Shown one piece after another: positions 1 to 64,000 of a stretch of DNA of 64,000 nucleotides (positions are counted from its first letter, which is position 1; every line of letters starts with the position of its first letter). Both the position numbers and the translations under genes were made by a program. A model generated the notes under the pieces. It had not been told where the DNA came from. It made no database searches and saw nothing but the letters and a program-made list of their open reading frames with translations. Source of the DNA: an uncultured Actinomycetota bacterium (GTDB lineage: Bacteria; Actinomycetota; Actinomycetes; JAFAQI01); assembly GCA_963770565.1 (NCBI GenBank), contig CAVYQE010000011.1:928001-992000 (forward strand), written 5' to 3'.

Positions 1-74
1 CCCACCGCCAGGAACTTGGATGCAACGGCCACCCCCCACGAGGTGCCGTCGGTGGCCGCGATCGAGAAGGTCAT
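1..74 (-). CDS. DUF1028 family (Ntn-hydrolase-like) protein, 5' part; runs off the window
   Basis: Minus strand from ATG at 74 reads MTFSIAATDGTSWGVAVASKFLAVG, the typical DUF1028 N-terminus. Confidence 0.75.
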   Translation of the reverse strand, partial: MTFSIAATDGTSWGVAVASKFLAV

Positions 75-153
75 GCCGCAGGGTATTAGTCCGGCCCGAC
101 CGCGCGCCGCATCGTGCCAAGGGACCTCGAACCCGGGGCACTAGGCTCGCGTC

Positions 154-1179
154 GTGCGAATCGGTGTGCTGACCGGCGGTGGCGACTGTCCAGGGCTCAA
201 TGCGGTGATCCGGGCCGCGGTGCGCAAGGGCACGGAGACCTACGGCCACTCGTTCCTGGGCTTCCGCGACGGCTGGAAGGGCCCGCTCGAGGGCCTGACA
301 ATGCCGCTCGACGTCTCGGCGACCCGCGGCATCCTGCCTCGCGGCGGCACCATCCTCGGCTCGTCTCGCACCAACCCGCTGAAGGTCGACGGCGGCATCG
401 AGGCGATCCGCGCCAACCTTCGGTCGCTTGAGGTCGACGCGCTGATCGCGATCGGCGGTGAGGACACCCTCGGCGTCGCGACCGTCCTGGCCGCCGAAGG
501 GCTGCGGGTGGTCGGCGTACCGAAGACCATCGACAACGACCTCAGCGCCACCGACTACACCTTCGGCTTCGACACCGCGGTGCAGATCGCGGTCGACGCG
601 ATCGACCGCTTGCACACGACCGCGGAGTCGCACCACCGGGTGCTGATCGTCGAGGTGATGGGCCGGCACGCGGGCTGGATCGCGTTGCACTCGGGCCTGG
701 CCGGCGGGGCGAACGTCATTCTGATCCCCGAGCGGCCGTTCGACATCGACCAGGTCTGTGCCTTCATCGAGCACCGGTTCGCCTCGCACTACTCGCCGAT
801 CGTCGTCGTGGCCGAAGGCGCGGTGCCCGCGGCCGGCACGATGGCGCTGCAGGACCAGGGCGTCGACGCCTTCGGTCATGTGCGGCTCGGGGGGATCGGG
901 TCGATGCTCGCTGCGGAGATCGAGGCCCGCACCGGTAAGGAAGCCCGGGCCACGGTGCTCGGGCACGTGCAACGAGGGGGTACGCCGACCGCGTACGACC
1001 GGGTGCTCGCGACCAGGTTCGGCCTGCATGCAATCGACGCGGTTCACGAGGGCGACAGCGGCGTGATGGTCGCGCTCCGCGGCACCGAGATCGTCCGGGT
1101 GCCGCTCGCCGACGCGACCAGTGAGCTGAAGACGGTTTCACCCGAGCGCTATGCAGAGGTCGAGGTCTTCTTCGGGTGA
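154..1179 (+). CDS. pfkA: 6-phosphofructokinase, actinobacterial group III (ATP- or PPi-dependent)
   Basis: LTGGGDCPGLN, GGEDTLG, PKTIDND, EVMGRHAGW and LGHVQRGG motifs; TAGGCT -10 hexamer 6 nt before the GTG. Confidence 0.95.
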   Translation: MRIGVLTGGGDCPGLNAVIRAAVRKGTETYGHSFLGFRDGWKGPLEGLTMPLDVSATRGILPRGGTILGSSRTNPLKVDGGIEAIRANLRSLEVDALIAIGGEDTLGVATVLAAEGLRVVGVPKTIDNDLSATDYTFGFDTAVQIAVDAIDRLHTTAESHHRVLIVEVMGRHAGWIALHSGLAGGANVILIPERPFDIDQVCAFIEHRFASHYSPIVVVAEGAVPAAGTMALQDQGVDAFGHVRLGGIGSMLAAEIEARTGKEARATVLGHVQRGGTPTAYDRVLATRFGLHAIDAVHEGDSGVMVALRGTEIVRVPLADATSELKTVSPERYAEVEVFFG

Positions 1180-2483
1180 CGATTGCTGCGCAGCAGCCGG
1201 ACTGGCCCGATCCGGCCGAGGTTGCTGCCGTCGGGGCGGAGCTCGCCGTGCTGCCCGGCCTGGTCGATCCGGCCGACTGTGACGTCCTGCGGGAGCGGCT
1301 GGCCGCGGCCGGCCGCGGCCAGGCGTTCGTGTTGCAGGGCGGTGACTGCGCCGAAACCTTCGCCGGTGTAGTGGACGCGCAGGTGCGCGACAAGCTGCGG
1401 ACGATCCTGCAGATGGCGGTCGTGCTGACGTACGGCGCCGGGTTGCCGATCGTCAAGATCGGCCGGATGGGTGGGCAGTTCGCCAAGCCCAGGAGCACCG
1501 ACATCGAGGCGTTGACCGGGTTGCCGTCGTACCGCGGGGATGCGGTCAACGACCTGGCCGCAACGCCCGAGGCGAGGATCCCGGATCCGCGCCGGATGTT
1601 GCAGGCGTACCACGCGAGCGCCACGACCCTCGCGCTGCTGGCGCAGCACACCCGCGGCGGGCTGGCCGACCTGCACCAGGTGCACGACTGGAACAAGGAC
1701 TTCGTCCGCGCCTCGCCGGCCGGCGAGCGCTACGAGCAACTCGCTCAGGACATCGACCGGGCGCTGGCGTTCATGCGGGCCTGCGGGGTCGACCTCGACC
1801 ATGAGGCGACGATGCACGGGGTCGAGTTCTTCGCCAGCCACGAGGCGCTGCTGCTCGACTACGAACGTCCCTTGACCCGGCACGACGACACCCGCGACGC
1901 CGACTACGACCGCTCCGGCCACATGGTCTGGATCGGCGAGCGCACCCGGGCGATCGACGGCGCGCATGTCGAGTTCGCGAGCCGGATCGCCAACCCGATC
2001 GGGGTGAAGCTGGGCCCGGGTGTGTCAGTGGACGAGGCGATCGCACTTGCCGGGCGGCTCGATCCGGACCAGCTGCCGGGCCGGTTGAGCTTCATCACCC
2101 GGATGGGAGCCGACCGGGTTCGCGAGGTCCTGCCGGACCTGGTCGCCGGGGTCGCGGCCGCCGGTGTGTCCGTCACCTGGATCTGCGATCCCATGCACGG
2201 CAACACAATCTCCTCGCCGAGCGGCTACAAGACCCGGCGCTTCGACGACGTGATCGACGAGGTGCGCGGCTTCTTCGAGGTGCACCGCGGCCTTGGTACG
2301 ACGCCGGGCGGGATCCACGTCGAGCTGACCGGCGAGGACGTCACCGAGTGCCTCGGCGGCGCACTCGACATCGACCACACCGATCTCGCCGGGCGCTACG
2401 AGACCGCGTGCGACCCGCGGCTGAACACCGGCCAGTCGCTGGAGCTGGCCTTCCTGGTCGCGGAGATGCTGCACGGCGGCTGA
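1176..2483 (+). CDS. aroG: Class II DAHP synthase (3-deoxy-7-phosphoheptulonate synthase)
   Basis: QGGDCAE, GRMGGQFAKPRS, WIGERTR, CDPMHGN and YETACDPRLN motifs; GTGA overlap with pfkA. Confidence 0.95.
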   Translation: MTIAAQQPDWPDPAEVAAVGAELAVLPGLVDPADCDVLRERLAAAGRGQAFVLQGGDCAETFAGVVDAQVRDKLRTILQMAVVLTYGAGLPIVKIGRMGGQFAKPRSTDIEALTGLPSYRGDAVNDLAATPEARIPDPRRMLQAYHASATTLALLAQHTRGGLADLHQVHDWNKDFVRASPAGERYEQLAQDIDRALAFMRACGVDLDHEATMHGVEFFASHEALLLDYERPLTRHDDTRDADYDRSGHMVWIGERTRAIDGAHVEFASRIANPIGVKLGPGVSVDEAIALAGRLDPDQLPGRLSFITRMGADRVREVLPDLVAGVAAAGVSVTWICDPMHGNTISSPSGYKTRRFDDVIDEVRGFFEVHRGLGTTPGGIHVELTGEDVTECLGGALDIDHTDLAGRYETACDPRLNTGQSLELAFLVAEMLHGG

Positions 2484-2510
2484 CCGATCCGGGGTGGCTG
2501 CGTTCCGCGT

Positions 2511-3389
2511 CTAGCGAATGATCACCGCGATCGCGATCCCGAGGGTCAGCGCGAGCACCAGCACGATCACCGCGAACACCGGGGAGACCGCGGGTCCCGG
2601 GTCGCGGTCCTCGTCGACCGCCCGCAGGACCGCCTCGTGGCTGGGCAGGACCGCGACCGCCCGGGTCGCGATCCGGCCGATCATCGCCTCGCGGGCGTCG
2701 TCGTCCATGGCCCGGATCGGCAGGCCGGCCGCGAGCCGCCGGCCCTTGGCGAGGGTCTCCATCACGGTCTCGCAGGCCGGGCAGTGGGCGGTGTGGCGCC
2801 GCAGCGGCGCGGCCCGGGGTGCTTCGAGGGTCCCTTCGGCCATCCGGCTGAGCGAGACCAGGTCGACCGTGGTCCGGCCCTCATGTGCGGACAGGTCGGG
2901 CACGGCGACCCCGTCGTACGCCGCGACCAGGTGCAGCCGCCCGGCCGCGGTCAGCTCGGCGGCCGACTCGGTGCCCCGGCGAAGCGCGACGCCGACCGCC
3001 TGGGGCGGCAGGTCGTAGCCGTCGCGCAGCACCACTGCGGCCCGCTCGCCCTCGGGCAGCCCGGCGAGGGCGGCCCTGATCTGCGCCTCGCCCCCGGTGC
3101 CGGCGAGCACGCTGGCCGGCTCCTCGACCGTGGTCAGGCTGCCCGGTGCGTTGGCCATGCTGCCGTGCTCGATCGCCCGGGCGAACCACCAGCCGGCGAG
3201 GTCGATGACGGTCTCGGGCTCGGTGACGACCGCATCGAGCAAGGCGAAGGCCTGGGTCTCGCTGACGTCGATCGCTTCCAGCACCGGCGCCCCGCTGCGG
3301 CGGAGCAGGTCGTTGACCCGGTCGGCATAGACCCGCACCGCGCTGACGAAGTCGTCCGCGGAGACGAGGGCGACGACGTCGCGGGGCAC
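2511..3389 (-). CDS. ECF-sigma-like protein: sigma region 4 + zf-HC2 zinc finger + C-terminal TM helix
   Basis: LAGLPEGERAAVVLRDGYDL (sigma4-like), HTAHCPAC (HxxxCxxC), hydrophobic C-terminus; start placed at GTG 3389 downstream of TAACCT. Confidence 0.65.
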   Translation of the reverse strand: MPRDVVALVSADDFVSAVRVYADRVNDLLRRSGAPVLEAIDVSETQAFALLDAVVTEPETVIDLAGWWFARAIEHGSMANAPGSLTTVEEPASVLAGTGGEAQIRAALAGLPEGERAAVVLRDGYDLPPQAVGVALRRGTESAAELTAAGRLHLVAAYDGVAVPDLSAHEGRTTVDLVSLSRMAEGTLEAPRAAPLRRHTAHCPACETVMETLAKGRRLAAGLPIRAMDDDAREAMIGRIATRAVAVLPSHEAVLRAVDEDRDPGPAVSPVFAVIVLVLALTLGIAIAVIIR

Positions 3390-3438
3390 GCGGAATAGGT
3401 TAGGGCGACTCGGTACCCAATCCTTGGAGGCAGCGCCC

Positions 3439-4479
3439 GTGCCGGCAATCGTCGACCTTCGCAGCGACACCGTGACGCGCCCGACCGAGGCGATGCGGCG
3501 GGCCATGGCCGAGGCCGAGGTCGGCGACGACGTCTACTCGGAGGACCCGTCCGTCAACGCTCTCGAGGCCGAGGTGGCCGAGCTGTTCGGGCACGGCGCG
3601 GCGATGTTCGTGCCGACCGGCACGATGGGCAACCAGGTCGCGCTTCGGATGCTCTGCGGGCATGGCGATGAGCTGCTCTGCGACGCGGACGCGCACATCG
3701 TCAGCTACGAGGCGGGCGGTCTTGCGGCCCAGGGCGGGATCCAGACCCGCACGATGGTGGTGCCGAACGGCCGCCTGACTCCCGAGGTGGTCGAACCGCA
3801 GATCCGGACGGTCGGCTTCCACGCGGTGCCCACCAAGGCGCTGGCGGTCGAGCAGACCCACAACCGGGGTGGGGGAGCGGTCTACTCGTTCGCCCTCCTG
3901 CACGAGCTGCGGGCCTTGTCCGCCGCGCACGGGCTCGCACTGCACTGCGACGGCGCCCGGATCTGGAACGCGCACGTCGCGTCCGGCGTGCCCCTGACGA
4001 CGTACGGCGACCTGTTCGACACCCTGTCGGTCTGCCTGAGCAAGGGTCTCGGCGCTCCGGTCGGCTCGATGGTCGTGATGAAGGACCCGGATCGGCTGGA
4101 GGCGGCGCGCGACCTGCGGCATCGGCTCGGCGGCGCGATGCGGCAGGCCGGCATTCTTGCCGCGGCCGGCCGGTACGCGATCGCCCATCACATCGAGCGG
4201 CTCGCCGACGACCACGAACGCGCGAAGCGGCTCGCGGCCGGCATTGCCGATGCGGCACCCGGCGTTGCCGACCCGGACGAGGTCGAGACCAACATCGTGA
4301 TGCTTGATGTGTCCGGCGTACCGATCGATGCGGTGACCCTCGCGGCGGTCTGCGAGGAGGAGGGCGTGCTCGTGTCGTGCATGGCGTCGCAGTGGGTGCG
4401 GCTCGTCACGCATCTCGATGTCGACGACGCCGGCATCGAGCGCGCGCTCGACGTGATCCGCCCGGCCCTCGCCGGTTAG
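3439..4479 (+). CDS. ltaE: Low-specificity L-threonine aldolase (PLP)
   Basis: DLRSDTVTRP, GDDVYSEDP, HCDGARIWN and CLSKGLGAPVGS motifs; GGAGG before GTG 3439. Confidence 0.92.
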   Translation: MPAIVDLRSDTVTRPTEAMRRAMAEAEVGDDVYSEDPSVNALEAEVAELFGHGAAMFVPTGTMGNQVALRMLCGHGDELLCDADAHIVSYEAGGLAAQGGIQTRTMVVPNGRLTPEVVEPQIRTVGFHAVPTKALAVEQTHNRGGGAVYSFALLHELRALSAAHGLALHCDGARIWNAHVASGVPLTTYGDLFDTLSVCLSKGLGAPVGSMVVMKDPDRLEAARDLRHRLGGAMRQAGILAAAGRYAIAHHIERLADDHERAKRLAAGIADAAPGVADPDEVETNIVMLDVSGVPIDAVTLAAVCEEEGVLVSCMASQWVRLVTHLDVDDAGIERALDVIRPALAG

Positions 4480-4482
4480 CGG

Positions 4483-5508
4483 CTACGGCACCGTCACCAG
4501 GCGCTTCCCGACCAACGGCGGCAAGTCGCGGGCCGCGGCGGCGAGAGCCTGCAGGTCGACGTCGACGAGCGCCTGAGGTCCGTCACATAGCGCGGTGCCG
4601 GGCTCCGGGTGCAGGTCGACCATGACCGCGTCGGCACCGGCCGCAATCGCGGCGCGGGCGAGCGGTACGACGAGCTCGCGCCGGCCGCCGGCATGTGACG
4701 GGTCGACGATCACCGGCAGGTGTGACAGCGAATGGACCAGCGGCACGGCGCTGATGTCCAGGGTGTTGCGGTAGGCGGTCTCGAAGGTGCGGATCCCGCG
4801 TTCGCACAGCACGATGTCGAGGTTGCCGCGCTGCGCGATGTATTCCGCCGCCATCAGCCACTCCTCGATGGTGGCGTTCATGCCGCGCTTGAGCATGACC
4901 GGCTTGCCGACGCTGCCGGCGGCCTGCAGCAGCGCGAAGTTCTGCATGTTGCGGGTGCCGATCTGAAGCATGTCGGCGTACCCGCTGACCAGGTCGACGT
5001 CCTGCGCGTCGACGACCTCGGTGACGATCGGCAGCCCGGTCTCCGCCTTGGCTTCCGCGAGGATCCTCAGACCGGCTTCGCCGAGACCCTGGAAGGCGTA
5101 CGGCGACGTGCGCGGCTTGAACGCACCGCCGCGCAACAGGGCGGCACCGGCGGACTTCGCCATCCGGGCAGCTGCGACAGTCTGCTCCGGCGTCTCGACC
5201 GCGCACGGCCCGGCAATCAGCGTGAAGGTCGCAGGCCCGATCGGCACCCCGTCGACCGACACGGTCGATGTCTCGGGATGGTTCTCCCGGCTGACCAGCT
5301 TGTAGGCGGCCGAGATCCGGACGACGTTGCTGACCCCGGGCAGAGCGTCGAGGTTCAGCGTCTCGAACTGCTCGACGTCGCCGACCAGGCCCACGATCGT
5401 GCGGTGCACGCCGCGGCTGACGAACGCCGAGCCGCCCGCGCCCTGCACCGTGCGGACCACGGCGTCCAGCTGCTCGGCTGTTGCCTCCGATGTCATGACC
5501 ACCACCAT
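4483..5508 (-). CDS. aroF: Type I-beta DAHP synthase with N-terminal ferredoxin-like (ACT-like) regulatory domain
   Basis: IAGPCAVE, RGGAFKPRTSPYAFQG, QIGTRNMQN, LCERGIRTFE and DPSH motifs; ~65-aa N-terminal extension. Confidence 0.93.
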   Translation of the reverse strand: MVVVMTSEATAEQLDAVVRTVQGAGGSAFVSRGVHRTIVGLVGDVEQFETLNLDALPGVSNVVRISAAYKLVSRENHPETSTVSVDGVPIGPATFTLIAGPCAVETPEQTVAAARMAKSAGAALLRGGAFKPRTSPYAFQGLGEAGLRILAEAKAETGLPIVTEVVDAQDVDLVSGYADMLQIGTRNMQNFALLQAAGSVGKPVMLKRGMNATIEEWLMAAEYIAQRGNLDIVLCERGIRTFETAYRNTLDISAVPLVHSLSHLPVIVDPSHAGGRRELVVPLARAAIAAGADAVMVDLHPEPGTALCDGPQALVDVDLQALAAAARDLPPLVGKRLVTVP

Positions 5509-5540
5509 CGCTGCGTGTCTCCTCGAAAAGGACCGGCACG

Positions 5541-5572
5541 AAAAAAGCCCCGGGCGAGTGCGCCCGGGGCTC
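5541..5572 (-). terminator. Intrinsic terminator of the aroF leader (attenuator)
   Basis: Minus strand AGCCCCGGGCG-CACT-CGCCCGGGGCT followed by a U run, about 30 nt upstream of the aroF ATG. Confidence 0.9.
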
Positions 5573-5592
5573 GTCGTTGCGGAGTCGCGCTG

Positions 5593-5655
5593 CTACTCCA
5601 CCCGACCGAGCGATAGCCCGGGCCTGGCGTAATAGCAAAAGAACCAGCGCGTCAC
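5593..5655 (-). CDS. Aromatic amino acid leader peptide MTRWFFCYYARPGLSLGRVE
   Basis: GTG ACG CGC TGG TTC TTT TGC TAT TAC ... GAG TAG; 5 of 6 consecutive codons are aromatic; lies directly upstream of the terminator and aroF. Confidence 0.82.
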   Translation of the reverse strand: MTRWFFCYYARPGLSLGRVE

Positions 5656-5664
5656 ACGATCATG

Positions 5665-6586
5665 CTACTCGAACCGTTCGATCGCCGCATCCTTGGCCTG
5701 CTTCGGGGAGAGCTCGACCATGTACATGGCGAGGAGGACGAGTGCCGCGCCCACGATGATCCGCGGCCCGAGGTGGTCCCCGCCGAGGGTCACGCCGAAG
5801 ATCCCGGCGAAGACCGGCTCCATCGTCAGCACCACCGCGGTCCGGGTCGGCGCGAGATGGGTCTGAGCCCAAGTCTGGATCAGGTACGCCAGGGTCGTCG
5901 CTGCGAGTGAGGTCAGCAGGATCGCGCCCCAGACGGCTGCATCCGGAGGTGGCGCCAGCGTGCTCGGGCGCGGCGATCACGATCGACAGCACCGCAACCG
6001 TGGTCAGTTGCACGACGGCAAGACCCGCCGACTCGTACGACGATGACCACTCGCCGAGACCGACGATGTGCAGGCCGAAGGCAAGCGCGCAGACCAGGGT
6101 CAGCGCCTCGCCGCCGCCGATCGAGAAGCCGTGCAACGAGATGAAGCCGAGCCCGATGGTCGCAAGGACGACCGCCGCCAGCGTCATCCGGTCGAGCCGG
6201 CGGCGCAGCAACACCGCAGCACACAGCGGGGTGAAGACGACGAAGAGCCCGGTGATGAAACCCGAGATCGATGCCGGGGTGTGCTGGAGCCCGACGGTCT
6301 GTGCGATGTATCCGCCGCCCAGGGCCAGGCCAAGCGCGATGCCGGCTCGCCAACCCTTTGCGTCAAGGCTCAGCACTGACCGTGGCCGGACCAGAGCCAT
6401 CGCGATCGCCGCGATGGCGAACCGCCAGGCCAGGAAGTCCATCACCGGCATCCGGGTCACCGCATGTTTCACGATGACGAACGTCGAGCCCCAGACTGCC
6501 GTGACCGCGACCAGCCCGACGGTGGCAAGACGTTGCTCCCGCGCGGTCGCCACAGGTACATCCTTCGGTATCGGTCTGAGCTGCAC
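5665..6586 (-). CDS. EamA/DMT family transporter (one frameshift near 5966)
   Basis: VWGSTFVIVK and multiple TM helices; the second EamA repeat (TWAQTHLAPTRTAVVLTMEPVFAG...) continues in a shifted frame to TAG at 5665. Confidence 0.85.
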
Positions 6587-6671
6587 GGATAGCTACCCGG
6601 CGCCGAGCCAACTGATCTCGGCCGGCAATGCATGTCTACAGGGCACAACAGGGCGCGTCGATACATGTCAG

Positions 6672-7235
6672 ATGGGTCCCGAGCGCTCGACTGGGAGAAA
6701 CACGCGAGACCGTTCCCGTTATCAACGCGGAGCGGTCGCGAGTCGCACGGCTGTCGGCGTCGCGGTTGTCGGGCTCCTCGCCTTGGCCATCGGTGCCATC
6801 ATCGTCATCAACCACCAGCGCAGCCATCAGAGCGCCACATCGATCGACCTCTCGCAAGTTCTCGGCGCGCAGAACGGTCCCACGCCGGCGCCGACCTCGC
6901 TGGAGCCGTACCTCGACCCGGATCTCGGAATCCGCCTCAGCGTGGCGGACCAGGCCGTTCGCAGTGACTTGCGCCTTGCGGCGACCGGCGAGGAGACGTA
7001 CTTCACGCTGCACAACGAGTACACGACCTCGATCGCCCAGCTCGAGACGGAGGGGTACGTGGCCTCCCCGCCGACCATGTATGCACCGGGGAGTCCGACT
7101 GTCGTGCCGCAGGCGTTCGGGGGAGCCGGTTTTTGCCTCTCCGCCACATCCGCGACCGGCAAGGTCTGGTTCTACGACAGCAAGCGCGGCGGCATGCAGC
7201 CGCCGGCGCCCACTTACACCTGCTCGCTGGCATAG
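6672..7235 (+). CDS. Pilin-like membrane-anchored protein
   Basis: RYQRG then a hydrophobic helix; C-terminal DQAVRSDLRLAATGEETYFT...FCLSATSATGKVWFYDS resembles actinobacterial type IV pilin domains. Confidence 0.55.
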   Translation: MGPERSTGRNTRDRSRYQRGAVASRTAVGVAVVGLLALAIGAIIVINHQRSHQSATSIDLSQVLGAQNGPTPAPTSLEPYLDPDLGIRLSVADQAVRSDLRLAATGEETYFTLHNEYTTSIAQLETEGYVASPPTMYAPGSPTVVPQAFGGAGFCLSATSATGKVWFYDSKRGGMQPPAPTYTCSLA

Positions 7236-7343
7236 CCAAGATCGAGCCGGACCGCCGCTGTCATTCGGTGATGCGGTATCGCGCGGGTCGGGGTTCGCCG
7301 TACCCTTCGCGTGCGACCTGCCTACCAGCCGGGGGAGTGACCG

Positions 7344-7838
7344 TTGATCGAGATGCACCTCGGCGACGACGAGTACGACGACGACGAGGTCGGCGACTAC
7401 CCGATCGGCTCCGCGCGCGGGCGGCTGTTCTGGTCGATGGTGTGGTCGACGCCCTCGCTCGCGATCGCGTCACTGCTACTCGGGTTCGCTTCGCTGACCA
7501 TCATTCAGGCGGCCGACGAAATCGGTGACACGGCCCTGTTCGGCTCGCACAGCCGCAATCCGTCGAACCTGGTGCAGCTTCGAGTCACAGCCGGGGTACG
7601 GCTGGTGATCGCGTTGATCGCGCTGGGCCTGGCGCTCACCGGCGCCACCCGCCTTCTCGCGGGTTACACCGACGCCGCAGCCGCGGACGAGCCAGCGCCG
7701 GAGTCGACCGAGCCGCAGTGGGTCCGGGCGGTCGTTGGTGCGGCGTTCCTCATTGCACTGATCGCGGCGTTGGTCAACGTCGTCGCGCTGATCTACGCGC
7801 TCCAGGCATCAACGCCGTCGGGAAGCCCGTTCGGCTAG
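7344..7838 (+). CDS. Hypothetical membrane protein (about 3 TM, acidic N-terminus)
   Basis: ORF with three hydrophobic segments and GC3-rich codon usage. Confidence 0.65.
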   Translation: MIEMHLGDDEYDDDEVGDYPIGSARGRLFWSMVWSTPSLAIASLLLGFASLTIIQAADEIGDTALFGSHSRNPSNLVQLRVTAGVRLVIALIALGLALTGATRLLAGYTDAAAADEPAPESTEPQWVRAVVGAAFLIALIAALVNVVALIYALQASTPSGSPFG

Positions 7839-8694
7839 CTGTCGCGCAGCGCCTTGAGCAAGGCGATGTCACGGGCCTGACCGTCGATTCCCCCGGGCGT
7901 CTCGACGATGACCGGCACACCACGCGTGGCCGGATGGCGGAACAGCTCGGCAAACGGGTCCGCCCCGATCAGCCCTGCGCCGATCGTCGCGTGCCGATCC
8001 CGCTTGGAGCCCAGGCGGTCCTTGGAATCGTTGGCGTGCACCAGTTTCAGCCGTCCTCGGCCGACCGCGCGAACCAGCGCGTTGAGCATCGTGCGCACCC
8101 CGCCGGGTACGGCGAGATCGTGCCCGGCGGCGATACGCGTGACAGGTGTCGAGGCACACACCGAGCCGCGGGTGGGACTCAAGGGCGGCGAAAAGCGGCT
8201 CGAGGTCGTCGACGGTTGCCGCAATCGGCTGACCGCCACCCGCGGACGGTTCGATCAGCAGATCGGGGTCGTCGTCGCCGAGCGAGTCGAGGATCGGCAA
8301 CAGCAACTCGCGGGTCGCGGCGAGCCCGCGGTCGCGATTCGCGGCAGTCGATCGCCGCGCCGGCATGCAGCACTACACCATGCGCGCCGAGCAGTGCGCC
8401 GCGCGCCACCGAGTGCCGGATCGCCTCGACCGATCGCGCTCTCGTCACAGCGGTCGGCGAGGCGAGGTTGACCAGGTACGGCGCATGAACGAAGACCGGA
8501 AGCCGTTGCTGGGCGCAGCGTTCGGCGAACGTCGCGTCAGCGGTGAAGGTCGGTTTGGGTTGCGCCCAGCCGCGGGGATTCGATGCGAACACCTGGATCG
8601 CCTCGGCGCCGGCCCGCTCCGCATACGTCAGTCCGGACGGGCTTCCGGACAGCGGGATGTGGCAGCCGATCGGCGACGGCTTGCGCGGGGGCAC
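7835..8694 (-). CDS. nfo: Endonuclease IV (AP endonuclease), split by two frameshifts (~8350, ~8135)
   Basis: QVFASNPRGW, HAPYLVNLAS, VVLHAG, CLDTCH, HANDSK, DRHATIG and IVETP motifs spread over three frames. Confidence 0.85.
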
Positions 8695-8700
8695 CGCCTA

Positions 8701-10566
8701 CTAGTACCAGTTGAGGACGATCGTCGTACCACGAGGTTGCGGATTGCTCGGGCTGTAGGCGAAGACCTGGCCCGGGCCGCCGGGCAGGAACTCCTTGGGA
8801 TCGGCGTGGAATCCGGCCTCGGTGATCGCTTTGATCGCGTCGGCGAGCGAGTCGCCCCGCACATTGGGCACCGGGAACAGCTTGGGCCCGCGGGAGATCA
8901 CGATCGTGACGGTCGAGCCCTTCACCGCCTGGGCCCCCGGCTTGGGGTTGGAGGAGATCACGTCGCCCTGCTGGACGGTGTTGTTGAAGGCCTGCTTCGC
9001 GTCGATCTGGAAGTTCGCAGCTCTCAGCGCCCTCCGGGCATCGGCGGCGGACATCTGGGTGTCCGGTGGAACGGTGACCATCTGCTGGCCGCGGCTGACG
9101 ATCAGCGTGACGCTCGAACCGGCGTCGACCGTCTCGCCGGCCTTCGGGAAGGTCGCGATCACCTCGCCCTTCGGCAGCGCGTTGTAGCGAGGGTTGGTCC
9201 CGCTGACCTGGATCTGCTGGGCTGCGAGCGTCGCGGTGGCCTCGGTCACCGACATGGTCCGGACGGACGGCACCGGGTGGGTGACCGGACCGGAGGAGAG
9301 TTGGAGCGACACGGTGCCGCCGTGGACGATCCGGCCGTTCGGCGACTCGTTCGCCACCTCGCCGGCCGGAAACACGGCAGAGTGGATTGACGGCAGCCAC
9401 CGCGCGTGCAGTCCGGCCGCCTTCAGCTTCGCGGCCGCCTCAGTCCGGCTGAGGTGTAGGACGTTCGGCGCGCTGGTGTACCGGCCCTCCGCGAACCACC
9501 AGCCGGTGAGACCGGCCAGCAACGCGAGGACAGCGACGAGCGCGGTGACCACGAGCCCGCGCCGGCGGCGCCGCGGTCGCTTGCGCGGGGGAGCGACCGG
9601 TGGGCCGGGACGCCCGCGGCCGACCTGACGCGTCATGTCGTCCGGCCGGGCGCCGTTGGGCGGCATCACCAGCCGGGTCGTCGCCGTCGTCGGCAGGGCC
9701 GGCACGCTGTCGTGCAGGCCGAGCCGGTCGCGGACGTCGACCAGCGAGGAGTGGAACTCGCCGGCGTTCGCCGGCCGCTCGCGCGGGTCGCGTGAGGCCG
9801 CCCAGGTGACCAGCGCGTCGAGCTGCGGCGGGATGCCGGGCACCCGGCTGCTGGGCGCGGGGATGTCCTGGTTGGCGTGCTTCTTCAGCAACGCATACGC
9901 ACTGTCGGCCTCGAACGGGGTGCTCCCGGTCAGTAGCTCGAAGAGCATGATCCCGGCCGAGTAGACGTCGGAGCGGGCATCGGCGTGCCCGAGCTCGAAC
10001 TGCTCCGGGGCGAGGTACGCCGCGGTGCCCAGCAGCACCGACCCGGTAGTTGTGACCGTGGTGCCGGCGACCGCGCGGGCGAGCCCGAAGTCGGCGACCT
10101 TGACCCGGCCGTCCGCAGTGACCAGCACGTTCTCCGGCTTGACGTCGCGGTGCACGAGTCCGGCGGCGTGGGCCGCGGCGAGCGCGGACAGCACATGGTC
10201 CATGACCGCGAGTGCCTCGCCGGGCGTCAGCCGGCCCCGGTCGCGGACCACGGCGCGCAGGTTGGCGCCGGGCACGAACTCCATGACGAGGTAGGCCCGG
10301 CCCGAATCGGTGCCCTGGTCGTAGACCGCGACCACGTCCGGGTTGGACAGCCGGGCCGCTGAGCGGGCTTCACGCTCGAACCGGGCGACCGTCTCCGGGT
10401 CGTCGGACAGGTGCGCGTGCATGACCTTGACGGCGACCCGGCGGTCGAGCCGGGTGTCGGTGGCGAGGTAGACAGATGCCATCCCGCCGTGGGCGATGAA
10501 CGCCTCGACGGCGTATCGGCCTTCGAGCAGCCGACCGACCATCGGGTCGCTCAGCGTCGTGTCCAT
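8701..10566 (-). CDS. pknL: Ser/Thr protein kinase with TM helix and PASTA repeats (PknL-like)
   Basis: HRDVKPEN, DFG, APE and DVYS kinase motifs, TM helix, about 4 PASTA-like repeats; typical position near the dcw region. Confidence 0.9.
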   Translation of the reverse strand: MDTTLSDPMVGRLLEGRYAVEAFIAHGGMASVYLATDTRLDRRVAVKVMHAHLSDDPETVARFEREARSAARLSNPDVVAVYDQGTDSGRAYLVMEFVPGANLRAVVRDRGRLTPGEALAVMDHVLSALAAAHAAGLVHRDVKPENVLVTADGRVKVADFGLARAVAGTTVTTTGSVLLGTAAYLAPEQFELGHADARSDVYSAGIMLFELLTGSTPFEADSAYALLKKHANQDIPAPSSRVPGIPPQLDALVTWAASRDPRERPANAGEFHSSLVDVRDRLGLHDSVPALPTTATTRLVMPPNGARPDDMTRQVGRGRPGPPVAPPRKRPRRRRRGLVVTALVAVLALLAGLTGWWFAEGRYTSAPNVLHLSRTEAAAKLKAAGLHARWLPSIHSAVFPAGEVANESPNGRIVHGGTVSLQLSSGPVTHPVPSVRTMSVTEATATLAAQQIQVSGTNPRYNALPKGEVIATFPKAGETVDAGSSVTLIVSRGQQMVTVPPDTQMSAADARRALRAANFQIDAKQAFNNTVQQGDVISSNPKPGAQAVKGSTVTIVISRGPKLFPVPNVRGDSLADAIKAITEAGFHADPKEFLPGGPGQVFAYSPSNPQPRGTTIVLNWY

Positions 10567-10641
10567 TACCACGAGTCTAAGTCGCGCATCGGAGCCGTCC
10601 GGTGAAGCCGGACCGTACGGGCGGGCGCCGGTTTCGGCCCA

Positions 10642-11520
10642 TTACCGATACGTCTGGCGCAGCGACATCACGTCCGCGACGTACTGCTTGGTCGACGGAT
10701 ACATGCCGTGGTCGATCACCGACTGCAGCCCCTGGTAGTAGCCCGCGACCGCCTGCGAGGTGGAGCTGGCCTCGTGGGTGAGCATCGAGAGCAGGGCGAC
10801 ACCCGCGGTGACGTTGTCGCCCGCGTTGCCGAGGTCGAGCGAACGGTGCACCACGTCCGCGGAGATGAAGCTGCCGGTGGCCGGCATCACCTGCATCGCG
10901 CCGACTGCGCCGACCGGCGACATCTCGCGCATGTTCCAGCCGGACTCCTGCCACGAGACGGCGAGTGCGAGGGACGGATCGAGCCCCCAGCGTGCGGAGG
11001 TCGAGCGGATCAGCGCGGCGACTCCGTCGCGGGAAGGCTCCGGCCGGTCGGCCAGTGATCCGAGCGGGGTCGAAGGCCGGTTTTGGCTTCCCTGCTGGGG
11101 AATTGCCAGCCTGGTCCCGAGTACGACGATGAGCGACCGAGGCAGGTGGTTGCGCTTCGCGATCGTTATCGGGTTGACGTGATACCGGGCGGCGATCCCG
11201 TCGAGGGTGTCGCCGGGAACGACCAGGTGGTAGACGGTTCGAGCGCCTGCGGAGCTTGCCGCACCGGAGATCTTGAGCTCCTGGCCGGCGTAGATCAGGT
11301 CCCCGTCGCCGGGGAGGTGGTTGAGCGCGACCAGGCGAGCGACGGTCGTGTGGTAGCGCAGGGCGATCGCGGAGAGCGTGTCGCCGGGGTGCACCCGGAT
11401 CAGCGCGATGCCCGAGGTCGACCCGGTCAACACGGCCGCGAGAGCCACCGGTACGGCGATCGCGCGGCGCCGCCAGACCGGGGCGATCAGTCGTCGCGCC
11501 AACGGGCCGGAGACGGTCAT
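10642..11520 (-). CDS. Secreted LysM-domain lytic transglycosylase (SLT)
   Basis: Two LysM motifs (VHPGDTLSAIA, VVPGDTLDGIA); SLT motifs WQESGW, GAVGAMQVMP, AGYYQG. Confidence 0.9.
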   Translation of the reverse strand: MTVSGPLARRLIAPVWRRRAIAVPVALAAVLTGSTSGIALIRVHPGDTLSAIALRYHTTVARLVALNHLPGDGDLIYAGQELKISGAASSAGARTVYHLVVPGDTLDGIAARYHVNPITIAKRNHLPRSLIVVLGTRLAIPQQGSQNRPSTPLGSLADRPEPSRDGVAALIRSTSARWGLDPSLALAVSWQESGWNMREMSPVGAVGAMQVMPATGSFISADVVHRSLDLGNAGDNVTAGVALLSMLTHEASSTSQAVAGYYQGLQSVIDHGMYPSTKQYVADVMSLRQTYR

Positions 11521-11541
11521 GGTCGGCCACGCTAGTCCGCT

Positions 11542-11585
11542 TGTGACGCATGTGACAAGAGAGACGGATGTTACAGATGGGTTAC
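11542..11585. promoter_or_regulatory. 9-bp-periodic GTCACA/GTAACA direct repeats (candidate response-regulator boxes)
   Basis: + strand TGTGAC 11542, TGTGAC 11551, AGAGAC 11560, TGTTAC 11569, GTTAC 11581 in the divergent intergenic region. Confidence 0.5.
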
Positions 11586-11601
11586 CTGGCAGAATCCGGC
11601 T

Positions 11602-12600
11602 ATGGCCGAACCCTGGACCCTGCTCGCGCTCGCGCCACTCGACCTGGCCGGGTTCGAAAGTCTGTTCGCCGGGCTCCCGGTGCGGGTCGTCGTGCCGGCC
11701 GCGCGCACCCCTGCCGGCGTGCTGGCGGTGGCGGCACCGGCCGAGATCGTGGTGGGGAGCTGGAACCATGACTTGGACGTCTCGGCCGAACTGTTGGCGG
11801 CGGCGCCGCGGGTGGCGTTCGTCCAGCAGCCGAGCTCGGGCGTGGATTGCGTCGATCTCGACGCCTGCCGGTCGGCCGGCGTACCGGTGGCCAACACCGG
11901 CGAGGCCAACACCCGCAGCGTGGCCGAGTGGTGTGTCGCGGCCACCTTCGCGGTGACCCGCTCGCTGGCGTGGGCCGACCGGCAGATCCGGGCCGGCGGG
12001 TGGCCCCAGTTCGAGATCGCCCCGCGGGGTGGCGGCGAGCTCAGCGGGCGCCGGGTCGGGATCGTCGGGATGGGCTCGATCGGGCGCGAGTGTGCACGCC
12101 GCTTCGTCGCGTTGGGCTGCGACGTCGCGCACTGGAGCCGCACACGCCGCGACGCCGCGGACGCCGGGGGTGCGCGGTGGATGGAGTTCGACGAGCTGCT
12201 GCGGCACTCGCAGGTGCTGGTGGTCGTCATTGCGCTCACCCCGGAGACGCGCGGCCTGATCGGGGCCGCGGAGCTGGCCGCACTGCCGTCGGGCGCGTTC
12301 GTGATCAACGCCGCGCGCGGTGATCTCTTGTCGGAGGAGGCGTTGCTGGCCGCGATCACGTCCGGGTCGATCGCCGGCGGCGCGCTCGACGTCTATTCGA
12401 CCGAGCCGCTCCCGGCCGACTCACCACTGCGGTCCGAGGAGCGCCTGCTGCTCTCCCCGCACGCCGCGGCCGCGACGAATGAGGCGATGAGCAGCCTGAT
12501 CGGCAACGTCGTCAGCAACGTCCGCCGAGCGGTGTCCGGCGAGCCGGTCATCGACGTCGTCAACGGCGTCGAGCCGCTTATTCGGCGCCGGGAAGCCTGA
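11602..12600 (+). CDS. D-isomer-specific 2-hydroxyacid dehydrogenase
   Basis: GIVGMGSIG, INAARG, ALDVYSTEP and SPHAA motifs. Confidence 0.9.
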   Translation: MAEPWTLLALAPLDLAGFESLFAGLPVRVVVPAARTPAGVLAVAAPAEIVVGSWNHDLDVSAELLAAAPRVAFVQQPSSGVDCVDLDACRSAGVPVANTGEANTRSVAEWCVAATFAVTRSLAWADRQIRAGGWPQFEIAPRGGGELSGRRVGIVGMGSIGRECARRFVALGCDVAHWSRTRRDAADAGGARWMEFDELLRHSQVLVVVIALTPETRGLIGAAELAALPSGAFVINAARGDLLSEEALLAAITSGSIAGGALDVYSTEPLPADSPLRSEERLLLSPHAAAATNEAMSSLIGNVVSNVRRAVSGEPVIDVVNGVEPLIRRREA

Positions 12601-13459
12601 CCTCGACCTCGCCGTCGACCACCCGGGTTTCGAATCGCGGCATCGGGGCGGTGGCCGGACCGTGGACGACCCCGCCGTCGGAGAGCCGGAACGTCGAACC
12701 GTGCCACGGGCAGACCACGCAGCCCTGGCCGTCCTTTGCGGTGAAGGTGCCCTCCGAGAGCGGTGCACCGAGGTGGGAACAGGTATCGGCGAGGACGTCG
12801 ACGTGTCCGCCGCGCCGGACCGCGACCAGGCCGATGCCATCGACCGATCGCTTCACCAGCTCGGCGTCCGGCAGGTCGTCGAGCCGGCCGATGCCGTGCC
12901 AGCCGTCGGGAAACACCTCGTTGACCGCTTCGGCATGGTTGACCCCGGCGGCCTGCCGGAAGGCCAGGTGCCCGCCGAGGTAGCCGGTCGCGGTCACCAT
13001 CGCGAAGCCGGCGTACGCCCAGGCCTTGCCGCGGAGCCGCCGGCCGCGCGCGCGAGCCGACAGCGACGCGACGTAGCAGGTGAAGGCGACCGCGCCGCTC
13101 GCGGCGTGCACCAGGCCGACCCGTTGCTGCCGTTCGGTGAGCTCGGCCCAGTCGGCCCAGCCGGCCAGGATGGTCGGGACGTAGCCGACGCAGCCGGCGG
13201 CGATCAGGGTGGTGGCGGCCTTGCCGGTGCCCGGGATTGCGTCGAGAACGGCGGCCGAGGTCCAGGTGCCGATCGGGATGTCGGTCAGCGGCGGGTGCAA
13301 CGGGTGACCGATCCATACGCCGTGCAGCGCATCCCGGACCGACTGGCGCCCCAACGCGGCTTGCACGACCTTGCGGACCACCGTGACGGCCGGATCGAGG
13401 GTCCCGGCGTGCTCCAGCCGGTCGACGACGTCGGTCACTCCGCTGGTGTTGACGGGCAT
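12578..13459 (-). CDS. DUF2231 + Rieske 2Fe-2S domain protein
   Basis: GHPLHPPLTDIPIG; CSHLG and CPWHGS Rieske motifs. Confidence 0.9.
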   Translation of the reverse strand: MPVNTSGVTDVVDRLEHAGTLDPAVTVVRKVVQAALGRQSVRDALHGVWIGHPLHPPLTDIPIGTWTSAAVLDAIPGTGKAATTLIAAGCVGYVPTILAGWADWAELTERQQRVGLVHAASGAVAFTCYVASLSARARGRRLRGKAWAYAGFAMVTATGYLGGHLAFRQAAGVNHAEAVNEVFPDGWHGIGRLDDLPDAELVKRSVDGIGLVAVRRGGHVDVLADTCSHLGAPLSEGTFTAKDGQGCVVCPWHGSTFRLSDGGVVHGPATAPMPRFETRVVDGEVEVRLPGAE

Positions 13460-13563
13460 CGGCTTACTCCTCGATCGACAGGCGACGCTATCGCCTCACG
13501 TCTGATCAAACGCGCCCGCCTTGCCTCGGGTTCATCCGGGGTCGCTCTGCTCCGTCGGGACGG

Positions 13564-14541
<978 letters not shown>

Positions 14542-14545
<4 letters not shown>

Positions 14546-15702
14546 GCGCGTGTCCCCGCGACCGCGAAGCGTCCTGGTGAAACGACATCGAGCAACTCGC
14601 GGTCCGCGTCGGTGGTCGAGCCGGTCACCATCGCCGCGACCAGGTCGGCGGTCAATGGCGCGAGCAGTACGCCGTTGCGGAAGTGACCGGTCGCGACGAT
14701 CAGTCCCTTGGTCGCGGTCGGTCCGATGATCGGGGTGTTGTCCGGGGAGCCGGGTCTCAGTGCCGCGGTGATCTCGGCCAGCTCGAGCTCGTCGATCGCC
14801 GGCATCACCGCGCGGGCGTCGCGGAGCAGTTCGCGGACCGCGCCGGCACGGGTCGTGGTGTCGAAACCGAGCTCCTCCACGGTCGCGCCGACGACCAGTT
14901 CACCGTCGGCCCTCGGCACCAGGTAGATCTCGTGGCCGTTGACCAGCCCACGGATGCAGTAGGTCGGCAGCAGGGCGGCCGAGCGGGCGCGGAGCCGGAG
15001 GATCTGGCCTTTCACCGGTCGCACCGGCGGTCGTTCGGCGGTCGGGATGCCGTCGATGTCGCCGGACCACGGGCCGGCCGCGAGAACGACGGTCGTCGCG
15101 TCGATTGCTTGGCCGTCGTCGAGGATCACCCCGGTTGCCATATCGCCCTTAGTGGTAATGGCCGCTACTCGCTCCCGGATCACTTCGACGCTGCTGGCTT
15201 CGAGGACGGCCAGCAACGCCGCGGCGATCCGTCGGTTGTCGACGGTCAGGTCGCTCCCGGCCAGCAACCCGCAGCGGACGTCGGGGCTCACCATCGGCTC
15301 GAGTTCGCGGCACTCACGCGAGGTCAGCATCGTGGCCGACAAACCGAGCCTGGTCTGGAAGGCATGCAGCTCGCCGAGCTCGGCCCGGTCACCGGCGTCG
15401 GTCGCGACGACCAGCATGCCCTCGCGCCGCAGGCCGACCTGGTGTCCGCTGGCCGACTCGAGCTCGGTCACAAAGTCCGGATAGCGGCGCAGCGACTCGA
15501 GACCGAAGCGGAGCAGCGGGGTTTCGCCGTACGAGACTTCGCTGATCGGCGCGAGCATCCCGGCCGCGGCGTGCGAGGCGCCACTCGCGGGCGCTGGATC
15601 GATGACGCAGACGCGAAGGTCGTGTTGGGCGAGTCGCCAGGCGCCGGCCAGCCCGATCAGGCCGCCGCCGATGACCGCGACGTCGACGACTCGCGTGCCC
15701 AT
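14542..15702 (-). CDS. thiO: Glycine oxidase
   Basis: GGGLIG, AAAGML, RPVKGQ and GHFRNGVLLAP motifs. Confidence 0.94.
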
Positions 15703-15713
15703 TTGCTGGCCTC

Positions 15714-15800
15714 CTGCTCCCTTCGCCGGCATGACCCGGATCAGGTTCAACGGTCGGTGGCCGCGCCACCCTCTCAGCCCTTGCGGACTCCCGTGCGGAC
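15714..15800 (-). ncRNA. TPP riboswitch
   Basis: Minus strand GGGAG...GCTGAGA...GAACCTGATCCGGGTCATGCCGGCGAAGGGAG immediately upstream of the thiO RBS. Confidence 0.95.
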
Positions 15801-15835
15801 TTCAGGGTACGCCCGGGTGCAACTACCCTGCAGTC

Positions 15836-16186
15836 GTGGATCTCGAGGATCTTGCGGCTAGCTGGCTGACCCTTCCCGACCTCGCCGAGCAGATCGGCGA
15901 ACCGCTGTCGAAGGTTCGCGACTGGGTCCGGGAGCGGCGGCTGGTCGTGATCGAGCGTGGTACGCCGCCGATCAAATGCGTGCCGGTCGAGTTTGTCCGC
16001 GACGGCGAGTTGGTCAAGGGCCTCTTCGGTGCGCTGACCGTCTTGGCCGACGCCGGCTACTCGCCGGCTGAAGCATTGCGGTGGCTACTGACCGACGAGC
16101 CGGCGTTGCCGGGCCGCCCGGTCGACCTGATGGCAGAGGGCCGCCATCACGCGGTCAAGCGCCGCGCCATGCTGTTGGCCTTCTGA
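15836..16186 (+). CDS. Rv2175c-family DNA-binding protein
   Basis: [15 protein letters not shown]-like N-terminus; [10 protein letters not shown]...PGRPVD...AMLLAF C-terminus; TACCCT -10 6 nt before GTG. Confidence 0.85.
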
Positions 16187-16193
16187 CCGTTCG

Positions 16194-16841
16194 ATGACCG
16201 GCGCCGAACGACGTGCCCGGCTGGCTGCCGCTCGTCTCTACTTGTGTACGGATGCGCGGCGCCGACAGGGCGATCTGGCCGAGTTCCTCGATGCGGTGCT
16301 CGGCGCCGGGGTCGACATCGTGCAACTGCGCGAGAAAGGCATCGAGGCACGCGAGGAGATTGCCGTCGCCGAGGTCTTCGCGGCGGCGGCGCGTCGGCAC
16401 GGCGCGTTGTTCAGCATCAACGACCGTGCTGACGTGGCGTACGTCGTCGGACCGGATGTGCTGCACCTCGGGCAGGACGACCTGCCGGTCGATGCGGCGC
16501 GCGAGCTGCTGGGCGACGACATCGTGATCGGTCGTTCGACACATGGTGAGTCGGAGGTCGACGAGGCCCGCCGGCAGCCGGGGGTCGACTACTTCTGCGT
16601 CGGCCCGACCTGGCCGACCCCGACGAAACCCGGCCGGCCGGCACCCGGACTGCCGCTGTTGGAGCACGCCGCCGCAGGTGCGGGGGAGCGGCCGTGGTTC
16701 GCGATCGGTGGCATCGACGAGAGCACGCTCGATGCCGTGCTCGATGCCGGGGCGACGAGGGTCGTCGTGGTGCGCGCGATCACGGAGGCGGCCGATCCGG
16801 CTGCGGCGGCGGCATCCTTGGCGCGGCGGCTGCGCGGCTGA
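16194..16841 (+). CDS. thiE: Thiamine-phosphate synthase
   Basis: QLREK, INDRAD, HLGQDD, GRSTH, PTPTK and AIGGI motifs. Confidence 0.95.
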
Positions 16842-17155
16842 TGCGCTACCTCGCGGTCATGCTCGGCTGCGTGGTGGTGACGCTGCCGCTCGAGCTGCGG
16901 TTGCACGCGCGGGTCTATCGGCGCTGGCGACGGTTGCTGCTCACCCTGGCCCCGGTGCTTGCGGTGTTCGTGACCTGGGACGTGCTCGCGATCCATGCGC
17001 ATGACTGGTCGTATCGCCATCTGACCGGACTGCGAATCGGTGACCTGCCGATCGAGGAGATCGCGTTCTTCGTCGTCGTGCCGACCTGCTCGCTGCTGAC
17101 GCTGGAGGCGGTGCGCCGGCTTCGCCCGTCATGGCGGGCCGGCGACGAGCAATGA
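16841..17155 (+). CDS. crtYc: Heterodimeric lycopene cyclase subunit (CrtYc-like)
   Basis: Hydrophobic protein with FVTWD and LPIEEIAFF motifs; TGATG overlap with thiE. Confidence 0.8.
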   Translation: MRYLAVMLGCVVVTLPLELRLHARVYRRWRRLLLTLAPVLAVFVTWDVLAIHAHDWSYRHLTGLRIGDLPIEEIAFFVVVPTCSLLTLEAVRRLRPSWRAGDEQ

Positions 17156-17451
17156 CCTACACACTGGCTGCCGTCCTCGGCGTCGGCTTCGCGGCCATCC
17201 TCGATCTGCTGGTGCTGCGGACGAACTTGTTGCGGCGCAAGGTGTTTTGGGCGTCGTACGCCGTGATCCTCGTCTTCCAGCTGCTCGTGAACGGCATCCT
17301 GACCGGGCAGCGACTCGTGGTGTATGCATCGGCGGACATCATCGGTTGGCGGGTCGCGTACGCGCCGGTCGAGGATCTGTTCTTCGGGTTCTCGCTGGTG
17401 TTGCAGACGTTGGCATGGTGGGTCTGGTGGGGCCGCCGGGGCGTCAGCTAG
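17152..17451 (+). CDS. crtYd: Heterodimeric lycopene cyclase subunit (CrtYd-like)
   Basis: Hydrophobic protein with NGILT and APVEDLFFG motifs; ATGA overlap with the previous gene. Confidence 0.8.
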   Translation: MTYTLAAVLGVGFAAILDLLVLRTNLLRRKVFWASYAVILVFQLLVNGILTGQRLVVYASADIIGWRVAYAPVEDLFFGFSLVLQTLAWWVWWGRRGVS

Positions 17452-18857
17452 CCATCTCCGATCCAGGGTTGCCATTCGTCGTCACCGTCATCGGTGCTTG
17501 GTGGATCAGAATCGGCGTAATGCCACGACTCGTCGTTGTCTGGCGGCGGGTCGTCCTCCGGCGGGTCGAGAAGCTCGATCGGATAGGTGCCGGCGTAGCG
17601 TGGTGTAGCGGAAGCCGAACGCACTCGTCCAGGTCTCGGTGCCGTCGGGGTTGAGGGTGACCGACCAGAGGCCGTGGGTCTTGAGGTTGTGATGCATGCG
17701 GCACAACGCGTGCAGGTTGTCCGTGCGAGTCCGGCCGCCGCAGCCGTGTGCAATTGCGTGATCGGCGTCGCATTTGATCGCGCGGCGGCTGCAGCCAGGG
17801 AACCGGCAGGTCCGATCGCGCGCGTCGATGATACGGCGCAGCGCGGCGGACGGGCGGTAGCTGGCACCGAGGTCGATCATCGTGCCGGTCATCGGGTCGG
17901 TGATCAGCCGGCGCAGCGTTGCGTCCTTGCTGAGCTCGACGTGCGGTCTCTGCGGTGATCGGCCCGTAGCCGGAGAGCTCGCCCGGCCGCTCGGTCAGGC
18001 CAAGCAGCGTGGTGAGGTCGATCGTGACGACGGTCTGGATGGTCGGCCGTGCGACGGCTTGCTCACCCAGCACGTATTGGGCCAGCGCATCGATGCGCCG
18101 CTGGCCGATCGGTCGCACGTCGCCGTCCCGGCCGAGCGCCTCGGCCCGATGCTCGATCGCGTCCATGACATTGCGCAGCGGGAGTGCGTCACCGGTCGCA
18201 ACCAGCGTCGCGCACTCGTGGTCTTCGGCATAGAGGGAGACGTCGCCGTACTGCTTTGCCTTGACGGCGCGATCCTCCGCACCGTCCGGGTCGAGGGCGA
18301 TCACAGCACGGCGGGCCGCGTTGGCGAGCTGCGTCGGCGTCCAGCCCCGCGCGATCGCCTGGGGCACGACTCGCGCGTCGACCGCTTCGGCAACCCGCGG
18401 CATGCACGCTCGAGTCGACGTGCTGAGCACCTTGAGGTGCGCCAACGTGAGGTCGCCACGGTTGAGTGCCTCCCACGACAGCGGGAGTGCGTCGCCGATC
18501 CGCTCGACCATCGCGACCCGCTCCATTGAGCTGCCGAACGAGACGTGCGTCATCACTGCGACGTCCTGCGCGACGATCTGGGCCGCGTCGTGCCCGGAGA
18601 GGAAGTCGGGGAGATCGGCGCCTCGAAGTGCCTCGGCAAGGGAGATCATCGATTGCGCCTGCACCCAGGAGGCCAGCCGATCCCACAGCGCGGTCATCCG
18701 AGCGGCCGTCGTACAGTCCATCTGCAGGCCTTGGAGGCGGGCAAGGGTAGCTGGCCAACAGCGGACCGACCGGCTGCTGTTCTGCTTCGGTCACGAGGAC
18801 AGCGACGCGCGCGTAGAGCGCATCCGTCGCCGGATCCGGCGCCCACCTCTCGTACAT
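17448..18857 (-). pseudogene. DUF222/HNH endonuclease (REP13E12-like), about 3 frameshifts (real decay or assembly error)
   Basis: DUF222-like QRRIDAL and GELSGYGPI; HNH motifs RDRTCRFPGC, DADH, GGRTRTDNLHALCRMHHNLKT; pieces in successive frames. Confidence 0.8.
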
Positions 18858-18860
18858 CTC

Positions 18861-18876
18861 TCGAACATACATTCGA
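18861..18876 (-). promoter_or_regulatory. LexA (SOS) box overlapping the HNH gene promoter
   Basis: TCGAATGTATGTTCGA, one mismatch to TCGAAC-N4-GTTCGA; -35 TTGCCA, 17 nt, -10 TATGTT, 6 nt, ATG. Confidence 0.8.
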
Positions 18877-19243
18877 ATACCGGGTATGGCAAGCCCGCGA
18901 ATCGCGCCTGTGGACACGACCTCGAGTCGAGTAGGTCATGCTCGCAGGGTGAGCAACCACGCGCGCCGCCGGCGGGGGCCCGACGATCGCCGAAGGGGAT
19001 CGATCCGCCCGGCTTCTTCGGTCGCCTGCGCCGCTGGCTCGGCCCGGCACAGGGCAGGGACCGGTTCCCGCGACGCGGGAGCGGCAACCGCGCGGATGAA
19101 CGCTGCCGTGCGGGCGGGCTACTTCCGCGGCTCGCGCCGACAACGCTGACGGCGCACGACGCGGGCGGCCGACGGCCCACGCGCCACTGAGGACAGAACG
19201 CCGACCCGGCCAACCACTCGGTCGAGGTTGGCGTCTCGGAGTC

Positions 19244-20419
19244 GTGAGGATTTCGCCTCGGCGTGTGGCGATAGCGCGAGTGGTCGTGGTCGTGCTGGCT
19301 GCGGCCGGCTGCACCTCTGGTGGGCAGTCACATGCCGTCAACCACCGAGGGCCTCGGGCCTCACAGTTGTCCCCTTCGGCTCGACTCGCTGACCAGATCG
19401 AGGCCGTGATCGCGACTCGCCGGGCCGCGAGCCGAACGGGATCATGCCCACGTCGGTTGACCCACCCGCTTCGCCTGCTCCGAACTGCGAGCGACCTCGG
19501 TGGGTCCGGCATCGGGCTCAAGGTGTGCGCGGTCCGTCGTCTCACGGGCCGACAGGTGGCGATCGAATTGCGCAGCGTCGATGGGGTCGCGTCCGATCTC
19601 GAGACATATCAAGTCGGGACCAAGGCGGCTGCAGCCGGGTTGCCGCCCGTACTGCTGGCCGAAGAGCGTCGAGTGGCTGCTCATGCGGTTGACCAATCCG
19701 CGATCGTTCCGTCGGGTGGCATGGTCTGGGCTCGGACGACGTTGGGCCGAGCGCTGTACTTCACGCGCGATCCTTCGATCGCACTTGCCGAGGCGACCTA
19801 CGTTGCGGCGACGCGCTTGGGCTACCGCTACGGCTACCGCGCTCTGCGGGCCTATCTCGACTGTGACCTCGCGGACGACGCTTACTCCGCGGCGGCGGCG
19901 GTGAGGACAGCAGCGGGTTGCGCCCGGGGGCACCTGCCCAACCCGCTGCGCAGTGCGTTCGTCGGAGCCCTCGGTGAGCCCGACCTCGTTGCGGCCATCC
20001 GTGCGGACTCACAGCCCTGGGCGGCCGAGGAGTCGTTCTTGGTCGCGGACGTGCCAGCCCAGGACCGGCACCTTCCGGTGCTCGGTGCCCCCAACTTCGT
20101 CTACATCAACGGGTTCGGCGTGATCAGGCCGCGAACCGTGAGCTTTGGCGGCGACGAAGGAAGTCTGACTATCCACGTGCGGTGGACGACCTGGGGCAGT
20201 ACCCGAGCGGTCGGCTACGGTCAGGCGTGGATGCTCCGGCCACACGCCAAGGGAATGACCGACGGCTCATATCAATCGGACGAGGTCGTCGCCTACAACC
20301 GTGGCGACTGCGACGGGCACTACGCCTACCGCGACGTCAAATGGTTCTTCCCGCAGCTCGGCGAGCATTTCAGGCCGCACCATCGCGACAATCTGTGCAA
20401 TCCCACATTCGGTCGATAG
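19244..20419 (+). CDS. Hypothetical secreted lipoprotein
   Basis: Basic N-terminus, hydrophobic stretch and LAAAGC lipobox; 391-aa ORF. Confidence 0.55.
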   Translation: MRISPRRVAIARVVVVVLAAAGCTSGGQSHAVNHRGPRASQLSPSARLADQIEAVIATRRAASRTGSCPRRLTHPLRLLRTASDLGGSGIGLKVCAVRRLTGRQVAIELRSVDGVASDLETYQVGTKAAAAGLPPVLLAEERRVAAHAVDQSAIVPSGGMVWARTTLGRALYFTRDPSIALAEATYVAATRLGYRYGYRALRAYLDCDLADDAYSAAAAVRTAAGCARGHLPNPLRSAFVGALGEPDLVAAIRADSQPWAAEESFLVADVPAQDRHLPVLGAPNFVYINGFGVIRPRTVSFGGDEGSLTIHVRWTTWGSTRAVGYGQAWMLRPHAKGMTDGSYQSDEVVAYNRGDCDGHYAYRDVKWFFPQLGEHFRPHHRDNLCNPTFGR

Positions 20420-20535
20420 CCGTCGCTCGAATCGTTGCTCACCGCCGGCGCTTCGGTGGAAGGGCTGCAGGCTAGGTCCGTTCGGGCAGACACGCCACGC
20501 GTTTACGCGCGATCTACGTATCGCCCGTACACCGG

Positions 20536-21447
20536 TCAGTGGCGGGAGCGGGCCCGCCAGGCGTTGACCAGCGCGGGGGCGGCGACGATCGCGCGGCGCC
20601 GGCGGCGGACGCCGACCCGTCGGTCGAGCACCCGGTAGTCGGCCGCCTCGACCGCGTCGAGGATCTCGCCGTACAGGGTCGAGGCGGTCCGAATGCAGTC
20701 GCGGCTGGTGGGGGACAGCAGCCGGATCCCTGGCGCGGCCGACCGAAACAGCTCACGGGCCCGCGCGATCTGGAAGGCGAGCAGCCGGCGTAGCGGCGCA
20801 TCGACCACCCCGGAGGCCAGGTCGTCGCGGGTGACGCCGAACGTCGCCATCTCGTCCTTCGGCAGGTAGACCCGGCCACGCCGGACATCCTCGCCGACGT
20901 CACGGATGAAGTTGGTCAACTGGAACGCAATGCCGAGGTCGCGGGCATACGGCGCGGCGGCGAGAGACATCCCTGGCGTGGTGCCGAGCACGCGAAGCAT
21001 CTGCAACCCGATGACGGCTGCCGAACCGTGGGTGTAGTCCGACAGGTCGTCCCAGCTTGCGTACTCCGAGGTCGTGAGGTCCATTCGCATCGACCTGAGG
21101 AAGTCCTCGAAGTAGTGCAGTGGGATCGCGTAGCGGTCGATCGTGTCGTGCACGGCCGGAAGCACCGGATCGTCGCCGGCGCCGGACAGGAAACGGGCCG
21201 CCCAGTCCGCCAGCGCCTGGTCCCGATCGGCCACGCTGAGCGAAGGATCGAATGAGTCGACGATGTCATCGGCATGCCGGGCGAATCCGTATAGCGCGTG
21301 CACCGCTGGTCGTTTCGCAGCTGGCAGCAACAACGTCGCGAGGTAGAACGTGCGTCCGTGCGCGGCGTTGATCTGCCGACACGACTCGTACGACGCCCGC
21401 AAGACCGGATCGGTGACGCCGGCCGCATCGAGTGCCCGCGCAGTCAT
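20536..21447 (-). CDS. crtB: Phytoene synthase
   Basis: HGRTFY, ARHADDIVD and AFQLTNFIRDVGED-RRGRVYLP motifs. Confidence 0.94.
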   Translation of the reverse strand: MTARALDAAGVTDPVLRASYESCRQINAAHGRTFYLATLLLPAAKRPAVHALYGFARHADDIVDSFDPSLSVADRDQALADWAARFLSGAGDDPVLPAVHDTIDRYAIPLHYFEDFLRSMRMDLTTSEYASWDDLSDYTHGSAAVIGLQMLRVLGTTPGMSLAAAPYARDLGIAFQLTNFIRDVGEDVRRGRVYLPKDEMATFGVTRDDLASGVVDAPLRRLLAFQIARARELFRSAAPGIRLLSPTSRDCIRTASTLYGEILDAVEAADYRVLDRRVGVRRRRRAIVAAPALVNAWRARSRH

Positions 21448-22928
21448 CGAATGCCCGGTCCGACAATGCGCTCCGCCGCGAGCCGGCCGGAGATCAACAC
21501 CATCGGTACGCCGACGCCGGGTTGGGTCCCGGACCCGACGAACACCACGTTGTCGAAGCCGAGGTTGCCCAGCCGGAACGGCCCGGTCTGACGCAGCGTG
21601 TGCGCCGCCGCAAACGGCGAGCCTCGCTCCATGCCACGTCGGGCCCAATCTGCTGGTGTCGTCATCGATTCCACGTCGATCGAGTCAGCGAACCCCCGAT
21701 AACCGAGCTGCTCGAGTCGTACCAGGATCTCATCCCGGTATCGCGGGCCGGTGCGATCCCAGTCGATGTCCGCGTCGAGGTTCGGGGTCGGCACCAGCAC
21801 GTAGCGCGACGAGCGCCCGGCCGGTGCGAGCGACGGGTCGGTCACGGTCGGCGTGCCGACCAGCAGAGATGGATCGGTCTGCAGCGTGTGGTCATCCACG
21901 AGCTCGCGAAACGTCGAGCGCCACGCCTGGCCGAAATGCACCGTGTGGTGGGCCTGGTCGCCGTGCGGGAGGCGCGAGCCGGCAAGTAGCAGCACGCAGG
22001 ACGGCGAGTAGCTGAGCCGAGAGATGCGCTTTGGTTGTGACGCGGCGCCGAGCAGTTCGCGCCACGCCACCGGAAGGTCGGGGTTGAGCACGACCACGTC
22101 AGCCGGGATTCGATCACCGTCCTGGGTGCGAACCGCGACCGCGCGGGGGCCGGACATCTCGACGTCGGTCACCCCGACTCCGTAGCGGATGTCGACGCCG
22201 TGCTTGACGGCCGCACCCGCCATAGCGCGCGGCACCGCATGGATGCCACCTCGCGGAAACCACACGCCGGCGACACAATCGAGGTAGGGAATCACCGCAT
22301 AGAGCGCGAGTGCGTCGTACGGCGAGAGCCCGGCGTACATCGCCTGGAAGGTGAAGATCCGTTGCAATCGTTGGTCTTTGACGTACGACGCGACCTTCGG
22401 CGCCAGCCGCCGGAAGCCACCGAGTGCGATCAGCCGGGCGAGCTGCGGCGTCAGCAGATCGCGCGGCGAGTCGAGGTTTCGGTCGATGAAGTGCCGCCAC
22501 TCGAGGTCATAGAGGCGCCGTGCGAAGGCCACGAACCGGCGGTAGCCGTCGGCGTCGCGGGGCCCGCACACGTCGAGGATCTGCTCCGACATCGCCTCGA
22601 CGTCGGCGATGACGTCGATTGTGGAGCCATCGGCGTACCGGGCCCGGTACGCCGGATCGAGGCGCTGCAGGTCGAGCCAGTCCTCGAGTCGTTCGCCGAC
22701 GCATTGCAGCGCGTCCGCGATGAGGTTCGGCATGGTCAACACCGACGGTCCGGTGTCGAACCGGTAGCCGTCGATCTCGAGCAGCCCGGCCCGGCCACCC
22801 GGGACCAGCGCCCGCTCCAGGACCGTCACCTGCCGACCCGCGCCAGCCAGCCGCAAGGCGGCGGACAGGCCGCCGAGCCCGGCGCCGACGACGACGACGT
22901 GGTCGGTCCGGCCGATGACCGTCCGCAC
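21444..22928 (-). CDS. crtI: Phytoene desaturase
   Basis: GAGLGGL, FDTGPSVLT and GSGTQPGVGVPMVLISG motifs. Confidence 0.93.
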   Translation of the reverse strand: MRTVIGRTDHVVVVGAGLGGLSAALRLAGAGRQVTVLERALVPGGRAGLLEIDGYRFDTGPSVLTMPNLIADALQCVGERLEDWLDLQRLDPAYRARYADGSTIDVIADVEAMSEQILDVCGPRDADGYRRFVAFARRLYDLEWRHFIDRNLDSPRDLLTPQLARLIALGGFRRLAPKVASYVKDQRLQRIFTFQAMYAGLSPYDALALYAVIPYLDCVAGVWFPRGGIHAVPRAMAGAAVKHGVDIRYGVGVTDVEMSGPRAVAVRTQDGDRIPADVVVLNPDLPVAWRELLGAASQPKRISRLSYSPSCVLLLAGSRLPHGDQAHHTVHFGQAWRSTFRELVDDHTLQTDPSLLVGTPTVTDPSLAPAGRSSRYVLVPTPNLDADIDWDRTGPRYRDEILVRLEQLGYRGFADSIDVESMTTPADWARRGMERGSPFAAAHTLRQTGPFRLGNLGFDNVVFVGSGTQPGVGVPMVLISGRLAAERIVGPGIR

Positions 22929-22936
22929 GGCCGCGG

Positions 22937-24001
22937 TCAGTCCGCCCGGCGCGTCGCGGCGCCGGCCAGGTCGATCAGCGCGTCGCGAGCCGCCGGTTCG
23001 AGATCGACGGCGCCGAGTGCGTAGATCGCGGTGTCCACCCGGCTGACGATCATCGACTCGACCGTGGCCGCGGCCTTGGTCGATGCGACCACCTCGAGGA
23101 GGGCATCGACCCCGGACTCGTCGAGGTCGGGGTCGCCGAGGTGCCGCTCGAGCGCGTCGCGACCGGCCGGCGATGCGCCGTCGATCGCGAGCGCGATCAA
23201 CACCGTGCGCTTGCCCTCGCGAAAGTCGTCGCCGGCCGGCTTCCCGGTCACGTCCGGATCGCCGAAGACGCCGAGCAGGTCGTCGCGCAACTGGAATGCT
23301 TCGCCGAGCGGGAGCCCGTACGCACTGAAGGCGGCGAACGCCTCCGGCGGCCCGGCACCGATCGCCGCGCCGAGATGCAGCGGTCGCTCGACGGTGTACT
23401 TCGCCGCTTTGTAGCGCGCGACCCGCAGCGCGCGCTCGACCGAGCCGCCACCCCGCGCCTGCTCGAGGACGTCGAGGTACTGACCGGCCATCAGTTCGAC
23501 CCGCATCGACTCCGCGATCGGGCCGGAGCGCTGCAGGGCGTCGCGGTCGAGGCCGCTGGTCGCGAACATCGCGTCCGACCAGACCAGCAGCAGATCGCCG
23601 AGCAGGATGGCGATCGCCTGGCCGAAGTCCGCGGCGGACCCGGCCCAGTGCCGCGCCGCATGCAGCGCGGCGAAGTGCTCGTGGGTGGCCGGCCGCCCAC
23701 GGCGGGTGGCGCTGCGGTCGATGACGTCGTCGTGGACGAGGGCGCAGGCGTGGAGCAACTCCAGGCTGGCAGCGGCCCGGACCAGCGGATCACCGTCCGG
23801 CGCGCCGACCGCGCGTGCGCCCCAGTAGCAGAACGCCGGGCGTAGCCGCTTGCCGCCACCGAGCACGAACTGCCTGGCCGCCTCGGTCAACGGGCCGAGC
23901 TCTTCGGCGATCGCCTCGACCGATGCGGTTTCGCCGGCGAGATAGTCCCGCAGCGCCGCCTCGACGCGATCGCGCAGGTCGCCGGCCATGGTGTCGAGCA
24001 T
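22937..24001 (-). CDS. idsA: Geranylgeranyl diphosphate synthase (CrtE/IdsA-like)
   Basis: GGKRLRP, HDDVID-RRG, GQYLD and FQLRDDLLG motifs; start uncertain (24001 or 23989). Confidence 0.9.
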   Translation of the reverse strand: MLDTMAGDLRDRVEAALRDYLAGETASVEAIAEELGPLTEAARQFVLGGGKRLRPAFCYWGARAVGAPDGDPLVRAAASLELLHACALVHDDVIDRSATRRGRPATHEHFAALHAARHWAGSAADFGQAIAILLGDLLLVWSDAMFATSGLDRDALQRSGPIAESMRVELMAGQYLDVLEQARGGGSVERALRVARYKAAKYTVERPLHLGAAIGAGPPEAFAAFSAYGLPLGEAFQLRDDLLGVFGDPDVTGKPAGDDFREGKRTVLIALAIDGASPAGRDALERHLGDPDLDESGVDALLEVVASTKAAATVESMIVSRVDTAIYALGAVDLEPAARDALIDLAGAATRRAD

Positions 24002-24056
24002 CTCCCACCCGCGTCGCCCACGCTCGCCCGGTCCATGATCGTCGATACTGGGAGAG

Positions 24057-24983
24057 ATGACCGTTACGCCGCCACGCACGGTGGCGCGCAGCACCGCTGC
24101 GCGCCCGACCATCCGTGACCTGCTTGCCAGCGGGCGGCGGTCGTACTCCTTCGAGTTCTTCCCGCCCAAGACGCCAGACGGCGAGCGCACGCTCTGGCAT
24201 GCCCTTCGCCAGCTCGAGCCGCTGCATCCCACCTTTGTCTCGGTGACGTACGGCGCGGGCGGGTCGACCCGGGACCACACCGTCTCCATCACCGAGCGGA
24301 TCGCGGCGGAGACCACCTTGACCGCGGTCGGTCACCTGACCGCGGTCGATCACTCGGTGGCCGAGCTGCGCCGGGTCGTCGGCCAGTACGCTGCAGCCGG
24401 CATCCGCAACGTCCTCGCCCTGCGCGGTGACCCGCCCGGCGACCCGCAAGGCGAGTGGAGCGCGCACCCGGAAGGTCTCGAGTACGCCGCCGATCTGGTC
24501 CGGCTGGTGCGCGACGCCGGTGATTTCTGTGTCGGCGTCGCGGCCTTCCCGGAGAAGCACCCGCGATCGCCGGACTTCGAGACCGACGTGAAGTACTTCG
24601 TCGAGAAGTGCCGGGCCGGCGCGGATTTCGCGATCACCCAGATGTTCTTCCGGGCCGAGGACTACTTGCGCCTGCGCGACCGAGTGCACGCCGCCGGCTG
24701 CGACGTTCCAATCCTGCCTGGGATCATGCCGGTCACGAACGTGGCCCAGATCGAGCGGTTCGCGGTCCTGTCGGGCGCGGAGTTCCCGGCCGAACTGGCC
24801 GAACGGCTCCACGCGGTCGAGGACGATCCCGACGCGGTGCGACAGATCGGCGTGGAGGTGGCGACGGAGTTGTGCGAGCGACTGCTCGCCGAAGGTGCGC
24901 CGGGTCTGCACTTCATCACGCTCAACCGCTCGACGTCCTCGCGCGAGATATACCAACGACTCGGCCTGGCGAACGACCAGTGA
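24057..24983 (+). CDS. metF: 5,10-methylenetetrahydrofolate reductase
   Basis: [28 protein letters not shown] and HFITLN motifs. Confidence 0.96.
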
Positions 24984-24993
24984 GTCGGTCACG

Positions 24994-25893
24994 GTGAAGC
25001 AGACCCGGGCCGCGGCTGTTCGGCGCCGCCGGCTTGCCGTCACGCTCTCGGCGTTTCTGTTGACGACGGTGGGCGTAGTGCTGGCCACCACGCTGCCGGC
25101 GAACTCGCACGCGCGGACCCACCACACCCCGCCGACCTCGCCACAACCCGACCCACAGCAGACTGCAGCCGCCCCTATGGTCGACTCGCTTCATCAGCTG
25201 CTGGTGAAGTACGTCGACTCCCGGCACGGTGCGGTCTCGGTCGCGGTCTACGACGCGGTCGCGAAGAAGCTCACCGTCGTACACCCGAAGGTGCGTGGAC
25301 GGACCGCGAGCATCGTCAAGGTCGACATCCTCGAGACCTTGCTGCATCGCACCGGCGGTCACCTCACCGCGGATCAACGCGAGACCGCGACGTCGATGAT
25401 CGAGAACAGCAACAACGACTCGGCCACCGAGCTGTGGAACGAGGACGGCGGCGCACCGGGTGTGCACGCCTACAACAACGACGTCGGCCTGACCCAGACC
25501 ACACCAAACGTCGACTGGGGCGACACGACGACGTCAGCGGCCGATCAGGTCACGTTGATCCGGACCCTGCTCACCAAGTCGACGCTGTTGACCGACTCGG
25601 CCCGGCGTTTCCAGCGCCGGCTGATGCGCCACGTCGAGGCCGACCAGCGATGGGGGATCAGCGGCGGGGTGCCGGGCACCGCGACCATCGGGATCAAGAA
25701 CGGTTGGCTGCCGGTCGACGAGGACAACGACCTGTGGGCGGTCAACAGCATCGGATGGGTGCACGGGAGCGGCAAGTACTACATGATTGCCGTGCTCACC
25801 CAGCATCAATCGACCGAGGACTACGGGATCGACACGATCCAACATGCCGCGCGGATCGTGTGGCGGCACATGACGGTCGCGCCGGCCCAATAG
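24994..25893 (+). CDS. Secreted class A beta-lactamase-like serine hydrolase
   Basis: Signal/TM segment; SIVK (SxxK), SNN (SxN) and KNG (KTG-like) motifs. Confidence 0.8.
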   Translation: MKQTRAAAVRRRRLAVTLSAFLLTTVGVVLATTLPANSHARTHHTPPTSPQPDPQQTAAAPMVDSLHQLLVKYVDSRHGAVSVAVYDAVAKKLTVVHPKVRGRTASIVKVDILETLLHRTGGHLTADQRETATSMIENSNNDSATELWNEDGGAPGVHAYNNDVGLTQTTPNVDWGDTTTSAADQVTLIRTLLTKSTLLTDSARRFQRRLMRHVEADQRWGISGGVPGTATIGIKNGWLPVDEDNDLWAVNSIGWVHGSGKYYMIAVLTQHQSTEDYGIDTIQHAARIVWRHMTVAPAQ

Positions 25894-25898
25894 GGGTG

Positions 25899-27455
25899 CT
25901 AGATCCAGTCGCCGGTGCGAGGCCGGCGTAGATCGTGCTCGACGATCGCCGCGGCGTTGCGCCCGCTCGCACCCCACACCCCGCCGCCGGGATGGGTCGA
26001 GGCACCGCACACGTAGAGGCCCGGGTGCGGACTGCGGTACGCCGACCAGCCCGGTGCCGGTCGCAGCCCGAACATCGAGTCGAGCTCGGGCTCGACGTGC
26101 ATGACATTGCCGCCGTGCAGGCCGAGCTCGCGCTCGAGGTCCAGCGGGGTCTGGACGAACCGATCGACGATCGATCCGCTGAACCCGGGTGCCCATCGGT
26201 CGACCGCTTTGACTATGCCGTCGGCGACCTCGTCCCGTCGCTGGTCCCAGTCGCCGGCGCGGAGCTGCCGCGGATGCCACTGCGCCCACACCGTGACCAC
26301 GTGTCGGCCGGCCGGCGCCAAACTGTCGTCGGTCGCGGTCGGGGTCATCACGATCATCGGTGGATCGACGGCCGGCTCGCCGCGGAGGTAGTCGCCGTAC
26401 GCGGATCGCAGCTGGCTCGTCGACCCGACCAGCAGTTGCATCGAACGATGCGCGCCGGGAATGTCGACGGCGTACGCCGGCAGGGCCGAGGTGAGCAGTC
26501 GAACCGCCATCCCGATGCCGTTGCCGACCCGGGTCGCGGCAGCGACGGCGTCGTCACCGACCAGCCTGGCAGTGTCGAGGATGTGGCAGGCACTCAGGAC
26601 TGCGCGGGCATCGATCCGCTCACCGGATGCGGTGATCACGGCGCACTCGCCATGCGGCGCAGCGATGATCGACGTTGCCCCGTCGCCACACCGCATGGTC
26701 CCGCCGTACGACGCACAGCGGGCCGCAAGTGCTTCGGTGAGCCGGCCGCTTCCGCCGCGCGGCCGCCCAGCCCGGCGCAGGTGAAACATCGCGATCGTGC
26801 CGGCCATCGGCGCGGTGCCGATGGCGTGCGGCGGCGGCCCGGACTGCGCGGCCCACCAGGCGATCGCGGCGCGCAGCCGGTCATCGACGAATCTGTCGGC
26901 AAGCAATGAATCGGCGGACGACATGAAGGTCCGGATCACATCGGCACTGCTCCCACCGTGGTGGCGGCGGACCGACAACAGGGATCGACTGAGGTGGCGC
27001 GCTGTTGGTGGCCGCGAGCCGGCGTCGAGGAACACCTTGACGTGCGGCGTCCACTCGTCGACGAAGCGCCGGTAGGCGTCGGCCTCGCGCGCGCCGCAAC
27101 TCGCCTCGATCGACGTGCAGGTGTCGTCGAGGTCCGCGCTGAACCGCAGCGGTCCGTCCGGATCGGGGCGCACTGCCCACGGCTCTAGGTCGTCGTACTG
27201 CAGGCCGACGGAGGCCAGATCGAGGTCCTCGACCAGGTCGGTGTGGCGGACCATGACGTGAATGCTCGAGCCGCGATCCACTCGCACCCCGGGCCAGCGT
27301 TCGACCGTCGACACCGCGCCACCGATCACGGTGTCGCGTTCGACCACCTCGACATCGAGCCCGCTCCGGGCGAGATAGCAGGCCGCGACGAGCCCGTTGT
27401 GGCCCGATCCGACCACGACGACGTCGCGTCGAGCCGTTGCCCTCGCCTTGCTCAC
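25899..27455 (-). CDS. CrtO-like carotenoid ketolase / phytoene-desaturase family FAD oxidoreductase
   Basis: GSGHNGL, WWAAQSGPP, VGNGIGM, DDSLAPAGRH and THPGGGVWGASG motifs. Confidence 0.7.
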   Translation of the reverse strand: MSKARATARRDVVVVGSGHNGLVAACYLARSGLDVEVVERDTVIGGAVSTVERWPGVRVDRGSSIHVMVRHTDLVEDLDLASVGLQYDDLEPWAVRPDPDGPLRFSADLDDTCTSIEASCGAREADAYRRFVDEWTPHVKVFLDAGSRPPTARHLSRSLLSVRRHHGGSSADVIRTFMSSADSLLADRFVDDRLRAAIAWWAAQSGPPPHAIGTAPMAGTIAMFHLRRAGRPRGGSGRLTEALAARCASYGGTMRCGDGATSIIAAPHGECAVITASGERIDARAVLSACHILDTARLVGDDAVAAATRVGNGIGMAVRLLTSALPAYAVDIPGAHRSMQLLVGSTSQLRSAYGDYLRGEPAVDPPMIVMTPTATDDSLAPAGRHVVTVWAQWHPRQLRAGDWDQRRDEVADGIVKAVDRWAPGFSGSIVDRFVQTPLDLERELGLHGGNVMHVEPELDSMFGLRPAPGWSAYRSPHPGLYVCGASTHPGGGVWGASGRNAAAIVEHDLRRPRTGDWI

Positions 27456-27997
27456 AAGTCGACACCCATGAGGACGTAGGGCTCCGGGTTGCCGGGGAAC
27501 CGGAAATCGGTCCTCAGGTCGACGAAGCCGTAGGAGCGGTAGAGCAGGCGAGCCGGTGACTCGATGTCGGGCGTGGACAGTACGGCGCGGCTCCGCTCGG
27601 TCCGGGCCAGGAGATCGGTCATGAGTGCCCGGCCGAGGCCGCGATGCTGGTGCTCGGGGGAGACGTGCAGCTCGGCGAGCTCGAAGCTGTCGCGCAGCCA
27701 TCGAGCGGCGTCGCTGCGACCAAGCGCACCAGCGACGATGTCGTGCCACCACTGACCGGGCCGGCCGTCGTAGCCGTATCCGAACCCCACCAACCGGCTC
27801 GAGTCGCCTTCGTCGATGAAACCGCCGGCCGCGAGAAACCCTTGATACTCAACGTGAACTGCGATGATGTCGCGGCGCTGCACGACCACCTCGGGTGAGC
27901 GGTGCATCGCGGCGCCGTAGATCGACGCGGCCTCCCCGGCCAGCCCGCGGAACCGGTCGGCGTCGATGGCCTCGGCGCGGATCGGGGCTTCGGTCAT
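27452..27997 (-). CDS. GNAT family acetyltransferase
   Basis: ELHVSPEHQHRGLG acetyl-CoA motif; ARLLYRSYGF. Confidence 0.88.
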   Translation of the reverse strand: MTEAPIRAEAIDADRFRGLAGEAASIYGAAMHRSPEVVVQRRDIIAVHVEYQGFLAAGGFIDEGDSSRLVGFGYGYDGRPGQWWHDIVAGALGRSDAARWLRDSFELAELHVSPEHQHRGLGRALMTDLLARTERSRAVLSTPDIESPARLLYRSYGFVDLRTDFRFPGNPEPYVLMGVDL

Positions 27998-28467
27998 GTG
28001 GTCGCGGCGATGTCGGCGGGTGCGCCAGACGTCAGGCGGAGCAGCTCGTCGTACGTCGTGGGAAACACCGCGTGCGGTGTCCCCGCCGACGCCCACAGCA
28101 CCGAGAAGGACTGCAGGTGGGTGTCGATGACGGTGGTCAACGGTCCGGGATGGGCGAGCGGCGCGACGCCGCCGATCGGGAAGCCGGACGCGGCCCGGAC
28201 CAGGTCCGCGTCCGCCCGGCGCACTCGCTCTACGCCGAGCAGCTGAGCCACCGCGTCGGTGTCGACCTGGTGGTCGCCGCTCGCGAGCACCAGGACCGGG
28301 CGGTCGTCGGCGGCGAAGATCAGCGACTTGACGATGGCGCCGACCGGGACACCGAGGGCGGCGGCTGCGTCGGCGGCGCTGCGGGCGGAGTCGTCGAGCT
28401 CCCGGACCGTACCGGTCGCGCCGCCCGCGCGGAGCGCGGCCGCCACTCGCTCGGCATTCGCGTGCAC
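27994..28467 (-). CDS. YbaK/EbsC family aminoacyl-tRNA deacylase
   Basis: IVKSLIF, SGFPIGGVAP and WASAG motifs. Confidence 0.9.
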   Translation of the reverse strand: MHANAERVAAALRAGGATGTVRELDDSARSAADAAAALGVPVGAIVKSLIFAADDRPVLVLASGDHQVDTDAVAQLLGVERVRRADADLVRAASGFPIGGVAPLAHPGPLTTVIDTHLQSFSVLWASAGTPHAVFPTTYDELLRLTSGAPADIAATT

Positions 28468-28510
28468 GACGCGGACGCTACTTCACCGGGGTAACCAACC
28501 CCGGACACGC

Positions 28511-28545
28511 TTGACCTGGAGCCTGATCGAACGTATGTTCGAGAC
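28511..28545 (+). promoter_or_regulatory. SigA-type promoter with a perfect LexA box (28527-28542)
   Basis: TTGACC-17nt-TATGTT-6nt-ATG; TCGAACGTATGTTCGA overlaps the -10. Confidence 0.9.
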
Positions 28546-28989
28546 ATGAGCATGGCAACGGCAACGGCGACGCTGGCCCCGCACCGGGCTCCGCCTGAGG
28601 CGGTCCGGCTGGTCCTGGCTGCCCGCCGTGCGCTGGCAGACGCGGACGGCTCGCGGGATCCGCTCGAGCGCTACGCAGGCGCGCACCTGGCCGCGCTCCG
28701 GGCGGCTGCCGCGGTGCTGGCGGCCCGGGCCCAGCCCGGCGGCACCAAGCCGCGGCGCCCGACCAGCGCCTGGTCGCTGCTCGTCGTGGTCGCGCCCGAG
28801 CTCGAACCCTGGGCGGCCTACTTCGCGGCCGGGGCACGCACCAGGGCCGCGGCCGAGGCCGGCCTGCGGGGATCGGTGACGACCCGGCAGGCCGACGATC
28901 TCGTCCGCGACGTCGGGACCTTCGTCGGATTGGTCGAGACCATGCTCGGGATGCTCTCGCTCGACGGCCTCGCGCTTGGCGCGTATTGA
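28546..28989 (+). CDS. SAV_6107-family HEPN-domain protein
   Basis: RYAGAHLAALRAAAAVLA, SAWSLL, APELEPWAAYFAAGA and RAAAEAG motifs. Confidence 0.85.
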   Translation: MSMATATATLAPHRAPPEAVRLVLAARRALADADGSRDPLERYAGAHLAALRAAAAVLAARAQPGGTKPRRPTSAWSLLVVVAPELEPWAAYFAAGARTRAAAEAGLRGSVTTRQADDLVRDVGTFVGLVETMLGMLSLDGLALGAY

Positions 28990-29079
28990 TGCAGTGCTTG
29001 GCGGGTATTGATGCAGCGCTTGGCGGGTATTGATGCAGCGCTTGGCGCGTACTGATGCAGCGCTGGCGGTGCATTGACA
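28972..29079 (+). repeat. 22-bp tandem repeat GCGCTTGGCG(G/C)GTATTGATGCA, 4 copies plus 1 degenerate
   Basis: Units start at 28972, 28994, 29016, 29038 and 29060. Confidence 0.92.
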
Positions 29080-29086
29080 TGGCGGC

Positions 29087-29108
29087 TGTCCGGCCTCGCC
29101 AATAGGCT
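29087..29108 (+). promoter_or_regulatory. Candidate PafBC (RecA-NDp) promoter
   Basis: TGTCCG-N10-TAGGCT versus consensus TGTCGG-N10-TANNNT; ATG 6 nt downstream. Confidence 0.55.
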
Positions 29109-29114
29109 CCGGTC

Positions 29115-29867
29115 ATGCCACTCGATCAGGTCCGCCCGCGCAGCGCGGTGCGGACCGCGGTCGTGTGGGAAATGCTGCGCACCGCCCTGGCCGAGCTGGC
29201 CGCCGAGTCCGACCTCATCCGGGTGCTCGACATCGGCGGCGGCACCGGAGGGTTCGCGGTGCCGCTGGCCGAGCTCGGCTACCCGGTCACGGTCGTGGAC
29301 CCGAGCCCGGACGCGTTGGCAACGCTCGAGCGACGGGCGGCCGAAACCGGCACGACCACCCTGGTCCAGGGCGTGCAGGGAGACGCCCACGGCCTGGTCG
29401 ACCTGCTCGGCCCCGACAGCGTTGACGCCGTGATCTGCCACAGCGTGCTGGAAGTGGTCGACGATCCAGCCGATGCGCTCGCATCGATCGCCGCCGTGGT
29501 CCGGCCGGGCGGTTTCGTTAGCGTGCTCGCCGCCAACCGGATTGCCGCGGTCATGGCGAGGGTGGCGGCCGGCCGGTTGGCCGAGGCCCGCCAGCTGCTC
29601 GCCGACCCGCACGGCTGTGCCGGCGCCGGCGATCCGCTGCTCCGCCGGTTCTCCTTGGTCGAGCTCGAGGCGCTGATCGCCGCGAGCGGGCTGCGGACCC
29701 GGGTCTCGCACGGAGTACGAGTCTTCGCCGACGTCGCGCCCGCGGTGCTGCTCGACATCGACCCGCGAGCGGTCGACGACCTGATCGCCCTCGAGCACGC
29801 CGCGGCCGACGATCCGGCGTACGCCACCATCGCCACGATGCTGCACGTGCTCGCCGACCTGCCGTGA
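29115..29867 (+). CDS. Class I SAM-dependent methyltransferase
   Basis: VLDIGGGTGG, VVDPSPD and VICHSVLE motifs. Confidence 0.9.
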   Translation: MPLDQVRPRSAVRTAVVWEMLRTALAELAAESDLIRVLDIGGGTGGFAVPLAELGYPVTVVDPSPDALATLERRAAETGTTTLVQGVQGDAHGLVDLLGPDSVDAVICHSVLEVVDDPADALASIAAVVRPGGFVSVLAANRIAAVMARVAAGRLAEARQLLADPHGCAGAGDPLLRRFSLVELEALIAASGLRTRVSHGVRVFADVAPAVLLDIDPRAVDDLIALEHAAADDPAYATIATMLHVLADLP

Positions 29868-31117
29868 GCCGTCGACAGCTCGAACGCGAGGCGGTCAAAC
29901 CCGACCTGGCCGGCGACGACTCCGGCTGCACCGTCCTGCACGTCGACATGGACGCGTTCTTTGCCAGCGTCGAGCTTCGGAGCCGGCCGGAGCTGAAGGG
30001 CAAGCCGCTCGTCGTCGGCGGCCTCGGCTCCCGATCGGTCGTGCTGGCGGCGACGTACGAAGCACGAACGTTCGGCATTCACAGCGCGATGCCGATGGGG
30101 CGAGCCCGGCGGTTGTGCCCGTCGTTGCTGGTGATCGAGCCGACCCGGGGGAGCTACGAGCAGGCCTCACACGGGGTGATGGAGCTGTTCCGTTCGATCA
30201 CCCCGATCGTGGAGCCGCTGTCGCTCGACGAGGCCTTTCTCGACGTCGCCGGCGCGATCCGCCGGCTCGGCAGCCCGCGGCAGATCGCCGAGCTGATCAG
30301 GGCGAGGGTGGCCGACGAGCAGGGCTTGCCGTGCTCGGTCGGGGTGGCGAGCACCAAGTTCATTGCCAAGCTGGCGTCGTCCAGGGCCAAGCCGGACGGG
30401 CTGCTTGTGGTGCCGCGGGAGTCGGTGGTGCAGTTCCTGCACCCGCTGCCGATCGGCGCGCTGTGGGGGGTCGGCGAGCGCACCGAGGAGACGCTGACCC
30501 GGCTGGGGATGCATCGGATCGGTGACATCGCGGCCACCCCCGAGTCGACGCTGATCGCCGCGGTCGGTCAGGCCGCCGGCTCCCATCTGTACGCCCTGTC
30601 ATGGGGGCGCGACGAGCGCAGCGTGACCCCGAACGAGCCCGAGCGAAGCATCGGTGCCGAAGAGACCTTCGCCCGCGACCTCGGCGATGCCGAGGAGATC
30701 CACCGCGAGCTGCTCCGGCTCTCGGAGCGGGGCGCGGCCCGGCTGCGGGCCACCGGTCAGGTCGGGCGGACCGTGAGCATCAAGGTGCGGTTCGCCGACT
30801 TCAAGACGATCACCAGGTCGCGCACGCTGGGCGAGCCGACCGACGTGTCCCGGGTGGTCTACGACACCGCGTGTGGGCTGTTCGACGCGATCGAGCGCCA
30901 TGGCGCGCTGATTCGCCTGGTCGGCGTACGGATCGAGGGGTTGCGGGCCGCCTCGGAGGCGCCGCACCAGCTTGATTTGGCGGGTGACGTCGAGGACTGG
31001 CGGGCCGCCGATGCAGCGGTCGACCTGGCGGTGGCGAAGTTCGGTCACGGTGCCGTCCGGCCCGCGGCACTGGTCAAGCGGGACAGTGCGGCCGGGCGGA
31101 CCCGAAACCAGCCTTGA
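29864..31117 (+). CDS. dinB: DNA polymerase IV
   Basis: HVDMDAFFASVE, SLDEAFLD, AKPDG and LWGVG motifs; QLDL clamp-binding-like motif. Confidence 0.96.
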   Translation: MSRRQLEREAVKPDLAGDDSGCTVLHVDMDAFFASVELRSRPELKGKPLVVGGLGSRSVVLAATYEARTFGIHSAMPMGRARRLCPSLLVIEPTRGSYEQASHGVMELFRSITPIVEPLSLDEAFLDVAGAIRRLGSPRQIAELIRARVADEQGLPCSVGVASTKFIAKLASSRAKPDGLLVVPRESVVQFLHPLPIGALWGVGERTEETLTRLGMHRIGDIAATPESTLIAAVGQAAGSHLYALSWGRDERSVTPNEPERSIGAEETFARDLGDAEEIHRELLRLSERGAARLRATGQVGRTVSIKVRFADFKTITRSRTLGEPTDVSRVVYDTACGLFDAIERHGALIRLVGVRIEGLRAASEAPHQLDLAGDVEDWRAADAAVDLAVAKFGHGAVRPAALVKRDSAAGRTRNQP

Positions 31118-31232
31118 CAAGTTCTCCGGGTTACTGGCCGAGGCCCGCGCGCCGACCGTATCCTGAAGAGCACGCTCCCTCGTCCTGAGGTCGCGTCTCG
31201 CGCCGTGGTGTGAGGTGTCCGTAGGAGGCGTC

Positions 31233-31625
31233 GTGCCGCTCTCTGAGCACGAGCAACGCTTGCTCGAGCAGATCGAGCAGGCGCTGTACGCCGAGGACCC
31301 CAAGTTCGCGAGCATCTACCAGGGCAACGACATTCGTAGCCACTACCGGCGCCGGGTCATTCGAGCGGTGATCGGGCTCGTCATCGGCCTCGGGCTTCTG
31401 CTCGCCGGAGTCGTGATCCCGCTCATCCCGCTGGGCGTGGCCGGCTTCATCGTGATGCTGGCCGCGGTCTCCTTCGGGGTGGCGTCGTGGCAACGAATGA
31501 CCGGACACCGCAAGACCGCCGCGCCCGACGGTGCGGCGTCGCGCCGCGCCACGGATCGGGCGCCGCGGCGCTCGGTGGTCCAGCGGCTCGAGGACCGCTG
31601 GCAGCGTCGGCAAGACGAGCGCTAG
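31233..31625 (+). CDS. DUF3040 family membrane protein
   Basis: PLSEHEQRLLEQIEQALYAEDPKF, two TM helices, RLEDRWQRR. Confidence 0.9.
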   Translation: MPLSEHEQRLLEQIEQALYAEDPKFASIYQGNDIRSHYRRRVIRAVIGLVIGLGLLLAGVVIPLIPLGVAGFIVMLAAVSFGVASWQRMTGHRKTAAPDGAASRRATDRAPRRSVVQRLEDRWQRRQDER

Positions 31626-31660
31626 CCGGCTAGTTACTCGCTCGATCCGCCCGGCCGGTG

Positions 31661-34075
31661 TTACGGCCTGGCGTTTGCGGGCAGGGTGCTCGGCCGGCGC
31701 CATCCGGACGTCCGCATGGTTCGCCGGACCCGGCCCGCGATCGCGCTGAGCCAGTCGAGGACCGACCCGAGCCGGGCGAGTGTGGCTCGCAAGACAAGCA
31801 ACGTGGACCGGGGCATCGCCAACGCGACCAGCCGTTGAGGTCCGCTCCGCTGCGCGATCGCCGCCGAGCGCACCAGGGCGACGTCGAGCCGCAGATCGGC
31901 CCCGCCGCTCGGCCGGTTGGGGGCGTAGCGCGCGTGCTCCTCGCAGCGCGCGAGCCGCTCCATCGCGGCCCGGGTCTCCTCGTCCGGCCGGACGCTGGCG
32001 ACGACGAGCGAGCCGATCTGGCGGGGCGTGAGGCCGTCGTCCCACGGGACGTGCAGGTCGATCGCGGTGTCCCGAAGCTCGGCCCAGGCGGCATCCGGCG
32101 CGCGGGCCGGATCGCCGATCAGTCGCCATCGCTGCCGCCGGGTGATCGCCCGCGCGGTCCCCGGGCCGAGCAGGATCAGGAGAACCACGACCCCGACTAG
32201 CAGGCCCAACCAGCCCTTTCCGTCGATCGATGCTGCTGCCGCGAGGCCCTTGCCGCCGCCTCCGTTGCCGCTGGAGCCGACCCCGGGATGACCTCGGTCC
32301 TGCAGCGACTTGGGAATCGAGCCCGGGGTTGCCGACGCCGAGGGGCTGACCGTCGGGTTGACCCGCGGCCCAGGAGTGACGCCGCCCCTCGCGTAGCCCG
32401 GGGTGACTGCCTGGCCGTCGGCCCGAGGGGTCGGCTCGAACGGCAGCCAGCCGTAGCCCTGGAAATACAACTCGGGCCAGGCGTGCGCATCGTGGGTGGT
32501 CACCACCCACGACCCGTCCTTCTGCTTGGTGCCGCGGGTGAAACCGACCGCGACCCGGGACGGGATCCCCGACAGCCTCGCCATGACCGCCATCCCGGTC
32601 GCGAACTGCTGGCAGAAGCCGACCCGGGTGTGCAGCAGGAAGTCCGCGAGCGCGTTCGGGCTGTTGTCGGCCTTGATGTCCGTGCTGTAGGTGAAGCGCG
32701 AGCCCTGGGTGAAGAAGGCCTGGATCGCCAGCGCCTCTTGGTACGGACTGGTGGCTTTGGCGGTCACATTCGCGGTCAGCCGACGCACCGCCGGCGAGAC
32801 GCTGGCCGGCACCGCCAGGTCGGCGTCCTCGGTGTTGTTCGCCGCGGTCGACGGGGCGGCTTGGAGCTCGGCCGGAGTCGGCGCGTTGACCACCGATCGG
32901 GTCGTGTACTGAAGCCCTCCGCCGGTCGCGGTGGCGGAGAAGATCGTCGCCGTCGCGGGGTCGTAGCGCCACGCGTTGCCGACACTGACGCCCAGGGTCG
33001 TGGCCGGAGCCGGCAGCCAGTGCAGCTTGGTCAGGTTGCGGGAGATGCTGACTGTGGTGTTGACGAACGGCCCCGGCGGCGCGGTGACCGGCAGGCTCTG
33101 GCTCACCGTCGCGCGGGCCGATGCCTGCAGTGTCTCCGCGGAGAACGTGGTGCCGTTGAACAGGTCCAACGACGTCAGCCGGAGGTACGCCGGATCGTTC
33201 GACGTCGACGTATAGCTGATCAGCGGCTCGACCGAACTGCTGGTGAGGTCGTTGGCCACCGAGACGATTGGGTTCAGCACGACCTGGCTGCCACTCCCGT
33301 TGCCACCTCCGCCCGTACCGGTGCCGTGCTTGTCGATGCCGGTGTGCAGGCCGGGGATGAACAGCGGAATGATCACGCCGAGACCGATTGCGGCCGCACC
33401 GACCTGCCGGCCGAGCGAGGCCGGCGCGGGGGCCGACGACTGGTCGGTCGACCAGGCCGACGCCGGCCGCGCGCGGCTCCCGGTGCCGACGGCGGCGCCC
33501 CAGCGGGCAACCTTCTCGCGGTTGTCTGCGAACAGCAGCCACAGATAACCGGTGGCACCAATGACGAACGGGATCACCCCGACGCCGTGGTGCCCGGTGG
33601 CCGCGCAGACCGTGAACAGACCCAGCAGTGGCAGCCCGCTCAACGCCGCGCGGCGCAGGGTCACCGTCATCAGGTCGACGACGAGCGCGACCGCAGCGAT
33701 GCCGACCACGGTGAGCAGGAGCAGCCCGTGGTGGGTCGGGGCCGGCGTGGGGAGCTTTTGGATCTGGTTGAAACCGTGTCGCGCGGTGTGGGACAGGTGT
33801 CGCAATGCGAGCCGGCCCGGGATGAACCCTAGGTGCGCCTTGGATCGGGAGAACAGCAGCGTCAGCCAGCAGAGGATCGCGAGCGCGGCCACGATCGGCT
33901 CGAGCGCCGACGGTAGCGGCGAGGATCGGATCAGCGCGCAACTCGCCGAGACGATCACGATCGCCCCGAACACCGGCACGACCCAGCCGCTCCCGCGATA
34001 GACCGTGAGCAGCGCGGTCGATGTCGTCGCCGTCGCGAGTGCGGCGTACGCGGTCAGGCGCAGCTGGGCGTTCAT
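31661..34075 (-). CDS. Transglutaminase TgpA-family membrane protein (DUF3488 + transglutaminase + DUF4129-like)
   Basis: N-terminal TM helices; GFCQQFA, HAWPELY and FEPTP catalytic motifs. Confidence 0.9.
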   Translation of the reverse strand: MNAQLRLTAYAALATATTSTALLTVYRGSGWVVPVFGAIVIVSASCALIRSSPLPSALEPIVAALAILCWLTLLFSRSKAHLGFIPGRLALRHLSHTARHGFNQIQKLPTPAPTHHGLLLLTVVGIAAVALVVDLMTVTLRRAALSGLPLLGLFTVCAATGHHGVGVIPFVIGATGYLWLLFADNREKVARWGAAVGTGSRARPASAWSTDQSSAPAPASLGRQVGAAAIGLGVIIPLFIPGLHTGIDKHGTGTGGGGNGSGSQVVLNPIVSVANDLTSSSVEPLISYTSTSNDPAYLRLTSLDLFNGTTFSAETLQASARATVSQSLPVTAPPGPFVNTTVSISRNLTKLHWLPAPATTLGVSVGNAWRYDPATATIFSATATGGGLQYTTRSVVNAPTPAELQAAPSTAANNTEDADLAVPASVSPAVRRLTANVTAKATSPYQEALAIQAFFTQGSRFTYSTDIKADNSPNALADFLLHTRVGFCQQFATGMAVMARLSGIPSRVAVGFTRGTKQKDGSWVVTTHDAHAWPELYFQGYGWLPFEPTPRADGQAVTPGYARGGVTPGPRVNPTVSPSASATPGSIPKSLQDRGHPGVGSSGNGGGGKGLAAAASIDGKGWLGLLVGVVVLLILLGPGTARAITRRQRWRLIGDPARAPDAAWAELRDTAIDLHVPWDDGLTPRQIGSLVVASVRPDEETRAAMERLARCEEHARYAPNRPSGGADLRLDVALVRSAAIAQRSGPQRLVALAMPRSTLLVLRATLARLGSVLDWLSAIAGRVRRTMRTSGWRRPSTLPANARP

Positions 34076-35421
34076 GCCGCGTCCCACGGCTCGGCCGATC
34101 CCGCGCCCGCCACCGCGACCGTGGCCGCGTCGGCCATCGCCGCCTGTGCCTCGACGCTCCACCGGCCGGCCTGGGGCCACAACGCGGCGAGCGAGTCACC
34201 GCGGTGGACGTCGATCGTGCGCCATCCGGAGAGTGCGAGCATCTTCGCGGCCTGCTCGTGCGCACTCGCGCTGGCCGCCGCGGCCTGCGGCGACTGGGTC
34301 ACCCACGAGTCGGTGTGCATCACGAACACGATCCCGACCGACGCCGCACCGTTGCGCATCCGGGCCAGGTTGTCCGCATCGTCGGGGGTCAGCGCGCCGA
34401 CGATCGCGACGAGCAGCCCCTCGGTGCCCTGCCGGCGTACGGTCGCCATCCCGGTGTGCAGGCCGCGTCCCGACGAGGTGGTCACGACCGCAAGCGAGTC
34501 GAGCACGGTGCCGTCGAAGGAGGCGCCGGCCAACCCGGCCGAGGAGATCTCATGCCCGGTGTCGGTGATCAGCCGGACCTCGAAGCCGGTCCGCACCAAG
34601 TGCAGGCTGATCGACGCGGCCGCCGATACCGCCCATTCCAGTGAGGACGTCGGCCCGTCACCGCGATGCGCGACCAGGCGGGTGTCGAGCAGTACGGCGC
34701 CGCGGCTCTGCCACGGTTGCTCCTCGCGACGCACCGTGAGCTCGCCGCGGCGAGCCGTTGTGCGCCAGTGGATCCGGCGCAGGTCGTCGCCGTGGCGGTA
34801 CTCGCGGGTCGCCACGTCGTCGTCGCCGTGAGTCGCGACCGACCGCGCGGTGCTGTGACCGGCGCCGCCCCACTCGCCGCTGAGCGCGACCGACGGAAGC
34901 GCGACGATCTGCGGGGTTACGACCAACGTGTCGGTGCTGGTGAACGCGCGCGGCAGTTCGCAGAGGCCGAACGGGTCCATCAGCCGTACCGTCAGCGGAC
35001 CGACCCGGTAGCGGCCACGGAGCTCGCCGCTGACGTGGTAACCGACGTCGATCGGCCGGCGGGGAGCGAGCCGGTCGAGCACCACGCGAGGCCGCCCGCC
35101 GAGCAGGTAGGGGATGGTGTCCTCGATCAACAGCAGCCCGGTCGGCAGCCGCGAGATGTTCTCGATCCGCAGCACGACCCGCGCGCGGTCACCGATCGGC
35201 ACCCGGGCCGGCTCGAGCCGGCGCGAGCAGGTCAGCCGGAATCGGGTGCGCGCGGCAAACCCGACCGCGACCAGGGGAGCGGCGACCAGGAGGACGGCGA
35301 CCCGCAACAGGTCGCGTTCATGCAGGATCAGCCCGGCGAGGGCGGCGGTCACACCGCCCGCGAGCACACATCGACCCCGCATCGTGAGTGAGCGGAGCGT
35401 GCCACGGACCAGGTCCACCAT
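34072..35421 (-). CDS. DUF58 domain protein
   Basis: REYRHGDDLRRIHWRTTAR motif. Confidence 0.92.
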   Translation of the reverse strand: MVDLVRGTLRSLTMRGRCVLAGGVTAALAGLILHERDLLRVAVLLVAAPLVAVGFAARTRFRLTCSRRLEPARVPIGDRARVVLRIENISRLPTGLLLIEDTIPYLLGGRPRVVLDRLAPRRPIDVGYHVSGELRGRYRVGPLTVRLMDPFGLCELPRAFTSTDTLVVTPQIVALPSVALSGEWGGAGHSTARSVATHGDDDVATREYRHGDDLRRIHWRTTARRGELTVRREEQPWQSRGAVLLDTRLVAHRGDGPTSSLEWAVSAAASISLHLVRTGFEVRLITDTGHEISSAGLAGASFDGTVLDSLAVVTTSSGRGLHTGMATVRRQGTEGLLVAIVGALTPDDADNLARMRNGAASVGIVFVMHTDSWVTQSPQAAAASASAHEQAAKMLALSGWRTIDVHRGDSLAALWPQAGRWSVEAQAAMADAATVAVAGAGSAEPWDAA

Positions 35422-35468
35422 CAGGTCGCGGCACCTGCGGCTGAACGATTCACGTGCCCGGTCACGGT

Positions 35469-36464
35469 CTAGGCCGGTCGGCGGGCGGCCCGCGCGGGCA
35501 CCGGGGTGCTCGCGACGATGTCGGCAACCACCGCCGACGTACTGCGCCGCGCGATCTGGGCCTCGGCCGACAGCAGCAGCCGGTGGGACAGCACGCTGTC
35601 GGCCAGCCCCTGCAAGTCGTCAGGGGTCACGTAGTCGCGTTCGTCGAGGGCCGCGGTCGCCCGGCCGGCCCGGAGCAGGTGCAAGGTGGCTCGCGGCGAG
35701 GCGCCGAGCCGGAGATCCGGGTGGTTGCGCGAGGCCGTGACGAGGTCGACCGCGTAGCGGCGGACGCTGTCGGCGACGTGCACCGTGCGTACGGCGCTGA
35801 CCAGCCGGGCCACCTCGACCCGGTCCGACACCGGTTCGAGGTCGGCGAGTGGCGAGCGCACCCCGTGGGTGTCGATCATCGTGAGCTCGGCTTCGATCGA
35901 CGGGTAGCCGAGCGCGATCCGGGCGGTGAACCGGTCGCGCTGCGCCTCGGGAAGCGGGTAGGTGCCCTCCATCTCGACCGGGTTCTGGGTCGCGATGACC
36001 ATGAACGGCGCTTCGAGGTGGTAGGTGGTGCCGTCGACGGTGACCTGGCGCTCTTCCATGCATTCCAGGAGCGCGGACTGGGTCTTGGGGGAGGCACGGT
36101 TGATTTCGTCCCCGACGACGATGTTTGCGAAGATCGCACCCGGCTTGAACTCGAAGTCACGGTTGTTCTGGTTGTAGACGGATACCCCGGTGATGTCGCT
36201 CGGCAGCAGGTCGGGGGTGAACTGAACCCGTCGTACCGTGCAGTCGATCGAGCGCGCGAGTGCCTTGGCGAGCATCGTCTTGCCGACGCCCGGAACGTCC
36301 TCGACCAGCAGGTGCCCTTCGGCCAGCAGCACGGTCACCGCGAGCTTGACCTCGGCGGTCTTGCCCTCGATCACCGTGTCGATCGCGTCCACGATCCGCG
36401 CAGCGGCGGTGGCGACCGCTTTCAACTCCAATTCGGGCGACCGGGTCGAGGACTGCGGGGTCAC
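35469..36464 (-). CDS. moxR: MoxR family AAA+ ATPase
   Basis: DVPGVGKT, QFTPDLLPSD, DEINRA and PEAQRDRF motifs. Confidence 0.95.
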   Translation of the reverse strand: MTPQSSTRSPELELKAVATAAARIVDAIDTVIEGKTAEVKLAVTVLLAEGHLLVEDVPGVGKTMLAKALARSIDCTVRRVQFTPDLLPSDITGVSVYNQNNRDFEFKPGAIFANIVVGDEINRASPKTQSALLECMEERQVTVDGTTYHLEAPFMVIATQNPVEMEGTYPLPEAQRDRFTARIALGYPSIEAELTMIDTHGVRSPLADLEPVSDRVEVARLVSAVRTVHVADSVRRYAVDLVTASRNHPDLRLGASPRATLHLLRAGRATAALDERDYVTPDDLQGLADSVLSHRLLLSAEAQIARRSTSAVVADIVASTPVPARAARRPA

Positions 36465-36641
36465 TGGCTGGACCTCCTAGAAGCGGACCGTCGCTCGACG
36501 GCAGCTGCCAACACCTGCTGATCAGTCTTGCATCCCGGCCGCGCGTCCGTCCCGGCTCCGCTGATAACGCCTGGGTGACGGGCGTGCAACGCAAAGACGG
36601 TCGAGGTGGAGCGCCGGTTGGGTGAACTGTGGCCAAGATGG

Positions 36642-36696
36642 TTGACAGGGGAGTGAAGTGGAGTACGGTGGCGCGCTATGGGGAGTGATGTGGGGC
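36642..36696 (+). promoter_or_regulatory. dcw promoter with 10-nt-spaced GTGG(G/A)-like MraZ boxes
   Basis: TTGACA 36642 and TACGGT 36664; GGGGAG, GTGGAG, GTGGCG, ATGGGG at 10-nt intervals. Confidence 0.65.
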
Positions 36697-36745
36697 GGTG
36701 GCCCGCATCACCGCAGAGACCGGCGGCCAGGTGGGGAGGTGGGGC

Positions 36746-37174
36746 ATGTTTCTCGGCACCTTCACACCCCGCCTGGACGAGAAGGGCCGGCTGTTCCTGC
36801 CCGCGAAGTTCCGCGAGGGCCTGGCCGGTGGCCTGGTGATCACCAAGGGTCAGGAGCGCTGCCTGCGGGTGTTCCCGCTCGCGGAGTTCACCCGGATCAC
36901 CGAGCGGCTGCGCGACGCCCCGCTGACGACCAAGAGCACCCGGGACTACCAGCGGATGATCTTCGCCGGCGCGCACGATGAGGTGCCCGACCGGCAGGGC
37001 CGGGTGATGGTCCCCGGCCCGCTGCGGCAGTACGCCGGTCTCGAGCGCGAATGTGCGGTCGTCGGGATGAACACCCATCTCGAAATCTGGGACGCCACAA
37101 CCTGGGCGGCGTACGAGGCCAGCCAGGAAGAGCCGTTCTCGAGCCTGTCCGAGGAGGTGCCCGGCATCTTCTGA
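36746..37174 (+). CDS. mraZ: Division/cell wall cluster repressor MraZ
   Basis: [19 protein letters not shown] and DRQGRV motifs. Confidence 0.96.
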
Positions 37175-37219
37175 GCTGCCCCCGGACCTGAGTGCCCGCC
37201 CTGTTCTTCTGTGCGGCCC

Positions 37220-37277
37220 GGCCCCTGCCCGCGGCCCCTGACGCCACTTCCCCGGCGTCAGGCGTGGCGGCGGGGAC
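37220..37277 (+). ncRNA. mraW RNA motif (actinobacterial cis-element)
   Basis: Hairpin CCTGACGCC-ACTTCCCC-GGCGTCAGG with a CUUCCCC loop upstream of rsmH (mraW). Confidence 0.8.
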
Positions 37278-37342
37278 CAGGTCGCACAGCACCCACCAGC
37301 ACCGCAACCCGCCCACCGCCCAGCACCGACCGAGGAGACCCG

Positions 37343-38308
37343 ATGAGCGAGTCCGGCCGCGGCGGCAGCCACGTGCCCGTCATGCTCGACCGGGTCCTCG
37401 ACCTGCTGGAGCCGGTCGCCGCACGCGAATCCGCAGTCGTCGTCGACGCCACGATCGGGCTCGGTGGCCACGCCGCAGCGCTGCTGGCCCGGCACCCAGA
37501 CCTGCACCTGATCGGGATCGACCGCGACGCCGACGCGCTGGCCCGCAGCCGGGCCCGGCTGGCCGCGCACAGCGACCGGGTGCAACTCGTGCACGGGGTC
37601 TACGACTCGCTCGCCGAGATCCTCGTCGCGGCCGGAACGCCCCGGGTCGACGGGGTGCTGTTCGACCTCGGGGTCTCGTCGATGCAGCTCGACGACGACG
37701 GGCGCGGATTCGCTTACTCGCGCGACACCGGTCTCGACATGCGAATGGACACCACGACCGGCCGGACCGCTGCCGACGTGGTCAACACCTATCCGGTTGC
37801 CGAGCTCAGCCGGGTGCTGCGGGACTACGGCGAGGAGCGCTTCGCCCGGCGGATCGCCCAGGCGATCGACCGCGAACGCTCGGTCGCTCCGTTGACCTCG
37901 TCGCGAAGGCTGGCCGAGCTGGTGCGCGACGCAGTACCGGCGGCGACCCGGCGGGTCGGTGGCCACCCGGCCAAGCGCACCTTCCAGGCCCTGCGGATCG
38001 AGGTCAACGACGAGCTCGGCACGCTCGAGCGGGCCCTGCCGGCGGCGGTGACTGCGTTGCGACTCGGCGGGCGGCTCGTCGTGCTCGCCTACCAGTCGCT
38101 CGAGGACCGGATCGTCAAGCGGGTCTTCGCGGCCGGCGCCACGACCACGGCTCCGCCCGACCTGCCGGTCGTGCCGGAGAGCGCGATGCCGACCCTGCGG
38201 CTGCTGACCCGAGGCGCCGAAAAGCCGGACGAGCGAGAGGTCGCCGACAACCCCCGCGCGGCCTCGGCCCGGCTCCGTGCGGTCGAACGCATCCGGGACG
38301 CCGCATGA
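37343..38308 (+). CDS. rsmH: 16S rRNA m4C1402 methyltransferase
   Basis: [25 protein letters not shown] and FQALRIEVN motifs. Confidence 0.96.
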
Positions 38309-38318
38309 GTGAGAGCCG

Positions 38319-38972
38319 ATGAGCGCGGCCGCACCGCTCCGGTATCAGGCCCGGCCGCGCGCGGTTGCCGCGCCGCTGCCAAAGCACCTCCAGGTTCGTC
38401 CAGCGGTCAGGCCGAAGCCGGTCACGCGGCCCCGGCCGCGCCTGGTGGTGTCGGCGCAGCAGCGCTCGACCGCCGGCCGGCTCGCGTTCGTCGTCGTCGT
38501 GGGCGGCGTCCTGGTCGGCGGCCTGGTCGCTGTTCTGTTGCTGCACATGATCGCCGCGCAGGACGGGTTCCGCGTGACCGCGTTGCAGCAACACCTGGCA
38601 ACGCTCAACGACCAGGTGCAGGAGCAAGAACAAGTAGTGGCCGCGGACTCCGCACCGAACTCGCTGCAGGCCCGCGCGGATGCGCTCGGCATGGTGCCCA
38701 CCACGATCTCGGCCTTCCACAACCGGGGCAACGGGCGCGCGGTCGCCGTTCAGTCACCGGTGTACGTGCCACCGCCGGCCGTGGTGACCAGTAAGCCTGC
38801 GGTCACGAAGGGCGCGACGACCAAGTCCGGCGGGACCGGTGCGGCCAAGGCCGCGACCGGTACGTCGAATCCCTCGACGACATCGACGACATCGACGACA
38901 TCGAAGACCGGTACGTCGAAGGCCGGTACTAAGCAATCCACGCATCACCCGCACCATCACACCGGGCGGTGA
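38319..38972 (+). CDS. ftsL: FtsL-like cell division protein
   Basis: Single TM helix plus coiled coil ending ARADALGMVP; lies between rsmH and ftsI. Confidence 0.75.
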   Translation: MSAAAPLRYQARPRAVAAPLPKHLQVRPAVRPKPVTRPRPRLVVSAQQRSTAGRLAFVVVVGGVLVGGLVAVLLLHMIAAQDGFRVTALQQHLATLNDQVQEQEQVVAADSAPNSLQARADALGMVPTTISAFHNRGNGRAVAVQSPVYVPPPAVVTSKPAVTKGATTKSGGTGAAKAATGTSNPSTTSTTSTTSKTGTSKAGTKQSTHHPHHHTGR

Positions 38973-39036
38973 GGGTGAGCCGGCCTCCGGATCGGCGCGG
39001 CACCGGGTTCGGGCGCCCGCAACACGGCAGGCTGTC

Positions 39037-40836
39037 GTGGTGACCCGCACGGCGCCGCCTCCTCCGCGCAGCGCGGGGCACCGGCCCACCCGCAGCCCCG
39101 CTCGGAGGCGGCCGGTCCGGCGCCGCCCGAGTGCCCGGCATCGGCTCGAGGTCGTGCTGTTCGTCGCGTTGATCGTGCTTTCACTGATCGGAGGTCGGCT
39201 GCTGCAGCTGCAAGGGCTTGATCGTTCGGCGTACGCCGCATCGGCTCAGGACCAACAGCTCCAGACCATCACGCTCGCCGCCAGCCGCGGGGCGATCACC
39301 GACCGCGACGGCAACCCGATCGCGACGAGTGTCGATGCGCGCGACGTGGTCGCCGATCCCGAAGAGATCACGGATCCGCTCGCGATCGTCGACCGGCTGG
39401 CCCCGTTGCTCGACCTCGATGCGGTCACGCTGTTGCGCCAGCTCAGCGCGCACACCCAGTACGCGCTGCTGACTCCTACCCCGATCTCTCCGTCGGCCGC
39501 CGACTCGATCCTCGCGCTGAAGCTGCCGGGCATCACAACGCCGGACACCACTCGGCGGATCTATCCGGACGGCACGCTCGCCGCCAACGTGATCGGCTTC
39601 GTCAACGCCGGCGGACAAGGCGCCGGCGGCCTCGAGTACAGCTATCAGCGCACGCTTGCGGGACACAGTGGGACCGAGCGCTATCAAGTCGGCGCGAACG
39701 GCGAAGCGATCCCGGACGGCCGGACCGAGACCACTCCCGCCGTACCCGGCTCCGGGCTTCGACTGACCCTGCAGCGCGACATTCAGTTCGAGGCGCAGCG
39801 CCAGATCACCCGCCAAGTGAAGGCCACCAAGTCGCTGTCCGGCACGGTGATCGTGATGAACCCGAAGAACGGCCAGATCCTCGCCCTGGCGTCGGCACCG
39901 ACCTTCAACCCGAACAACCTGGCCAAGGCGAACAGCAAGGATCTCGGCGATCCTGCGGTCAGCGTGCCGTTCGAGCCGGGCAGTGTGAACAAGGTCATCA
40001 CGATGTCGGCCGCGCTCGAGGACGGGCTGGTTACGCCCGACTCGCACTTCGTGATCCCGGACTCCTACCGGGTGGCCGGCACGCCGTTCCACGACGCGGA
40101 GAGTCACGGCACCGAGCACCTGACCCTCACCGGCATCCTCGCCGAGTCCAGCAACATCGGTGCGATCAAGGTGGCGCAGCAGCTCGGCCCGCAGCGGTTC
40201 GACTACTACCTGCATGCGTATGGCTTCGGCAAGCCGACCGGCGTCGGGCTGCCGGCCGAGAGCGGCGGATTGCTGCCGCCGCGGTCGCAGTGGTCGGGCA
40301 CCACCCTCGCGACCCTGTCGTTCGGCCAGGGGATCGACGTCACCGCGATGCAGGTCGCCAGCGTCTACTCGACCATCGCCGACAACGGCATCCGGGTGAA
40401 CCCGAACATCGTCGAGGGCACGGTCGACCCCGACCATCAGTTCGCGCCGGCCCCGGCCCCGAGCCGACACCGGGTGATCAGCGTGCAGGTGGCCACCGAG
40501 CTGCGGAACATGCTCGAAGCGGTGACCTCCAACGAGGGCACCGCGCCGGCGGCTCGGATCGCGGGATACCGGGTGGCGGGCAAGACCGGTACGGCGAACC
40601 GTTACAACGGGCACGGCGGCTACTCGGGCGCCGGCTACACCGCGACCTTCGTCGGCATGGTTCCGGCCGACAACCCGCAGCTGGTCTGCGAGGTCGTCCT
40701 CGACCGGCCGCTGCACAACCACTACGGCGGCGCGGTCGCGGCCCCGATCTTCCACGACGTGATGAGCTTCGCGCTGCGAACCCTGAAGATCCCGCCGACG
40801 TTCACGAAGCCCCCCAAGGCTCAGCTCAAGTGGTGA
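39037..40836 (+). CDS. ftsI: Class B penicillin-binding protein FtsI (start uncertain)
   Basis: RGAITDRDG, EPGSVNK, SSN and KTGT motifs. Confidence 0.93.
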   Translation: MVTRTAPPPPRSAGHRPTRSPARRRPVRRRPSARHRLEVVLFVALIVLSLIGGRLLQLQGLDRSAYAASAQDQQLQTITLAASRGAITDRDGNPIATSVDARDVVADPEEITDPLAIVDRLAPLLDLDAVTLLRQLSAHTQYALLTPTPISPSAADSILALKLPGITTPDTTRRIYPDGTLAANVIGFVNAGGQGAGGLEYSYQRTLAGHSGTERYQVGANGEAIPDGRTETTPAVPGSGLRLTLQRDIQFEAQRQITRQVKATKSLSGTVIVMNPKNGQILALASAPTFNPNNLAKANSKDLGDPAVSVPFEPGSVNKVITMSAALEDGLVTPDSHFVIPDSYRVAGTPFHDAESHGTEHLTLTGILAESSNIGAIKVAQQLGPQRFDYYLHAYGFGKPTGVGLPAESGGLLPPRSQWSGTTLATLSFGQGIDVTAMQVASVYSTIADNGIRVNPNIVEGTVDPDHQFAPAPAPSRHRVISVQVATELRNMLEAVTSNEGTAPAARIAGYRVAGKTGTANRYNGHGGYSGAGYTATFVGMVPADNPQLVCEVVLDRPLHNHYGGAVAAPIFHDVMSFALRTLKIPPTFTKPPKAQLKW

Positions 40837-40858
40837 GGCTTGGGTAGCGTGCCTCGCG

Positions 40859-42385
40859 ATGCCTGACCTGTCGCCACGACCGCGCGAGGTGCTGCCCCAG
40901 CGCCTCGCCGGGCTGCTGGATCGGTTGCCCGGAGCACGGCTCGACGGTGATCCCGACACCCTGGTCACCGGGATCAGCCACGACTCCAGAGCGATCCGTC
41001 CGGGAGACCTGTACGTCGCCAGAGCGGGGGCGAACACCCACGGAATCGCTCATGTCGACGCGGCGCGGGCGGCCGGTGCGGTCGCGGTGCTCACCGACGC
41101 CGGGTCTGCGGCTGCCGCCCGCACGGCCGGGGTCGAGGCGGTCGTGGTGGTGGCCGACGTACCTGCAGTCATGGGTGCTGCGGCGGCGTGGGCCTACTCC
41201 GACCCGTCCGCCTCGATGCTGCTGCTGGGCGTCACCGGCACGAACGGCAAGACGACGACGGCCTACCTGATCGAGTCGGGCCTGCGTGCCGCCGGCCGCA
41301 CGACCGGCCTGATCGGAACCATCGAGACCCGGGTGGCCGGCGAGGCGATCCCGAGCATCCGGACCACTCCGGAGGCGACCGACCTGCATGCCTTGTTCGC
41401 CGTGATGCGCGAACGCGGCGTGGACTCCGTCGCGATGGAGGTGTCCAGCCACGCGCTGGCGCTCGGCCGGGTCGACGGCATCGACTTCGACGTCGCCACC
41501 TTCACCAATCTTTCGCAGGACCACCTGGACTTCCACCGCGACATGGCGGACTACTTCGCCGCGAAGGCGGAGCTGTTCACTCCCGAGCGCTCACGGCGCG
41601 CGGTCGTCTGCGTCGACGACTCGTGGGGCGAGCAGCTCGCTGCTCAGGTCACGATCCCGGCGGTCACCGTTGGCCACTCGGAGCTCGCTGACTGGCGTGA
41701 GATCGACGACGAGGACGCAGGCGCTCAGGGGGGCCGAACGACCGTGGTCGATCCCGACGGGGCTCGGCACGAGGTGGGGTGCCGCCTCATCGGCGCCGTC
41801 AACCTGACCAACGCAGCCCTCGCTTACGTCACCCTGACGGCGGCCGGCATCGATCCGAATCTGGCCGGCGCCGGGATCGCGGCGCTGCCCGCGGTACCCG
41901 GCCGGATGGAGTCGATCGAGGCCGGGCAGCCTTTCTTGGCCCTCGTCGACTACGCCCACACGTCGGAGGCGGTCAACACATTGCTCGCAGCCGCGCGGGC
42001 GCTCACGAGCGGGAGCGGACGGGTCATCGTCGTACTCGGCTGTGGCGGTGACCGCGATCGCGCCAAGCGGCCACTGATGGGTGCTGCAGCGGCGAGTGGC
42101 GCCGATCTGGCCATCTTTACCGACGACAATCCGCGCTCCGAGGACCCGCAGGCGATCCTTGCCGCGATGATCAATGGTGTGAACGACGGAGCGGACGTGG
42201 TGGTCGAACCCGACCGGCGGGCCGCGATCACGCTCGCGATCAGCAAGGCCGGGCCCGGCGACGTCGTGGTGGTGGCCGGCAAAGGCCATGAAACCGGCCA
42301 GGAGATCGGCGGCCAGGTGTTCCCGTTCGACGACCGGGTGGTCGTGCGCGACGCCCTGCTCGCGTACGGTGCGGCGACCACATGA
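40859..42385 (+). CDS. murE: UDP-MurNAc-dipeptide:DAP ligase
   Basis: GTNGKTT, MEVSSH, DYAH and DNPR (diaminopimelate-type) motifs. Confidence 0.96.
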   Translation: MPDLSPRPREVLPQRLAGLLDRLPGARLDGDPDTLVTGISHDSRAIRPGDLYVARAGANTHGIAHVDAARAAGAVAVLTDAGSAAAARTAGVEAVVVVADVPAVMGAAAAWAYSDPSASMLLLGVTGTNGKTTTAYLIESGLRAAGRTTGLIGTIETRVAGEAIPSIRTTPEATDLHALFAVMRERGVDSVAMEVSSHALALGRVDGIDFDVATFTNLSQDHLDFHRDMADYFAAKAELFTPERSRRAVVCVDDSWGEQLAAQVTIPAVTVGHSELADWREIDDEDAGAQGGRTTVVDPDGARHEVGCRLIGAVNLTNAALAYVTLTAAGIDPNLAGAGIAALPAVPGRMESIEAGQPFLALVDYAHTSEAVNTLLAAARALTSGSGRVIVVLGCGGDRDRAKRPLMGAAAASGADLAIFTDDNPRSEDPQAILAAMINGVNDGADVVVEPDRRAAITLAISKAGPGDVVVVAGKGHETGQEIGGQVFPFDDRVVVRDALLAYGAATT

Positions 42386-43800
42386 TCACGATGAGTGCCG
42401 GTGATGTTGCGGCCCTGACCGGCGGCCGGCTCGAAGCGATCGCGTCGCGGGCCGTCATCGACGGACCGGTTGTCGTCGACTCGAGGTCGTGTACTGCCGG
42501 GTCGTTGTTCGCCTGCGTGCCGGGCGAGCACACCGACGGCCATTTGTACGTCGGCGACGCGTTTCGACGTGGTGCCGTCGTGGCGTTGACGAACCGTCCG
42601 GTCGACGGACCGTGCATCGTTGTCGACGACACCGTGCGCGCGTTGGGTTTCCTGGCCGGCGGAGTGTTGCGGCGTACGACCGGTTGCCGTGTGATCGGCG
42701 TGACCGGTTCGTCCGGGAAGACCTCGACCAAGGACCTGATCGCGGCGTTGGTCGCGCGCGCCGGGAGCACCGTCGCGGCGAAGGCGTCGATGAACAACGA
42801 GATCGGCCTTCCGCTGACCGTGCTTCAGGTCGAGGAGTCGACCCGGCACCTTGTGCTCGAATACAGCGCGCGCGGTATCGGCCACATCGAGTACCTGTGC
42901 CGGATCGCCCGTCCGGCGATCGCGGTCGTGCTCAATGTCGGCACCGCGCATCTCGGCGAGTTCGGTTCGCGCGAGGTGGTCGCCGCGGCGAAGGGTGAGC
43001 TGGTCGAGGCACTGCCGGCGGACGGGCTGGCGGTGCTCTGCGTCGACGACCCACTGGTGGCCGCGATGCGCTCCCGGACGATTGCGCCGGTCGTCGGGTT
43101 CGGGCGCTCATCGGACGCCGACGTGCGGGTGGCGGATCTGACTCTGGACGACAACGCGCGGCCGCGGTTTCGCCTGGTCACGCCCGAGGGCTCCACTCCG
43201 GTCGCGATGCAGCTGACCGGCGCGCATCAGGCGCTCAACGCCGCCGCCGCCGCCGCGGTCGGTCTTGAAGTCGGCATGACTCTCGACGAAATCGGCGAGG
43301 TGCTCTCCGAGGTGAGTTCCTTGAGCCCGCACCGGATGCAGGTCACCACGCGCGCCGACGGATTGATCGTGCTCGACGACTCCTACAACGCCAACCCGGA
43401 GTCGGTCCGGGTCGCGCTGGACGCGCTGGCCACGGTGTCCACCGGCCGGGGCGGCTCGAGCTGGGCGGTGCTCGGGGAGATGCGGGAGCTCGGTGCCGAC
43501 GGCGCGGACCTGCACGCGGAGGTCGGCCGACATGCCGCCGGGCTCGGCATCGATCACCTGGTCGTCGTCGGCGATGATGCGCAGGCAATCGCGGTCGGAG
43601 CCCGCGCGGTGAGCGAGTGGGACGGCGACGTCGAGATCGTGTCGAGTGCCGAGGACGCCGCGGCGCTGCTCGATGAGTCGGCCACCAGCTCGGACGTAGT
43701 GCTGGTGAAAGCCTCGAATGCGCTGTCACTATGGCGGATCGCCGAGGCGTTGCTCCGCCACGATCGTCACGTCGCCGCGGTCGATGAGGCCGGCCGATGA
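42382..43800 (+). CDS. murF: UDP-MurNAc-tripeptide:D-Ala-D-Ala ligase
   Basis: [23 protein letters not shown] and LGEMRELG motifs. Confidence 0.96.
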
Positions 43801-44855
43801 GAAACGTTCTCGTTGCCGCCCTAGTGGCGTTGATCGTGTCGATGTTTGCGACCCCGATCGCGATCAGGGCGCTGAGTAGTCGTGGTTACGGTCAGCTGAT
43901 CCGCGACGACGGTCCGACCAGCCACCACACCAAGCGGGGTACGCCGACGATGGGTGGCGGAATCATCATCATCGCCATCCTGGTCGGCTACTTTGCCGCG
44001 CATCTGGTGTTCCTGCGCGGTGTCACAGCGTCGGGTCTGCTCATCTTGTTCCTGATGACCGGGCTGGGTCTGGTCGGCTTCATCGACGACTTCACCAAGA
44101 TCCGCAAGCAACGCAGCCTGGGACTGACGAAGACCGCGAAGTTTGCCGGCCAAGCCGTTGTGGCGGTCATTTTCGGCGTACTGGCGACGCACTTCACCAA
44201 CTCGCACGGACTCGCGCCCGCATCCACCCACCTGTCGTTCACCCGCGACTACGCACTGGACTTCACCGCGGTCGGATTCGTGGTCTGGGCCTACGTGATG
44301 GTGACCGCGACGTCGAACGGCGTGAACCTCACCGACGGGCTCGACGGCTTGCTATCCGGCACCTGCTGCATGGTGTTCGGTGCGTACGTGATCATCGCGT
44401 ACTGGCAGTTCCGCAACAACTGCGTGAGCAACCCGATCCACAACTGCTACGCGGTCCGCGACCCGCTCGACATCACGATCATCGCGGCCGCCGCAATGGG
44501 CGCCTGCTTCGGGTTCTTGTGGTGGCAGGCGCCGCCGGCCGGAATCTTCATGGGCGACACCGGATCGCTCGCCCTCGGCGGCTTGTTCGCCGGCATCGCC
44601 ATTACTACGCGCACCGAGTTGCTGCTGATCGTGCTCGGCGGCCTGTTCGTTCTCGAGACATTGTCGGTGATCATCCAGGTGGCGGCGTTCCGCGGGTTCG
44701 GCCGGCGGGTGTTCAACATGGCGCCGTTCCATCATCATTTCGAACTCGCCGGGTGGAACGAAAACACTGTCATTGTTCGGTTCTGGATCATTGCCGGGCT
44801 GTCGGTCGCGTTCGGTCTCGGCGTGTTCTACGCCGCGTTCCTCTCCCAGTCGTGA
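43797..44855 (+). CDS. mraY: Phospho-MurNAc-pentapeptide transferase
   Basis: [25 protein letters not shown] and PFHHHFE motifs. Confidence 0.97.
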
Positions 44856-46219
44856 CGACCGACTACGCCGGCGCCCGGGTGCTGGTTGCGGGCCTCGGAA
44901 TCTCGGGGTCGGCCGTGGCTCGGGCATTGCTCGATCGCGGCGCGGAGGTCGTCGCGGTCGATGCCGGTGCAGGTGACCGGCTCGACCAGGTCGCGGACGA
45001 GCTGCGGGCCGCCGGCGCCGAGGTCCGCCTCGGCGACGCCACGACTGCGGTCGACTGCGATCTGGTCGTCACCTCGCCGGGGTGGCGACCGGACCAGCCG
45101 CTGCTGGCCGACGCGGCCCGGCGTGGCATCGAGGTGATCGGCGAACCGGAGCTGGCCTGGCGGCTCCGCCCGCCAGGCGCCGCCGACTGGCTGGGCGTGA
45201 CCGGGACCAACGGCAAGACCACGACGGTCGGCATGCTGGCGTCGATCCTGTCCGCGGCCGGTTTGCACACGGTGGCGGCCGGCAACGTGGGGCTGCCGCT
45301 GATCGACGCGGTCCTCGCCACCCCGGCGTACGACGTTCTCGCCGTCGAGCTGTCGAGCTTCCAGCTGCACTGGTCGTCGTCGCTGCAGTGCTCGGCTGCC
45401 AGTGTTCTCAACGTCGCGGACGATCACAGCGACTGGCACGGCTCGGCGGCGGCCTACGCGGAGGACAAGGCCCGGATCCTGCGCGGCGATGTCCTGGCGG
45501 TGGTGAACCTCGACGACGTCGGCTCGATCCGGGCCAGCGCCTGGTCGAGCCGCCGGGTCGGGTTCACGCTCGGCGAACCCGCGGCGGGGGAGTACGGCCT
45601 GCGCGGCGAGGAGCTGATCGACGCGGACGGCTCGGCGCTCGCGACGGTCGGCGATCTGCAGGTGCCGGGACCGCACAACGTTGCCAATGCGCTGGCCGCG
45701 GCCGCCCTGGCCCGGACCCGGTCGGTTCCGCCGGGCGCGGTTCGATCCGGGTTGCAGGCATACGCACCGGGGCCGCACCGCAACGAGGTCGTTGCCGTGG
45801 GCGGCGGGGTCCGGTGGGTGGACGACTCCAAGGCGACGAATCCGCATGCGGCGGCGGCCAGCCTGTCGGCGTACGACCACGTGGTGTGGATCGCCGGCGG
45901 GTTGCTCAAGGGCGCCAGCGTGGATGACCTGGTCGCCGGTCAGGCGCACCGGATGCGGGCCGTGGTTCTGATCGGACAGGACCGCGCGGCGATCGCGGCC
46001 GCGCTGGCGCGACACGCGCCGGATGTGCCGGTTGTGACGATCGATACAGATGACACTGAAGGGATGAATGAGGCAGTGCGCGCCGCGGCCGCCCTGGCGG
46101 CGCCGGGCGACACCGTCCTGTTGGCGCCGGCAGCGGCAAGCATGGACATGTTCCACGACTACGCCGAGCGCGGTGAGCGGTTCGCGACAGCGGCCCGCGA
46201 CGCGGCCGGGGCGCGATGA
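44852..46219 (+). CDS. murD: UDP-MurNAc-L-Ala:D-Glu ligase
   Basis: GLGISG, GTNGKTT, ELSSFQL and DDSKATN motifs. Confidence 0.96.
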
Positions 46220-47475
46220 GCTCAACGACAGCCGGACCGGCTCGACGGGTGAGTGCCGGCCGGACCGCCCGTCGCCCGCGTCCGGCGTTGCTCGCGCTGC
46301 TCGACCGGCCGCTCGCGTCGTACTACCTGGTGATCGGGTCGTCGGTCCTGCTGCTCGCCCTCGGCCTGATCATGGTGCTCTCGGCCTCGAGCGTTACGTC
46401 GTTCACGTCGTCGGGGTCGTCGTTCACGATCGCCGAGCGACAGGGCATCTGGATGGCGATCGGCCTGCCGGCGCTGTGGCTCGGTTCTCGGCTTCCGGTC
46501 CGGTTCTACCGGCTGCTCGGATACCCGCTGTTGCTGGTCTCGTTCGCGTTGCTGGTGCTCGTGCTAGCGCCGGGCGTCGGTGTGAACGTCGCGGGTGCGA
46601 CTCGATGGATCGACCTGCCCGGGGGCCTGCAGATCCAGCCGTCGGAGCCGGCCAAGCTCGCCCTGGTCCTGTGGGGTGCGGACCTGTTGGCACGCAAGGA
46701 AAAACGGCTCGACGAGACAAAGCATCTGCTGATCCCGCTCGTGCCGATTGCGTTGGCGATGTGCGTGCTGGTGATGGTGCAGCCGGACATGGGGACCACG
46801 ATCGTGCTGCTGCTGGTCATGCTCGCGCTGCTGTTCACGGCCGGTGCGCCGTGGGGGGTGTTCGCGCGGATCGGCGGCCTGCTCGGTGTCGGTCTCGGTG
46901 TGCTCGCGGTCGCCGAGCCGTATCGCCTGCAGCGGCTGACCGGTTTCCGCAACCCGTGTGCCGCGCCGATCGCGCAGAGCATCGGCTATCAGGCCTGCCA
47001 GGGTCTCTACGCGCTGTCCTCCGGCGGCTGGTTCGGTCTCGGGCTCGGCGCGAGCCGGGAGAAGTTCGGCTACCTGCCCAACCAGTACACCGACTACATT
47101 TTCGCGATCATCGGTGAAGAGCTCGGACTCCTCGGAACGTTGCTGGTGCTCGGATTGTTCGCCCTGCTCGGCTTCGCCGGGATCCGGATCGCGCAACGCT
47201 GCTCCGACCACTTCAGCCAGCTGGCCGCCGCCGGCGTGACCGCCTGGCTGCTGGGCCAGGCGCTGGTCAACATGGGTGCGGTCGTCGGGTTGCTGCCGAT
47301 CACCGGCATTCCGTTGCCGTTGGTGTCTTTCGGCGGTTCGGCACTGGTACCGACGATGTTCGGGATCGGCATGTTGATCTCGTTCGCGCGCCGCGAGCCC
47401 GCGACGGCAAGGGCGCTGGCGTTGCGGAAGGCGTCCCGCGGTTCCTGGTTGCCCAAGGTCGCCTGGAGTCGCTGA
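46216..47475 (+). CDS. ftsW: Peptidoglycan glycosyltransferase FtsW
   Basis: GATRWI, QPSEPAK, TDYIFAIIGEELG and PITGIPLPLVSFGGS motifs. Confidence 0.96.
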   Translation: MSSTTAGPARRVSAGRTARRPRPALLALLDRPLASYYLVIGSSVLLLALGLIMVLSASSVTSFTSSGSSFTIAERQGIWMAIGLPALWLGSRLPVRFYRLLGYPLLLVSFALLVLVLAPGVGVNVAGATRWIDLPGGLQIQPSEPAKLALVLWGADLLARKEKRLDETKHLLIPLVPIALAMCVLVMVQPDMGTTIVLLLVMLALLFTAGAPWGVFARIGGLLGVGLGVLAVAEPYRLQRLTGFRNPCAAPIAQSIGYQACQGLYALSSGGWFGLGLGASREKFGYLPNQYTDYIFAIIGEELGLLGTLLVLGLFALLGFAGIRIAQRCSDHFSQLAAAGVTAWLLGQALVNMGAVVGLLPITGIPLPLVSFGGSALVPTMFGIGMLISFARREPATARALALRKASRGSWLPKVAWSR

Positions 47476-47506
47476 TGTTCGCCGACGTCGCGGCGTGCGT
47501 GCGGCG

Positions 47507-48583
47507 ATGAACGTCCTGCTCGCCGGTGGTGGCACCGCGGGACACGTTTCGCCCTTGCTGGCGTTGGCCGATCGGCTGGTCGCCGATGACCCCGACACCG
47601 GCGTGCTGGTGCTCGGTACCGCAACCGGGATCGAGGCCCGGCTCGTGCCCGCGCGTGGCTATGAGCTGTACGAAATCCCGCGCGTTCCGCTGCCCCGCCG
47701 GCCATCGCTGCGGGCGTTGCGGCTTCCGGTCGACTTGACCGGGGCGATTCGCGCGGCGCGCCGCGGTGTCGAGGCGATCCGGGCCGACGTCGTCGTCGGC
47801 TTCGGCGGCTATGTGGCAGCTCCGGCGTACCTCGCAGCCCGCCGGGCCGGTGTTCCCATCGTCGTGCACGAGCAGAACAGCCGTCCGGGCCTGGCGAACC
47901 GACTGGGCGCTCGGCTGACCCGATCGGTCGCCGTGACGTTCCCCGGTACCCCGCTGCCGCACGCCGTCCGCACCGGACTGCCGCTGCGCGCGGAGATCAG
48001 CGGGCTGGACCGGGACGCGATGCGGGCCACCGCGCGCGCGTCGTTCGGGCTCGAGCCGGACCGGACCACCTTGCTCGTGTTCGGCGGGTCCCTCGGCGCG
48101 CAACGACTCAACCAGGTTGTGCCGGAAGTGGCAGCCGAGCTGGTCGACCGCGGTGTGCAGGTCCTTCATATCTGTGGCGAGGGAAAGGCGGTCGATCTCG
48201 CACCCGGCCAGTCGTCGTACGTTGTTCGGGAGTATGTCGATCGCATGGAGCTCGCCTACGCCGCCGCCGACCTCGTCGTCGGCCGGGCCGGGGCCAACAC
48301 GGTGAGTGAGATCACCGCACTCGGCCTGCCCGCGGTGTTCGTGCCGCTGCCGATCGGCAATGGTGAGCAGCGGCTCAATGCCGGCCCGGTGGTCCAAGCC
48401 GGCGGCGCACTGCTGGTGGTGGATGCGGAGCTCGACGCGACCTGGTTGCGGCGACACCTGTTGCCGTTGGTTGATGATCCGGAGCGCCTGGTGGAGATGG
48501 GACGGGCATCGGCCGGCTTCGGTCGGCTCGACGCAGATCGCGAGCTCGCCTCGATGGTGCGATCGGCGGCCGGGCGGCCATGA
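47507..48583 (+). CDS. murG: Undecaprenyl-PP-MurNAc-pentapeptide GlcNAc transferase
   Basis: GGGTAGH, HEQN, GGSLGA and RAGANT motifs. Confidence 0.97.
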   Translation: MNVLLAGGGTAGHVSPLLALADRLVADDPDTGVLVLGTATGIEARLVPARGYELYEIPRVPLPRRPSLRALRLPVDLTGAIRAARRGVEAIRADVVVGFGGYVAAPAYLAARRAGVPIVVHEQNSRPGLANRLGARLTRSVAVTFPGTPLPHAVRTGLPLRAEISGLDRDAMRATARASFGLEPDRTTLLVFGGSLGAQRLNQVVPEVAAELVDRGVQVLHICGEGKAVDLAPGQSSYVVREYVDRMELAYAAADLVVGRAGANTVSEITALGLPAVFVPLPIGNGEQRLNAGPVVQAGGALLVVDAELDATWLRRHLLPLVDDPERLVEMGRASAGFGRLDADRELASMVRSAAGRP

Positions 48584-50004
48584 CGGTCGTGGACAGCACC
48601 GCCGAGATCCCGGCCGCCGATCAGCTCGGCCGGGTGCACCTCATGGGGGTCGGCGGGGCCGGGATGAGTGGAATCGCTCGCATCCTGTTGGCCCGCGGCT
48701 TGACCGTCAGTGGGTGTGACGCCAAAGAATCAACCGTGCTCGCGCCGTTGCGGGCGCTCGGTGCGACCGTCGACATCGGTCACGATCCGGCCCACCTGGA
48801 AGCAATCGACACCCTGATCGTGTCGAGTGCGATTCGCGCAACGAACCCAGAGCTCGTTGCAGCGCAGGCAAGTGGCCGCCGGGTGCTGCCGCGGGCGGCG
48901 GCGCTTGCGTCGGTCATGGCCGGGCGGATCGGGCTGGCAGTTGCCGGCACCCATGGCAAGACCACGACGACATCGATGCTCACGGTGGCGATGCATGCCT
49001 GCGGCCGTGACCCGAGCTATGCGATCGGCGGTGACCTGAACGAGCCCGGCTCCAATGCACACCACGGCACCGGCGAGTTCTTCGTCGCCGAGGCCGACGA
49101 GAGTGACCGGTCATTCCTGTTGCTCTCACCGCATGGTGCAGTGGTCACCAACGTGGAGCCGGACCACCTCGACAACTACGGGAACGCCGCGGCCGTCGAC
49201 GAAGCGTTCGAGGCGTTCGTCGGCCGGGTCGACCCGGCCGGCGTCGTCCTGCTCGGTGCCGACGACCCGGGGTCCAGCCGGCTGGTGCCGCTGGCCCGCC
49301 ACCGGGGCCTGCGGGTGCGGACCTTCGGCTGCGCCGACGAGGCCGACGTGCGGGTCGAGTCGCTCGAGCTGGCCGGGAGTGGTTCCTCGTTCGACCTGAT
49401 AGCGGAGGGCCGTCGGCTGGGACGGGTGCAGCTCGCCGTACCGGGCGCCTACAACGCGGTCAACGCCGCCGGTGCGATCGGGCTCGGGTTGGCCGTCGAC
49501 CTCCCGTTCGGCGAGATGGCGAGGGGCCTGGCCGGCTTTGCCGGGGTGCGCCGCCGGTTCGAGTTCAAGGGCGTCGCCGGCGGAGTCCGGGTGTACGACG
49601 ACTACGCCCACCACCCGACCGAGGTCGGATCAGCCGCGTTGGCGGCCGCCCGCGGGGTGGCCGGTGCCGGCCGGGTCATCGCGGTCTTCCAGCCGCATCT
49701 CTACAGCCGCACCCAGAACTTCGCCGAGCAGTTCGGTGCGGCGCTCGGGGGAGCGGATGTCGCGGTCGTGATGGACGTCTACGCGGCCCGCGAGGACCCG
49801 ATCCCCGGAGTCACCGGCGCGTTGATCGCACGGGCGGTGCCGCTGCCGGCCGACCGGGTGCTGTTCGAGCCGTCCTGGTCGGCGGTGCCGGCGCTGGTGG
49901 CCAGCCTGGCAGGCTCGGGCGACGTGGTGATCACAATCGGCGCAGGGGACGTCACGATGATCGGCCCGGCAGTGCTGGACATCCTCTCGAGCCGGGCCCG
50001 CTGA
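48580..50004 (+). CDS. murC: UDP-MurNAc:L-Ala ligase
   Basis: GVGGAGMS, GTHGKTTT, EADESD and DDYAHHPTE motifs. Confidence 0.97.
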   Translation: MTVVDSTAEIPAADQLGRVHLMGVGGAGMSGIARILLARGLTVSGCDAKESTVLAPLRALGATVDIGHDPAHLEAIDTLIVSSAIRATNPELVAAQASGRRVLPRAAALASVMAGRIGLAVAGTHGKTTTTSMLTVAMHACGRDPSYAIGGDLNEPGSNAHHGTGEFFVAEADESDRSFLLLSPHGAVVTNVEPDHLDNYGNAAAVDEAFEAFVGRVDPAGVVLLGADDPGSSRLVPLARHRGLRVRTFGCADEADVRVESLELAGSGSSFDLIAEGRRLGRVQLAVPGAYNAVNAAGAIGLGLAVDLPFGEMARGLAGFAGVRRRFEFKGVAGGVRVYDDYAHHPTEVGSAALAAARGVAGAGRVIAVFQPHLYSRTQNFAEQFGAALGGADVAVVMDVYAAREDPIPGVTGALIARAVPLPADRVLFEPSWSAVPALVASLAGSGDVVITIGAGDVTMIGPAVLDILSSRAR

Positions 50005-50092
50005 GCTACCAAGACCTACTGCTCGTCCTGACGTCGAGACTTCCCCAAGAGTGATCTTCTGTACTGCTACACGGGGATGAGGCTGTCCGGCC

Positions 50093-50122
50093 TTGACCGT
50101 GGGAAGCGACTCGGCTTAGTGT
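50093..50122 (+). promoter_or_regulatory. Candidate ftsZ promoter
   Basis: TTGACC-18nt-TAGTGT upstream of ftsZ. Confidence 0.5.
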
Positions 50123-50299
50123 CCCCGCACGTCAAGGCGACATAACGTCAACTGTCTACTTGAGGATGAGGGTTGGTCGTGAGGCAAGCACGCGGGCCTC
50201 AGGTCATTCCACCCGCACCCGTCGATGACACCTTCCCCGGGTCGTCGGCAGTGCGGTCAAGTCGGCAGCACAGGCTCGCTACCTAGGAAGGCAACGCTC

Positions 50300-51472
50300 G
50301 TGGCAGCACCTCAGAACTACCTTGCCGTGATCAAGGTCGTCGGGATCGGCGGCGGCGGTGTGAATGCCGTCAACCGGATGATCGAGGTCGGTCTCAAGGG
50401 CGTCGAGTTCATCGCGGTCAACACCGACGCGCAGGCGCTGCTGATGAGCGACGCCGACGTCAAGCTGGACATCGGTCGCGATCTGACTCGCGGCCTCGGT
50501 GCCGGCGCCGACCCCGGGATCGGCCGGCAGGCCGCCGATGACAACACCGAAGAGATCGAAGAGGTGCTCAAGGGCGCCGACATGGTCTTCGTCACCGCCG
50601 GCGAGGGCGGCGGCACCGGCACCGGCGGCGCGCCTGTCATTGCCCGGCTGGCCCGCGAGATCGGCGCGCTGACCATCGGTGTAGTCACCCGGCCGTTCTC
50701 CTTCGAAGGCAAGCGACGCGCGACCCAGGCCGAAGAGGGCATCGCCGCACTGCGCGAAGAGGTCGACACCTTGATCGTCATTCCCAACGACCGGCTGCTG
50801 TCGATCAGCGACAAGCGGGTCAGCGTGCTCGACGCCTTCCACTCCGCGGACCAGGTGCTGCTCTCCGGTGTGCAGGGAATCACCGACCTGATCACCACTC
50901 CCGGCCTGATCAACCTCGACTTCGCCGACGTGAAGTCCGTGATGTCCGGTGCCGGGTCGGCGCTCATGGGTATCGGCTCGGCGCGCGGCGACGACCGCGC
51001 AATGGTCGCCGCGGAGGGCGCGATCGCGAGCCCGCTGCTCGAGGCGTCGATCGAAGGCGCCCACGGTGTGTTGATGAACGTGTCCGGCGGAAGTGACCTC
51101 GGCCTGTTCGAGATCCACGAGGCCGCCCAGTTGGTCGCCGACGCCGCACACCCGGACGCCAACATCATCTTCGGTGCCGTCATCGACGACGCGTTGGGTG
51201 ACGAGGTACGCGTCACGGTGATTGCCGCCGGGTTCGACGGCGGCACACCGCGGGCCCGCACCACTGAACCGCGCCGGGCGAAGGTGCGCGAACCGGAAGC
51301 CGAGGCGCCCGCCGACGTACCGGTGGTCGAGCACACCGTCGACCTCACCGAGGAGCCGGCCCCGGCCCGGGTGCCCGCCGCGAGCCGATCCGGCAGCCGC
51401 GCGGAGCCGCCGCGCCGCACCATCGTGTTCGACGACGGCGACGACCTCGACGTCCCCGACTTCCTGAAGTGA
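50300..51472 (+). CDS. ftsZ: Cell division protein FtsZ
   Basis: GGGTGTG tubulin signature and C-terminal DVPDFLK; AGGAAGG RBS before GTG. Confidence 0.98.
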
Positions 51473-51518
51473 CAGGGGCGGGCCGATCGACCCGCTGAAT
51501 GCCGCGTTCCCGCCGGGT

Positions 51519-52241
51519 GTGGTCGGGATCTTCACCACCCGAGCCGGCGGGGTGAGCGCCGGTCCCTGGGCCGACCTCAACCTCGCTCTGCACGTAGGCG
51601 ACGAGCAGCGGCACGTGAACGCCAACCGGGATCTGCTGGCCGCGCATCTCGGGACCGCTCGCGTCACCTTCCCGAACCAGGAGCACGGTTGCGCGGTCAT
51701 GGTCATCGATGCGGCCTGGCCGGGGCCCGACGACCGGATTGGTGCCGACCTGCCGGGTGCCGACGCGGTCGTCACCACCCGGCGCAACCTTGCGATCGGC
51801 GTCCTCGTCGCCGACTGCATCCCGGTGCTGCTCGCCGATGCCGATGCCCGGGTCGGCGCAGTCGCCCACGTCGGCCGCCGCGGCCTGGTCTCGGGAGTGC
51901 TGCAGGCGACCGTTGCTGCGATGGTTGATTGCGGAGCCCGTCCCAGTGCGGTCGTCGCCGTGGTCGGACCCGGTATTTGCGGTGCTTGCTATGAAGTGCC
52001 GATGGAGATGCGCGCGGAGGTCGCGTCCGTCGTGCCCGGCACGGCGGCGACGACCCGGACCGGTACGCCGTCGCTCGACCTGCCGGCCGGGGCCGCCGAG
52101 GTCCTGCGCCGCAGTGGGATCGAGGAGGTTCGTCCCACCGGGGTGTGCACGTTCGAGGACCCGCGCTTCTACTCGTATCGCCGGGACGGCGTGACCGGCC
52201 GGTTCGCCGGCGTGGTCGTCCTGCAGGCCGGCCAGCCGTGA
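51519..52241 (+). CDS. pgeF: PgeF/YlmD purine nucleoside phosphorylase-like (laccase-domain) protein
   Basis: TRAGGVS, LNLALHVGD, VADCIPV and YSYRRDG motifs; true start may be slightly upstream. Confidence 0.92.
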   Translation: MVGIFTTRAGGVSAGPWADLNLALHVGDEQRHVNANRDLLAAHLGTARVTFPNQEHGCAVMVIDAAWPGPDDRIGADLPGADAVVTTRRNLAIGVLVADCIPVLLADADARVGAVAHVGRRGLVSGVLQATVAAMVDCGARPSAVVAVVGPGICGACYEVPMEMRAEVASVVPGTAATTRTGTPSLDLPAGAAEVLRRSGIEEVRPTGVCTFEDPRFYSYRRDGVTGRFAGVVVLQAGQP

Positions 52242-53050
52242 GCACCGAGGAGCGGCGGGCCGAGATTGCCGCGAACCTGGCCGCGCTGAGGGTACGGGTG
52301 GAACGCGCGTGCGAGACGGCCGGTCGCGACCCTGGCGAGATCACCGTGATCGCCATCACCAAGACCTTCCCGGCCAGCGACATCGGCTTGCTCGCCGAGC
52401 TCGGCATGACCGACGTTGGGGAGAACCGCGACCAGGAGGCGGCACAGAAGCATGAGCAGTGCTCCGGCTTGGCGCTTCGGTGGCACTTCGTCGGCCAGTT
52501 GCAACGCAACAAGGCAAAGTCGGTCGCCCGTTACGCCGATGTCGTGCATTCCGTCGATCGGGCTGAGCTCGTCGAGGCGTTGAGCCGGGCTGCCATCGGT
52601 GCCGGCCGGACGATCAGCGCGCTCGTGCAGGTCGACCTCGACCCGCCCGCGGTGGCCGACCCGGCCCTGGCGGGCGTGGCCGACCCGGCCCGAGGAGGCG
52701 TGGCCGATCCGGCCCGAGGAGGCGTGGCCGAACCGGCCCGAGGAGGCGTGGCCGGACCGGCCCGAGGGGGGAGAGCGCCGGGCGAGGTGGGCGCACTCGC
52801 CGACGAGATCGCGGCCGCCCCGGGCCTCGAGCTGGGCGGGGTCATGGCAGTGGCTCCACTGGACCGCGATCCGGATGAAGCGTTCGCCCGGCTGGCGGCG
52901 ATCGCCGCCGACTTGCGGGCCCGGCATCCGGGCGCGTCGATGGTGTCGGCGGGCATGACCGACGACTTCGAATCCGCGATCCGGCACGGTGCGACACACC
53001 TTCGGATCGGTTCGGCGTTGTTGGGCCGCCGGAGCGCGCCGGTCGGCTAG
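52238..53050 (+). CDS. yggS: PLP homeostasis protein YggS/YlmE with an internal repeat expansion
   Basis: [26 protein letters not shown] and LRIGSA motifs. Confidence 0.93.
52652..52771 (+). repeat. In-frame 24-bp tandem repeat x5 (VADPARGG) in yggS
   Basis: GTGGCCGACCCGGCCCGAGGAGGC-like units at 52652, 52676, 52700, 52724, 52748. Confidence 0.92.
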
Positions 53051-53114
53051 CCTTCCGGGAGAGCCTGCGGATGCCGTAGGCCCGCTGCGGATACGAGAAA
53101 CCGGAGGACGTCGC

Positions 53115-53612
53115 ATGCCTGGCGCGATGCGCAAGATGGCCGTCTACCTGGGGCTCGTGGAGGATGAGGATCTCGACGCCGCCTACGACGACGGCTACGA
53201 CGACACGGGTGCGATCGACGAGCGGACCCACGTCGTCCGCCGGCACGACGAGCCGACCCTGCGGGTCACCCGGCCCGACGAGGTGGCCGAGCGGGCCCCG
53301 AACAACCGGCGCGAGCCGCTCGAGACCCTCGATGCCTACCGCATCACGACCGTGCACCCTCGCAACTACAACGAAGCCCGGATCATCGGCGAGCACTTCC
53401 GCGACGGAACGCCGGTCATCATGAACCTCACCGACATGGATGACTCGGACGCGAAGCGGCTGGTCGACTTCTCGGCCGGGCTCGTCTTCGGCCGCCGCGG
53501 CAGCATTGAGCGGGTGACCCAGAAGGTGTTCCTGCTCACCCCCGCGAACGTCGAGATCACGGCCGAGGACAAGTCGCGCATGGCCGGGGCTGGATTCTTC
53601 AATCAGAGCTAG
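53115..53612 (+). CDS. sepF: Cell division protein SepF
   Basis: [12 protein letters not shown] and [12 protein letters not shown] motifs. Confidence 0.96.
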
Positions 53613-53648
53613 TGCCTTGTCTCGCTCCACCGGTCGGTTGGACTCACT

Positions 53649-53933
53649 GTGATCGCCGCGATCATCGCGATCTACGTCCTTTACATCATCGTCGGACTGT
53701 TGATCGTGCGGCTGATCCTCGACTACGTGATGATGTTTGCCCGCAACTTCCGGCCGAAAGGTGTGCTGGCAGCGGTCCTCGAGGTGGCGTACTCGGTGAC
53801 CGATCCACCGCTGCGGGCGCTCCGGCGGATCATCCCACCGCTTCGACTCGGGCGGGTCTCCCTCGATCTGTCGTTCATCGTGTTGCTTATTTCCGCGTAT
53901 GTTCTTATCGACGTGATCGATCCATACACGTGA
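53649..53933 (+). CDS. yggT: YggT family membrane protein
   Basis: TDPPLRALRRIIPP and LDLS motifs. Confidence 0.93.
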   Translation: MIAAIIAIYVLYIIVGLLIVRLILDYVMMFARNFRPKGVLAAVLEVAYSVTDPPLRALRRIIPPLRLGRVSLDLSFIVLLISAYVLIDVIDPYT

Positions 53934-53979
53934 TGCCGGACCCGACCGTGACGCTTCCAAACATCAGAGGTGACCTGCG

Positions 53980-54948
53980 ATGCCACTGACTCCTGAGGAC
54001 GTTCAGAACAAGAGGTTCACCACAACGCGCCTCAAGGCCGGGTACGACGAGGACGAGGTCGACGGCTTCCTCGACGAGGTCGAGGCGGAGATGCGTCGGC
54101 TGCTCGCCGAGATCGCCTCGTTGCGTGCGGCCGCCACCTCGGCGCCGGCTGCTGCTCCGGCCGCGCCGGTGGCGGCACCAGCCGCCCAGGTCGCCCCGCC
54201 GCGCGAGGAGCCGAGTGAGGCGGCGCTGCGCACCCTGGCGATGGCTCAGCGGACCGCCGAGGAGGCGATTGCCCAGGCCAAGGCCGAGGCCGACCAACTG
54301 GTTAGCGCTGCCCGGGCCCAGGCGTCGACCCTCGAGCGGGATGCGAAGGCCGAACACGCGACCAAGCTCGCTGAGTTCGAGCGCGCGAGGTCGGCGATCG
54401 AAGCTCAGCTCAACCAACTCCGCGGGTTCGAGCGCGACCACCTGACCCGGGTGCGCGCGTATCTCGAAGGGCAGCTGAAGGAGTTGACCGGGTTGGAAAG
54501 CGCGGCATCGCCGCTGCTCAACGTCGGCGGAAAGCCGGCCGGCGGCGCGGCGTCGCCGGCCGCGGCCACGCCGCCAGCACCGACCCACTCCCCGGCCACT
54601 CCACCTTCGGCGGCACATCCGCCGGCCGGCCCGCCTCCCGTCGCGTCGGCCGCACCGCCGGCAGCCGGCGGGATCAACGTGCCGAGAGTCGCTACCGGGT
54701 CGGGTCAGCCGCTGTCGCCGCCTTCACCGCCGGCCGCCGTCTCACCGGCACCCGGTGGGCCGGGCGGGCCGTTCAGCACGGCGCCGCTTCCGGCCTCGCC
54801 GCAGGACTCACCGGAGCTGTTCACCCCGCCCGGCGCCGCCGCGCCGTCGGGTGCAGCGTTTGCGACCGATGTCGATGCCGAGAGCGACGTCCCGTCGGGA
54901 CCGCCGTCGCAGGCCGACGAGGGCGAGACCGACGAGTCCTCCGAGTAG
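53980..54948 (+). CDS. divIVA: DivIVA/Wag31
   Basis: MPLTPEDVQNKRF...GYDEDEVDGFLD plus coiled coils. Confidence 0.95.
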   Translation: MPLTPEDVQNKRFTTTRLKAGYDEDEVDGFLDEVEAEMRRLLAEIASLRAAATSAPAAAPAAPVAAPAAQVAPPREEPSEAALRTLAMAQRTAEEAIAQAKAEADQLVSAARAQASTLERDAKAEHATKLAEFERARSAIEAQLNQLRGFERDHLTRVRAYLEGQLKELTGLESAASPLLNVGGKPAGGAASPAAATPPAPTHSPATPPSAAHPPAGPPPVASAAPPAAGGINVPRVATGSGQPLSPPSPPAAVSPAPGGPGGPFSTAPLPASPQDSPELFTPPGAAAPSGAAFATDVDAESDVPSGPPSQADEGETDESSE

Positions 54949-55055
54949 GGCCGGCTGGCTGGTGCCCCACTAGACTCGGCGCTCGTGCGGCCGGGGTCGA
55001 CGCGGTTTGCCGAAGCCGCCTCGCCCACCTTCGCCACTGAAACGGAGCCGACCAC

Positions 55056-56099
55056 GTGATCGTCGCGAGCGCGGTGCTGCTCTTCGTTGCGGTCGCGTTG
55101 CTGATCGTCGGGCTGTTTCCCTCAATGGGCCTGGACTGGGTCTATGCGGCGGTGGCGACCAGCATCCTGGCGTTCATCACCCTGTGGCTGTCGGTCCGCC
55201 AACGTGCCGAGCTTCCGGTCGAGTCCCACGCCTCGGGCGGCTCCAGCGGGCCGGTGACCGGCGGCGATGCGGATCGCGACGTGGTCGTGGTGTCGATGCC
55301 GAGCGACCGGGTCGAGCCGGTGGCGGAAGCCGAGCCTTCGCTCGCCGTAACCGATGACCACCCGCCGGCACCGGTATCCGCGGATCCGGTCCCGGCGGTC
55401 AGCAGTACGGCGGCCGCGCCGAGCGCCCTGCAGCGGCTGCGGACCGGGTCGGCGCCGTCCCTGGCGTCCACCCCGCCAACCCCAGCGCCCGCGGTGGTGC
55501 AAAAGGTGGCCCCGGCCGAGAAGGTCGTCGCGGTGAAGAAGGCCGCCCCCACGAAGTCGGTAGCCCCCACGAAGTCGGTAGCCCCCACGAAGTCGGTAGC
55601 CCCCACCAAGGTCGTCGCGGTGGCAAAGGCCGCTCCGGCGAAGAAGCCGGCTGCCGCCAAGAAGGCCGTTGCAGGGGCCAAAGCTGCGCCGCCGAGGAAG
55701 GCGCCTTCCGAGCGAACCGTCTCCATCGTCAAGAGCGCTTTGCCGGCAAAGCAGGTGGCGCCGGTCAAGAAGGGTGCTCCGGCCAAGAAGAGTGCGCCCG
55801 TCAATAAGGCTGCGCCCGCCAAGAAGGCCCTCCCGCCGGCCAAGGCGGCTCCGTCGAAGGCCGTCGCGGTGAGGAAGGCTGCCCCGGCGAAGCGGGTTGC
55901 TCCGACCAAAATGGCCGTCGCGGTGAAGAAGGCTGCCCCGGCGAAGCGGGTTGCTCCGACCAAAATGGCCGTCGCGGTGAAGAAGGCTGGTCCGGCGAAG
56001 TCGGTTGCTCCGGCCAAGAAGGCCGTCCCGCCGACCAAGGCTGCTGCCGCGAAGAAGGCTGCTCCGGCTAAGCGGTCCAGCGCTCGCAACTCTCGCTAG
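55056..56099 (+). CDS. Membrane-anchored protein with a histone H1-like Lys/Ala/Pro-rich tail
   Basis: Two N-terminal TM helices, acidic/Pro linker, about 190 aa of PAKK/KAAP repeats. Confidence 0.75.
   Translation: MIVASAVLLFVAVALLIVGLFPSMGLDWVYAAVATSILAFITLWLSVRQRAELPVESHASGGSSGPVTGGDADRDVVVVSMPSDRVEPVAEAEPSLAVTDDHPPAPVSADPVPAVSSTAAAPSALQRLRTGSAPSLASTPPTPAPAVVQKVAPAEKVVAVKKAAPTKSVAPTKSVAPTKSVAPTKVVAVAKAAPAKKPAAAKKAVAGAKAAPPRKAPSERTVSIVKSALPAKQVAPVKKGAPAKKSAPVNKAAPAKKALPPAKAAPSKAVAVRKAAPAKRVAPTKMAVAVKKAAPAKRVAPTKMAVAVKKAGPAKSVAPAKKAVPPTKAAAAKKAAPAKRSSARNSR
55543..55607 (+). repeat. 18-bp in-frame tandem repeat (APTKSV)
   Basis: GCCCCCACGAAGTCGGTA repeated about 3.5 times. Confidence 0.85.
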
Positions 56100-56167
56100 T
56101 CCGTCGTCATTCTGGTGAAGGCGTAGCGGATCCAGCCGTGGAACGTGATGATCGGCGCAGATACCGC

Positions 56168-56638
56168 TTAGCTGATTGCCATCTGACGGCGGAACGGGTC
56201 GCGCGCCGGGGGGGTGGCGAGCTGGACCCGGTCGCCCTCGATGGACAGACCGGTCAGGCCGAGGACGGAAAGCAGGATCGACAACGTGGTCTCGCCGGCC
56301 TCGATGCCTTCCTGGGTCACCATCGCGCGGTAGATCAACGCCCAGTGCTTCGCCGGGGTGTCGTAAGTCCAGTCGACCGAGCCGAGGTGCAACGCGGTGC
56401 CCTTGCTGCCGTCCGGGCCGTTGAACGGCCCGCTCCAGCGCTGGATGCCGGCCGGGCCGGCACTGAAGCAGCCCTCCGCCAGGACGTCCTCGTGGTTTGC
56501 AGCGTCGAGCAGCGCGCGAGCCTGGAGCTCGGGGAGCACCAGAGCTGGGCGGACATGACTGGTGAGTGCGGGGACGGCCACGGCCCCACTCTTCAGACGC
56601 AGGCCGTCAGCCGACGTCTTGAGTAGCGTCAGTGACAC
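56168..56638 (-). CDS. Hypothetical protein
   Basis: GGGAGG RBS before GTG 56638; globular-looking 156-aa ORF with GC3-rich codons. Confidence 0.65.
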   Translation of the reverse strand: MSLTLLKTSADGLRLKSGAVAVPALTSHVRPALVLPELQARALLDAANHEDVLAEGCFSAGPAGIQRWSGPFNGPDGSKGTALHLGSVDWTYDTPAKHWALIYRAMVTQEGIEAGETTLSILLSVLGLTGLSIEGDRVQLATPPARDPFRRQMAIS

Positions 56639-56753
56639 GTCTACCTCCCGGTTCTCAGCATGTTGGCTAAGCCGTTCGCAGTAGCCACGCCTGCTCATAA
56701 AGAGCATCGGGTCTACCGCTCGTAATAGTCATTCGGCCGAACGGGTGGAAAAA

Positions 56754-59896
<3,143 letters not shown>

Positions 59897-60190
59897 GGTT
59901 GCTCCATCCTCCGTCGTCGAGCTCGCTCGCCGGTCGGGCGAGCAGGTCTCGTCGGAGGGACGAGGCGCCGTGGCGCCCCGCGGTACCACCCTCCTTGGCC
60001 GGCCGGCGACCGGAGTCGCCGGCAAACCCGCTCAAGGGGTGCGGCCGGGTCTACCCACGCTCACCACAGGGGTGCGACGTGCTCTTCCGGCGGCTCGGAG
60101 GTGATCGTCACCACGCGCCGGCCCCCGGGCTCACACCGTCCCCAGGTCGCTCGTGGCTGCATTTCGCGGCTAGTTGTCCTCGTCAATGCC
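59897..60190 (-). ncRNA. Ile T-box riboswitch (translational type)
   Basis: T-box AGGGTGGTACCGCG (59992-59979), AUC specifier (60105-60103), AGCGA/GGTGTGA stem I motifs; no U-tailed terminator; TCCCTCCG can pair with the RBS region. Confidence 0.9.
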
Positions 60191-60419
60191 TTCTCGCAAG
60201 GCATGATCTTAGCGGCCGAACGGCGCCGGTCCCGGGCATTAATCGCCGTATTGCAGCGTTGGAAGTCACCGAAGCAGGCCGGATTACACTGTTCGGCCTC
60301 GCGCCGCACCTCTTACCGGTTCGGCGCGGCAGATTGCCCGGGCTCCGGCGTGGACCTATCCTGCGCAGACCCCAAGATCGGCTGCCGTTCGGCGCCGGTC
60401 ATCGATGAGGGAGGTCGAG

Positions 60420-61526
60420 GTGGCTCGCGAGCGACCGACCGGCGGGGGTCGCCAGCGTGCCCAGGTCGCCTCGAGCCGGACCTCGACGCCCCGCCGTACG
60501 GCGTCCACCTCGCCGGCCAAGAAGGCCGTGAGCGGCCGGGTAGCAGTCAAGAAATCGGCTCCCGCCAAGAAAGCCGCGCCAGCGAAGAAATCCGTGGTGA
60601 AAGCGGCCGCCCCCGCCAAAAAGTCGACAACCGGCAAGAAGGCGGCGGCGCCGCGAAAGCCCGCACCGGTGACGAAGCGCGCGGTGCAGAAAGCCGCGCC
60701 CGGGAAGAAATCCGGCCCGGCCAAGAAATTGGCCGCGGCCGCGAAATCCGCCGCGGCCCGAATCTCCGGCGGCGCGCGCGCCAGTGCGACCAAGCGGGTA
60801 GCCGCGAAGGCGCCCGCACCGAGTCGAACCGTCGCCCGCAAGCCGGCAGCGACCAAGGTGGCACCGGTCAAGAAGGCCGCCGTCGCCAAGAAGGCCCCGG
60901 CGCCGAAGCGGGCCGCTCCTGCCAAGAAGCCGCCGGTGAAGGCCGCCGCGGTCAAGAAGGCAGCCCCGGTCAAGAAGGCAGCCCCGGCCAAGGCAGCAGC
61001 TCCGGCCAAGGCAGCAGCTCCGGCCAAGAAGGCGGCGCCGGCCACGGCCGCGCGGCCGGCCGCCGTAGCCAAGAAGGCCCCCGCACCAGCGCCGCGTCCG
61101 GCGACTCCCGCCCCGCCGACCCGGGTGGCGAAGCCGGGTGCCACGGTTCTGCCGGGCGAGCGGCCGTGGACCAAGCCCGAGTTGGTCAAGATCCGGGCCG
61201 AGCTGGATCTGCAGGCCCGCGAGCTGCGGGGCGAGATCAGCGAGGCCGAGCTGTCCTGGGCCGCGTTGCAGCGCGACAGCGGCGAGGGCGCCGGCGACGA
61301 CCAAGCCGACGCGGGCACCAAGACCTTCGAGCGTGAGCACGAGATGTCGCTCGCGGCCAACAGTCGTGACCTGCTGTCCCAGGTCGAGCGGGCGCTCCAG
61401 CGGCTGGACGACAAGACCTACGGCATCTGCGAGAGCTGCGGGAACCCGATCGGCAAGGGTCGGCTGCAGGCGTTTCCCCGTGCAACCCTGTGTGTGTCAT
61501 GCAAGCAGCGCGAGGAGCGGCGGTAG
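60420..61526 (+). CDS. DksA/TraR C4 zinc-finger protein with a histone-like N-terminus (DdbA-like)
   Basis: About 230 aa of PAKK repeats; DDQADAG and CESC...CVSC. Confidence 0.88.
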
Positions 61527-62032
61527 CCCCCGAGGCACCGCAGCAGGCCGCACCGCGGCAACGGGCCAGATGGTTGGCCATCACCGCGCTGCTGGTCCTC
61601 GTTGCCGACGTGGTGAGCAAGCAGGTCGTGGTCGCCAAGCTCTCCGATCACCCGCCGGTCCGGGTGATCGCGCACGTGCTGACCCTCACCCTGACCCGAA
61701 ACGGGGGCGCGGCCTTCAGCATCGGCGGCGGCGCCACCGTGCTCTTCACCGCAGTTGCCGTGGCCGTGGTCGTCGTCATCGCCCGGACCGCGCGGTCACT
61801 GGCCTCGAGGGGCTGGGCGATCGCGCTCGGACTTCTGCTCGGTGGCGCGGTGGGCAACCTCGCCGACCGGGTGTTTCGTTCGCCCGCGCCGTTCCGCGGT
61901 CACGTCGTGGACTGGATCGAGCTGCCGCACTGGCCGGTGTTCAACGTCGCCGACTCGGCGATCGTGGCCGGCGGCGTACTCGCGATGTTGCTGGTCACGC
62001 TCGGCATCGAGCTCGACGGCACCCGGCGGTGA
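61499..62032 (+). CDS. lspA: Lipoprotein signal peptidase II
   Basis: [22 protein letters not shown] and FNVADS motifs. Confidence 0.95.
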
Positions 62033-62955
62033 CCGCGCGCCGCGTGCCCTTGCCCGAAGGGCTCGAGGGGCAACGGGTCGACGTGGCACTGTCGAGGCTG
62101 TTCGGGGTGTCGCGGACTTCGGCCGCCGAGCTGATCGAGACCGGCGCGGTGCTCGTCGACGGCAAGGCACCGGTCAAGTCCGATCGGCTCGCCAGCGGCG
62201 CTTGGCTCGACGTCACGCTGCCCGAGCCCGAGACCGTGGTGCGGGCCGAGCCGGCGCTGGTCGCCGGCCTGCGGATCGTGTACGTCGACGACGACCTCGT
62301 CGTGGTCGACAAGCCGGTCGGCGTGGCGGCCCATCCGAGTCCCGGCTGGGACGGGCCGACCGTGACCGGGGGCCTCGCCGCGGCCGGGTACCGGCTGTCC
62401 ACCTCAGGGGTTGCGGAACGCCAAGGGGTCGTGCACCGACTCGACGTCGGCACCACCGGGCTGATGGTGGTGGCGCGCAGCGAGCGGGCCTACACCGCCC
62501 TGAAGAGCGCCTTCCGGGAACGGGCCGTGGACAAGCGCTACACCGCGCTCGTGCAGGGACATCCCGATCCGACCAGCGGCACGATCGACGCCCCGATCGA
62601 CCGGCATCCCACCCATGACTACAAGTGGGCCGTGGTCGCGGGCGGCCGCCCGAGCGTCACTCACTACGAGACGGTCGAGGCGTTCCGGGCCGCCAGCCTG
62701 CTCGAGGTCCGGCTCGAGACCGGCCGGACCCACCAGATCCGGGTGCACATGGCGGCGATCCGCCACCCGTGCGTCGGCGACCTGACGTACGGCGCCGACC
62801 CGACCCTCGCGGCCCGGCTGCAGCTCGACCGGCAGTGGCTGCACGCCGGCGAGCTCGCCTTCACGCACCCGGCGGACGGCCGCGAGGTCCGCTTCACCAG
62901 CCCGCCGCCGGCCGATCTCGCCCGGGCGCTGGACCTGCTGACCGGGGCGGAATGA
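62029..62955 (+). CDS. rluD: RluA/RluD family 23S rRNA pseudouridine synthase
   Basis: S4 domain; [10 protein letters not shown] and [10 protein letters not shown] motifs. Confidence 0.94.
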
Positions 62956-63105
62956 GGGTGCCGGCGGCGACGCGCCGGTCCGACACGCGCGACGACGTCG
63001 GTGGGTCGTGTTAGAACGGCTGAGTATCTCGGCCGCCTTCCCCCTGGCCGTCATCAAGCACCACCGTTGTTGGGAGGGCTTACGTCCACGAGGATTGGAT
63101 CCGGA

Positions 63106-64000
63106 GTGATCGAGCCGGACCAGTTCGTGCACCTGCACGTGCACACCGAATACTCCATGCTCGACGGCGCCGCGCGGGTGTCGGACCTGTTCGCCGAGGC
63201 CGCGCGGATGAAGATGCCGGCGCTGGCGATGACCGATCACGGCAACGTCTTCGGGGCGTTCGAGTTCTGGAAGAAGGGCACCGCGGCCGGGGTCAAGCCG
63301 ATCATCGGCATGGAGGCCTACATCACCCCGGGCACGAGCCGGTTCGAACGCACCCGGGTGCGCTGGGGCGGCGGTGGCGAGGACGACGTCTCCGGCGGCG
63401 GCGCGTTCACGCACATGACGATGCTCGCCGAGACCACCGAGGGCATGCACAACCTGTTCCGGCTGGCGAGCCGGTCGAGCCTCGAGGGCTACTTCTACAA
63501 GCCGCGTGCAGACCGCGAGCTGTTGTCGACGTACGCCAAGGGTTTGATCGCGACGACCGGCTGTCCGTCGGGGGAGATCCAGACCCGGCTGCGGCTGGGC
63601 GACTACCCGGGCGCGGTCAAGGCGGCCGGGGAGTTGCAGGACATCTTCGGCCGCGAGTCGTTCTTCTGCGAGCTGATGGACCACGGCCTCGGGATCGAGC
63701 GCCGGGTGCACGGCGACCTGTTGCGGCTCGCCAGCGAGCTCGACATCCCGCTGATCGCGACCAACGACCTGCACTACACGTACGCCGACGACGCCGAGTC
63801 GCACGAGGTCCTGCTCTGCGTGCAGTCGGGCAAGACGATGGCCGACCCCAACCGGTTCAAGTTCGACGCCCGCGACTTCTACCTCAAGACTCCGGAGGAG
63901 ATGCGCCAGGTCTGGCGCGAGCTCCCGCAGGCATGCGACAACACCTTGCTGATCGCGTCCCGGTGCGAGGTGAAGTTCGACGAGAACGCCGACCTGATGC
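63106..64000 (+). CDS. dnaE: DNA polymerase III alpha subunit, 5' part
   Basis: FVHLHVHTEYSMLDG, TDHGN, KPIIGMEAY and ATNDLHY PHP-domain motifs; runs off the window. Confidence 0.96.
   Translation, partial: MIEPDQFVHLHVHTEYSMLDGAARVSDLFAEAARMKMPALAMTDHGNVFGAFEFWKKGTAAGVKPIIGMEAYITPGTSRFERTRVRWGGGGEDDVSGGGAFTHMTMLAETTEGMHNLFRLASRSSLEGYFYKPRADRELLSTYAKGLIATTGCPSGEIQTRLRLGDYPGAVKAAGELQDIFGRESFFCELMDHGLGIERRVHGDLLRLASELDIPLIATNDLHYTYADDAESHEVLLCVQSGKTMADPNRFKFDARDFYLKTPEEMRQVWRELPQACDNTLLIASRCEVKFDENADLM

Follow-up and report, generated by a model that had tools for sequence, protein, structure and literature searches.

DAHP synthase determines how much carbon enters the pathway to tryptophan, phenylalanine and tyrosine, and the textbook control of DAHP synthase genes consists of repressors and feedback inhibition, with attenuation found mainly at terminal branches (trp and pheA). 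What, then, does a short ORF crowded with tryptophan, phenylalanine and tyrosine codons do in front of a DAHP synthase gene? The question is raised by a 64,000-nucleotide stretch of DNA from an uncultured Actinomycetota bacterium, which we refer to as the window and whose positions are used throughout. A preliminary description of this DNA proposed that the ORF is part of an attenuator that senses the three amino acids at once. We consider it probable that transcription of aroF is attenuated by a ribosome-mediated (leader-peptide) mechanism, with the leader being translated from a leaderless transcript. For the further claim that Trp, Phe and Tyr are all effective inputs, so that the leader would work as an OR gate, our confidence is lower and only just on the favourable side.

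The gene downstream of the leader, aroF, occupies positions 4483–5508 on the minus strand, with its ATG at 5508. Its product is a DAHP synthase, as first described, and belongs to type I-beta according to NF006421 (463.8 bits, cut-off 335) and TIGR01361 (379.2 bits, cut-off 267.75). The protein matches PF00793 and has an N-terminal ferredoxin-like domain (PF18152), which is regulatory. A ribosome-binding site, GAGGAG, can be read at 5524–5519 on the same strand. As the next gene (3424–4479, plus strand) is convergent, aroF closes its unit, and we take it to be the gene that the leader regulates. The genome also contains a second DAHP synthase gene, of type II (1176–2483), that has no leader. 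This means that aroF is not the sole entry point into the pathway.

The leader ORF lies at 5655–5593 on the minus strand and consists of 20 codons, from the GTG start at 5655–5653 to a TAG stop at 5595–5593. It encodes the peptide MTRWFFCYYARPGLSLGRVE. The codons GTG ACG CGC are followed by the putative regulatory cluster TGG TTC TTT TGC TAT TAC (W4 F5 F6 C7 Y8 Y9, 5646–5629, minus strand). Six nucleotides separate the start codon from the hexamer TAGCAT (5667–5662, minus strand), which, as read from the sequence, may serve as a -10 promoter element. Both the hexamer with its spacing and the 20-residue aromatic ORF are present as the preliminary description had claimed. No -35 element or sigma-70 consensus was found at the aroF leader, and no Shine-Dalgarno sequence precedes the GTG. 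Given the GTG start and the missing Shine-Dalgarno sequence, translation presumably takes place on a leaderless mRNA. The TAG of TAGCAT doubles as the stop codon of an EamA-like reading frame at 5665–5835.

The aromatic leader ORF is not a chance reading frame. Among the 67,495 ORFs of 10–45 amino acids on both strands of the 4.43-Mb genome, no other has five or more aromatic residues in any six. At least four are found in 101 short ORFs, and the leader ORF alone has a TAnnnT hexamer 5–8 nt upstream. The predicted fold of the 171-nt leader was more stable than 200 of 200 dinucleotide shuffles (z = -3.8). In this genome, which has a G+C content of 68.4%, TTT and TAT are indeed rare, as had been claimed, making up 6.0% of the Phe codons and 14.5% of the Tyr codons in long ORFs. 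The cluster uses each of these rare codons once, TTT for one of its two Phe residues and TAT for one of its two Tyr residues. A check of six RNA sequencing runs from soil or rhizosphere gave a word share of 0.04 in each (2 of 46 words). Assembly of four of the runs yielded two contigs, both within part of the aroF coding region (5351–5486) and neither reaching the leader; one of them showed 90–95% identity.

If the leader regulates aroF, as the preliminary description proposed, the aromatic ORF and the hairpin should be conserved upstream of type I-beta aroF orthologues, and they are. In relatives, the leader is present at 20 of 30 aroF loci, while nine lack it and one sequence is too short. 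A genome search for aroF provided a class-wide sample of 116 further type I-beta loci from Actinomycetes (49 further aroF matches were left out), and among the matches listed, homologous leaders are found at 70 of the 116. Likewise among the matches listed, an ORF with at least three aromatic residues in six occurs in 74 of the 116 upstream regions, versus 1 of 116 reverse complements. A TAnnnT hexamer is also present in 70 of these 74; the other four are false, three being the C-termini of upstream genes and one lacking the box. About eight more loci contain the same ORF with only two aromatic residues. The leader is lacking throughout one family, f18 (19 of 19 loci), and in several genera of f1, the family of the source genome.

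We curated a set of 86 leaders from 16 family codes and four named loci. The TAnnnT hexamer was a selection criterion for this set, but its narrow spacing was not: its distance to the start codon is 6 nt in 25 leaders, 7 nt in 59 and 8 nt in two. The conserved distance of 6 or 7 nt in 84 of the 86 leaders fits translation from a leaderless mRNA, as the preliminary description proposed. Codons for W, F and Y are combined in 80 leaders, F and Y in five, and W and Y in one; in 80 of the 86, all three kinds fall within eight residues, in an order that varies from family to family. TTT accounts for 88 of 143 Phe codons (62%) and TAT for 60 of 129 Tyr codons (47%), so that, compared to their shares in the source genome, these rare codons are strongly enriched. 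The leader peptides are 19–29 amino acids long, with a median of 19 nt from the stop codon to the terminator and of 42 nt from the terminator to aroF. Of 92 leaders that have a -10 box, 86 contain a strong hairpin and six an imperfect stem. At least five T residues occur in the 10 nt from the stem end in 72 of the 86 terminators, and fewer in 14. The peptides themselves differ widely between families, whereas the aromatic cluster, the hairpins and the place before aroF or a chorismate mutase gene stay. Residue 7 is Cys in the source genome only and Ser, Thr or Gly in 17 other f1 sequences, and we therefore reject the earlier suggestion that Cys could be a fourth input.

Next, we focused on the alternative structures that the leader RNA may form, all on the minus strand. 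Hairpin 1:2, the putative anti-antiterminator (5636–5592), pairs the region of codons 7–13 with that of codons 15–20. As the transcript lengthens from 64 to about 90 nt, this hairpin (-23.5 kcal/mol) is its minimum-energy fold. The predicted antiterminator (5623–5562, -38.1 kcal/mol) joins GCCCGGG and the 3' half of the ORF to the spacer and to the 5' arm of the terminator. It folds as the preliminary description had drawn it and is the minimum-energy fold when the transcript is cut before the 3' arm of the terminator. The intrinsic terminator (5572–5541, -25.9 kcal/mol) has a 12-bp stem (5572–5561 with 5556–5545) with 10 G-C pairs, a 4-nt loop and a run of six T residues (5546–5541). This is the GC-rich hairpin with a U-tail that had been noted before; it does lie upstream of the aroF ATG, at a distance of 32 nt from the end of the T-run rather than the 30 nt given at first. 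Its core, GCCCCGGG...CCCGGGGC, is almost invariant across the 86 leaders.

In an alignment of 18 f1 sequences, 97.7% of the cells of hairpin 1:2 are paired, versus 23–47% with slid partners, and for the antiterminator these values are 95.5% versus 33–47%. The structures tested came from one of the aligned sequences. Covariation within f1 is almost absent, with one compensatory pair per structure. The pair in hairpin 1:2 (positions 5622 and 5606) is U-A in seven sequences, C-G in six and U-G in five, and is unpaired in none. It joins a Pro/Ser codon to a Gly/Asp codon. As a change in one codon is compensated by a change in the other, selection appears to act on the RNA and not on the peptide.

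At equilibrium, the full-length leader folded into the terminator in every ribosome scenario and in 23 of 23 sequences, namely those where the automatically chosen hairpin was the terminator (at locus L029 another hairpin had been picked). This means that a switch must be kinetic, and as the terminator always won, we moved the folding to transcripts cut before the 3' arm. We also modelled occlusion by a ribosome that covers 13 nt downstream of its A site. With the A site at W4, F5, F6, Y8 and Y9, the predicted antiterminator sequesters 12, 12, 11, 9 and 7 of the 12 arm bases, respectively. According to this model, a ribosome stalled at Y8 or Y9 would leave less of the antiterminator accessible than one stalled at a Trp or Phe codon, and the core of the terminator arm would remain free. 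In the cut transcript, the antiterminator is likewise the minimum-energy fold when no ribosome is present, so termination on an untranslated leader would rely on hairpin 1:2 forming first. For the window and for f1, these in silico results are consistent with an antiterminator and a terminator that exclude each other.

Across the 86 leaders, the pairing is more heterogeneous. The pre-terminator transcript beats its shuffles at z < -2 in 67 of 86, and the part of the ORF past the last aromatic codon is complementary to the 5' arm of the terminator (p ≤ 0.05) in 40 of 86. In families f20, f42, f45, f58, f9 and f15, this complementarity is no better than in shuffles. Overall, the paired fraction of the 5' arm is 0.79 in real sequences versus 0.67 in shuffles, as any GC-rich RNA pairs with that arm. 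Families f26, f46, f41, f40 and part of f4 contain a 7–13-nt exact copy of their own 3' arm, 0–6 nt past the last aromatic codon. A single consensus antiterminator for all 86 leaders was dropped, as the pairing register appears to shift by one base between families, owing to the near-palindromic CCCGGG core. Duplex and identity tests were therefore done per sequence across the 86 leaders, and alignment covariation was used in f1 only.

To search for further members, we used a covariance model of the leader, R1. In the source 4.43-Mb genome, it has one significant match, with 92 bits (runner-up 19.9 bits). Across 151 genomes there are 66 matches of at least 41 bits, 48 of which lie within 150 nt upstream of a listed type I-beta aroF. 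For a further 13 the downstream gene was retrieved separately, and five are outside both counts. One of these five is followed by an aroF-like start (G135:C91, L249) and one lies upstream of a chorismate mutase gene (G058:C62, L247); for matches in G080, G107 and G151 the downstream sequence was left out. All 16 retrieved leader-bearing matches that are not at aroF (the 13, L247 and the two weaker matches L246 and L250) precede a chorismate mutase type II gene (PF01817). Three other weak matches (L248, L251 and L252) were set aside as terminator-like hairpins without a leader ORF.

The chorismate mutase leaders keep F and Y, whereas W is absent in 15 of the 16. Counted by sequence, W occurs in 1 of 16 chorismate mutase leaders versus 81 of 86 aroF leaders (Fisher p = 7e-13), and counted by family label in 0 of 6 versus 17 of 19 (p = 1.6e-4), with kin not being independent in either count. 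As far as can be judged from the sequences, the codon content of the leader follows the regulated gene. The loss of W exactly where the target is chorismate mutase, which serves Phe and Tyr only, argues that none of the three codon kinds is retained by accident.

From these features we infer a start site, leader translation, termination at the hairpin and a response to starvation that would fit together as follows. Transcription would start at or next to the GTG at 5655, 7 nt past TAGCAT, and a ribosome would load on the 5' end. As long as tRNA-Trp, tRNA-Phe and tRNA-Tyr are amply charged, this ribosome would reach the TAG at 5595–5593, where it would sit between GCCCGGG and the 5' arm of the terminator and cover the middle of the antiterminator. 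With the antiterminator masked, the terminator would form and RNA polymerase would halt 32 nt before aroF. If any one of these tRNAs is short, the ribosome would stall within W4-F5-F6-(C7)-Y8-Y9 and melt hairpin 1:2, which would release the 3' half of the ORF for pairing with the spacer and the 5' arm of the terminator, and aroF would be transcribed. The 5'-proximal stalls, which are Trp and Phe here, would free the antiterminator best. If the leader is not translated, as in read-through from the EamA gene, hairpin 1:2 would form first, followed by the terminator.

The elements of this mechanism are familiar from other systems. The enterobacterial attenuators of trpEDCBA (trpL) and pheA (pheL), which are the Rfam families Trp_leader and Phe_leader, are likewise built from a leader ORF that contains cognate codons, the three alternative hairpins 1:2, 2:3 and 3:4, and an intrinsic terminator that precedes the structural gene. 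They respond to a single amino acid through runs of one codon in a Shine-Dalgarno-led ORF, whereas here three codon kinds are mixed in a putatively leaderless one. In enterobacteria, the thr and ilv operons have multivalent attenuators with mixed codons of a branched pathway, where shortage of any one end product relieves termination. These attenuators sense several end products with one leader peptide (Thr/Ile and Leu/Val/Ile), but unlike the present leaders they are not leaderless and do not serve the aromatic branch point.

In Actinobacteria, the leaderless leader peptides trpL1, leuL and ilvL of Streptomyces lividans (PMC8079986), the poly-Cys leaderless short ORFs of mycobacteria (10.1101/834739) and the ilvB1 uORF of Mycobacterium tuberculosis (PMC13236596) are, in the available text of these sources, all short sensory ORFs that contain cognate codons and lie within the 5' leader of their biosynthetic gene. 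As described there, the mRNA begins with the ORF in the Streptomyces and poly-Cys cases, several leaders of the three groups are reported to have a hairpin with a U-stretch, and a ribosome at the stop codon of the ilvB1 uORF is proposed to mask an antiterminator, the same logic as suggested here. The available parts of these reports contain no W/F/Y leader and no DAHP synthase or chorismate mutase target, and the eight leaders of the S. lividans survey include, in the text at hand, none for aro genes (PMC8079986). Seliverstov et al. 2005 (PMC1262725) saw no conserved RNA structures in front of the Phe and Tyr operons of Actinobacteria. In the literature searched, with incomplete coverage, neither W/F/Y leaders of type I-beta DAHP synthase genes nor any leaders of actinobacterial chorismate mutase genes were found to be described. 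A search of window positions 5300–5900 against Rfam gave no leader family (best E-value 0.0046, an unrelated sRNA model on the hairpin), and 20 representative loci gave no matches at gathering scores. Pfam and NCBIfam had no match to the leader peptides, in searches with one and with nine of them. An exact look-up of nine leader peptides among 15 billion proteins found none, although this is a weak result for GTG starts, where V may be read for M. The leader family thus appears to be uncatalogued.

Are all three codon kinds read as inputs? The leader could be a real attenuator that senses only one or two amino acids, such as Phe or Trp plus Phe, with the other aromatic codons being inherited or structural. 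We regard this as unlikely, but it is the alternative that survives best. The differing order of W, F and Y among families and the weaker sequestration modelled for stalls at Y8 and Y9 would fit fewer inputs, whereas all three codon kinds are kept in 80 of 86 leaders, the rare TAT is enriched as well as TTT, and W is lost precisely at chorismate mutase.

The closest precedent, by analogy, also bears on this point. In Corynebacterium glutamicum, the aroF enzyme belongs to another subclass than type I-beta with its ferredoxin-like domain. Upstream of that gene (cg1129), a leader peptide with the motif Phe-Tyr-Phe, aroR, is reported in the available text of Mentz et al. 2013 (PMC4046766). As in the window, an actinobacterial DAHP synthase gene lies behind a short leader peptide with aromatic codons, a comparison made by the F-Y-F motif and the gene name alone. 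According to the accessible part of PMC11802643, citing Neshat et al. 2014 (J Biotechnol 190:55), C. glutamicum aroF transcription rises as ribosomes stall under Phe limitation, whereas Tyr availability has no effect, which favours fewer inputs. The excerpts of these sources report no Trp codon in aroR, unlike the 80 of 86 present leaders with W, F and Y. The preliminary description knew of no W+F+Y attenuator for actinobacterial DAHP synthases, and the literature searched contained none, but a leader-peptide attenuator on such a gene, aroR, had already been described.

We consider it very unlikely that the leader works without intrinsic termination, whether by Rho-dependent termination that is exposed when the leader stays untranslated, by control of aroF translation or through mRNA stability. 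In the window, the hairpin is a canonical terminator of 12 bp followed by six T residues, and GAGGAG lies 20 nt beyond it, outside every predicted helix; across families, a median of 42 nt likewise separates the terminator end from aroF. Such a route would nevertheless account for the poor T-tract in 14 of 86 hairpins, and it has parallels in Streptomyces leaderless leader peptides reported without a typical terminator (PMC8079986, available text) and in mycobacterial leaderless short ORFs that perform translational attenuation (10.1101/834739, available text).

A functional small peptide, or a terminated leader RNA that acts in trans as an sRNA, would make attenuation of aroF secondary or absent. 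For Sinorhizobium, the parts of the literature at hand describe attenuator RNAs and leader peptides that act in trans, and the C-terminal halves of the peptides are kept within families (e.g., LGRVE in f1). However, changes in this C-terminal half alter the residue yet keep the RNA pair (Pro/Ser with Gly/Asp), the sequences diverge between families while cluster, hairpins and gene position persist, and no Pfam or NCBIfam family matches the peptides, which makes this explanation highly improbable. A mere terminator of the upstream EamA-like gene next to a chance aromatic ORF, the alternative named in the preliminary description, is refuted as the sole explanation and deserves practically no weight: although the hairpin lies 93 nt past the EamA stop codon on the same strand and would end EamA transcripts too, the aromatic ORF is unique in the genome, the reverse-complement control is nearly empty (among the matches listed), an EamA-like gene was detected upstream at just 23 of 86 leader loci, with ORF and hairpin kept together at the 63 where none was detected, and no hairpin is found where EamA lies directly before aroF without a leader (L014–L020 and L022). 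The hairpin therefore travels with the leader, not with the EamA gene, and a dual role as EamA terminator remains likely.

Leader-peptide attenuation of aroF is thus the reading that we prefer. More tentatively, and with slightly more doubt than belief, we propose a single modular family of leaderless attenuators in Actinomycetes, with codons re-tuned for each branch point: W/F/Y at type I-beta DAHP synthase and F/Y at chorismate mutase. In this proposal, the aroF form would be a true three-input OR gate, and how strongly each input counts would depend on how far its codons lie from the decoy copy of the 3' arm just behind the cluster.

The mechanism is a classical one, and with C. glutamicum aroR the literature already contains a related case; the gain lies in scope and annotation rather than in principle. 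Judged by sequence conservation, the leader would be an unannotated RNA-level sensor on the entry enzyme of the pathway in at least 16 actinomycete families. Its sister version on chorismate mutase differs in codon content exactly as the pathway predicts, and the pair may serve as a natural experiment on how attenuators gain input specificity. With R1, a covariance model is at hand to annotate these leaders, for which Rfam, Pfam and NCBIfam offer no coverage. In actinomycetes that make aromatic-derived products, the leader may be a target for strain engineering, as its deletion should de-repress aroF. Should similar aromatic leaders serve the same purpose in many other phyla, leader-peptide control of the entry step of the shikimate pathway would be a widespread and uncatalogued rule.

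On the minus strand, the leader lies between an EamA transporter-like gene and aroF, which encodes a type I-beta DAHP synthase (NF006421 and TIGR01361, both above cut-offs) with a ferredoxin-like domain (PF18152) at its N-terminus. Read from the sequence, the TAG stop of the last EamA-like reading frame (5667-5665) also supplies the first three bases of a TAGCAT hexamer (5667-5662). A GTG at 5655, six bases past this hexamer, opens a leader ORF of 20 codons, MTRWFFCYYARPGLSLGRVE (5655-5593, including the TAG stop at 5595-5593), with TGG TTC TTT TGC TAT TAC as codons 4-9. A predicted terminator-like hairpin follows (5572-5541; 12 bp, 10 of them G-C, a 4-nt loop and six T), and then the ribosome-binding site GAGGAG (5524-5519) and the ATG (5508) of aroF. 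The 171-nt leader folds more stably than 200 of 200 shuffled sequences (z = -3.8). The next gene downstream of aroF, which encodes a threonine-aldolase-like enzyme, is convergent (3424-4479, plus strand), and aroF is therefore the sole gene controlled by the element.

The leader is singular within its own genome (4.43 Mb, 68.4% G+C). Short ORFs (10-45 codons, beginning with ATG or GTG) number 67,495 there, and it alone contains at least five aromatic residues in a six-residue window. At least four occur in 101 short ORFs, of which the leader alone has a TAnnnT box 5-8 nt before its start; box, short ORF and terminator-like hairpin coincide at only nine places in the genome. The remark that TTT and TAT are rare in this DNA holds, as they make up 6.0% of Phe codons and 14.5% of Tyr codons, respectively, in long ORFs. 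Outside the window, elsewhere in this genome (contig C11:419496-419537, plus strand), a 13-codon ORF accompanied by a TAnnnT box and a terminator-like hairpin is a candidate leucine leader peptide; the ORF translates to VGTTICLLLPGPR, with three Leu codons in succession.

The element is real, conserved and regulatory. The preliminary description had proposed a search for conserved aromatic uORFs and hairpins upstream of I-beta aroF genes, and these were found. In related genomes, 32 of 41 of which contain I-beta aroF, 20 of the 30 loci listed have the hairpin and a homologous leader ORF in which the motif W-F-(x)-Y recurs; the leader is missing at nine, and one is cut too short to judge. Two of the 20 (L026 and L027) come from unpublished genomes and were left out of later analyses. 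Across the class, 191 of 401 genomes encode I-beta aroF at E <= 1e-80. The matches listed gave a sample of 116 more upstream regions, each belonging to a published genome, with 49 other matches outside the sample. A short ORF with at least three aromatic residues per six is found in 74 of these 116 regions, against one of their 116 reverse complements, and 70 of the 74 have TAnnnT at leaderless distance; in the other four, three ORFs are the C-terminus of the upstream gene and one lacks the box. Some eight loci scored as negative have this ORF too, with just two aromatic residues in it. In family f18, no leader ORF is found at any of 19 loci (L122-L214). There, a TAnnnT box lies 6-7 nt ahead of the GTG of aroF, pointing to an aroF mRNA that is itself leaderless, and a conserved box resembling ATCCTGACAGACGGAC about 45 nt upstream is possibly a protein-binding site.

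By also requiring a GC hairpin with a perfect stem, which removed six leaders with imperfect stems, we curated 86 distinct leaders from 16 family codes and four named loci. Trp, Phe and Tyr fall within eight residues in 80 of them, Phe and Tyr in five, and Trp and Tyr in one, and their order varies between families. TTT accounts for 88 of 143 Phe codons and TAT for 60 of 129 Tyr codons. The ORFs span 19-29 codons (median 23) and start with GTG (52) or ATG (34), at a distance from the box of 6 nt in 25, 7 nt in 59 and 8 nt in two. Medians of 19 nt separate the stop codon from the hairpin and 42 nt the hairpin from aroF, and at least five T occur in the 10 nt from the stem end in 72 of 86. The Cys codon of the window, which had been considered as a possible extra input, is replaced by Ser, Thr or Gly in all 17 other sequences of its family (f1) and can be set aside.

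An alternative is that the hairpin is merely the terminator of the EamA gene. An EamA-like gene was detected at only 23 of the 86 leader loci (f1 18/18 and five others), a search that covered about 150 nt upstream of the leader in the 360-nt loci. Where EamA abuts aroF without a leader, in f1 genera and a sister family (L014-L020 and L022), there is no hairpin. The hairpin thus goes with the leader rather than with EamA, and that of the window probably also terminates EamA transcripts. At L014-L020, aroF lies 25-45 nt after EamA, and several spacers share a conserved motif resembling ATGAAAGACTGA. The EamA-like gene of the window (5665-6586, minus strand) is split across two reading frames with a break at about 5835-5959: ORF 5660-6586 aligns with relatives as far as residue 209 or so, beyond which the frame is lost, and the last 56 residues are encoded in ORF 5665-5835. 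Relatives such as L006 encode it in one frame. The split marks either a pseudogene with a frameshift or an error of assembly.

The stem core GCCCCGGG...CCCGGGGC is almost invariant between families. Simple terminators are not usually so constant, and the constancy hints that the stem also pairs with a second partner. In the window, three structures compete: hairpin 1:2, the anti-antiterminator (5636-5592, -23.5 kcal/mol); an antiterminator composed of the 3' half of the leader ORF, the spacer and the terminator 5' arm (5623-5562, -38.1 kcal/mol); and the terminator (-25.9 kcal/mol). Without a ribosome, the best fold of the growing transcript is hairpin 1:2 at 64 to about 90 nt, the antiterminator at 95-105 nt, and hairpin 1:2 with the terminator from 112 nt. 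In a transcript ending short of the 3' arm, with the 13 nt that follow the A-site codon occluded, the antiterminator held 12 of 12 arm bases with the A site at W4 or F5, 11 at F6, nine at Y8 and seven at Y9, and a ribosome at the stop codon masked the middle of the antiterminator helix. The full-length RNA forms the terminator in every case at equilibrium; therefore, the choice must fall during transcription, as in other attenuators.

Among the 86 leaders, the pre-terminator transcript folded more stably than dinucleotide shuffles at z < -2 in 67, with only a slight excess in pairing of the 5' arm (0.79 real, 0.67 shuffled). Pairing between this arm and the stretch of ORF that follows the last aromatic codon beat 95% of shuffles in 40 of 86. 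Families f26, f46, f41 and f40 show this signal strongly and f1 and f4 moderately, whereas f20, f42, f45 and f58 do not show it. In f26, f46, f41, f40 and some of f4, a stretch of 7-13 nt located 0-6 nt past the last aromatic codon exactly copies the 3' arm of its own family, and this decoy co-varies with the terminator between families. In the 18 sequences of f1, where variation is scarce and both structures derive from one aligned member, the antiterminator is 95.5% and hairpin 1:2 97.7% paired, against 23-47% for slid partners. Only one clear compensatory pair is found, 5622 with 5606 (U-A 7, C-G 6, U-G 5, unpaired 0), in which position 1 of a Pro/Ser codon pairs with position 2 of a Gly/Asp codon. 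As amino acids change at both codons, selection is on the RNA and not on the peptide.

These results support the proposed Trp/Phe/Tyr leader-peptide attenuator on aroF. The data show its anatomy, its conservation, the match between codons and regulated gene, and the rival folds. In the proposed mechanism, transcription would start at 5655, the leader would be translated from a leaderless mRNA, and transcription would terminate at the T-run unless ribosome stalling relieved termination. Since the decoy lies just behind the cluster, stalls at 5'-proximal codons would leave it free and one at the last codon may cover it, and the inputs may therefore be weighted unequally.

The kind of element is classical. 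The suggestion that the element has no precedent is not supported: the nearest published case is aroR before aroF in C. glutamicum, with Phe-Tyr-Phe, where Phe limitation gives read-through and Tyr has no effect (PMC11802643, PMC4046766). Eight leaderless leader peptides are documented in S. lividans, none for aro genes (PMC8079986), and stop-codon masking, as we propose here, has been proposed for M. tuberculosis ilvB1 (PMC13236596). According to Seliverstov et al. (2005), Phe and Tyr genes of Actinobacteria showed no RNA elements (PMC1262725). We found no fitting entry for the leader in Rfam, Pfam or NCBIfam, and our full-text literature search returned no description of a Trp/Phe/Tyr leader family or of the chorismate mutase leaders below. 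In other phyla, aromatic-rich short ORFs, most with Trp, Phe and Tyr, precede intrinsic terminators upstream of I-beta DAHP synthase genes (L042, L045, L056, L068, L082, L093, L096, L100, L101 and L110, among the matches listed), in records of Smithella/Syntrophaceae (Syntrophia-like), Methylomirabilis, Limnocylindrales, Bryobacterales/Solibacteraceae, Geomonas, 'Aquilonibacter' and Veillonella. Among the matches listed, at least four aromatic residues per six occur at 18 of 70 I-beta DAHP synthase loci, against six of 70 reverse complements. The window also encodes a second, type II DAHP synthase (1176-2483, plus strand; PF01474), 3 kb from aroF, which has no leader peptide ahead of it. Its GTGA start overlaps a phosphofructokinase gene (154-1179, plus strand; PF00365), with which it is apparently co-transcribed.

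A covariance model of the 86 leaders has one significant match in the window's genome (92 bits; next best 19.9 bits) and, across 151 genomes of the class, 66 matches that score 41 bits or more. Of these, 48 (five in unpublished genomes) are no more than 150 nt upstream of a listed I-beta aroF, 13 are in genomes of families mostly without I-beta aroF, and five fall outside both groups. We fetched 20 non-aroF or weak matches with flanks. Three are bare hairpins without a leader ORF, and one (L249) precedes an aroF-like start, a second aroF copy in that genome. All 16 with a leader ORF (L235-L247, L250, L253 and L254) are followed by a gene for a type II chorismate mutase (PF01817; several scores are below the Pfam cut-off, yet all are on the same short protein). 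These homologous and presumably leaderless ORFs, from families mostly without I-beta aroF, contain Phe and Tyr codons, as in MTTANEFFYGYRIPVAS and MRQHTTFVFTYGIRPAGCHGRAA, and a terminator follows each. Trp is present in one of 16, against 81 of the 86 aroF leaders (Fisher p = 7e-13 by sequence), or in none of six against 17 of 19 by family label (p = 1.6e-4), both p-values being upper bounds on significance because relatives are not independent. Chorismate mutase supplies Phe and Tyr only, whereas DAHP synthase supplies all three. Leader codon content thus follows the pathway position of the regulated gene, which provides the strongest single argument that the codons act as the sensor. The main value of the finding lies in the breadth of the leader family and in this codon swap between DAHP synthase and chorismate mutase.
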